Of a DNA stretch of 64,000 nt, positions 1-64,000 are shown piece by piece. The position numbers and the translations under genes were made by a program. Positions within the stretch are counted from its first letter, which is position 1. Each line of letters opens with the position of its first letter. The stretch is from Bugula neritina. Lineage: Eukaryota > Animalia > Bryozoa. The stretch covers positions 4,310,662 through 4,374,661 of the forward strand of contig OZ037770.1 in the NCBI GenBank assembly GCA_964035545.1, read 5' to 3'. The notes beneath the pieces were generated by a model. That model saw only the letters and a list, made by a program, of their open reading frames with translations. It made no database searches and had not been told where the DNA came from.

Positions 1-1105
1 TTAAACTAGTCATTATATTTACTTGCAGGATTTAAAATGCACAGTTTAGCAATAATATAAGTTTTTTTCCAATGAATTAAAACACTTAAATTATTGGTGT
101 AGAGAAATTGCAAGTTATGCTGCTTATGATAACATAATGTTTTTACATGACCTAATCTCATAGCTTTAAAATGTTGTAAAAAATTTTTTATGAAAGTACT
201 GGACTCCATCAGTTATAGAGGGTGGCTGCGGATTGCAGAGATCCCAGCAGACAATAGGACTTTCAAGAAATGCTAGCTGAAGGCTTTACCCAATACTTTA
301 CCATTCAAACAGAGTGTAATGGGTGTGGACATGCATTACGTAATGTTGTAACTATGCGTAGTAATCTGGCTGTATGAGACAAGGCTTTGAATAAGTTCAT
401 GAATTTAAGCAAATACTTATGACAAACAACTATTGTTTTACTTATTAGCTGGTTTAAACCCATGTAACTATAACTACATTAATTTTAATGAATTTTGTGT
501 TTGAGTGAAGTTAGCAACTGGTATAAAACCATTCTAACTTTAAACACTGAAGTAATATCAGGCAATAACTAGAAATGTGGTGGTCACTTTTGATAGACTT
601 TAAAATGACTAAGAAAAATATAAATGAAACTAATTTACTCCTCCTAAAAGAATTGCAACCAAAAAAAGTTTATTCTTTACTGAGTATAGGATTGTCGCAC
701 ATTAAATTATAACCTTAACTACATAAGTCAGGACAGCATGTGAACTACTTTAGGTGATAGATGAATACTCTATATAAAACATATTTTCTGAATATGTAAA
801 CTGCTAACCTCTACAGATAAATAATAAATGCATATGGTTTAACTACTAATGTTTTATGAATGAATTTCAGAGTTTAGGGGAAAGAACCATAATGGGACAG
901 GTGCATAAGCGATATTGGCAGCAGTGATGGTTGATTCAATCTTTTTAGTAGTTCCCATGGCTTACATGCCATAAAATTCTTACTGAATAGCCTATTTACC
1001 ATTGTGAACAAATGATTCGTAAACAGAAAGTCGGTATAATACTACCCTGTAATTTACACCTTGTAAATGTAGACAGAGTGTACACTATTTACGCAATGAG
1101 ATGTA

Positions 1106-1531
1106 AGTATTAGAAGACCATTCAAAAACCCAGCCAATCAGAGTTCTGTACCAAAATCCGGTGGCTTATTACCAGCTGGAATATTAGGGAACAATAGTCA
1201 TTCATACTAGTATAATAGAGAACAAATAAAGCTAAGAGATATGTAACAACTGGCTTCAAGCTGCAAAATTGTACCAAGTCATTTTTGCAGACATACAATT
1301 TTTAATTGCATTTTATAAACACTTAATTTAGATGTTTTGAAAAATACATCAGAGTGTCATAAACTTAAGATATGAAATAAAGTAATACACTTGAAAAAAG
1401 TTGCACAACTTCTTTCTAGAAGCATGCATGTTGCAACTGAACTTGCAGAATTTTATTTAAGTTATAACGGTGGGGTATTGACCTAGTACACTTTGCAGAT
1501 TGGCTGAGTTTTACATGGTCTATTACGATAC
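1106..1531. mobile_element. Degenerate MITE-like element with ~45-bp imperfect inverted ends
   Basis: GACCATTCAAAAACCCAGCCAATCAG near 1117 versus CAGATTGGCTGAGTTTTACATGGTC near 1496; boundaries approximate. Confidence 0.4.
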
Positions 1532-1675
1532 CATGAATACATTATTTACTCAGCTGGGTGGCTATACAATTATGCCAAAATGAAAAGCCTTTGGTTACTA
1601 ATGCCGGAGAAGTTGAACAATATTATTGAAGACCACATAATATAATATCGTGCTTTGTTGTTACAAAGTGAATGA

Positions 1676-1966
<291 letters not shown>

Positions 1967-2123
1967 AATTTTATTAAAGATAGAGTAGTTTTTATTTTTT
2001 AAATAAAAACGATTTTTTTTATATTTTTTTATTAATTTTTTTTTTGGAAAAATATTTTTGAAAACTTTTTTTATTTTTAAAAAGAAAAATATTTTTTTAA
2101 AAGAAAAGCGTTAAAACGAATAT

Positions 2124-3020
2124 TTAAACGTTATAACTTGAAAATACTGGTAGAGATTCACTAGATTCTACTATATCTCCATCACTCGTTGATAATACTA
2201 ATTTATTACCCGTTGCCCCCTGTAATTTAGGAATAGCGTGATTATTTATATTATTTATTGTAATAATATCGGTAATATTTATATCGGTTTCTACGATATT
2301 ACCATTACTCGAAAGCATTAATAATTTATTTCCAATTGACGGTTGTATTTTATTCATAGCAAAATTATTTATATTACTAGTCGTAACAACATCGCTAACG
2401 CTTAAGCTACTATCTACGATATTACCCGAAGTAGTTGAAACGGTTAATTTTTCATTCGCGGGTTGTATTTTATTTATAGCGAAATTATTTATATTATTAG
2501 TCGTAATGACATCGCTAACGCTTAAATTACTATCAATAATATTACCCGTATTAGTTGATACGGTTAATTTTTCAGTTGGGTCTCGTATAAGAGGTACGGC
2601 GTAATTAGATACATTAGTTTTTGTAACGACATCATTAACTTTTAAATTACTATCTATAACGCGTCCATCATCAGTTGATATAGTTAATTGGTTAATAGGG
2701 TTTTGTATAAGAGGTACTGCGTAATTAAATACATTAGTTTTTGTAACAACATTATCAACTTTTAAATTACTATCTATAACGCGTCCATCATCAGTTGATA
2801 TAGTTAACTGATTAATAGGGTTTTGTATTTTAGGCATACTCGTATCATCAACGTATTTTTTTGTAGCCGCGTCTTGATTGTCAGCCGGATCAATGACTCT
2901 AGATATTTTATTTTCTCCCATATCTAGCGTACCCGTAAGAGTACTACTACCGTTTATTAAAACGAATTTTTTCGTATTTATTTCCGTTTTTCCACTTCCT
3001 CCGAATTTATAAACACTCAT
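2124..3020 (-). CDS. Putative fibre/spike-like repeat protein (298 aa)
   Basis: LDMGENKISRVIDP..QDAATKKYVD motif typical of trimeric fibre/adhesin necks, followed by about six ~40-aa repeats (IQNPINQLTISTDDGRVIDSNLKV...). Confidence 0.6.
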   Translation of the reverse strand: MSVYKFGGSGKTEINTKKFVLINGSSTLTGTLDMGENKISRVIDPADNQDAATKKYVDDTSMPKIQNPINQLTISTDDGRVIDSNLKVDNVVTKTNVFNYAVPLIQNPINQLTISTDDGRVIDSNLKVNDVVTKTNVSNYAVPLIRDPTEKLTVSTNTGNIIDSNLSVSDVITTNNINNFAINKIQPANEKLTVSTTSGNIVDSSLSVSDVVTTSNINNFAMNKIQPSIGNKLLMLSSNGNIVETDINITDIITINNINNHAIPKLQGATGNKLVLSTSDGDIVESSESLPVFSSYNV

Positions 3021-3023
3021 TTA

Positions 3024-3782
3024 TTAAGGTATATAAAATTCGTCTAAGCTATGCCTATACCTTCCATTATTTTTTGAGGAAGAAAGATCTAAAGTAATAA
3101 AGCCGTGAGGTTTTTGCCATCCTTTATAACAAAAGTTTTTAAATTCGTTTAATGTTAAATCTCCGTTTATGTGATCTTGATATATATGATTTAAATTTTT
3201 TCCGTCTTGAGGAAATAAGCAAATAAAATTAGCGTTTTCTCGAATTGTGTTTCTAGGCAGCTTAAAATAATTTTGCGACAAATAAAAGCAATCGACGTTA
3301 TTGTGTCGTCCTCTTACGTAATAACTTTCGCAAGTTTTTTGTTTTTCCAACATTAAATCATCGAATATTATTAAATTTTTATTATTAGCGTCTAATTCGC
3401 TAGGGTCATAAACGTCGTTACTAGATTCTATAAATTCGGCGTCTATATTACCGTTACCCTTACTATTTTTTAAAACACGAGTTACATTTATACCCGAATT
3501 TATTATCGCGTCACTATTTTTAAAAAAATTTAAAATTTCTTCTTTAGTTAATTTACGTTCGAAAGCCTTCCTCATATTTATATATTCGGGTTGAGAAAGA
3601 CTTTTACCGTAAATCATAAGTTTATCGTAATCGAGCCAATTAGGTTGTAATAATAAATTACAAAGTAACGTAGTTTTACCGCATCCAGATTTTCCAACGA
3701 TAAGACCTCTTATGCTTTTAGGAAGTAAAGGATTATTATTACGATTAATTTCGTTTTTCCACGAAAGATTTTCTATTTCCAT
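3024..3782 (-). CDS. A32/FtsK-like genome-packaging ATPase
   Basis: Walker A GKSGCGKT, Walker B LIIFDD, RGRHNN and LSQNYF motifs. Confidence 0.93.
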   Translation of the reverse strand: MEIENLSWKNEINRNNNPLLPKSIRGLIVGKSGCGKTTLLCNLLLQPNWLDYDKLMIYGKSLSQPEYINMRKAFERKLTKEEILNFFKNSDAIINSGINVTRVLKNSKGNGNIDAEFIESSNDVYDPSELDANNKNLIIFDDLMLEKQKTCESYYVRGRHNNVDCFYLSQNYFKLPRNTIRENANFICLFPQDGKNLNHIYQDHINGDLTLNEFKNFCYKGWQKPHGFITLDLSSSKNNGRYRHSLDEFYIP

Positions 3783-3794
3783 TTATTATAATAA

Positions 3795-5159
3795 ATGTAT
3801 TGTTGTAAGTGTAAAACTAAAACGAAAACTCTTAATTACAAAAAGAGAGTAAGTAAAAATAATAGACTAATGGGTTACGGTAATTGCGGTCAATGCGGAT
3901 GTAAAAAGACTACATTCGTTGGGTCGGGTTTAGCTAATAATTTAATAAATAATTTACCCTTTGAATTGCATTATCCCGGTCATAATTTTTTAGGACCTGG
4001 TACTAAATTAAATAAGCGTCTTAATGACGACATGACTCCTAAAGAATGGAGTAAACCGGTAGATCGAGACGACGCTATAGCCATGAGACACGACGTGTGT
4101 TACGCGCTTAATAAAGATACTAAGACTAGAAACGAAATATGCGATAAAAATATGTTAGACGAACTGAAAGCTATACCTAATCCTACGCCCGCCGAACAGC
4201 GACACAGTCGTTTTGCTTCGGCAATAATAGGAGCGAAAAAGCGCTTAGGATGGGGATGGACGAACGAGTTAGCCGAAGAATTACATAAACCCGTACAAAA
4301 AAAATTTCGTAAAAGACGAGTTTGGGTATCGGGTATTGATAATATTTGGGCGGCTGACTTGGTTGATATGACTGAATTTGCTAAATTTAATAACGGTTAT
4401 AAATATTTATTAACGGTAATAGACGTGTTTTCAAAATACGGTTGGATAATACCTTTAAAAAATAAAACCGGTAAAGCGACGGCTTTAGCTTTAAAAATAA
4501 TTTTAACTCGTCGTAAACCTCAACATTTATGGGTTGACAAGGGAAAAGAGTTTTATAATAAAGACGTAAAGTCCTTAATAGACTTATATTCTACGGAAAA
4601 TGAAGAAAAGTCTAGCGTAGTAGAGAGGTGGAATAGAACAATGAAAGAGCGAATGTTTAAATATTTTTCGGCAAATAATACTTATAAATATATAGACGTA
4701 TTAAAAGATTTAGTAAAACAATATAACGAGACTAAACATTCGTCTATTGGAATGACACCAATTGAAGCTAGTGATCCTTCTAATGAAAATAAAGTACGCG
4801 TGAAATTATATCCAAACTTACCCACGCTTTCTAAACCTAAATTCGCTATAGGCGATAGAGTGCGTATACCTCGTAAGAAACGAACGTTTGAAAAAGGTTA
4901 TACAGTTAGATGGACGGAGGAGGTGTTTACTATAAGTAAAATATTATATACTAATCCAACTACTTATAAATTAACCGACTCGGGAGGAGAAGAAATTCAA
5001 GGATCTTTTTACGAACGGGAATTACAAAAGACGAAGCAAGAAATGTATAGAATAGAGCGCGTAATTAAAAAGAAAGGTAAAAAGGCTTTAGTAAAATGGT
5101 TGGGTTATTCCGATTCTCAAAACTCTTGGGTAAATTTAAACGTTTTAGAACGATTATAG
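3795..5159 (+). CDS. Retroviral-type (rve) integrase with N-terminal Zn ribbon and parvovirus-type phospholipase A2, and C-terminal chromodomain
   Basis: CCKC/CGQC; PGHNFLGPGT...DAIAMRHDVCY (PLA2); WAADLVD, WVDKGKEF, SVVERWNRT (DDE triad); YRIERVI...LVKWLGYSDSQNSWV (chromodomain). Confidence 0.93.
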   Translation: MYCCKCKTKTKTLNYKKRVSKNNRLMGYGNCGQCGCKKTTFVGSGLANNLINNLPFELHYPGHNFLGPGTKLNKRLNDDMTPKEWSKPVDRDDAIAMRHDVCYALNKDTKTRNEICDKNMLDELKAIPNPTPAEQRHSRFASAIIGAKKRLGWGWTNELAEELHKPVQKKFRKRRVWVSGIDNIWAADLVDMTEFAKFNNGYKYLLTVIDVFSKYGWIIPLKNKTGKATALALKIILTRRKPQHLWVDKGKEFYNKDVKSLIDLYSTENEEKSSVVERWNRTMKERMFKYFSANNTYKYIDVLKDLVKQYNETKHSSIGMTPIEASDPSNENKVRVKLYPNLPTLSKPKFAIGDRVRIPRKKRTFEKGYTVRWTEEVFTISKILYTNPTTYKLTDSGGEEIQGSFYERELQKTKQEMYRIERVIKKKGKKALVKWLGYSDSQNSWVNLNVLERL

Positions 5160-5160
5160 T

Positions 5161-5319
5161 GGACACAAATGTAGACACAAATGTGGATACTAGACACAAA
5201 TGTGGACACAAATGTAGATACTAGACACAAAAGTGGACACAAATGTGGACACTAGACACAAAAGTGGACACAAAAGTGGACACAAATGTAGACACTAGAC
5301 ACAAAAGTGGACACAAATT
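5161..5319 (+). repeat. Intergenic tandem array of RGACACAAAWGT 12-mers punctuated by RGAYACT 7-mers (~31-bp higher-order unit)
   Basis: Read directly from the sequence between the integrase stop and the next ORF. Confidence 0.9.
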
Positions 5320-5332
5320 TATGTTTATATAA

Positions 5333-6145
5333 ATGAGTTACTTAAAGATTCACGACCCTATAAAAAGAGATAAAACCGTACAAGATTTTATTTCTCAAAA
5401 GAATAAATTAAAAGAAAATTTTAAACGAGAACGCGAGCAAGAATTAAATGCCGCAATGGCTCAAGAAAAATATTTTGAACTCGTAATTGCTTCTCAAGCT
5501 CAAACGACTGACGCGTTAAAACAATTGCTTACATTACCCAATTATAATGTTCAACCGGCTATAACGGATGGAGTTATAAATTTAGACGAATTTACACAAA
5601 ACGCTTTAGCTGGCTTAGAACTCGGCGCTTATAACGTAAAGTGGGATGGTAATAGACACGTTATTGGTACAAAACCTATAAGCTTTAACGATGGTAAAAT
5701 AATTTTTGATAACGAAGAATATCCGGCGACTAGAGGACTTTTAAGTCTTTTAACGCGTAAAACGCCTATAGGATACGATGATAATGATTTAGCGAATTAC
5801 GCTAATATACTCGATAATAGCGGCGCTATATATCAAAGTAAACACGGTCCTATAGATAAAAATAGTGACAAGTGGAGACGTATTGTTAGACCTATTTGGG
5901 AACAATTATATCCTCAGAGAGCGAAACTCGCCGATAGTAAAAAAGCTAAAAGACAAGTCGGTGATGGAGTAGTATATTTATCGTCTGATCCTAACGCTTT
6001 AGTAGAACGACTCGAACTTTTAATTTCTAGCGCTAAAGCCGGAAATACGGGAGTACGAAATGAAATTGTGTTTATATTAGACGAATTACTTAGAATGAAA
6101 ATTATTACTCGTAACGAATATAAAAACATTCTTTTATATTTATAA
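5333..6145 (+). CDS. Conserved Polinton core/structural protein (270 aa)
   Basis: N-terminal coiled coil; C-terminal DPNALVERLELL..AGN...NEI..ILDEL motif that I recognise from animal Polinton proteins. Confidence 0.7.
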   Translation: MSYLKIHDPIKRDKTVQDFISQKNKLKENFKREREQELNAAMAQEKYFELVIASQAQTTDALKQLLTLPNYNVQPAITDGVINLDEFTQNALAGLELGAYNVKWDGNRHVIGTKPISFNDGKIIFDNEEYPATRGLLSLLTRKTPIGYDDNDLANYANILDNSGAIYQSKHGPIDKNSDKWRRIVRPIWEQLYPQRAKLADSKKAKRQVGDGVVYLSSDPNALVERLELLISSAKAGNTGVRNEIVFILDELLRMKIITRNEYKNILLYL

Positions 6146-6148
6146 TAA

Positions 6149-6466
6149 ATGTACGTTTATGATAAAAGACAACGATTACAAAGACACTACGCCGGTGGTG
6201 GAATATTCGATACCATTAGGAATGTAGTAACTAAAATAGCTAGTAATTCCAGCGTAAGAGAATTAGGTAAAAAGGCTATAGCTAAAGTGGGTACCGCGGC
6301 TGGTGAAAAAATTGTTAACGCGATTAAAAAAAGAAGGCAAAAAAAGTTAAAAAAAAGAAGCTTGAATGCTAAAAGTCAAGCTATATTACAAAAACTTAAT
6401 TTAGCTAAAGATGATAGTAATATAAGCAATATTTTAGAAGGAAGCGGACAAGCTATAGCTTATTAA
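6149..6466 (+). CDS. Small basic virion core protein with amphipathic helix (105 aa)
   Basis: GGG followed by amphipathic IFDTIRNVVTKIAS, Lys/Arg-rich tract, immediately upstream of the MCP. Confidence 0.6.
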   Translation: MYVYDKRQRLQRHYAGGGIFDTIRNVVTKIASNSSVRELGKKAIAKVGTAAGEKIVNAIKKRRQKKLKKRSLNAKSQAILQKLNLAKDDSNISNILEGSGQAIAY

Positions 6467-6487
6467 GAAATTATTTTACTATAATAA

Positions 6488-7762
6488 ATGGATTCTCTAA
6501 ACATTACACAAAAAATTGTACTCGATACGAGTGTAGAGCGCGATCAAGTACACGAATACGAACCCGTAACGGGAACGAATTTAAATAATCCCGGCGAAAT
6601 TAGAATAGTTATTAATCAGCAAGATTTGTACGTTCAGCCGAGTAAAAGTTATTTAATTATTGAAGGTCGTTTAACTAAAGCCGACGGAACCGCATACGCC
6701 GACGCCGACTTAGTAACGTTAACGAATAACGGTATGGCTTATTTGTTTAAAAGTATTAGATATCAACTCGACGGACACGACTTGGAATATATAAATAATC
6801 CCGGACACGCTTCGACCATGATGGGTTTACTAACTTACCCCGACGACTACGGCAAGTCGAGAGGTCTTAACCAGTTGTGGTCAAAAGATACTACCGCAGC
6901 CGCTGCCGCCGCTAATTTAGGTTTTAACGCGCGTCAAATTTATATTATACAAAAGCCTGACCCTAAAGGTACTTTTAGTATTAAAGTGGATCTTAGACAT
7001 TTGTTTGGGTTCGCCGATGACTATGAAAAAGTTTTATATGGTATAAAACATCAATTAACGCTAGTACGCGATACTAATGATAATGCCATATTTAGAGCTA
7101 ATGGCGTTGACGCCGGTAAAATAACGTTAGATAAAGTATCGTGGTGGATGCCTCACATAACACCCGACTTCGAAATGAAACATAAGCTTTATAAAATTAT
7201 AGAGAGTAAAACGCAGCTTCCCATAATTTATAGGTCTAGGTGGTGTGATAGTATCGCGGTGCCGCAAACTACTAATTTTACGTGGCGTTTGGGTTCTAGA
7301 GGAGATACCGAAAAACCTAAATATATTATTATAGGTTTTCAAACGGGTAAGAATGAAAGTCAAACGACTAATCCGGCCGTATTCGATCACGTTAACGTTA
7401 AAAGTATATACGCGATGTTAAATAGCGAGCGGTATCCCGAAGTTGATTACGATATAGATTTTGCTAAAATGAAGTTTAGTAGAGTGTACGGAGACGCTTC
7501 TAAATTTTGTGGAGAATATTACGGTATAAACGAGCTAATCGCTTATTCAAACGTATTACCTTCGGAATATAAAGATCTTTACGCTTTGTTCGTAATAGAC
7601 GTTAGTAAGCAAAGCGAGGCTCTTAAAAGTAGCGTAGCCGATATTCAATTAAGAGTTCAGTTTAGTCAAAATGTACCGGCTAATACTCAAGCGTACGCAT
7701 TAATTCTATCGGATAAAACTATGTCTCTTAGTTCTGATGGAAATAATTTAAAAGTTATATAA
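6488..7762 (+). CDS. Major capsid protein (double jelly-roll, hexon-like)
   Basis: 424 aa, beta-rich; EYEPV..NLN..GEIRI, PSKSYLIIEG, EKPKYIIIGFQ, LNSERYP and LFVIDVSKQ motifs; position in the Polinton. Confidence 0.9.
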   Translation: MDSLNITQKIVLDTSVERDQVHEYEPVTGTNLNNPGEIRIVINQQDLYVQPSKSYLIIEGRLTKADGTAYADADLVTLTNNGMAYLFKSIRYQLDGHDLEYINNPGHASTMMGLLTYPDDYGKSRGLNQLWSKDTTAAAAAANLGFNARQIYIIQKPDPKGTFSIKVDLRHLFGFADDYEKVLYGIKHQLTLVRDTNDNAIFRANGVDAGKITLDKVSWWMPHITPDFEMKHKLYKIIESKTQLPIIYRSRWCDSIAVPQTTNFTWRLGSRGDTEKPKYIIIGFQTGKNESQTTNPAVFDHVNVKSIYAMLNSERYPEVDYDIDFAKMKFSRVYGDASKFCGEYYGINELIAYSNVLPSEYKDLYALFVIDVSKQSEALKSSVADIQLRVQFSQNVPANTQAYALILSDKTMSLSSDGNNLKVI

Positions 7763-8521
7763 ATGGATAATAGAATTTTAAGAGAAATTGCTGATAATAC
7801 GGCCTCTAAACAAACAATGACTATAGGAGTTACCGATACTAAAACGAGAATAATTACTCAACTTAATCCGCCTATAGAATTAAATAAAAATAAAAAATAT
7901 GAAATGTGTCTTATTAGTTTGGATACGTTTTATTCTTTTCCAAACATTAGTACTGATAGAAATTCCTATAGATGGTCTAAAGACGGTGGTACTACGTGGT
8001 ATTCAGTTTCGCTACCAATTGGAGTGTATGAATTAGATCAACTAGAAGAAGCTATTCAAGACGAAATAGTAAAAGAGGGGGGTAATAGAAACGGTATTAC
8101 TTTGCAAGCTAATAAAGTAACTTTTAGAATTATACTTAAATTAAAACCAAATTATCAAATAGATTTTAACGTTGAAAATTCTCTAAGAGACGTTTTAGGT
8201 TTTGACGCGGCGATATATAATCAACCTTATATCGAAGCTATAAACATAGTAAATATTTTAAATATAAACGCTATACACGTACAAGTTGATTGTATTAATG
8301 GAAGTTATATCGATGGTACTTATAAACCCGTTATTTATTCATTTTTTCCGAGCGTTAGTCCGGGATATAAAATAATAGAAAAACCTCATAATTTAATATA
8401 CTTACCCGTTCACGTTAAATATATTAAGACGTTAACCGTTACGGTAACCGATCAAAAAGGTAATTTATTAGATCTTAGCGGTGAACAACTTTCAATAAGA
8501 TTTCATTTAAGAGAAGTTTAA
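7763..8521 (+). CDS. Minor capsid protein (penton-like, single jelly-roll)
   Basis: LNPPIEL, LPIGVYEL, I.VDCINGSY, PGYKIIEKP.NLIYLPV and TDQKGNLLDLSGE...IRFHLR motifs. Confidence 0.88.
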   Translation: MDNRILREIADNTASKQTMTIGVTDTKTRIITQLNPPIELNKNKKYEMCLISLDTFYSFPNISTDRNSYRWSKDGGTTWYSVSLPIGVYELDQLEEAIQDEIVKEGGNRNGITLQANKVTFRIILKLKPNYQIDFNVENSLRDVLGFDAAIYNQPYIEAINIVNILNINAIHVQVDCINGSYIDGTYKPVIYSFFPSVSPGYKIIEKPHNLIYLPVHVKYIKTLTVTVTDQKGNLLDLSGEQLSIRFHLREV

Positions 8522-8533
8522 CGTATTATATAA

Positions 8534-9103
8534 ATGGGTTATTGCGAAATTATAGGAAATGTGCCACAGGCGCAAAAACAAAAAATAATGAACGCTTATA
8601 GAAGCGGTAAGGGTTGCGTTATTAAATTGCCTCTCGAAAGCGGAAATGATAAACTAGTCGTTACGAAAACGCAAAATGATAATATTTTAAAAGCGTTAAA
8701 CGCGAATAAAAAAAATATAACGCTCGAAATGTCTCCGTCATTAGTAAAAACTAACGCGTCAATGAGCGGAGGATTTTTAGGAGCTCTATTAGGTATAGCT
8801 ACGAGAGTAATACCTACGCTATTAAAAACTATTATACCGGGTGTACTTTCAGGAGCTGCTAGCGCCGGAGTTGAAAAAGCTATTAAAGGTAAAGGTCTTT
8901 ATTTGAAAAGAGGCGGATGCGTATGTTCCGTAGAACCTAATTCAAACGGTTCTATTACTTTAAAACCAGTCGCGTCGTCTAATTTAATGAAGGGTAATGG
9001 TTTATATTTAAAACAAGGTTCCGGTTATATAAAAGGCGAAGGTTTAATTTTAGGTCCAAATAGTCCGTTTAAAAACATTCCTCTTTTAGGCATGCTATTA
9101 TAG
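8534..9103 (+). CDS. Virion core precursor with several adenain-type cleavage sites (189 aa)
   Basis: MSGG-FLGALL hydrophobic helix; IKGKG, MKGNG and IKGEG; C-terminal GLILGPNSPFKNIPLLG. Confidence 0.65.
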   Translation: MGYCEIIGNVPQAQKQKIMNAYRSGKGCVIKLPLESGNDKLVVTKTQNDNILKALNANKKNITLEMSPSLVKTNASMSGGFLGALLGIATRVIPTLLKTIIPGVLSGAASAGVEKAIKGKGLYLKRGGCVCSVEPNSNGSITLKPVASSNLMKGNGLYLKQGSGYIKGEGLILGPNSPFKNIPLLGMLL

Positions 9104-9122
9104 TTTAAGAAAACATATATAA

Positions 9123-9515
9123 ATGTCAACAGTAATTACTTATAAAAGCCTCGATGGCACCCCAATTAACGAAACGATATATAAAAACAATGATTGTGAA
9201 AAACGAGTATACGAAGGCGGTAATATTAAAGAAAGAATTATATATAAAAAATTTAATATATTAAACGAAATGACTAATCCGTCTAACGAATGCGGATTAC
9301 TCGAAGAAATTACTTATAATAATAAAAAAGAAATTATTTATAAAGAAAATGACGGAAAATTAAAAATAAAAACTATTTACAAAAGTAAAGAAATAATTCA
9401 AGAACTTAACGTAGGTTTAATGAATTATGCAGCGGCTAGAATACCATTATTCTTTACTAAACTAAAATACGCCGAAGACGAAATAGAAAAAAGACGAAAT
9501 GACGCTTTACATTAA
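9123..9515 (+). CDS. Hypothetical protein (130 aa) with repeated (E/T)IIYK-like beta motifs
   Basis: Open ORF with a TAAATG start like the other Polinton genes; no recognisable family. Confidence 0.6.
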   Translation: MSTVITYKSLDGTPINETIYKNNDCEKRVYEGGNIKERIIYKKFNILNEMTNPSNECGLLEEITYNNKKEIIYKENDGKLKIKTIYKSKEIIQELNVGLMNYAAARIPLFFTKLKYAEDEIEKRRNDALH

Positions 9516-9549
9516 AATAAAATATATTATAGTTAAAGAAAACATATAT

Positions 9550-9629
9550 AAATGTGTGTATAATACGGCACACGTAATTCGCTCTTAGGACCGATTATTA
9601 CGCGCTATTAGCAGCCTATACGGATATTT
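9550..9629 (+). ncRNA. Candidate structured ncRNA, copy A
   Basis: Paralogous to 10401-10478, with compensatory changes in three helices; starts at TAAATG; reading frame is only MCV*. Confidence 0.6.
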
Positions 9630-9673
9630 TTGTATTGAACTCCCTTTTTTAATTAATTGTAAAATGCAATTAA

Positions 9674-10153
9674 TTAACAAACGTTGTTACGAGCGACTAT
9701 TATGTCGCTTTTTTTATTCGATATTACGCTATTAATATCTTTATATTTTTCGGTTATAGCGTCGTACTCTTGTTCGTCTATATGAGCGTCGCTTAAAAAA
9801 TTTGATAACATAGAATTAATTTCTAATTTAGAATTTTTTATAAACGTAAAAACGTCTAAATACATTAATGTAGATTTAATTAATTTAGCGTCTTGAGAAG
9901 AAATAGAAGTAGTAATTACACTCATTATACTTACTATTATAGATAATGGTAACAACGTTTGTTTAGTAACGTTAGCGTTTAATAACGCCGTAATAATGAC
10001 ACCGCATATTAAATTCGTTATACCGCATAATCCCGAAATTATTTTTAACAATTTTGATAACCAATTAAAACGATTAAGTTTTTGCTCGTATTCGTTTTCT
10101 AATTTAATAATTTCATCGTTTAAGAGTTCTAATTTTTCTCGTCGAAAGTCCAT
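9674..10153 (-). CDS. Two-TM-helix membrane protein with coiled coils (159 aa)
   Basis: Two hydrophobic segments (IISGLCGITNLICGVIITALL; LLPLSIIVSIMSVITT); TAAATG start. Confidence 0.7.
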   Translation of the reverse strand: MDFRREKLELLNDEIIKLENEYEQKLNRFNWLSKLLKIISGLCGITNLICGVIITALLNANVTKQTLLPLSIIVSIMSVITTSISSQDAKLIKSTLMYLDVFTFIKNSKLEINSMLSNFLSDAHIDEQEYDAITEKYKDINSVISNKKSDIIVARNNVC

Positions 10154-10195
10154 TTATATAAAAAAATGATTTTTATTATTATATTATTTTATAAT

Positions 10196-10399
10196 ATGGA
10201 TCTTACCGTTGAATTACTCGATAAACTAATCGCGCAATCTAAACAAAAAAAATATTCACCATTACTCGAATATTTATATATGCCGGTAATTAGTAATACG
10301 TCTCTTAAAAATTTAAATCATAGAACAAAAAAACAAATTCCTAATATTAATAGATATTTTTATTTAAAAAGCATTTTAGTTAGAGACAAAGAACTATAA
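10196..10399 (+). CDS. Small hypothetical protein (67 aa; likely start at 10196 rather than 10166)
   Basis: In-frame ATG preceded by TATAAT; the upstream extension is low-complexity. Confidence 0.45.
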   Translation: MDLTVELLDKLIAQSKQKKYSPLLEYLYMPVISNTSLKNLNHRTKKQIPNINRYFYLKSILVRDKEL

Positions 10400-10400
10400 T

Positions 10401-10478
10401 AAATGGCGCGATACGGCACACGCAATCCGCTCTCATGACCGGTTTATTGCGCGCTATTTTAGCAGCCCGCGTTCGTTT
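10401..10478 (+). ncRNA. Candidate structured ncRNA, copy B
   Basis: Same fold as 9550-9629 with covariation; starts at TAAATG; its 11-codon ORF is in a different register from copy A. Confidence 0.6.
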
Positions 10479-10579
10479 CTCAGCGTAATATTTCATTTCA
10501 TTTTTTTAATATTTTTACTTATATATAAATAAGTAATAATATATAAAAAATTGATTACCATTAAGGAAAACAATTAGAA

Positions 10580-13500
10580 ATGGAATATTACGCTGAGAAA
10601 CTTACGATTAAAAGCTTAACAGCGTTAGCAAAAAAGCGTGGAATAAAACGATATTCCCGTTTAAATAAAACCGATTTTATGCGGTTATTAGAAGTCGAAG
10701 ACGAGTTTAAAACCGTTAAAGACTTGAAGCTTATAGCTAAACAAAAAGGGTTAAAACGATATTCTCATTTAAAAAGAGTTGAACTTATTCAACTATTAAT
10801 TAATAACGACGTTACACCCGTATTAAAAAGTGAAGCCGCTAACGGTTGGTTTCAAACTTACGAAATTAAGGGTTTACCTGGATACGATATTAATACGTTT
10901 TGCGAATTAGTAAAACTAAACGTACTAGAGTTATTAAAACCTACTATAAAAGTTAAAATATTTTTATATTGTGAAATAAAAAAGCATAATATAAGTACCG
11001 GAGAAACTATTATAGAAATTATGCCATTTACATCAAACGTTGAAATTATATTAGCTTCTACGAATATTGATGAAGTATATAATGAAATAATTCAACGTAT
11101 AAAAGAAAATTTCGCTTCATTAAACGCTAAAGGAAGTAATTGGATGTTTAATTCCATTATAAAAACGGAAATTAATATTAATAAATATCAGCCTTTTAAC
11201 GGATCATCGTGGATTGATCTTCCGAAAGAAATTAAAACGAAAAAGGCCGTAATAAATCCAAAAAATAAAGACAATAAATGCTTTATGTGGGCCATTTTAA
11301 TGGGAGTTTATCCGGTTAATAAAAATATTGAAAGAATTAATAATTATAAAGAGCACGTTAATAAATTATCGTGGGAAGGAGTAGAATTTCCGGCTACGAA
11401 AGAATCCATCGACGCTTTCGAAAAGGTTAATCCCTCAATAGGAATTAACGTATTTACGTGGGACAATAAAACGATAAATTTATGGAGAAAAACTAGCAGT
11501 CAGAATAAAATTATAAATTTACTTTATATAACTGATGGCGAAAAGAATCATTATACGTATATTAAAAATTTAAATAAATTACTCGGTTCGCAAATAAATA
11601 AACGCGTTAATGCAAAACATATTTGTATAAATTGTATGAATTCGTTTCGATCTAACGAATCATTAAAAAAGCATCAAGATTGGTGCTTAAAAAACGATAG
11701 CGTAACTACGACATTTCCAAAATTAGAAGATAAAATAAAATTTCAATCTAGTCATCATTGTCGTAGTATGAGAGTACCGTTTGTAGTATACGCGGACTTT
11801 GAATGTTTTACAAAACCTATACAAGGCTGTAAACCTAATTTTAAAGAAAGTTATACTAATCAATATCAACAGCACGAACCGTCAGGCTTTGGGTATTATA
11901 TAGTAAGCATTACCGGTGAATCTAATTATAGAACTTACACCAAAGAAGCCGAAGACGAAAATATTGGCGAACAGTTTATAAGGCTATTGGAATTTGACAT
12001 TAAAAATATTTATAAAAAATATAAATTTCCTAAACCAATGAGAATTTCAGCTGACGAGCAAAACTCTTTCGAGTTAGCTAAAATTTGCTATATATGCGAA
12101 GAAAAATTAGGCGATAAAAAAGTAAGAGATCACTGTCACTTAACCGGTAATTATAGAGGAGCCGCGCACAAAGAGTGCAACTTAAATTATAAGATTCCAA
12201 AATTTTATTCAGTATTTATTCATAACTTGTCGGGTTATGACGCCCACTTGTTTATTAAAAACTTGGGCGGTAAAATTTCCTGCATACCCAATACTGAAGA
12301 AAAATATATATCCTTTAGTAAAAAATTAATAGTAGATGAATTTACTATAGACAATAAAAATATTGAAGTTACGCGTGAAATTCGCTTTTTAGACTCATAT
12401 AAGTTTATGAGTTCTAGCTTAGCGAGCTTAGTAGCGAATTTAAAGCGCGACGACTTTAAACACTTAGGTGAATATTATAAGGGAAAACAATTAGACTTAG
12501 TATTAAGAAAAGGAGTATTTCCGTACGACTATTTTAATAATCTAAGCGTATTGGATGAAACGTCTTTACCACCTAAAGAAAAGTTTTATTCAAGCTTAAC
12601 CGAGCAAAATATTTCGGAAGAAGATTATATACACGCTCAAAACGTTTGGAAGGAGTTTAATATGGAAACGTTTAGAGAATACCATAATTTATATTTAAAA
12701 ACCGACGTATTACAGTTAGCGGACGTGTTTGAAAACTTTAGAAATATATGTCTCGAACACTATAAATTGGATCCCGCTTGGTATTATACGGCTCCCGGCT
12801 TGTCGTGGGACGCTATGCTCAAAACTACTGAATTAAAGTTAGACCCAATTACCGACATTAACCAACTACTCTTCTTCGAAAAGGCTATTAGAGGTGGTGT
12901 GAGCGTAATTAGTCATAGACACGCTAAAGCCAATAATAAATACATGAAAAATTATAATCCCAAAGAGCCTAGTAGTTATATCGTATATTTAGACGCTAAT
13001 AACTTATACGGTTGGGCTATGTCTAAAAATTTACCCACGGGTAATTTTAAGTGGCTAACCGAAAAGCAATGTAAAAGTTTGGAAAAAAGTTTAAATTTTC
13101 CGCCTAGCTTTTTAGAAGTAGATTTGGAATATTCTAAAAAATTACACGACTCGCATAAAGATTATCCATTCTGCCCCGAAAGATTAACGATTAATAAAGT
13201 GGAAAAATTAATTCCCAACTTAAATAATAAAAAGAATTATATTATACATTACGAGGCGTTAAAACAATGCCTTATGTATGGCTTAAAATTAACGAAGATT
13301 CATAGAGGTATAACCTTTAATGAATCGAATAAGTTAGAAAAATATATAAAATTAAATACCGAACTAAGAACTTTAGCTCGAAGCGATTTTGAAAAAGATT
13401 TCTTTAAACTAATGAATAATTCCGTGTTTGGTAAAACGATGGAAGATATTCGTAATAGAGTTAACGTTAAGTTGGTTACTAGCGAAAGCGAAGCTAAAAA

Positions 13501-14182
13501 GTTTACTAATCAACCAAACTTTAAAAACTTCACTATATTTTCCAAAAATTTAATAGCCGTTCATATGAACGTAACTAAATTAAAGTTTGATAAACCCGTA
13601 TATTTGGGAGCCGCAATTTTGGATATTAGTAAAATCCTTATATATGACTTTCATTACGAGTATATTAAACATAAATACAATAATAAAGCGCAATTGTTAT
13701 TTACGGATACGGATAGTTTAATGTATCACGTAAAAACAGAAAATTTTTATAAGGATATATTACCAGATATTAAAAATAAATTTGATACTAGTAATTATCC
13801 TAAAAATCATAAATCGGGTATACCAACCGGTAAAAATAAAAAAATAATAGGAAAATTTAAGGATGAAGCCGGTGGCAAACAAATTACGGAGTTTGTAGGC
13901 CTAAGGGCTAAATTGTATTCTTATAAAATGGATAATATAGAAGAGAAAAAATGTAAAGGTATTAATAAAACAACTCGCGATAATCGCATAACGTTTGACG
14001 ATTATAAAGAGTGTTTATTAACGCGACAAGATCAGCTTAGAACAATGAACGTGCTAAGAAGTCATAAGCATACAATGTACGCTGAAACAATAAATAAAGT
14101 GGCGTTATCATCCGAAGACGATAAAAGAATTATATTAGAAGACGGTATAATGACAGTCCCTTACGGTTATATAAATGATTAA
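10580..14182 (+). CDS. Protein-primed family B DNA polymerase (pPolB) with two N-terminal Rho-N/HEH-like repeats and an endonuclease VII-like insert
   Basis: Exonuclease motifs VYADFE, HNLSGYD and YLKTDV; polymerase motifs YLDANNLYG, KLMNNSVFGK and FTDTDS; CYIC...RDHCHLTG..RG..H..CN (EndoVII-like). Confidence 0.96.
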   Translation: MEYYAEKLTIKSLTALAKKRGIKRYSRLNKTDFMRLLEVEDEFKTVKDLKLIAKQKGLKRYSHLKRVELIQLLINNDVTPVLKSEAANGWFQTYEIKGLPGYDINTFCELVKLNVLELLKPTIKVKIFLYCEIKKHNISTGETIIEIMPFTSNVEIILASTNIDEVYNEIIQRIKENFASLNAKGSNWMFNSIIKTEININKYQPFNGSSWIDLPKEIKTKKAVINPKNKDNKCFMWAILMGVYPVNKNIERINNYKEHVNKLSWEGVEFPATKESIDAFEKVNPSIGINVFTWDNKTINLWRKTSSQNKIINLLYITDGEKNHYTYIKNLNKLLGSQINKRVNAKHICINCMNSFRSNESLKKHQDWCLKNDSVTTTFPKLEDKIKFQSSHHCRSMRVPFVVYADFECFTKPIQGCKPNFKESYTNQYQQHEPSGFGYYIVSITGESNYRTYTKEAEDENIGEQFIRLLEFDIKNIYKKYKFPKPMRISADEQNSFELAKICYICEEKLGDKKVRDHCHLTGNYRGAAHKECNLNYKIPKFYSVFIHNLSGYDAHLFIKNLGGKISCIPNTEEKYISFSKKLIVDEFTIDNKNIEVTREIRFLDSYKFMSSSLASLVANLKRDDFKHLGEYYKGKQLDLVLRKGVFPYDYFNNLSVLDETSLPPKEKFYSSLTEQNISEEDYIHAQNVWKEFNMETFREYHNLYLKTDVLQLADVFENFRNICLEHYKLDPAWYYTAPGLSWDAMLKTTELKLDPITDINQLLFFEKAIRGGVSVISHRHAKANNKYMKNYNPKEPSSYIVYLDANNLYGWAMSKNLPTGNFKWLTEKQCKSLEKSLNFPPSFLEVDLEYSKKLHDSHKDYPFCPERLTINKVEKLIPNLNNKKNYIIHYEALKQCLMYGLKLTKIHRGITFNESNKLEKYIKLNTELRTLARSDFEKDFFKLMNNSVFGKTMEDIRNRVNVKLVTSESEAKKFTNQPNFKNFTIFSKNLIAVHMNVTKLKFDKPVYLGAAILDISKILIYDFHYEYIKHKYNNKAQLLFTDTDSLMYHVKTENFYKDILPDIKNKFDTSNYPKNHKSGIPTGKNKKIIGKFKDEAGGKQITEFVGLRAKLYSYKMDNIEEKKCKGINKTTRDNRITFDDYKECLLTRQDQLRTMNVLRSHKHTMYAETINKVALSSEDDKRIILEDGIMTVPYGYIND

Positions 14183-14588
14183 AATAAAAAATATAAAATT
14201 ACAAAATAAAGCTCTCTCAAATATTGAATTAGAGTTCGCGATTAAAAAATTAAAAATACCATTTTTTAGAGGAGTATTTTCAAGAAACGATTTACCCAAT
14301 AAACTACGTAAAAAAGAGTGCGGTATATTAAATTTAGACAATTTAATGGGTAACGGTACTCATTGGGTAGCTTGGTATAAAAATAAAAATAAAAAATATT
14401 ATTTCGATAGTTTTGGATTACATCCTCCGCTAGAAATAATGAAATATTTAAAACCGCCTATATTTTATAACACGGAACGAGTACAAAAATTCGGTACCGT
14501 TATATGCGGACACTTGTGTTTATATTGGCTTAAAGAAATGTCTAAACGCGAGTCGCCTCAATTAATTATAAATAAATTACTTATATAA
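14175..14588 (+). CDS. Adenain-like cysteine maturation protease
   Basis: GTHWVA (His), YFDSFG (Asp), Q...CGHLC (Gln/Cys). Confidence 0.93.
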   Translation: MIKIKNIKLQNKALSNIELEFAIKKLKIPFFRGVFSRNDLPNKLRKKECGILNLDNLMGNGTHWVAWYKNKNKKYYFDSFGLHPPLEIMKYLKPPIFYNTERVQKFGTVICGHLCLYWLKEMSKRESPQLIINKLLI

Positions 14589-15101
14589 ATGACTTCAGTT
14601 TATATTTTTGGAAATTCAGCTAATATAATAAATGAACAACCGTATATTACGAATATTATAATTCCGTCAGAATTTACGTATTATTTAGGAGGATTTACTA
14701 CTACATTAATTAAAGATTTTTTAGTCGATGAACCGATTGAAATAACAGATATATTAGTACAATTTTACGGTGAACAAGCTCATAATACTAAAAAACTTTA
14801 TTGGACTGATAAGCGAATAGGCTTACATATTAGAAATAGTACTGAATTATTTAATCCATCCAATGAAAATACTTTTTATAATATAAGCGGTAATGAACAC
14901 AATCTTCCGTTTAGTGAATTAAACGCTAATAAAATTATTGAAGCTAATAAAAACTTTAAATTAACAATAGCGTTATCAAAAAATTATCCTAGTCATAAAC
15001 CTAGCGACATAATTTTAATCGATACTCCCGCTAGCGAAATAACCGATGCGGCATTACCTTTTCATTACGTATTAGTAAAACTTTATTATAACTATAAATG
15101 A
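14589..15101 (+). CDS. Tandem paralogue 1, unknown beta-rich protein (170 aa)
   Basis: Closely similar to the next two ORFs (QFYG, LYWTDK, YPSHKP, LPFHYVLVKLYYNYK). Confidence 0.75.
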   Translation: MTSVYIFGNSANIINEQPYITNIIIPSEFTYYLGGFTTTLIKDFLVDEPIEITDILVQFYGEQAHNTKKLYWTDKRIGLHIRNSTELFNPSNENTFYNISGNEHNLPFSELNANKIIEANKNFKLTIALSKNYPSHKPSDIILIDTPASEITDAALPFHYVLVKLYYNYK

Positions 15102-15631
15102 ATTCGGTATATATTTTTGGAAATTCAGCTAAGGCTAATATAATAAATGAAAAACCATATATTACGGATATTATAATTCCGTCATATTTTTTACATATTT
15201 ACTTTCCTGACAGATTTGAAGGAATATTAATTAGAGATTTTTTAGTCGATGAACCAATTGAAATAACAAATATATTAATACAATTTTACGGTGAACAAGA
15301 TCATAATACTAAAGAACTTTATTGGACTGATAAACAACTAAGCTTAGAAATTAGAGATAGCGCTAATACATTTAAGCATGGTGCAGTCACTGAAAATATT
15401 TTTTCTTATGATATAAGCGGTGCTGAGCATAATGTTCCGTTTAGCGAAATAAACGCTAATAAAATTATTGAAGCTAATAAAAATTTTACATTATCAATGA
15501 CATTATCAAAAACTTATCCTAGTCATAAACCTAGTAATGTTATTTTAACCGATACTCCCGATAGCGAAATAACCAATGCGGCATTACCTTTTCATTACGT
15601 ATTAGTAAAACTTTATTATAATTATAAATGA
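15098..15631 (+). CDS. Tandem paralogue 2 (177 aa)
   Basis: Same motifs; overlaps both neighbours through ATGA start/stop junctions. Confidence 0.75.
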   Translation: MNSVYIFGNSAKANIINEKPYITDIIIPSYFLHIYFPDRFEGILIRDFLVDEPIEITNILIQFYGEQDHNTKELYWTDKQLSLEIRDSANTFKHGAVTENIFSYDISGAEHNVPFSEINANKIIEANKNFTLSMTLSKTYPSHKPSNVILTDTPDSEITNAALPFHYVLVKLYYNYK

Positions 15632-16206
15632 ATATTTATAAATTTAGTAAAGTCGATATAACGACTAATAAAGCGTTTATTTCAGGTCTTATTAACGCCA
15701 ATAAATTTTATTATTACGAAAATATTAATAGTTTTACAGTAGATTTAATTAACGATTATTTAGTAAATAAACCAATTAAAATAACACACGCATTAATACA
15801 ATTTTATGGTGACCGTTTTACTTGGGCTAAAAAAAGAGTATTATATTGGACCGATAAAAAAATAGGTTTACATATTCGTAATAGCGTAAATCCATTTGAT
15901 GAATCTAAAGAAAATTTATTTTATACTATTAGCGGTGCCGAACATAATGTTCCATATAGTAAAATAAATATTAATAAAACCGTTAACGCTAATAATAATT
16001 TTTCCTTTACAATAGCTCTTTCGAGTGATTATCCAAGTCATAAACCCGATGACGTAATTTTAACCGATACTCCTACTAACGAAATATATACCCAATCATT
16101 ACCTTTTTTTGGGTATATTTTAAACTTTATTATAATAGCATTCATGAATAATCTACTAATAATTATTTTTTTTAAAATAAATAATTTTACACTACTAATA
16201 AAATAA
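15628..16206 (+). CDS. Tandem paralogue 3, with a probable 1-nt deletion near the C-terminus
   Basis: Same motifs; the conserved KLYYN ending lies in another frame near 16122-16136. Confidence 0.7.
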   Translation: MNIYKFSKVDITTNKAFISGLINANKFYYYENINSFTVDLINDYLVNKPIKITHALIQFYGDRFTWAKKRVLYWTDKKIGLHIRNSVNPFDESKENLFYTISGAEHNVPYSKININKTVNANNNFSFTIALSSDYPSHKPDDVILTDTPTNEIYTQSLPFFGYILNFIIIAFMNNLLIIIFFKINNFTLLIK

Positions 16207-16306
16207 TAAAGGGTAAATTACTGTTATAACACTCTTCAAAAAAAGTGAGCCAAAACCATCCACCCTAAAAATATTTTTTTTATTTTTAAAAATAAATATT
16301 TTTCTA

Positions 16307-16467
16307 AATAATATTACACTATTTTTTATAATATTATACTACTTTTTATAATATTACTAATAGAGTAGTAGCAGGTGGATGCGTCCTGGATCGCTCTTCT
16401 GACACTGGCGAGTCAAAGACTCGACGGTGGAAGAAGAGTGAGCCAGGACCATCCACCTGCTACTACT
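16307..16467 (-). repeat. Right TIR of the Polinton
   Basis: Inverted copy of 1806-1966; the inner boundary is approximate. Confidence 0.95.
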
Positions 16468-16531
16468 TATATATATATATAAATAGGTATACGAGAAAGA
16501 TTGTTGATTTATTACTTTATTAGGTAAAGTA

Positions 16532-16580
16532 ATTCTACTGATATTTCGGGTACCACTGTACCGATCTTCAGAGTAGCAAT
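16532..16580 (-). ncRNA. Minimal hammerhead ribozyme (Penelope family 1), stem II mismatch
   Basis: CUGAAGA-U-CGGUAC-AGUG-GUACCC-GAAA-UAUC on the minus strand. Confidence 0.7.
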
Positions 16581-16671
16581 GAATGAAATTCAAAAATTAT
16601 TACATTACATTAGACGTTAAGCATGACACAAAGAATAGAGAGTGGCAGTTATTGTAAATTATTGAAACTTA

Positions 16672-17431
16672 CACAGCTAGATAGTTAAGGGCATCCTCAC
16701 TAAGAATATCACAAATTTCTCTCAAAATGTAGTTTAGGTTCTTGAATAATATTGCTCTGCGGGTGGCATGCGTGTTGCCTACTTGCAATTGTTTAGCCTA
16801 AGATTAAACTACAACCAATAAGCAGCAACCTTCATTAGGGCTGCGTTATCTATCAACATTTCATTATGGGTGCTACATAAACAAAGTACAAAGCAAGCTA
16901 TTCATTATAGCCTGCCAACTATAGCAAGCCTGTAAATTAGATTGTACGCGCCAATATCTTCTCATCCCTACGTGCTCATTGAAGCGCAAAGTACTGCGCG
17001 CTGCTAATTATTTATGAAAAAATATAGCATTTTAGTGTATAAATCCCCAATTTATGGGCAATCTAAAAGAGGTATTGAAAAAATAAAAAAGTTGCACTGG
17101 AGAAATACCTCAGGATTCCAGCAGTGCAATTTTTATTCAGATATCATGCTTTGCTGCTGAGATATTTTACTGGTACTGAAAAGTCAGCTTTTCAGGCAAA
17201 ATTGGCCAAAATTGGGCAGTTTTTTGTCTATAACTTCCCAAAAAAAATGATAATTGAAATTTCCAAAAAATTTACACTGGAGAAAAAGAAGATCTACAAC
17301 ATAGTTTTTGAATTTTGACTCTAGCACAATTAGGTGAGATTTTATTTTACTGTTACTGAATTCTCATATGATTACAATGCAAACCTCAGCAAGGCAGTTG
17401 CAGCTAAAAGGTTGCCCTTAACTATCCTGTG
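16672..17431. mobile_element. Non-autonomous DNA transposon (MITE) with CACAG...CTGTG ends and 2-bp TSD (TA); CMC/EnSpm-like
   Basis: TIR CACAG(CTA)GATAGTTAAGGGCA / TGCCCTTAACTATCCTGTG; interrupts the Penelope sequence; second copy at 48967-49724. Confidence 0.85.
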
Positions 17432-17698
17432 TAGGGAGATTTATAATCTTATTTTATATATTACGCAGGTCAAAAATTATACTGATTTTTTTTGCACAAA
17501 AAAATAAAATAGAGTTGACAAAAAAAATAGATATCCAAATATAAAAACAGCAAGAATTAGTGAAACTATGTGAAAGTTGAGTAGTGTGGAGCTATTGATA
17601 TAGTTTTAGTGGTATGGAGTAACTTTGTTTATTGAGTTGCGGTTTTATTTGTTTAATGTAGAGAGCTTCGGCTACTTTTCGATGGTGGATTCCTTTAA

Positions 17699-20600
17699 AG
17701 GATTGCTCAATCTTAGTTTATTACAATCACATTATAATTATGAACTATAATCTAATGTGTATGCAAACAATTTTGACTTTGCAAAGATATGTGCCTAGAA
17801 AATAGCTTTTCAAAATTCCAATTTTGAGGGAGGTAAAATTTTCAGCCATGAAAAAGAATAGCCTAATACGTGACGTGTGAACGCCAGTAACTATGCTGCA
17901 CGTGCTAACTATAACGCTAGTATTCAAGGTTGCTGAGCACAACATCAACCAATTACGCTCAAGCAGTTACAGTGCGTTATATAGGTCAGCTTTGGTGTGC
18001 CCGTAACATTGCACAATCTGACCTAGTTTAGATCGATCGCAGGCATTCATCCTAAAGAATGCATGTTTTTGCAATGCTTTTTTTATGTTTACAAGCAAAA
18101 TATGGCCTAATGTTATTGCATACATGTTATTTAAAATGTCAAAAAACTATAGATTGAGATAATTCACATTCACAGTTGGTTTAAGGTCATTACTTTCCAG
18201 ATTCAGGCACTGCTTTATGTTATATATAAACGGTTTCCAGGAGATAGCTCGAACAGTTTTTGTCTCACATTAATAAATTTTACATGAAAAGATAGCTCTT
18301 GCATTCCTCTTTCATATACTTTTTTAATTTTTCAATAAAAAATTTTCTGAGAAAGTTGTTGCATAATAAGTAAAATTTTACACCCTCCATGTTCCACTGC
18401 TGTAGCACAGGGGATTCATTTTACAAAGTTTAAAAGTTAAACTTGACATTCCTTGATATGTTTTCTCTAATATAATTTCTTTGTTTTTTGAAATTCTGTT
18501 TATGCTCTTCACAATTTGGTAAAAACATACACCATTTTGCAAGTTTCACTGCAATTTTCTAAATTCTTCATATGGTGGTTCTAGCTACGCTCCTGTGACT
18601 AATTATAACATTCCTAGTACGTTTGCCGCTCTGCGCTATCACAATAACATATAGTACCCTCTCGCACAAATTGGCAATCTATTGGATTTCTGCCAATATA
18701 ATGTTCCCTGTTTTACTTTAGCACTCAGCTGAATCATCTCACTATGTTACAATAATATATTGAAAATGCCTCAGCACAACATAATTCTTTGTTTGTTTGG
18801 CAGAGTTAATTTCAGCTAAATCACTTCACTTTACAGTCTTGTCAGTAAAGGTCTGTCTATAGCGCAGCAGGTGTACTTTAAGTTTCTCTAATTCACATAT
18901 AATTATTTTAAGTACATTGTATTCTATAAGATCAATTTAAGGTTTAGTCCAGTGTTCAGTATCTAATTATTATGCATGTATGTTGTCTTACTGTTGAACA
19001 AAAGTTAAAAAAACTTTAGCCATATTTATTATACATGCGTAGGATTTGCATAAGTTGACAAAAAAAATTGCAACAAAACAGGGTTGAACCATGACCACCC
19101 AACTCGTCACTGACGCCTCTAACCTCTGGACCACGCAGACATCGTTATTGAGACGCGCACTATATGAGTCACTATCATTACATTAATATTTCGCGAGCAA
19201 ATGGGTTATAATTATTAGGCTGTCAATTCATGTTGATAGCAGTCAACTGTTGCAATAGTCTCGGGTTACTAGCAAAGCTAATGGTTTTGAACAAATAACC
19301 CAAAAGTTTAAAAATAAGTAGCTTGCGTATTACTAGCTACAAAAACAGGTGTGAAATAGACTGGTAAAGCAAGCTCTTATTGTAGAGTTTGCAGATGTGC
19401 TCTAAAATAAAACTTAAACTGTAGCTATTACATAAGTATTTGTATGCGAGAGATAAATGGACATTACTGAGTTTCTGGAAAACAACATACTTGAAGTTAA
19501 CTTTGACAATGGTGTGTTATTTTCATCATAGCTAGCCTATAGCATAAACCTCTAATCATATGAATCTTTATGAAGCCCACAGCTCATTTAAGGGTGGCAA
19601 TGTAATTTGAAACGAACAATTATGTTGCTGCATTGTGTCTAAGGTATATTAGAGAGCAGAATTTGGTTTTACTAGCCTACCCCAACGGCATTCTACAATG
19701 CAGCTTATATGCTGGCAGTTGTAATAAGTACTGCCAATAGCAAGGTTACTATCACTGCTAGCTCTGTGCAGTATGTAACCTCTTGAATAATTGCGCCAAT
19801 TTTAAACTCTTGGAAGTTGGCCAAGTTATCATATCACGGCCAGCCACTGGAGACAAAGCATCAGAGCTATTCATATAATATTATACTGATGCACTTGGTA
19901 GCAGAGTGGCTAATCTAATATAGTTCATAGTTCAACACCCTTTACTTTGGGAATACAGCCTCTTTTTTAGGTTTACCTAACAAAGCATGAAAATATCTAA
20001 ACTGATATTCTGATAATTTAGAGGTACATTTTGAAAACTAGGTTAATTGCACTTGTTTGCACAACAACAATAATAAAATAGATATTATGCAGTATAATAA
20101 AAACACACATAATACTATATAATATATTATAATGATAATAATATAATATTACAAGTACCATTACTGCATTTTATAACTAGGATGGTTGCCAAAAAAATGT
20201 TTCACAAATTCTGTAATTATACATCAAAAATAGAACTAGCTAGGCAGCAGGTTAGAATAGAGTAAATTTTTAAAACATAAAATCATGATTTGACTATTGT
20301 TTTATTTAGGCCAACCAACTTAGGAATACAAGATTGGGTTTTAGCTGACAGTTTATAACATTTAGCTTTTGAGCCAGCAACACTGGCACTTGTGAAGTAT
20401 AGGCAAAGTTAGTGAAGCGAGACTAACAAGCACTAAAATACAAGGCATATTGAGACACAATAACAAGTCAGGAGCGTATAAATTAAAAAGAATGTGGAAG
20501 GGGGACTATGTTTTTCAACAAGCTATAACTTAAACATGAATTGGCTTTTGAAAAAAATAAAAAAGTATATTGGAGAACATAAGTTTCTTTATCTTTTCAT

Positions 20601-21016
20601 ATTTTTTTTGTTCCTGTGACATTCAACGTGTTCGAGCTATCAGTGGAACATTGTTCATATAGAACATAAAGCACCTGGCAAAGAGCCAGAAAATGAAAAG
20701 TATGACCTTAAACTAACTGTGTTTGCACTTCTATAAATATACAAATTACGAGCTGAAAGATCACATCTCACAGTCATATTTCTATAGTTATTCATGTGTA
20801 TAGTCACGTGACCAGCAGGAATGCTGGCGCTGTTACGTCACATTTCCCAGCTCATTTCAAAATCGCCGTTTTGGATGTTACCAATCTACACCCTCAACTT
20901 CAACTAACTTTTTCTACCTTTGGTGAAATGCTTTTTGTCAATGCATGCTTAGAAAAACACAACATTATGTGTGTTTGACCTAAATGGCCATTTATTAGAC
21001 AAGATAGAGCAATCCT
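17699..21016. mobile_element. Non-autonomous TTAA-target DNA transposon, Kolobok/T2-like (AGG...CCT ends)
   Basis: TTAA|AGGATTGCTCAATCTT ... AAGATAGAGCAATCCT|TTAA. Removing it restores the Penelope sequence GGATTCCTTTAAATGAATG seen near 33796. Confidence 0.85.
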
Positions 21017-21169
21017 TTAAATGAATGATTTACAACTGTTACATTTTCTATTGATATGTTTCCATGATTAGTGGTGGAGAGGTGTTGATAAATTTTGGAA
21101 TTGATGTCATGGCAGTGTTCATGTATCCTGTGTGATAGGCGACGCTCCTAATAAAGTAATAAATCAACA

Positions 21170-21213
21170 ATGTTTCTCGTATACCTATTTATAGTCAAAT
21201 TGCTAGCTCGTAA

Positions 21214-21284
<71 letters not shown>

Positions 21285-22654
21285 AGCTACAAATGCGACC
21301 AATAATTTCTAACATAGGCACTGCATCATACCAACTTGCGAAATACCTGGCCAAAATGCTAAAACCACTTAGTGAATCTGAAAGTAATATCGAATCAACC
21401 GATAGTTTTCTTACATATATACGGCAACTTTATATTTCAGCAAACCATCAACTGATATCATTTGATGTTGTTTCCCTCTTTACTTCTGTACCACTTGACT
21501 ACACGATTTCAGCAATCATAAATGATATTTATGAGAAACAACGAATCCAAACAACTATACCAAAGAAGAAAATGATAAACTTACTCACCCTTTGTACAAA
21601 ACAAGTTCACTTTACTTTCAACGACATCATTTATACACAGACGGATGGTGTTGCTATGGGATCTCCTCTAGGACCAATAATTGCAAATATATTCATGACA
21701 AAACTAGAACAGAAAGTAATACCAAAGTTGAATTCAATGTCACCTTGGGTGAGATACATAGATGACACATTTGCAACAAAAGACCCTGATTATATTAACA
21801 CAACACTCAACACACTTAATAATTTTCATCCTAACATAAAATTTACTCACGAACTAGAAACCAATAAATCACTTTCTTTTCTAGATGTTACAGTTTTGCG
21901 ACACAATAGCTCAGTGGAAACCACAGTATTCCGCAAACCAACACATAACGATACATATTTACATTGGAACTCTTTCTCACTAAAAACGTGGAAGCTAAGC
22001 ACACTCAAGTCACTAGTATTAAGGGCTAATAAAATCTGTTCTACTCCAGCACTTAAGACCCAAGAACTAAACTATATTCGAAATGTTTTTGAACATAAAA
22101 ATGGTTACCCTAAATATGTAATAGAGAAAACTATTAACAACATTGGTGACGGACTACTCAGTGAAAAAGACAACAGGAAACACATTTTACTTCAGCTGCC
22201 TTATAAAGGAGTAACAGGAGAAAAACTAATCCGCTCCCTCAATAAATTAATTACAGACTCTTTTTCAAATGAACTCAATGCCCGGATTTTATTTAAAGGA
22301 ACCCCCTTAAGTTCACATTTTAATCTCAAAGATAAAACCAATAAAGAACACATTCACAACCTAGTCTACAAAATAACCTGCCCTGAAGCTACCTGTCAAC
22401 AAACATATGTAGGCGAAACCGGACGTCGCCTATCACACAGGATACATGAACACTACCATGACATCAATTCCAAAATTTATCAACACATCTCTACTACTAA
22501 TCATGGAAACATATCAATAGACAATGTAACAGTTTTAAATCATTCATTTAAAGGAATCCACCATCGAAAAGTAGCCGAAGCTCTCTACATTAAACAAATA
22601 AAACCGCAACTCAATAAACAAAATTACTCCATACCACTAAAACTATATCAATAG
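21170..22654 (+). pseudogene. Penelope RT-GIY-YIG ORF with ~1 kb deleted and replaced in frame by (TA)n
   Basis: SFDVVSLFT, GVAMGSPLGP and RYIDD (RT); LVYKITC...YVGETGR...RIHEH (GIY-YIG). Confidence 0.88.
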
Positions 22655-22900
22655 CCCCACACTACTCAACTCTCACATAGTTTCACTAATTCTTGCTGTT
22701 TTTATATTTGGATATCTATTTTTTTTTTGTCAACTCTAATTTATTTTTTATGCAAAAAAATCAGTATAATTTTTGACCTGCGTAATATATAAAATACGAT
22801 TATCTCCCTTAAGTTTCAATAATTTACAATAACTGCCACTCTCTATTCTTTGTGTCATGCGTAACGTCTAACATAACATATTAATTTTTGAATTTCATTC

Positions 22901-22949
22901 ATTGCTACTCTGAAGATGGGTACAGTGGTACCCAAAATATCAGTGTAAT
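22901..22949 (+). ncRNA. Hammerhead ribozyme with core GAAA mutated to AAAA (probably inactive)
   Basis: CUGAAGA-U-GGGUAC-AGUG-GUACCC-AAAA; A at 22934 where the other copies have G. Confidence 0.7.
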
Positions 22950-23031
22950 TACTTTACCTAATAAAGTAATAAATAACAATGTTTCTCGTATACCTATTTA
23001 TAATCAAATTGCTAGCTCGTAAAGATATATT

Positions 23032-23127
<96 letters not shown>

Positions 23128-24176
23128 AAACTAAGTGTATAGAACAGCCTAACAAAAGCTCTTCAGAAAACTGAGCTAACTCCAGAAGTGTATTGTTATT
23201 ACAAACACAGCACTATAAATGTCTCAGGTAATATATGATTTGACAGTTTATGATATCATATGCAAGATTTTATAAATGAGAAGTTTTTTTTTCTATATCT
23301 ACTAGGAAAGATAGAATAATTGATAAATGCAGTGCAATGCATTGTTAAACAAAATTCTTACAGCAAGGCCACACAAAACAAAATGTTATATGTTTTCTAG
23401 TTAAAACTGTTGATCTGCAAGAAAAAAGAAATTTTCTGAGTACTAAAATTAGAAATATTCAAGAATATACCACAGCAATATCAACAATTGTATCAAAATA
23501 ACTAAAACAAAAAGCAAACACATTTTTTGCTGAATAATGTTTTTCATCTCTTTAGCAGTATTTGTTAATTATTAGGTTTTTAGATTGTTGGCATAACAAA
23601 TTTTGCTTGTATTTCAAACGCTTTGGCGGCTGTCTGTCGTATGAGAATCCCACTTATGAGTTTGTGGCTTGTCTGTCTCATTATTACTGCTCTCTTGCTG
23701 TTGGATCCCGTAGTTGCTGGCTGCAGACATTTGGATTTTATGCTTGTCATCTGGTTGCTGCTCTACTTTCAAACAAGCCCTACAATTTTATTATACACCA
23801 TGTTATGATTGACGGTTTTAGCTAACTACTCATTATAAAGAGTTGCTCATAAGTTAAAGACCAACCTGACTGCTGCGATTAATCGTTTATCTACTTTAAT
23901 GTAATTACATTGTGAAAATACAATTTTGAAAAATAGATATAATTTACAGAAGTTTGCAGTTGCAATATTATTTATTCAGGGCAAGAAGTTGAGCATTTTA
24001 AATGGTACATCTTCAATGCATTTGGCTTTGATACCAAATGTTATAGCCTGAGTCTTGATGTGGGCCACATCTTTCAGACCTTCAGGACCCAATTCGGTAT
24101 GACCACTCGGGACGCCGGAGACAAGCTGCAGATTTTAGGAGGGACTGTAAGACGACTCTCTAGGACAACCTCAACC

Positions 24177-24549
<373 letters not shown>

Positions 24550-24678
24550 GTATGCTGATTGTCAATCTAGTTGGAGTTCCAGCAAAGTAAAGTGCTCGAT
24601 ATCACGGGTGACAGAGCTAATATAATGTAGTGTGTTCAGATTGTTAATGATACATATATATTTTATTTAAAAAATCTT

Positions 24679-24723
24679 ACACGACTATATAGTTTCGTGC
24701 AGTAAACTGCACTCCTCAGGTGT
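24679..24723 (-). ncRNA. Hammerhead ribozyme (family 2)
   Basis: CAC-CUGAGGA-GUGCAG-UUUA-CUGCAC-GAAAC-UAUAUA-GUC-GUG. Confidence 0.85.
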
Positions 24724-25384
24724 TAGACTAAAAATAAATAAAATCTATGAAGCATACCAATTATTCAAATTTTTACATAAAGAAAACTATCATGCTAAAC
24801 ACAACGTAAAACGAAATGCAAACATAGTAGTGGATTTGGTGTTATCTATTAATTAATTAAATTGTTCTTTTTCTAAAGGATTAAACTATAAAACCTAGAT
24901 GTTTGATGGAAAGGCTAATTTATAATAGGTAGTACTATGGTTGAGAGTTGTTAGTATTGTTATGTGATGTTGCCCAGGTAGTGCTTACGTGCATGTCTGC
25001 ATGTGGATAGAATTTCATTTCTGTTGTTAAGGGAAGATTTGCTGGGCTGGTATATTATGAAATATTTTTCCCATAGGCAGAGGTTGCATCTTTTAGTGGC
25101 TTTGTTGTATGAATTGGTCTTTTTCATAATTTTCCATGATATGTCAAAATGGGTGTTCTTGTCTTTTAGTTTCCAGATATATTTGCTCAATTCAGTATGG
25201 TTCTTTTTTGTTTTGTTGTTAAAAGTTGATTTGTGGTTATAAAATCTTTAATTAATTAATAGATAACACCAAATCCACTACTATGTTTGCATTTCGTTTT
25301 ACGTTGTGTTTAGCATGATAGTTTTCTTTATGTAAAAATTTGAATAATCGGTATGCTTCATAGATTTTGTTTATTTTTAGTCTA

Positions 25385-25429
25385 ACACCTGAGGAGTGCA
25401 GTTTACTGCACGAAACTATATAGTCGTGT
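25385..25429 (+). ncRNA. Hammerhead ribozyme (family 2)
   Basis: Inverted copy of 24679-24723 with an intact core. Confidence 0.85.
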
Positions 25430-25481
25430 AAGATTTTTTAAATAAAATATATATGTATCATTAACAATCTGAACACACTAC

Positions 25482-25626
<145 letters not shown>

Positions 25627-25627
25627 G

Positions 25628-25798
<171 letters not shown>

Positions 25799-25820
25799 GG
25801 AGTGCCAAATGGTCAAAAAT

Positions 25821-26120
25821 TGCTTATTATTGCATCTCATATGCTTATAATAAAGTATCTAACCATTATTCCCTCTCATATGCTCACAAAATGCTCTCAC
25901 AGGTCTATGATTTGCTGTCATACCCTTATTATTTGTGCTCTTAGGTCTATTATTTGGTCTCACACTGTCATTATTCATTCCCATACCCTTATTTCTCCTC
26001 CTTTTATGCTCATTATTCAGTCCCATACCTCCATTATGCACTCTCATACCCCTATTATTTGCTCTGTTATAGACATTATTCACTCTCTTATGCTTATTAT
26101 TCTCTCTCATACTCCTATTA
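25821..26120. repeat. Degenerate 21-bp minisatellite (ATTATTnnCTCTCATAnnCnn-like)
   Basis: Visible 7-codon periodicity (IIxSHxx) in the ORF track. Confidence 0.65.
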
Positions 26121-26339
26121 CTGTCTTGATTTTGCGCTTGATTCTGACTCACTAGTATTTGTGTACACGTCACAATAGTTGAGTATATGCCAGTCTATTC
26201 GGGTCACACTACTAAGCTCCACCCCATTTATCAAATCTGATTGGATAACTGCAATGACACCAAGAGTAATAATAAATGCTGGGTGGGTGCCTAGGTTTAG
26301 TTATCCATTCTTCATTCATAAGTATCAGTATAGGAGTGA

Positions 26340-26487
<148 letters not shown>

Positions 26488-26613
26488 TGTAAAGTTTTCA
26501 CATAGCATAATTATTTCAAGTGTGAAAGCAGCATAACGTAATGAATATCTAACAGTTTATTAAGCATTCAGCGTTGCGTTTAGCGTAACATTCCACTCAA
26601 ATGGATTATCACA

Positions 26614-50004
<23,391 letters not shown>

Positions 50005-51539
50005 GACTTGTCAAGATTGATTCGACCTCAAAATAGTCTGTTGCTCTTTGGTTTCAGAGGTTTGATGATCTAGTTACAATTTGACTGTTGTATTCTTTTT
50101 GTAGCTGCTCTTTTGTTGTACTATCTAAAATCAAATAATAATTATTAGTTAGTAAGCTTGGCAGTCTTGCACTTATAATTATTGCAATACTATACTATGC
50201 TGGCTTAGGAGCTTCAAATGCATATAAAGTTGATAGCAGTTTGCAGTACCTGTTTCTATTCATTAGGTTATAACTATGGTAGACTGTGAGCCACATTTGA
50301 TTCATTTTACTTCTTTTAGTACACAACAGCAAAATATGACCTAACATTAAAGTTTGCTCAGAGATAATTTACCATGAGTGGTATATTTACGTGCTGGTTC
50401 TAATTTTGCATAACAAAAAAGACTGGGAGGAGATTCTCCAACATTAAAGCGCACCTCATTGTTATATGCACTTAATATATATATGTGACCGTCCGCATAT
50501 CGAAATTAGCTAAATAATTAGGAAAGAACATAGGAAATATTAAGCAAAGTTAAAAATAACCTTGATTATTTAGTTGCATTTATTGATATGCTATCAGCTT
50601 TGAGCAAAAACCCATGTTCATTTATAGCAGCTAAATTGTGAAAAATAGCTATAAACTGGAGATTTCGAGTCTGTACTAAATTAAGTGAAATGATACATTT
50701 ACTATAAAAACTAGCCAAGAGTATGTGTAGTCAATATATTGCGTGAACAACGTTGAGCCTTACCTTTAGCAGGATCAATGTAAGCTGTTGATATTTGTCA
50801 CTTGCTAGTCAGCACCGGCTAGTTTCCCGTCGTCATTTCTACACCCAAATGAATATTTAAATGCAACTTAAAATATTGGCATAGGAATCAATGGCTTAAT
50901 GATTTGGTATTGTTCCTGTCACTATGTAGCAGTAACAAAAAGTGCATACATTTACTATTTTCTATGTCAAATGCATAGCAATGTACACAACAACTAATAT
51001 TTTCTTTTATAGGTTCTTTCAGTTTTGCCAGTTAATTTCAATAATGACTTCTTTGAAAAAAGAACAATGAACAATAATTGTAACCAAAAGGGAATGCTAT
51101 ATGCTGTTAATATTTTTTGTGAAACAATACTACCTAATGAATTTAATTGTAATGTAATCAAATGCACACCTAAAGAGTTAACTGTTTCATAACAGCTTTG
51201 TTGGCTTTTCTAGCAACTACAAGCTTATCAGAGTAGGTTTATAAATTTAAAAGATATCTCGTGAGTGTAGTTATTAGTATTTTATTTTAACTTTTAGCAC
51301 TTTGCTCACAAAGTTATACTGTGAAGTCTAACTAAAAATACACATAATATAATCCTATATTAGTGCAAAAAATATGATTTATGAAAAGACATGCACTCTT
51401 ATAGAAATTATTAAAGTAGACAACGACATTACCGCATAATAGTGCACTAAAAATAATGTCAGCCATCTTATCAAAGATAGAACAAATGTAATAATATTGC
51501 AGCATCAAGACACACAAATAATTGAGAGTGCAGAATAAG

Positions 51540-51940
51540 CTTTGGCAGTCTGGTGCTATCTAGTCTGTTAACATGACTCGTCTATCTGAGGCATCTGCTG
51601 ATGAGAATGCTATACATATGCTAGGCAAGGAAGTTGTTTTCATGATAATTTATATCTGTCTAAGGTGTCTCATCACGAATGCACTAAGTTTATAAGCTGT
51701 AACTTTGTACACCACTCATGATTTGGCACCCCAAAAAGAGCTGATGAAACAATACAGCACTTTTGATCTTGATGGTAATATCCCTATTGTCTCACACACG
51801 TTCTTTGGACCTCCCAAAGCCTTCGAGGCATTGGTCATGTGTAACTTTAGTTCAGTGTCAAGCTTGCTGTTGTTGGTGACAGTTGTTCCAAGATACTTGA
51901 CCCTGCTAACTGTGGCAAAGTTTTCTCAATCAATATAACA
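51540..51940 (-). mobile_element. Degraded LINE (RTE-like) RT C-terminal fragment
   Basis: The minus strand reads VKYLGTTVT...LDTEL...NASKAFG. Confidence 0.5.
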
Positions 51941-51944
51941 TTCA

Positions 51945-54351
51945 CACCGGCTCATGGAGCAGGTCCTCAGTGGGTTACACTGGAAGACCCTCCTCATCTA
52001 TCTGGACAATGTCATTGTCATCTCCCCAGACTTTTCGACTCATGTCAGTCGTCTGCGGGAGGTCTTTGACCGTCTTCGGGCAGCTGGACTGAAGCTGAAG
52101 CCCTCCAAGTGTGCACTCCTGCAGCCGGATGTCACGTACCTGGGCCATGTGGTGGGCCGTGATGGGGTCGCTACCGACCCAGAGAAGGTACAGGCTGTGA
52201 AGGAGTGGGCTGTCCCATTTGACCTCTCTGAGTTGCGCCTTCCTGGGCCTAGTAGGGTACTACCGGCAGTACATACCTGGCTTCGCAGGAGTGGCTCAGC
52301 CGTTAAATCGGCTGACCGCAAAGGGGGTCCAGTGGCAGTGGACGCAGGAGGAGCAGCAGGCATTCGACCACCTCAAGCAGCGTCTAATGGAGGCGCCAAT
52401 TCTGGCGTATCCTGATCCAGCCCAGGAGTACATCCTGGATACCGACGCCAGCGACCACAGCGTGGGAGCTGTCCTGTCTCAAGTCCAAGATGGAAGTGAG
52501 GTGGTCGTGGCTTACTACAGCAAGACTCTCGCGGCCGCCGAGAAAAACTACTGCACCACTAGGAACTCCTAGCAGTAGTCAAGGCGGTCAAGCACTTTCG
52601 GCCATATCTGTATGGGAGAACGTTCCGTTTGCGAACAGACCATGCATCACTGATATGGCTGTGTAAACGTGCGGAGCCCTCGAGCCAGGTAGCTCGTTGG
52701 CTGGAGATTCTTGCCGAGTTCTCTTACCGGATAGAGCACCGTGCTGGCCGGAAGCACGGGAACGCCGACGGCATGAGCCGCCGGCCGGTAGAGGACTGTA
52801 AGCAATGCCTACACATTGAGAAGTGGGACGGGGGACCCGCTCGCCTTGACGTGGAAACAGAATTAGGGGAGGGCGCCGTCTATCGGTGGAAGCACGGCCA
52901 TCTTCAGACTGAAACCCACTCAGACGACGTCCAGGCGCTCCACGCCAACCCCACTCTGTACCAGAATGTCAAGGAGCTGTGCCGACTCCAGGAGACGCTA
53001 CCCGGCGCCGTAGCGGTCATTTCCCGGGTCAAGAAGGAAGGCCGACAACCTAGCGAGGAACAGCAGCGGCAGGGAGACGTTGAGTTCCAATTCCTCTGTC
53101 GTCGCTGGCATGCCCTCAAGGTCAGTCCTGATGGCCTCCTGATGATAACGTTAGCAGCAGACAACTGTCAGCAGGAGAGGGACCGCGTCGTCTGTCCACG
53201 AGCTCTCCGACGAGAACTGATCTGGGACACCCATAAGCAGGCTTATTATGGAATCAGTCGGGTCATCAGGTGTCTGGGGCTGCGTTGGTATTGGCTCGGA
53301 ATGACTCGGGACGTACAACTGCGGGTACGGCAATGCGAGGTCTGCCAGGCTAGCAAGCATGGCCACCCCACGGAAACCACTGGTCGACGCCGGCTATACG
53401 CTGGTCGACCGTGGCAAGTAGTGGCGGTAGACCTCGTCGGGCCTATGCCGTTATCCGCCAGAGGGAACACTTGGATACTGGTGCTCAGGGATCACTTTAC
53501 CAAGTGGGCAGATGCTCTGGCTATTCCAGACGCAACAGCCCCCACGGTGGCCCGGACCCTGGACCAACATGTGTTCTGTTACCTCGGTTTACCCGAGCAG
53601 ATACATACGGGCCAGGGTGCCCAGTTCCAGCACCAGTTCCAGCACCAGCAGTGCCTATACAGCAGGAAAGGAGTCAGGGGCCAGAAGGCCACCAGATATC
53701 TGGCGGACTATCACGTGGGACACATGGAGATGTCCCCACAGAGGAGTGGTACACCCAGTACGGGTAAAAACTCCGAGCCTCAGTTGCAGGACAGCCCTGG
53801 CAGTACAGGACTTCTCCAAAAGTAACTACCCCCAGACCAGCACAGTCACTTGGACAACAGGTACCCAGCTCTTTCGGGTAATGTTGGCCAAGATAGGTGG
53901 CGATACCCTATACCTACGACTGACTTGGACTCCCCTCCAAAACAGGATGATGAGGCCACCACCCTACTACCCGCCCAGCTGATTGGAAATGGCGCTACCG
54001 CAGCCACCACCCAGCCTCTACGGGTAGCGTTGGCAAGACTGGGCAAGGAGCCTGGAGCACCAGGCAGCAAGATAGAAGAGAAGACCCAGCCGACCCACTC
54101 ACAATTGCCCCGTCGCGGGCAGAGTATAGCACTTCCTTACCGAGAGTGCGTCCTAGATAGTGCAATCCAGGCCTGGTCCCGTATCCTCGACCCAAGTACA
54201 GAAGAGATAGAAAGCCTGATGCACCACCTCCAATAATAAAACCGGACAATTAGGGGCCGCTGGCAATAGCCACCTAAACTGTATATATTATCGTGTTACG
54301 TGTGATTAATCATAATACTTTTTTGTTAACCGCATATTTTTCTACGTTTGT
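51945..54351 (+). mobile_element. Gypsy fragment C (RT, RNase H, truncated integrase; same group as A and B); its 3' UTR continues at 61134-61200
   Basis: LIYLDNV, LDTDAS and AVDLVGP; purine tract GGGGAGAGAA then TG at 61201 may start its 3' LTR. Confidence 0.8.
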
Positions 54352-54963
54352 TGGAATATAATGTAGCTGATAGTATTAGCAGGTTAGCAGACGCTAACTA
54401 GACCTCATTGGAAACCGGACTGACTTGCCTTACCAGCGATCGGATTAACGACCAGCCTACCAGCTGGCTTGGAAACTAGACTACGGAAACAAGTAAACCA
54501 CGAGGAGCCGGCACTCTTAAACTGACTGTCAAGTAAGTCGAACGTTATATTTCATGGCGCAGTCAGCAGGATACTGACAGTTGAGAGCAGCAGAGAGATT
54601 ATCAGTAATAGAGGAGAGTTTATTCAGAGAGATTAAAATAACAATTATTTGAGGAGTAACGAGTGAGGGTATAAATAAGAGTTAAGGCTATTTAGAGATA
54701 TCGTGAGGGAGAGTGATTTTCATTTTGATTTTGATTTAGAGGTGCTGGTGAGAGTTGAGGGGTAGATTGTATTTAGAGTAAAATTTAGAGAAGTGGTTAG
54801 TGGAATATCGTTATTATTATTCGTAATTCGGTTTAAATATTAAATTTGATTAAATTAAATTTAATATTGGGTATAAGGATTAACTAAGAATTACTGAGCT
54901 TTCTGATACTGATAGTGATAATTAAAATTTTAAATTTTATATCACGCTCACATTCAGATCATA

Positions 54964-56217
54964 ATGGCAACTAACACTAGGTTCACCGACCTCAATCGGT
55001 TTCCTAAGTTAGTTTTGAGCTCCGATAATCAGAGTGATAGTTTCAAGAAATGGGTAGTAAAGTATAACCTGGCAGTTCGCTTAGCAACTCTCGAAATGGG
55101 TACTGAAACAGTCTCAGGAGACACTGCCAACAGGTTTAAAGGCAAAACCAAGTTTCTTGCTCTGCTCAATGCTATTGGAGACAGTCGCATTGATGTTCTG
55201 CAACCACTGGGTTTCGATCTTGAGAGGAATGATAATGGTGCTCATGATGAAGCGCTGAAACTGTTGAAAGGCCACTATGAAAAGACTGAAAACATTCATG
55301 TGGCTTGGGTCAAGGCAGCCACCTTATCTCAGACTTGTGGTGAGGATGAGCTGGAGTACTTACTACGTGTTGAAAAACACAGCAGGAAGTAAGGCTTTGT
55401 AGAAGGAGCAAACGTTGAGAATCTCAAGGAAAGATTTGCCATTAGCATGGCTGTAGTAGGGTTAAGAGATGAGTCGGTCAGGCGTCAACTCATGTTGGAT
55501 GAAAACATCACCTGGAAGACACTGTCTGACACTTTGAAGACTAAAAGCATTGCTAAAGAGTCCAACATAGTGGTCTCAGAGGCTAGATCAGGCGGTTCTA
55601 GTAATGTAGATAGTTCAGCAAAAGTGGCTGAAGTCAGAACCAAACCAGGTAAGAGAATGGGTGGAGGATCACCTATTAGGTCTAGCTATTACGATGAAAG
55701 GGACAGTCACAAATATAGAAAGAGCTCAATGAGCCCTAAGTCTAACAGGTATAGAGAAAGTTCTAGGGACAAGTTCAGAGGTAATTCCAGAGAAAGATAT
55801 AGAGATAGCCAAGGAGACAGATACAGGTCAAGGGACAGCAGCCGAGATTATCCTCGACACAAGTCCCCAGACTACAGGAGAAGGAGGATGAGTAGTGAAA
55901 GCAGTAATGGCAGTTCAGAAGGTCTATGTTACATCTGCTATAAACCAGATCACATGGCCAGGAATTGCCCAGAAATTAGGTGTTATGTGTGTGGACAACC
56001 TGCTCACATTGCAAAGAATTGCAGAATGCGCAGTTCCCGCAGAATGAGACATGAGTCTCCAAAAGGTAGCTATAGAAGCTCAAGGAACAGCAGCTCTGAC
56101 AGGGAGCAGACGGCAAACAGGGGAAACCATCTCTCGTGGAGATCCCCCAAGGAAGAGAGAGACAGTTCTCGGGAGAGGAACACTAGATCAAGTAAAGTTA
56201 GGTTTAATAGCAGCTGA
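54964..56217 (+). pseudogene. gag: gag of element D (internal TAA at 55390-55392), RS-rich with two CCHC knuckles
   Basis: VVGLRDESVRRQL; CYICYKPDHMARNC; CYVCGQPAHIAKNC. Confidence 0.85.
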
Positions 56218-59200
56218 CTATATGGCGGTGTTGACGCACTAAAGCAACATCTCAAGGTAGAAGGTAAAAGTATAGAGTTTGTTTTAGATACAGGAGCAAA
56301 GGTGTCTACTATCACTGAAAACACTTGTAAGACCTTGGCACTTAATCTCTGCAAGAGTGATAAAGTTTTAACAGGTGCTGACAACTCGCAGCTCTCTGTC
56401 ATAGGGAAAGCTGAGGTTCTTTTAGAAAGTAAGCTCAAGAAAACTAGTGCTTGCTTATATGTTCTCAAAGGGTCCAAGTCAAACTTTTTGGGCTTGAGGG
56501 AACTGAAAAATTTAAGTTTGTTGGCAGCCGTCAACGCGGTAAGTAAGGCAGAGTTTGATCCTCTCCAGAGGTACCCCCAGCTATTTAGCGGGTTGGGAAC
56601 AATGCCCGGTATATCTAGGATTAATCTCTACGAAGATGCGCAACCAAAGCGTCTATTCTCTCCCCGACCTATCCCTGTAGGTCTGAGAGATCAGGCTAAG
56701 GCTGAGATAGACAACATGATTAAATTAGGTATCATAGAACCGGTAGAGCAACCAACTGATTGGTGCTCGGGCCTGACCATAGCCCCTAAACCCGGTGGTA
56801 AGATAAGGATGTGTATTGACCTAACAATGCTTAACAAAAGTGTCAAACAGGAAGTATACCCCTTACCTAGGATCTCTGACATGCTGACACATCTAGCAGA
56901 AGGCACTATGTTTTCTAAATTAGATGCAAATTCAGGGTTTTGGCAGATAAAGATTCACGAGACCAGTAAACTGTACACCACTTTTGTAACCCCTTGGGGT
57001 AGGTTTTGTTTCAATAGGATGCCATTTGGTTCATCCAACGAGCCATGGAAAAAATACTGCTTGGCTTGGAGGGCGTGATATGTATGATGGACGACGTATT
57101 AGTGTTCGGCGCTACACCAGCCGAACATTGGGCTAGATTGGGTAAAGTTTTAGACAGGATAACAACTTCAGGAATGACCCTGAGATAGGAGAAATGCGAG
57201 TTTGGCTGCTCAGAAGTCAAGTTCATGGGCCATGTAGTCAGTGCGGTTGGCATCAAACCTGATCCAGAGAAGGTTAGAGCCATCCTAGAGTTGAACCCTC
57301 CTCGTAACAAAAAGGAGGGTAGAAGGTTCACAGGTATGGTTAACTACCTAAGCAAGTTTAGCTCTACAATTGCGGGGTTATGTCTGCCAATCCATGCTGT
57401 AACAGGTAACAAGAGCGACTGGTACTGGGGTCCAGACCAAGCCAAGGCTTTTGAGGATATAAAAGGGGAACTTTCCAAAACTCCTATACTATGCAACTTC
57501 AACGCGAAAAGCAAACACAGAGTCTCTGCAGACTCTAGTAGCTACGCTATAGGCGCAGTGCTTTTGCAGTTGAATGGGAAACACTGGCAACCTGTAGTGT
57601 ATGCCTCTAGGAAGTTATCCGAGGCAGAGACTAGGTATGCTATGATAGAAAAAGAAGCCTTGGCAACCACATGGGCTTGCGAGAAGTTTGATTACTATTT
57701 GGTAGGTAGGAAGTTTGAAGTGGAGACTGACCACAAGCCATTAGTCCCTATAATAGGCAAAAAGGATCTAACTAGTTTACCAATTAGGGTGCAGAGGTTT
57801 AAGCTACGGCTTATGAGTTACGATTTTGAAATATTTCACACCCCTGGTAGTAAAATGTATTTAGCAGATGCCTTGAGTAGGCCCTGCTCAGGGTTTGATG
57901 GTTCTACGGATCACGATAAAGCAGAAACCTTAGCAGTGGAAGAGTATGTTAGGGCTATCGTAGATAGCTCTCTGTACTCCGATTGCCGCCTCGAGGAAAT
58001 TCAAAAGGCGGTTGCAGACGATGAGTTTTATCATCTAGTTACAGGGTATCTAGTTAATGGGTGGCCTCCCAGCTACCCAGAAGAAGCACCCAACGAGTTC
58101 AGACGACTATATGGGTGTCGGCATCGACTGACCGTCATAGACGGCTTGCTCTACTATGATGCCAGGGTTTACATCCCTCAAATGCTCTGGGGCAACTATT
58201 TAGAGTTGTGTCACGAAGGTCATCAAGGTATCACTAAGTGTCGTAGGCAAGCACAACGACAGTTTTGGTGGCCAGGGTTGAGCTTTGATATTCAACATTA
58301 TGTGGAAAAGTGTAGCACTTGTATCATCCATGGTCAGGTCAAACACCAACCCCAACATGAGATAGAGCTACCTAGTGGCCCCTGGGAGGTGGTTGGCTCG
58401 GATATCTTCACTTTAGATGGTGAGCTATACTTGGTTGTAATAGATTATTACACTAGGTAGATAGAGACGGTACACATACATAGGCAGACCGCCCAGGCGG
58501 TCATACAGGCCATGAAGTACATTTACTCAAGGCTAGGTATCCCAAAAGTAGTAAGGTCAGACAATGGCCCCTGCTATAATTGCGATGAGTTCCTAAAGTT
58601 CGCTAAGAACTTTGGATTCAGGCTGGTGACAAGCAGCCCCCGATATCCGGAATCTAATGGTATGGCTGAAGGGGCCGTCAAGACCGTCAAGAGACTTTGG
58701 AAAAAGTCCGCGGATAAGGACTCAGCCCTTATGGCGTACCGAACAACCCCCCTAGCTTCGGGGTATTCTCCTAGTGAGCTTATGTTCGGTCGTTCAGTGA
58801 GGACACCGCTGGGCACCCCTAGGAATAATAGAGTAGATTACGATGACTTCGAACATCGTGACCTTGAACTCAAGGAAACGGCTAAGGTCCAACACGACAG
58901 GAAACATAGAGCAAAAGAGCTCCAGGAGTTGAAGCCAGGAGACACAGTTTCGGTTAAAGCACCTACTGATAGCGGGGCTGAAGAGATTATTCTTGAAAAA
59001 CACAATACCCCAGATAGCTACTGGGTGAAAGTAGGCTTAAGTGAGATCAGGAGGAACAGGAAGCATCTCAGGTTGTTACCAACTAACCTTCCTGAGGCCA
59101 AGGAGGGCGATACTCCTACAGCATCCAAGGAGTTCGAGTGCGACAGGTCAGATTCCCAACTGGGTGGCCCAGCCGACTCAGTTGAAACCTCCCTAGAGGA

Positions 59201-59354
59201 AGTGTCAGATACGCTCGATGATGGCACCTCTTTTTCTGAGGAGGTCAGAGCTAAAACTGCAGATCCAGAGGAAGTGGTGGAAACTGACGAAGAGCAAGCT
59301 GCTGTCGTCATCAGGAGCGGAAGGCAGATTAGGAATAAAAGGTTTGATGATTAG
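56218..59354 (+). pseudogene. pol: pol of element D, with a frameshift near 57035 and stops near 57187 and 58459
   Basis: LDTGA; KLDANSGFWQ; MMDDV; SADSSS; RSDNGP; SNGMAE. Confidence 0.9.
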
Positions 59355-59391
59355 GTGTATTATTGATTGTTTTTCACTATGTTTTAGAAAC

Positions 59392-60603
59392 ATGAGCAAA
59401 GAACGAGGTAACGATGATCAGGAGTGGAAGGTGAAAAAGAAGAAAGGGAAGAGGGAAAAGCTTGTGGCAAGAGGGGAGTCTACCGACTCAGAGGAAGGTA
59501 CAAGAACCACCAAGTCATACTTGGTGAAGAAAGATGGGAAAGAGACTACTGTCACTGCAGTAGTCATCACAAGGGACGATCAGCCTAGAAGGGTGCTGTA
59601 TGGCAACAGAGGCAAACTGAGCTGCATGCTCTGCAGAGCCAAGAGGGACCACATAGCGGCCCAATGTCCGGGACACTTCTGCCACAAGTGCCGCGAACAT
59701 GGCCACTGGGCTAGGGACTGCCCCCGTAACACCCAGTGCAGGTGGTGCCACAGCACCGAACACCAGGTGGAGGAATGCCCTCTAGGTGGTAGGACATTCA
59801 CAACCACCTCAGTCAAAAGGTCGGCAGAGGAGATCAGGACGACAACCACACCCACGGGTCCTGAACCCGCTAAGGTGGCAAGGTTTCAGAGCACTACACG
59901 AAGCTATGCTTCTGCAGTCAGTAACCTGACGACCAAAGGTAAGCCAGTCACCAGTACACATGCTAACATTGGCTCTTTTATAGAGAGTTTCAGCAACTTC
60001 AAGGAGGAGGACCTCAAACTCCAGATAGAGATTGTGAAAAAGGAGCGAGAAATGGAGATGAGGCGCCATGAGGCTAAGATGGCTGAGTTGGCAAAGAGGG
60101 AAAAAGAGGCACTACGCACCATGCGAAACCATTCCAAGCTGCAGTCAATCCTGGCCCAGCTTAGGGATGTGCAGGAGGATATGGAGACCGATGGTGAGGA
60201 GGAGGAGGTACCAACAGAGGTACCTAGTGCGATTGCGGAGAAATTACCGGTGGGCGACCTAGGTCAAACACCTGGTAAAGCGGCTATGCGGGAAGTCCAC
60301 CTCGGTGGCAAGCCGTTAGCCCACCCTGGTGGTGCTAACAACGATCACCTCAGTGATCAGGTTCACGACCACTCTAGTGGTCAGGTTAAAGTCCACTCTG
60401 GTGGCATTTTGGGGACCCACTCAGGTGGAGAACCAACTGAGGGACAGGGCGATACGGTCGAGGACGCTAGTCTGAAACCGGGTAGCCCAGAGGTTGGTGT
60501 TCATTCACCAACTGGTAACGTCGTGTCGACGAAGGAGAAAGAGCTAGATGTTGATGGCCAGGAGACCATCGATTATGGTGGGGGAGGAAAGACCAAGGAC
60601 TAG
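59392..60603 (+). CDS. Extra ORF3 of element D: three CCHC zinc knuckles, coiled coil, disordered tail (403 aa from ATG 59392)
   Basis: CMLC....DHIAAQC, CHKC...GHWARDC, CRWC...EHQVEEC; intact frame; candidate splice acceptor immediately upstream. Confidence 0.75.
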   Translation: MSKERGNDDQEWKVKKKKGKREKLVARGESTDSEEGTRTTKSYLVKKDGKETTVTAVVITRDDQPRRVLYGNRGKLSCMLCRAKRDHIAAQCPGHFCHKCREHGHWARDCPRNTQCRWCHSTEHQVEECPLGGRTFTTTSVKRSAEEIRTTTTPTGPEPAKVARFQSTTRSYASAVSNLTTKGKPVTSTHANIGSFIESFSNFKEEDLKLQIEIVKKEREMEMRRHEAKMAELAKREKEALRTMRNHSKLQSILAQLRDVQEDMETDGEEEEVPTEVPSAIAEKLPVGDLGQTPGKAAMREVHLGGKPLAHPGGANNDHLSDQVHDHSSGQVKVHSGGILGTHSGGEPTEGQGDTVEDASLKPGSPEVGVHSPTGNVVSTKEKELDVDGQETIDYGGGGKTKD

Positions 60604-63582
60604 TCTGACCCTGGCAATCAGTAACGCTTAGTTAATACCAACAAGGTAAGTCTATATCTAACCCTAAAACCTCACTTTCCTGTTGGTATGAAACCTAACA
60701 AGCTCGCTTGCTGAACTAACGGATAAGATTAATATCATTCCATGGTGTGGCTTAAAGCTTAATGGTGAACTTTGAGGTAGAAGTTTGGGTAAAGGTAGGT
60801 ATCTCATGAGTTCCTCTTTATGACCTTGAGTAACCTTCCTAACAAAGGAAATGCTACTACTTCAGTCTACCCTTATTAATATCCTCCATGATGTTCTTAA
60901 TTATATTCTCCCCAAAAGGGGGGCATGGAATATAATGTAGCTGATAGTATTAGCAGGTTAGCAGACGCTAACTAGACGTCATTGGAAACCGGACTGACTC
61001 GCCTTACCAGCGATCGGATTAACGACCAGCCTACCAGCTGGCTTGGAAACTAGACTACGGAAACAAGTAAACCACGAGGAGCCGGCACTCTTAAACTGAC
61101 TGTCAAGTAAGTCAAACGTTATATTTCATTTGTGTTTCATTTTTTTTGTGGAATTATTGTTTTGTTATCGAAAAGGGGATGCTTTTCGATGGGGAGAGAA
61201 TGTGATAGATTCTCATGCTCTACTCTTCTGCAGTAACTGCGTTCGTCAGTATTATAATTACTGTTGCGTATGTTTTTAATGCTGTAATTGTAGCTAAGTT
61301 GGGCTAGCTTTCTAATGCCCTATTATAGTGATTGTTGTTAAAGCTTTCAGTATAATGTAATTTTCATGAAATACGCATTTCCAGAGTTATTTTTATCGTT
61401 TTGCATTAATACTGATACTGGAAATTTGTGTGGCTTTTATGAATACCTTCAATAGGTTGTTATTATAGCTAAATTCTTGGCCTATTGAATTATTCATTCT
61501 CATTTTTTTTTTCTTTTGTTACTGTCAAGCTTAACTTTCTTTTGTCTGTTGGAACATTCTAGATGTGAATTCTTGTGTATAAAAGCAGGCGCGTTTCCAG
61601 TGTAGATACAGACTACTACTGGAGCTCGCTGGTAGTAGGACCACATGAGCTGTATCTGCTACAATAAAAGTTATCTTTCATTTGTACTCAAATACTTGGC
61701 TTATTCTTTCTAGAGCATGTAGGCATTAGTTGCATTCAGAACCCACAGTTTACTACAATATTAGTTGCTTATTAATTATCCTGTAATGAATTTTGAGAGT
61801 TGTCATCACTATGTAAGCCTCTAGTAACTATATGCTTCAATACTATAATTACTTATGGCGCATTTTTCTAAATATTGTAAATATATCGTTGTTAGGCTTT
61901 TAGCGTAGTGAATAGTTTATTCATATTATCCGTACTCTTAATTTATAACTGCTCACTCTAATTTTGTTTCATTTTTGCGTACTCATCGTAAATTGGCGTC
62001 GACTGAAGTTCTGCTTGTCGGTCGACCGACATTTCGAATGTCGGTTACTCAAAGCTTCGACATTCCAAATTTCAGCCAACACTTGGTCGAAGGTTCTAGA
62101 ATGCCCTTCTGTGCTAGGACAAAAAGAGGCGCGTTTTAAGCTTGTAAATCACTTGAAGATTGGAGCTCTTATTGAAAGGAACTACACTGCATAAAAAATC
62201 TGATTTTTATCGCACTACACAAGACTCTACTACCTCTTACTACTCGCAAGGAGTTATGTTCTCTGCCTGATTACATTCAAAACCCACAAGTTACTACAAT
62301 ACTTTTGATCTCTTTTTGCAAAATTTAAATATGCTCATGTAGCAATCCGAAACAGTTATTCTACATATGTTGCTTATTTGCTTAAAATGTTAGTGTGCAT
62401 GATATAACAATTGATAGATTTTAATTATAAACTTTTAGTTACCTTATCCTCATCACTGAAAACTTATTGCTTTGATGCATACATGCATGTATACTTTATA
62501 ACAACTTTAGTTTGAAATAATTAGGAGGCTTCATAGCCAATGCTTTTGTTTTGTATACCCTCTAATTGTATTTCATTGAGTTATCTACCTATAATGCTTA
62601 AAGGGCTTATAATGTAACCCATGGTATAACATTTAGAGTTATCTTTCCAATGTTAGAAGAGAAAATCAGAAATTTGTACCAAAAGATAATATGACAAAGA
62701 ACTGATGGATGAATAGACATTGCGAAGACATTATATACGGTAGACAGCGGCTTGCTGTGTAATAAAATATTTAATTCTTGTAGTATAAAAAAGTCTAACA
62801 TTATATTTAATTTTAGACTTAACCTCTTTTCAAATTACCAGGATAAAGTGATTATTGTTGTAGAATTAAAAGCTGCCCCACCCTTTTCATGGCTTACACG
62901 CATTTGTTATGAAAAATTGCCAATTTAAATAATGAATACTCGCCTCATTTTTTCTAGCTTTTTATATCAAGCATGTTTTGAATAATGCTTTTAAGCAGTA
63001 TAGTTAAACTTTTGTAAATTAGCTAACGCAACTGTCATATGATAAAACTTGATCTTAATGATATATTCTTGTATCTAGCTACTGAAAATATCTGTGGGTT
63101 CCTTTATTTTACTCTTTCTCTGTTATAGGTATTTTCAATGTTTTTATAAAGATTAGCTATAAACTAGTGAAGGTTGCTTTTTTCATGCAATGAGAAAATT
63201 ATTAAACAATTTGTCTTATTATATATATAGTCATCATGAATAGAAATAAGTAAAATCATAACAATCAAGTGTGGATTTATAAATATTATTAAATTGTTAT
63301 AGCGAAATAATAACCTAAAATTACACAGTTTTAAGTTATTGAACGTCACTTTATAGTTCAAAAGTTTAATTATCTTGTCCCAAAATCAATATATTCACTC
63401 TGAGAAAGTGCGTTGTCTTATAATGAAGAATGAAAATTTGCTTCTCAAACGATTTATGGGAAGCAGTATCATTTGAAATTTGATTCTTTTTGGCAAAATT
63501 TTATCTGAAACAAAGTACAATGGATAACAGCAGCATTATATGTGATGGCGTAATGGATTTATGTATAGGTAAAATGACCCAT

Positions 63583-63672
<90 letters not shown>

Positions 63673-63673
63673 C

Positions 63674-63845
<172 letters not shown>

Positions 63846-63882
63846 CTGAGGAAAAGAGCAATTTAATTATATAGATGTTGTT

Positions 63883-63935
63883 TTATTGTACTACTAATAG
63901 TTTCATGCCTCTTCGGCACTCCTCAGGCACAATAA
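63883..63935 (-). ncRNA. Hammerhead ribozyme, probably from a third Penelope family that runs off the window
   Basis: UUAUUGUGC-CUGAGGA-GUGCC-GAAGA-GGCAU-GAAAC-UAUUA-GUA-GUACAAUAA, near a (TA)n tract. Confidence 0.8.
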
Positions 63936-64000
63936 TATTGACAAATTTAAATTTTTACATTAAGAATATCAAAATGCTAAACACAAGGTAAAACGTAACA

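Follow-up and report, generated by a model that had tools for sequence, protein, structure and literature searches.

How are animal Polintons transcribed, and why have their virions gone unseen? This open question is touched by an intact, adintovirus-like Polinton/Maverick of 14.66 kb at positions 1806..16467 of the window (the whole stretch of 64,000 nucleotides that was analysed), in which almost every gene begins with TAAATG. Judging from sequence, we consider it probable that this element is expressed mainly upon infection by a helper nucleocytovirus, by way of the early and post-replicative promoters of that virus, since no recognisable RNA polymerase is encoded and two nucleocytovirus-type motifs are found at the gene starts. 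The support for this notion is a similarity of short AT-rich motifs, which can converge, and AT-rich DNA melts easily.

The Polinton and its genes

The element runs from AG to CT and is bounded by terminal inverted repeats (1806..1965 on the forward and 16308..16467 on the reverse strand), the arms of which are 96% complementary when the TA flank is included (1782-1965 and 16308-16491), and such ends are those of a Polinton/Maverick. It is inserted in a TA microsatellite of what is likely an invertebrate genome, and TATATA, having the 6-bp size of a target site duplication, occurs on each side, but both copies lie inside the microsatellite.

On the reverse strand we find a repeat-containing, putatively fibre-like ORF (2124..3020, TAAATG start) and an A32-like packaging ATPase (3024..3782; Pox_A32, PF04665, E 1e-8, over the cut-off; TATAATAAATG start). 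These are followed on the forward strand by an ORF combining DUF5679, PLA2, an rve integrase and a chromodomain (3795..5159; rve, PF00665, over the cut-off; TATAATAAATG start), a conserved Polinton ORF of no known family (5333..6145; TATATAAATG start, 173 bp past the upstream stop), a small basic ORF that may be core-protein-like (6149..6466; TATAATAAATG start), the major capsid protein (MCP, 6488..7762; PF21738, E 1e-57, over the cut-off; TATAATAAATG start), a probable minor capsid protein, judged by position and conservation (7763..8521, where the TAA is the MCP stop codon), a conserved ORF (8534..9103; TATATAAATG start) and an ORF of no known family (9123..9515; TATATAAATG start). A putative membrane-protein ORF on the reverse strand (9674..10153; TATATAAATG start) gave just five close matches, all from close relatives, and none to a gene common to a giant virus. 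The remaining genes, all on the forward strand, are a small ORF (10166..10399) starting at either 10166 or 10196, the putative protein-primed DNA polymerase pPolB (10580..14182), an adenain-like protease whose TATATAAATG start overlaps the end of pPolB (14175..14588; Peptidase_C5, PF00770, E 0.009, below the cut-off) and three tandem paralogous ORFs (14589..16206), each with a TAAATG start (14589, 15098 and 15628). Several ORFs are without an assigned family. The DJR MCP, the A32 ATPase and the adenain-like protease, the last with its match to PF00770 below the cut-off, are a Polinton gene set.

The exonuclease and polymerase motifs of pPolB were read by eye in the translation as family B motifs; homologues are present in the relatives, while profile and PDB searches gave neither a PolB profile match nor a PDB match. 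With the MCP as sole query no relative was found among viral contigs. The first-pass annotation had held that the element encodes no RNA polymerase, and indeed no RNA polymerase family matched any of the 16 ORFs, nor was one matched in a second search of 12 ORFs.

Two classes of gene start

TAA directly precedes the ATG at 14 of the 16 ORF starts, compared to 12 of the Polinton's 315 other ATGs (Fisher, 6.6e-16) and 6 of 86 AT-matched non-start ATGs, and when 100,000 draws were made from the 20 nt upstream of each start, the TAA count never exceeded 8. The longer form TATA(A)TAA is found at 11/16 starts and 4/315 other ATGs. The sites are partly non-independent, since 3782 and 3795 share one palindrome and the contexts of 15098/15628 and of 9123/9552 are duplicated, but 10 of 12 starts still carry TAA (p 1.6e-10) when duplicated and stop-abutting sites are collapsed. 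Rereading the sequence recovered every one of the 14 TAAATG starts of the first-pass annotation, its two exceptions at pPolB (10580) and 10196, and the TATA(A)TAAATG with which both structured elements begin (ATG 9552 and 10403), and the enrichment over an AT-matched background that it had proposed to look for is evident. TAAAT(G/A) at the start, as in poxvirus late genes, is present. T is found at -3 in 14/16 starts, and as this is the base disfavoured by the Kozak rule, a role in translation accounts poorly for the motif. In poxvirus late promoters a run of T also lies 5-7 bp upstream of TAAAT; in the window T has a frequency of 0.5-0.69 at -12, -11, -9 and -8, where the relatives have an A-rich core instead.

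The pPolB gene had been tentatively assigned to a separate expression class, and a marker of such a class can be located, as the early-type motif AAAATTGA(TTA) lies at 10547..10557 on the forward strand (AAAATTGA itself at 10547-10554), 25 nt upstream of the pPolB ATG, and AAAATTGA occurs nowhere else on either strand of the Polinton. An AAAAT-containing motif before the DNA polymerase is the IIV-6 signal, and the first 11 nt at 10547 are identical to the IIV-6 DNA-polymerase promoter (PMC5294985, in part). The chance of finding the motif in a shuffled 100-nt upstream region is 0.019 for 8 nt and 0.0014 for 11 nt, and the sister copies have no listed change across the site, despite flanking indels. 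Early and late motifs are mutually exclusive in the window with p 0.008 only if the small ORF starts at 10196; with 10166 as its start, pPolB is the one gene behind this exclusivity (p 0.07). Among relatives, [AT]6TGA, a pattern picked post hoc, is found at -60..-19 of 7/14 pPolB genes compared to 4/135 other starts, whereas the exact AAA[AT]TGA is not enriched before pPolB (2/14 vs 5/135, p 0.13). The TGA of the early-type pattern can be an upstream stop codon. Transcripts of IIV-6 end at TAATG/CATTA hairpins (PMC5923455); both words were found together in 0/16 gene-end regions of the Polinton, and no gene-end fold there goes beyond z -2.0.

Two ATGs, of the ATPase and the integrase, lie 12 bp apart in a palindromic region that is a putative bidirectional promoter (3780..3797), and if the small ORF starts at 10166, a second region of this kind, likewise with a 12-bp spacer, may lie at 10151..10168 (10153 reverse, 10166 forward). 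The ATPase/integrase spacers are 23-45 bp in six relatives (L005, L009, L030, L042, L081, L235), head-to-head spacers of 13-67 bp occur in giant-virus loci, and one such locus, L227, holds a 13-bp near-twin of the palindromic region. The two structured elements, both on the forward strand, consist of the motif, 3 codons only, a GC-richer stem-loop and a T6 run (9545..9650), and of the motif, 11 codons, a stem-loop paralogous to the first and a T7 run (10395..10510). Sister copies have one listed variable site in 10400-10480, and in a single sister contig a structured element keeps the motif without the ATG. Rfam gave two weak, chance-level matches, neither of them on a structured element. Folded as single sequences, the two elements do no better than shuffled ones (z -0.5 to -1.8), and a two-copy profile found no homologue among the loci searched.

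Relatives and giant-virus contigs

The relatives, many loci of which are decayed copies drawn from a small number of samples, carry TAA before 60 and AAA before 69 of 249 starts. Conservation of the motif in homologues therefore has to be qualified: the AT core, the spacer and a T(A)nATG start are kept, but the strict hexamer is confined to some lineages and a minority has no signal. In the family profile of 135 starts G+C drops at -26..-15 and rises at -14..-9, and A reaches 0.89 and 0.86 at -2 and -1, which is the core-spacer-initiator layout of vaccinia intermediate promoters (PMC12917281, in part). The start signal is missing from 7/40 capsid loci, two of which are weakly placed beside the window Polinton (support 89/97), and the motif-lacking loci do not form one clade but require 3 changes on the tree. 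All of their ORFs (25/25) are co-oriented, which is a weak marker, as several short loci with the motif likewise have all their ORFs on one strand. AATAAA avoidance was dropped as a marker since it does not discriminate between groups (60 vs 45.8 expected in the window, 81 vs 98.4 in giant-virus loci and 19 vs 17.1 in motif-lacking relatives).

A start code of two classes is also found in giant-virus contigs. TAAATG begins 26/49 genes of bin G002 (14/22 in the stretches fetched by PolB or MCP), 7/32 of G001, 9/15 of locus L226 and 9/72 of six other giant-virus bins, where the statistics of G001 and G002 cover part of each bin and the enrichment is partly selected, because the contigs were reached via a scan for the motif itself. 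In irido/marseille-like contigs the early motif precedes 2/42 TAAATG starts compared to 20/54 other starts (p 1.6e-4), and the DNA polymerases of these contigs belong to the early-motif class. The MCP of G002 has the same TATAATAAATG start as the Polinton MCP, and the PDB entries nearest to the MCPs of G001 and G002 are 6ojn/8hif and 7yjl (E 1e-104 to 1e-121), which we take to be SGIV and tokyovirus. The Polinton shares its code with contigs and not with a known helper. TAAATG names no virus family, since it also starts the MCPs of two non-iridovirus-like bins, G003 and G005, and many poxvirus genes (PMC4542343). A pattern scan of 142 viral-contig loci found the pattern on two ORF starts in 4, on one in 33 and on none in 105, and these matches are mostly chance; L082 is the only scanned locus where at least half of the other starts have TAA.

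We therefore read the two motifs as the general early/post-replicative promoter pair of nucleocytoviruses. The designation of TAAATG as poxvirus-late-like is sound in so far as it behaves as a compact viral initiator, but nothing about it is specific to poxviruses, and the label is too narrow, because TAAATG, head-to-head spacers and an exclusive early motif are found in irido/marseille-like contigs and because the ASFV late initiator TA(+1)TA with its short AT-rich leader fits as well (PMC7163114, in part).

Probable helper, alternatives and known systems

An autonomous nuclear virus, in which TATA(A)TAA and the AT-rich core would serve host Pol II as a TATA-less initiator of near-leaderless mRNAs, is improbable, also in the variants that invoke an unrecognised element-encoded factor or a TATA-like word promoting downstream sequence. 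TATATAA is indeed a canonical TATA box word, the Polinton integrates in the nucleus, its ORFs without a family leave room for a regulator, and most of it is covered by contigs of presumed RNA runs; among the sequencing runs with sister copies no RNA run is listed, and the multi-gene contigs show no single transcript. However, a TATA box at -8..-1 would place the transcript start beyond the ATG, although the homologues of MCP, ATPase and mCP can be aligned from residue 1-5 onwards, and ATGs 12 bp apart leave no space for a Pol II TATA-plus-leader layout. Furthermore, in one of 28 comparisons, relatives lacking the motif hold 3 copies of the splice-donor-like word RGTAAG where 13.1 are expected (z -3.5), whereas neither 13 loci with the motif (68, 71.1 expected) nor the window (8, 5.2 expected) shows such a deficit, as if relatives without the motif were alone in meeting the spliceosome; TAA-clade copies stand at z -2.0.

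Compaction, in which TAA-ATG would couple stop and start or act as an in-frame guard stop, and AATAAA/TATAAA within the motif would be the poly(A) signal of the upstream gene on polycistronic Pol II transcripts, is less probable still. The starts at 7763 and 14589 abut the upstream stop, those at 3020 and 6149 sit 3 nt past it, those at 14175, 15098 and 15628 overlap the end of the upstream gene, and TATAATAAATG includes AATAAA. Stop-start coupling had nevertheless been said to cover some sites only, and this holds, as the motif TAA is the upstream stop codon just at 7763 and 14589, while the motif is kept just as strictly at 3782, 3795 and 10153, upstream of which no sense gene terminates, and at 5333, 173 bp from a stop, and it also precedes the non-coding structured elements. 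Compaction likewise leaves the early motif of pPolB unexplained, and the most tightly packed, co-oriented relatives (L068 and L060) are without the motif. A promoter grammar inherited together with nucleocytoviruses, and now host-read or a relic of a lost helper, agrees with a layout general across these viruses (PMC5294985, in part) and with relatives that vary between TAA and A-run forms or have no signal, but is marginally less probable again, since motifs so short would decay without selection, the sister-copy variant at 10158-10159 turns one motif form into the other instead of destroying it, and a CpG o/e of 2.0, compared to 0.47 in flanking host DNA, shows little time under host methylation.

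Under helper-dependent expression, infection would activate the AAAATTGA promoter so that pPolB is made first, and the Polinton would be copied out as a linear protein-primed genome. The helper RNA polymerase might open the AT-rich core ~15-26 nt upstream and start 0-8 nt ahead of the ATG, within TATA(A)TAAA, so that each gene, also each of the two in the 12-bp head-to-head pair, would yield one mRNA with a very short leader, possibly A- or AU-slipped. Capsid, ATPase, protease and integrase would then package and re-integrate the genome. Tentatively, the helper may be irido/marseille-like (Pimascovirales), and an iridovirus-like one fits because a nuclear early phase needing virion proteins would reach an integrated copy; a pox- or asfar-like helper is unlikely, and other nucleocytoviruses share what remains. 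It is possible, though less likely than not, that a major lineage of canonical animal Polintons consists of true virophages of irido/marseille-like nucleocytoviruses, with the complete early/late code of the helper and a switch through its nuclear early phase, that a sister group has gone back to host Pol II and spliced polycistronic transcripts, and that lifestyle and likely helper can be read from the 30 bases upstream of each ATG.

If the promoters are made for the polymerase of a nucleocytovirus, these elements should be silent in healthy hosts, and virophage-type parasitism, possibly defence, would extend to integrated animal elements. The start code would furthermore allow thousands of Polintons to be grouped by lifestyle, and their helper families to be predicted from sequence. 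A 2021 hypothesis made vertebrate Mavericks iridovirus-triggered virophages, the same idea with the same candidate helper family, but argued from host range only, with no promoter evidence in the passages found (PMC8097293); with promoters of this kind it would become directly testable by means of short promoter fragments. Our literature search, which covered the main text of mostly open papers, found no paper reporting a TAAATG motif in Polintons and no promoter evidence in print for giant-virus activation of animal Mavericks.

Among known systems, mavirus and the EMALEs of Cafeteria burkhardae with CroV likewise have an rve integrase, nuclear integration, no RNA polymerase of their own and a helper late motif in AT-rich flanks at gene starts, but differ in their protist host, mimivirus-type helper and TCTA motif, and their helper dependence is experimental; the Polinton, for which we infer it, combines an early with a late motif and has a capsid of the Polinton type (PMC8547959, in part). 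Gezel-14T (PgVV-14T) also carries its helper's early motif AAAATTGA upstream of the DNA polymerase, but has an algal host, TVpol instead of pPolB and no late motif found, whereas 14 Polinton genes share the TAAATG start (bioRxiv 10.1101/2022.07.28.501842, in part). Entomopoxvirus-associated PLVs are Polinton-like hyperparasites of an animal nucleocytovirus, but are highly diverged and reside in occlusion bodies, unlike this canonical integrated Polinton, and the words promoter, motif and transcription are absent from the text (PMC11296320). Adintoviruses with Beta-type PolB resemble the Polinton in integrase, a PolB without a PF03175 match, capsid module and PLA2, in a text that lacks the words promoter and helper (PMC8502044). 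Finally, the vaccinia intermediate/late initiators TAAA and TAAAT and the ASFV late TA+1TA share with the Polinton an AT core, a spacer and an initiator on or just before the ATG, but the Polinton motif, TATA(A)TAA, is longer (PMC12917281, PMC5294985 and PMC7163114, each in part), and its early motif AAAATTGA is closer to those of IIV-6 and mimivirus than to the poxvirus early consensus (PMC5294985, in part).

Gene starts of the Polinton

The intact Polinton (window 1806-16467) has terminal inverted repeats of ~160 bp with ends AG...CT and is seated within a TA microsatellite, the surrounding DNA being AT-rich, CpG-depleted and rich in retroelements. Profile searches of its ORFs matched A32 ATPase, PLA2-rve integrase and double-jelly-roll capsid protein (named homologues of the capsid are from scallop and bryozoan) and, weakly, adenain, while the 1200-aa ORF of the putative protein-primed polymerase pPolB shows family B polymerase motifs in translation without a profile match. 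The origin of the named capsid homologues suggests an invertebrate host. RNA polymerase or transcription-factor families gave no match among the ORFs searched (16 in one search, 12 in another), in agreement with the first-pass annotation, according to which the element encodes no RNA polymerase.

The TAAATG start motif of the Polinton is real: TAA directly precedes the ATG at 14 of 16 gene starts as against 12 of 315 remaining ATGs (p 6.6e-16) and 6 of 86 AT-matched controls, which bears out the sites first listed and shows enrichment over background. Resampled start contexts gave at most 8, and without duplicated and stop-abutting sites TAA is still found at 10 of 12 starts (p 1.6e-10); the longer form TATA(A)TAA occurs at 11 of 16. 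Two structured elements likewise open with the motif, as had been noted, though the ATG there heads just 3 and 11 codons. Only a 12-bp palindrome separates the divergent ATGs of ATPase (3782-) and integrase (3795+), and the starts 10153 and 10166 possibly form another 12-bp head-to-head pair. T at -3 is a disfavoured Kozak base, which speaks against the motif as a translation signal. No report of the motif in Polintons was found in the literature searched, and term searches of an entomopoxvirus-PLV paper (PMC11296320), an adintovirus paper (PMC8502044) and a nematode Polinton preprint met no use of the word 'promoter'. Promoter sharing itself is already known to underlie virophage activation in protists (PMC8547959, PMC10328495).

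The sole AAAATTGA of the Polinton (10547-10554) lies 25 nt upstream of the pPolB ATG (10580), where TAAATG is absent, and this early-type motif agrees with the suggestion that pPolB may form a separate expression class. AAAATTGA is the mimivirus early motif, the first 11 nt of the site at 10547 are identical to the IIV-6 DNA-polymerase promoter (both PMC5294985), and helper-dependent Gezel-14T likewise carries it before its polymerase (bioRxiv 2022.07.28.501842). Its chance in a shuffled 100-nt upstream region is 0.019 for 8 nt and 0.0014 for 11 nt. Sister copies leave it unchanged among the 40 of 49 differences listed, and they read A at 10577, therefore pPolB still lacks T at -3. The early pattern is otherwise found in the Polinton only at the small ORF at 10196. 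In relatives [AT]6TGA, a pattern chosen post hoc, lies upstream of 7 of 14 pPolB versus 4 of 135 other starts; exact AAA[AT]TGA is not enriched there (2/14 versus 5/135).

Start contexts in relatives and giant viruses

Capsid alignment retrieved 81 related loci, with homologue-supported starts for 273 of 530 ORFs. Conservation of the motif holds in part: A-rich ends are common, but TAA is the final triplet in 60 and AAA in 69 of 249 distinct upstream sequences, counts blurred and inflated by degraded copies and few source samples, and seven loci lack the motif. With these seven omitted, the upstream profile of the 135 non-pPolB starts runs from an AT-rich core at -26..-15 through a GC-richer spacer to an A-rich end, the same core-spacer-initiator layout as described for vaccinia intermediate promoters (PMC12917281); ASFV late initiation at TA(+1)TA, with an AT-rich leader of median 9 nt (PMC7163114), fits equally well.

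The motif-lacking loci, chosen by eye (L051, L056, L068, L076, L080, L046, L060; MCP identity 44-50%), have abutting, co-oriented genes. On a capsid tree of 40 rows their distribution requires three changes, and two of them are weakly placed beside the window Polinton. The splice-donor word RGTAAG is depleted in five of them (3 observed vs 13.1 expected) and not in 13 motif-bearing loci, a contrast hinting at two lifestyles, that of the motif-lacking relatives possibly being spliced and dependent on host Pol II. Locus L235 (CBDDTI010000304.1), a 14.7-kb Polinton contig inside a bacterial MAG bin, is probably contamination.

Head-to-head pattern scans of viral contigs returned 142 loci, most of them chance matches, and the enriched ones are nucleocytoviruses: L082/L226, which encode RNA polymerase subunit N, together with the bins G001 and G002. 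The PDB entries nearest to the capsid proteins of these bins are 6ojn/8hif and 7yjl (SGIV and tokyovirus). In G002, 26 of 49 ORFs open with TAAATG (14/22 within stretches retrieved through a polymerase or capsid gene), as do 9 of 15 in L226 and 7 of 32 in G001; six other bins have it at 9 of 72 starts. Of the TAA starts, 2 of 42 carry the early motif, compared with 20 of 54 others (p 1.6e-4), among which are both giant-virus DNA polymerases. The G002 and window capsid genes have the identical start TATAATAAATG, and L227 holds a 13-bp head-to-head near-twin of the window's paired start. These irido/marseille-like contigs (L082/L226, L227, G001, G002) have clear two-class starts, TAAATG versus AAA(T/C)TGA at about -35 to -45, of which the reviews consulted gave no description. 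Against specificity, the enriched contigs were reached via the motif itself, TAAATG also starts the capsid gene in two further bins, poxviruses use it widely (PMC4542343), and terminator hairpins of the IIV-6 type (PMC5923455) are absent from the gene ends of the Polinton. The original poxvirus-late-like label is too narrow, since irido/marseille-like contigs share the code and ASFV late initiation fits as well.

Transcription of the Polinton

Most likely, and with rather more confidence than doubt, the Polinton borrows a nucleocytovirus transcription programme, each step of which we infer from sequence: pPolB would be expressed early and all remaining genes after replication, with one short-leader mRNA for each gene. 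Iridovirus early mRNA is nuclear, via host Pol II, and late mRNA cytoplasmic (PMC8400408), and IIV-6 promoters are inactive without virion proteins (PMC5923455); this would enable a helper to reach an integrated copy. Iridovirus-triggered animal Mavericks have been proposed from host range by Barreat and Katzourakis (PMC8097293), and an association of PLVs with entomopoxviruses was reported by Barth et al. (PMC11296320). That host Pol II transcribes the genes from AT-rich starts seems improbable, since a TATA box at -8..-1 would initiate past the ATG, and alignment with homologues places the protein start at that ATG. Compaction or a poly(A) signal is a still poorer explanation, since TAA is the preceding stop codon at only two sites, so that stop-start coupling covers only some starts, as originally claimed, and the motif is equally strict without an upstream sense gene end. 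An inherited promoter grammar is the least likely explanation.

Further features of the element and its surroundings

CpG observed/expected is 2.0 in the Polinton, 0.47 in host DNA and 0.14-1.6 in related elements. Between integrase and the next ORF (5158-5315) lies an array of 12/19-bp repeats containing ACACAAA, the length of which differs between copies. Near the right end lie three paralogous ORFs in tandem (14589-16206); they belong to no known family, have no homologues among the 81 related loci and are possible receptor-binding variants. The structured elements (9545-9650 and 10395-10510), paralogous and ~80 nt long, differ in a compensatory manner in the central stem, and each sits behind the start motif and terminates in a T6-7 run. 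They match no Rfam family and have no counterpart in the fetched relatives; the second is less variable among sister copies than the neighbouring ORF, and both are candidate small RNAs. Host mobile elements (21170-22654, 34394-35635 and 40600-61000) comprise remnants of Gypsy-like LTR elements and reverse-transcriptase ORFs that appear to be Penelope-like.

Follow-up and report, generated by a model that had tools for sequence, protein, structure and literature searches.

The Polinton in the window (the whole 64-kb stretch of DNA that was analysed) contains a real, covarying structured element on its plus strand, which is present in two copies, A and B, as a result of duplication within the Polinton and which is uncatalogued. 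There is little doubt that the structure of A and B is under selection. Judged from their sequences, the elements are very probably functional and probably act as RNA, and the chance that they yield a discrete plus-strand RNA is about even. The reading preferred here, tentatively, is that A and B are separate RNAs of ~80 nt that serve as protein-binding decoys, like the VA RNAs of adenovirus but outside that family. A covarying RNA pair would be the first non-coding gene for Polintons, and it would represent either an independent origin of the arrangement seen in VA RNAs or a new ribozyme. The weight of the finding is limited by the narrow range of A and B, which are known here from sequence alone.

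Polintons have been considered the ancestors of many eukaryotic dsDNA viruses (PMC7805220, in part), and they are annotated by their protein genes. The host element of A and B is a 14.7-kb provirus of the Polinton/adintovirus type (1806 to 16467), in which every ORF is open. It has AGTAGT ends and terminal inverted repeats (TIRs) of ~150 bp, and TATATA flanks it on both sides, inside a (TA)n tract. The proteins encoded are an A32-type ATPase, a PLA2-rve-chromo integrase, a double-jelly-roll capsid, a protein-primed PolB of 1200 aa, and a C5-like protease, the match for the last being weak (E 0.0088). Thus, the hallmarks of Polintons and adintoviruses (TIRs, rve integrase, protein-primed PolB, A32/FtsK ATPase, protease, and double-jelly-roll capsid) are all found. 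The PolB gives no match to PF03175 and was identified by its motifs and by 35-54% identity to other polymerases; these motifs would fit the Beta class of PMC8502044 (in part). Among the best 120 matches to the capsid, homologues from a scallop and a bryozoan are 56-59% identical, and others reach 83-97%; the host is accordingly most likely an invertebrate. No RNA polymerase was found among the ORFs of the Polinton.

Element A (9550 to 9629, plus strand) consists of a terminal stem (P1a/P1b), a 4-nt bulge, AUAC (9563-9566, plus strand), a helix P2 (GGC/GCC), and a three-way junction with the linkers ACA, C, and A, from which two arms extend: P3, a long arm with a 3' bulge, a C-C mismatch, and a 4-nt loop, and P4, a short hairpin. 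Its paralogue B (10401 to 10478, plus strand) is alike in architecture and has a closing stem of another sequence. Both elements are sited between Polinton genes, ~850 nt apart, with a gene in between. Immediately upstream of A is a 130-aa ORF with no assigned function (9123 to 9515, plus strand), and upstream of that lies a conserved virion-module gene (8534 to 9103, plus strand). A 159-aa ORF (9674 to 10153, minus strand) is convergent on A; its weak signal, under the curated cut-offs, is that of a SLATT-like two-helix membrane protein. A 77-aa ORF (10166 to 10399, plus strand) ends at the start motif of B, and the gene for the protein-primed DNA polymerase (10580 to 14182, plus strand) begins 101 nt 3' of B. 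Other copies of the region carry a compensated one-base shift near 10309-10315 and differ after 10378, so the 77-aa ORF may be shortened in the present copy.

When A and B were re-examined, their coordinates, sequence, and helices agreed with the description in the earlier note. They are also, as that note had it, GC-richer islands, A having 40% GC and B 54%, whereas the spacers next to them have 9% and 16% and the Polinton has 31%. The minimum-energy structure of both plus strands is the common architecture, with pair probabilities that are mostly 0.85-1.0. Six marker pairs have a probability of 0.89-1.0 when the RNA is trimmed to the unit; in longer contexts (23 for A, 19 for B), the fold is erratic, and the probability of P2 ranges from 0.00 to 0.98. 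The predicted dominance of the fold in unit-length RNA over longer contexts lends mild support, at best, to a stand-alone RNA.

Pairing had been claimed to be preserved between A and B, and in a 67-column alignment of the core all 23 pairs are standard in each element, with both sides changed in six pairs and one side in one. When the alignment was slid as a control, 21-40% of cells paired. A shuffle control, which is weak in having two rows only, reached the real score in 16 of 500 cases. Random placement of six core substitutions over 54 columns kept 17 of 17 pairs together with at least two double changes in 0.06% of 200,000 trials, a figure that is biased in favour because the structure was derived from the same sequences (A). 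Folding z-scores are weak (-1.51 for A and -0.80 for B). The minus strands fold slightly lower, as a rod (-20.2 vs -19.1 and -25.8 vs -23.6 kcal/mol). The plus-strand bias reported earlier is nevertheless found in all six G·U pairs of A, B, and the natural variants; since each of these would turn into A·C if the minus strand were the one that folds, the strand is assigned as plus, a call made from the G·U pairs alone. In addition, A and B have no common reading frame, as had been noted, their small ORFs being MCV* and MARYGTRNPLS*, respectively, and no peptide is conserved.

Natural variants provide further evidence for the structure. Portions of the region turn up in twelve public runs, with at most 38% of the sampled words in any one of them, and the variants were drawn from contigs of five public runs, a single one of which bears an RNA label, itself a guess. 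Over the stretch of A, 71 contigs were compared and eight substitution places were counted, in a hand tally from tables rather than an alignment. Six of the eight make three compensatory pairs (9575/9600, 9579/9594, and 9584/9589); at 9584/9589, C-G has become U-A, a compensatory change that is absent between A and B. The remaining two comprise one place in the L3 loop and one that breaks U9578-A9597, a helix-end pair of P3. A9600G also occurs alone, in three runs from two studies, yielding a U·G intermediate, and insertions at 9607, present in four runs, fall in the loop of P4 and lengthen it. Furthermore, there is a third type of variant, with its own TAATAAATG, which in one related copy lies directly 3' of ORF 8534 where ORF 9123 is absent. 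The strands of its closing stem are different but still paired, including the UG of its AUG, and the mismatch is placed alike; the bulge, P2, and P4 are retained, and P3 is opened by a 3-nt insertion. We infer that the two halves of this variant belong together from their equal depth (99.3) and common breakpoint at 9599. The variants have a common ancestry with B and so cannot be counted as independent; they strengthen the claim of a conserved plus-strand structure with its 5' edge at the gene-start motif.

The same contigs reveal that an element of the A/B type is present in only some copies of the lineage. The outer stem of A is without 7 nt in four contigs (two runs), other contigs carry several deletions, and two contigs that are ~87% alike have no A-sized piece at the junction. 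Damage to A among endogenous copies fits the decay that would be expected, and A at its junction is clearly not required in every lineage.

Both A and B begin at TAAATG, which is indeed, as first noticed in the earlier note, the motif of protein-gene starts. It opens 14 of the 15 Polinton ORFs of at least 100 aa, the polymerase being the exception, and ATAAATG occurs 21 times in the Polinton: at 14 ORF starts, at A, at B, and at five other places. The start region of A (9527 to 9554, plus strand), ending in TATATAAATG, is identical in 27 of 28 nt to the start region of ORF 9123 (9098-9125), and the start motif of B, TAATAAATG (10397 to 10405, plus strand), is of the Polinton gene-start class and has AATAAA inside it. 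In each element, the AAAUG at the 5' end is paired with the 3' strand, although the 3' strands differ. Late promoters of poxviruses have TAAAT(G/A) overlapping the start site, and the likeness extends to the AT-rich tract that runs up to and includes TAAATG at gene starts and leaves no space for a 5' UTR (PMC5294985, in part). However, poxviruses encode their own RNA polymerase whereas the Polinton has none, and we infer initiation at its motif. The TAAATG region also reads as a stop codon plus a poly(A) signal, and in the related Polintons L030, L031, and L033 the start context is merely A-rich; given such starts in several relatives, TAAATG may serve as a context for translation or polyadenylation and not as a promoter. 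Gene starts of the TAATAAATG type are also seen in locus L035. Within the present Polinton, a perfect 18-nt palindrome lies at 3780-3797, where the genes for the ATPase and the integrase diverge from starts that are 12 nt apart, with TAAATG on each strand; consequently, 5' UTRs of these two genes are only possible within the opposite gene.

In the decoy reading, TAAATG would be the transcription initiator of A and B, as in poxvirus late promoters, and the RNA would end near the U-rich 3' strand that is paired with the AAAUG 5' end. The terminal stem would then bury the AUG, and the RNA would not be translated. The stems, which change freely, would set the geometry only, while the unchanged bases of the bulge and junction would form a binding surface. 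By analogy only with VA RNAs, which are abundant, discrete transcripts and bind dsRNA sensors of the host, the decoys might act in trans on a host RNA-sensing or RNA-silencing factor. This reading is favoured because the stems vary but the bulge and junction are fixed, the ends pair, and the element is duplicated, accessory, and without an antisense target, the longest exact match elsewhere in the window being 10-11 nt. The patchy presence and the duplication suit an accessory gene. On the other side, the helices of A and B are short for a dsRNA mimic.

As to the ends of such an RNA, T-runs had been reported to follow both elements. In A, a T5 run (9627 to 9631, plus strand) at the 3' end is a candidate RNA end. 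The long run of B, T7 (10501 to 10507, plus strand), lies 23 nt past the fold, and the T4 that B has internally, at 10457-10460, would carry a risk of premature termination. One run whose RNA label is guessed has a contig of 113 nt with its start at 9553, which was considered as evidence for an RNA end and rejected, since contigs cannot show RNA ends. There is little cover just upstream of it, in a spacer that has 9% GC, so this is uninformative; the contig has a loose end that resembles a library adapter. The L3 loops were also rejected as dimerisation sites, as they are self-complementary in B and in one variant but not in A.

VA RNAs have internal boxes A and B, a GGGU-ACCC stem, a T4 terminator, and a length of ~160 nt (PMC7589676, in part), and they occur singly or paired (PMC7589676 and PMC9145648, both in part). 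Like VA RNA I and II, A and B form a head-to-tail pair with paired ends in a virus that has a linear dsDNA genome and a protein-primed polymerase. A possible duplication is a further likeness, as may be the T-run after the fold, which in B comes 23 nt further on (PMC7589676, in part). However, A and B are 78-80 nt instead of ~160 nt with an apical stem, and they have no pseudoknot and no sequence match to the VA RNAs, the Rfam model of which gave no hit at E<=10. They also start at a protein-gene motif and lie ~850 nt apart with a gene between them. On the plus strand of A, neither box A nor box B occurs within one mismatch of the consensus; B alone has one-mismatch matches, at 10404 and 10471. 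Neither tetranucleotide of the GGGU-ACCC stem is present in A or B. The analogy drawn in the earlier note thus stands for the arrangement, that is, duplicated small elements with paired ends, and falls for membership on the boxes, the stem, and the half size. A and B may thus work like VA RNAs, but they are not members of the family. An Sm site of the kind found in HSURs, AUUUUUG, is present at 9626 in A only, partly within the terminal stem, and is not found in B.

It has to be asked whether A and B might instead act in cis, as an RNA boundary that directs 3'-end formation, cleavage, or insulation of read-through mRNAs. This is unlikely, but several aspects of the gene order are in accord with it. 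There are only two internal rightward gene blocks, and each ends in one of the elements, A preceding the convergent ORF 9674-10153 and B preceding the polymerase. The genes of the Polinton are packed stop-to-start with spacers almost absent. The variant placed directly 3' of ORF 8534, where ORF 9123 is missing, fits as well, and the AATAAA or TATAAA within the start motif is a possible poly(A) signal. However, a terminator needs no gene-start motif, and yet the AAAUG is kept and 3'-paired in A and B and partly so in the third variant. Furthermore, the fold is predicted to be often lost within long transcripts, and some copies have no A at its junction.

A self-cleaving ribozyme of an undescribed kind, in which the bulge and junction would be the active site, the stems a scaffold, and cleavage the means of setting mRNA ends, is quite unlikely. 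The small self-cleaving ribozymes (hammerhead, twister, twister-sister, pistol, hatchet, and HDV-like) are of a size like that of A and B, with fixed junction bases and a covarying outer stem, and a small core, invariant unpaired bases, variable loops, and a covarying closing stem are their usual pattern. A and B have a core of ~65 nt, fixed single-stranded bases, variable loops, and a closing stem that covaries fully. Against this, there is no Rfam match at E<=10, no CUGANGA core, and no pseudoknot common to A and B; the copies are too close for invariance to carry weight, and so narrow a distribution would be unusual for a ribozyme class. The earlier statement that no hammerhead, twister, pistol, HDV, or tRNA core is present was borne out by motif, pseudoknot, Rfam, and ARAGORN checks. 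An exact CTGANGA occurs on neither strand, and GAAA is found only outside the folds of A and B. No partner for a bulge, junction, or loop, as in HDV-like, twister, pistol, hatchet, or xrRNA pseudoknots, is common to the two elements, and ARAGORN reported 0 tRNA genes in 1800-16500. Rfam scans of A and B at E<=10 gave chance-level matches only, far under the gathering scores, and the elements thus match no Rfam family at that threshold.

Loop A of 5S rRNA is a three-way junction with a 5' linker of 3-4 nt and two single-base linkers after the end of a GGC helix. The junction of A and B is comparable in layout, which is a lead only; A and B differ in that their arms are much shorter, loop E is missing, and Rfam gives no 5S match at E<=10. 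It would be a long shot to regard A and B as small RNAs of a new class, with a catalytic or processing role, that is made from a poxvirus-late-type TAAATG initiator and that provides the first non-coding RNA genes of Polintons. If so, animal Polintons would cut or shield their own transcripts by RNA, and they may borrow the transcription machinery of a helper virus. Because the start motif is paired with the 3' end, A and B offer a short, direct test of the Polinton transcription start and polymerase.

Covariation cannot separate RNA from ssDNA, and A adopts the same fold with DNA energies. Thus, the structure could in principle be one of ssDNA, formed during strand-displacement replication, or A and B could be a mobile cassette that inserts at gene starts, in either case with no RNA role. 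The existence of copies with and without the element, as well as the duplicated start region of A, would be in keeping with this. Nevertheless, such a DNA-level origin is distinctly doubtful, as G·U (or G·T) wobbles are tolerated on a single strand only, the elements have no terminal repeats, and the covariance model found no extra copy elsewhere in the window, where nothing exceeded 12 bits; in addition, the link to the gene-start motif would be unexplained.

Another proposal starts from the polymerase, which alone among the 15 ORFs is without TAAATG, the nearest motif being that of B, 180 nt upstream. In this model, B is a structured 5' leader through which the polymerase mRNA would be controlled, at translation or by feedback, and A would be a duplicate that has been displaced. 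The helices of B survive extension to the polymerase start (P2 0.91), and the polymerase bears two N-terminal Rho_N domains, which bind nucleic acid. However, A and the third variant have no plus-strand gene downstream, yet their fold is kept by compensatory changes, and the leader model is very unlikely. The polymerase also has an internal stretch that is Endonuclease VII-like.

Double-jelly-roll viruses are not known to use a pRNA-like RNA. A role as a virion or packaging-motor RNA, like the pRNA of phi29, is exceedingly improbable: the gross shape is similar and the start motif is common to virion genes, but there are no complementary interlocking loops (no pairing is found between L3 and L4 in either element, and the loops vary freely among copies), and relatives with 59%-identical ATPases have no such element. 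In the pRNA, it is a 5'/3' helix that contacts the ATPase by binding, and the RNA further contains a CCA bulge and a three-way junction (PMC3753930, in part). A and B resemble it in the three-way junction, the bulged 5'/3' terminal helix, and the setting of protein-primed replication, and differ from it, as far as that source describes it, in lacking interlocking loops, in not being conserved with the ATPase, and in belonging to another capsid lineage.

On present data, the A/B element appears to be confined to one Polinton lineage. A search of related Polintons with a covariance model had been proposed beforehand, and its outcome went partly against the element: A and B themselves score 88-97 bits, and no homologue was found outside the lineage in 11 distant Polinton-type loci (L027-L037, several of them partial), the best score being 12.5 bits. 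The capsids of these loci are 38-58% identical to that of the present Polinton and the polymerases 35-54%. Protein-based scans of IMG/VR or GTDB for Polinton relatives found none. A pattern scan yielded 26 loci (21 in IMG/VR, 3 in JGI, and 2 in GTDB), all of which were rejected: they have other folds, a GC content of 42-70%, and at best 20.6 bits, and tblastn finds no Polinton protein near any of them. One of the loci, for which ORFs were listed, sits inside a bacterial coding gene. A stricter pattern gave 0 loci in IMG/VR, and the pattern used for JGI and GTDB was too strict for the third variant. A blastn search of phages gave three short matches, at chance level. Since the collections are mostly prokaryotic and the closest protein relatives are not sampled as DNA, the range of the element is undersampled.

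The literature searched, which consisted of search listings with most subscription papers outside its scope, describes no Polinton non-coding RNA, in line with the earlier note. In the available main text of two papers on animal Polintons (PMC8502044 and PMC11131425), the terms 'non-coding', 'noncoding', and 'promoter' have zero occurrences. Polintons are absent from the available main text of a viral structured-RNA screen (PMC10690425), the supplements of which could hold a similar motif.

Several other features of these Polintons were observed. Six of the distant loci (L031, L032, L034, L035, L036, and L037) are Polinton-type contigs filed inside bacterial metagenome-assembled genomes, probably by binning contamination. 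In L029, the spacer before the polymerase (4581-4983) is strongly folding and internally repeated, with a z-score of about -5 against simple shuffles; it is unrelated to A and B. The TIRs of the present Polinton (1806-1900 and 16370-16467) contain a long GC-rich hairpin, the first 89 nt of which would fold as RNA at about -41 kcal/mol. A repeat-rich ORF of 298 aa lies at 2124-3020 (minus strand), and 14589-16206 contains, in tandem, three ORFs of 170-192 aa that are paralogues of one another and match no family. Finally, a tandem array of 12/19-nt units occupies 5158-5324, between the integrase and the next gene, and L031 has a different tandem array (7158-7338) before a gene homologous to the one that follows the 5158-5324 array.
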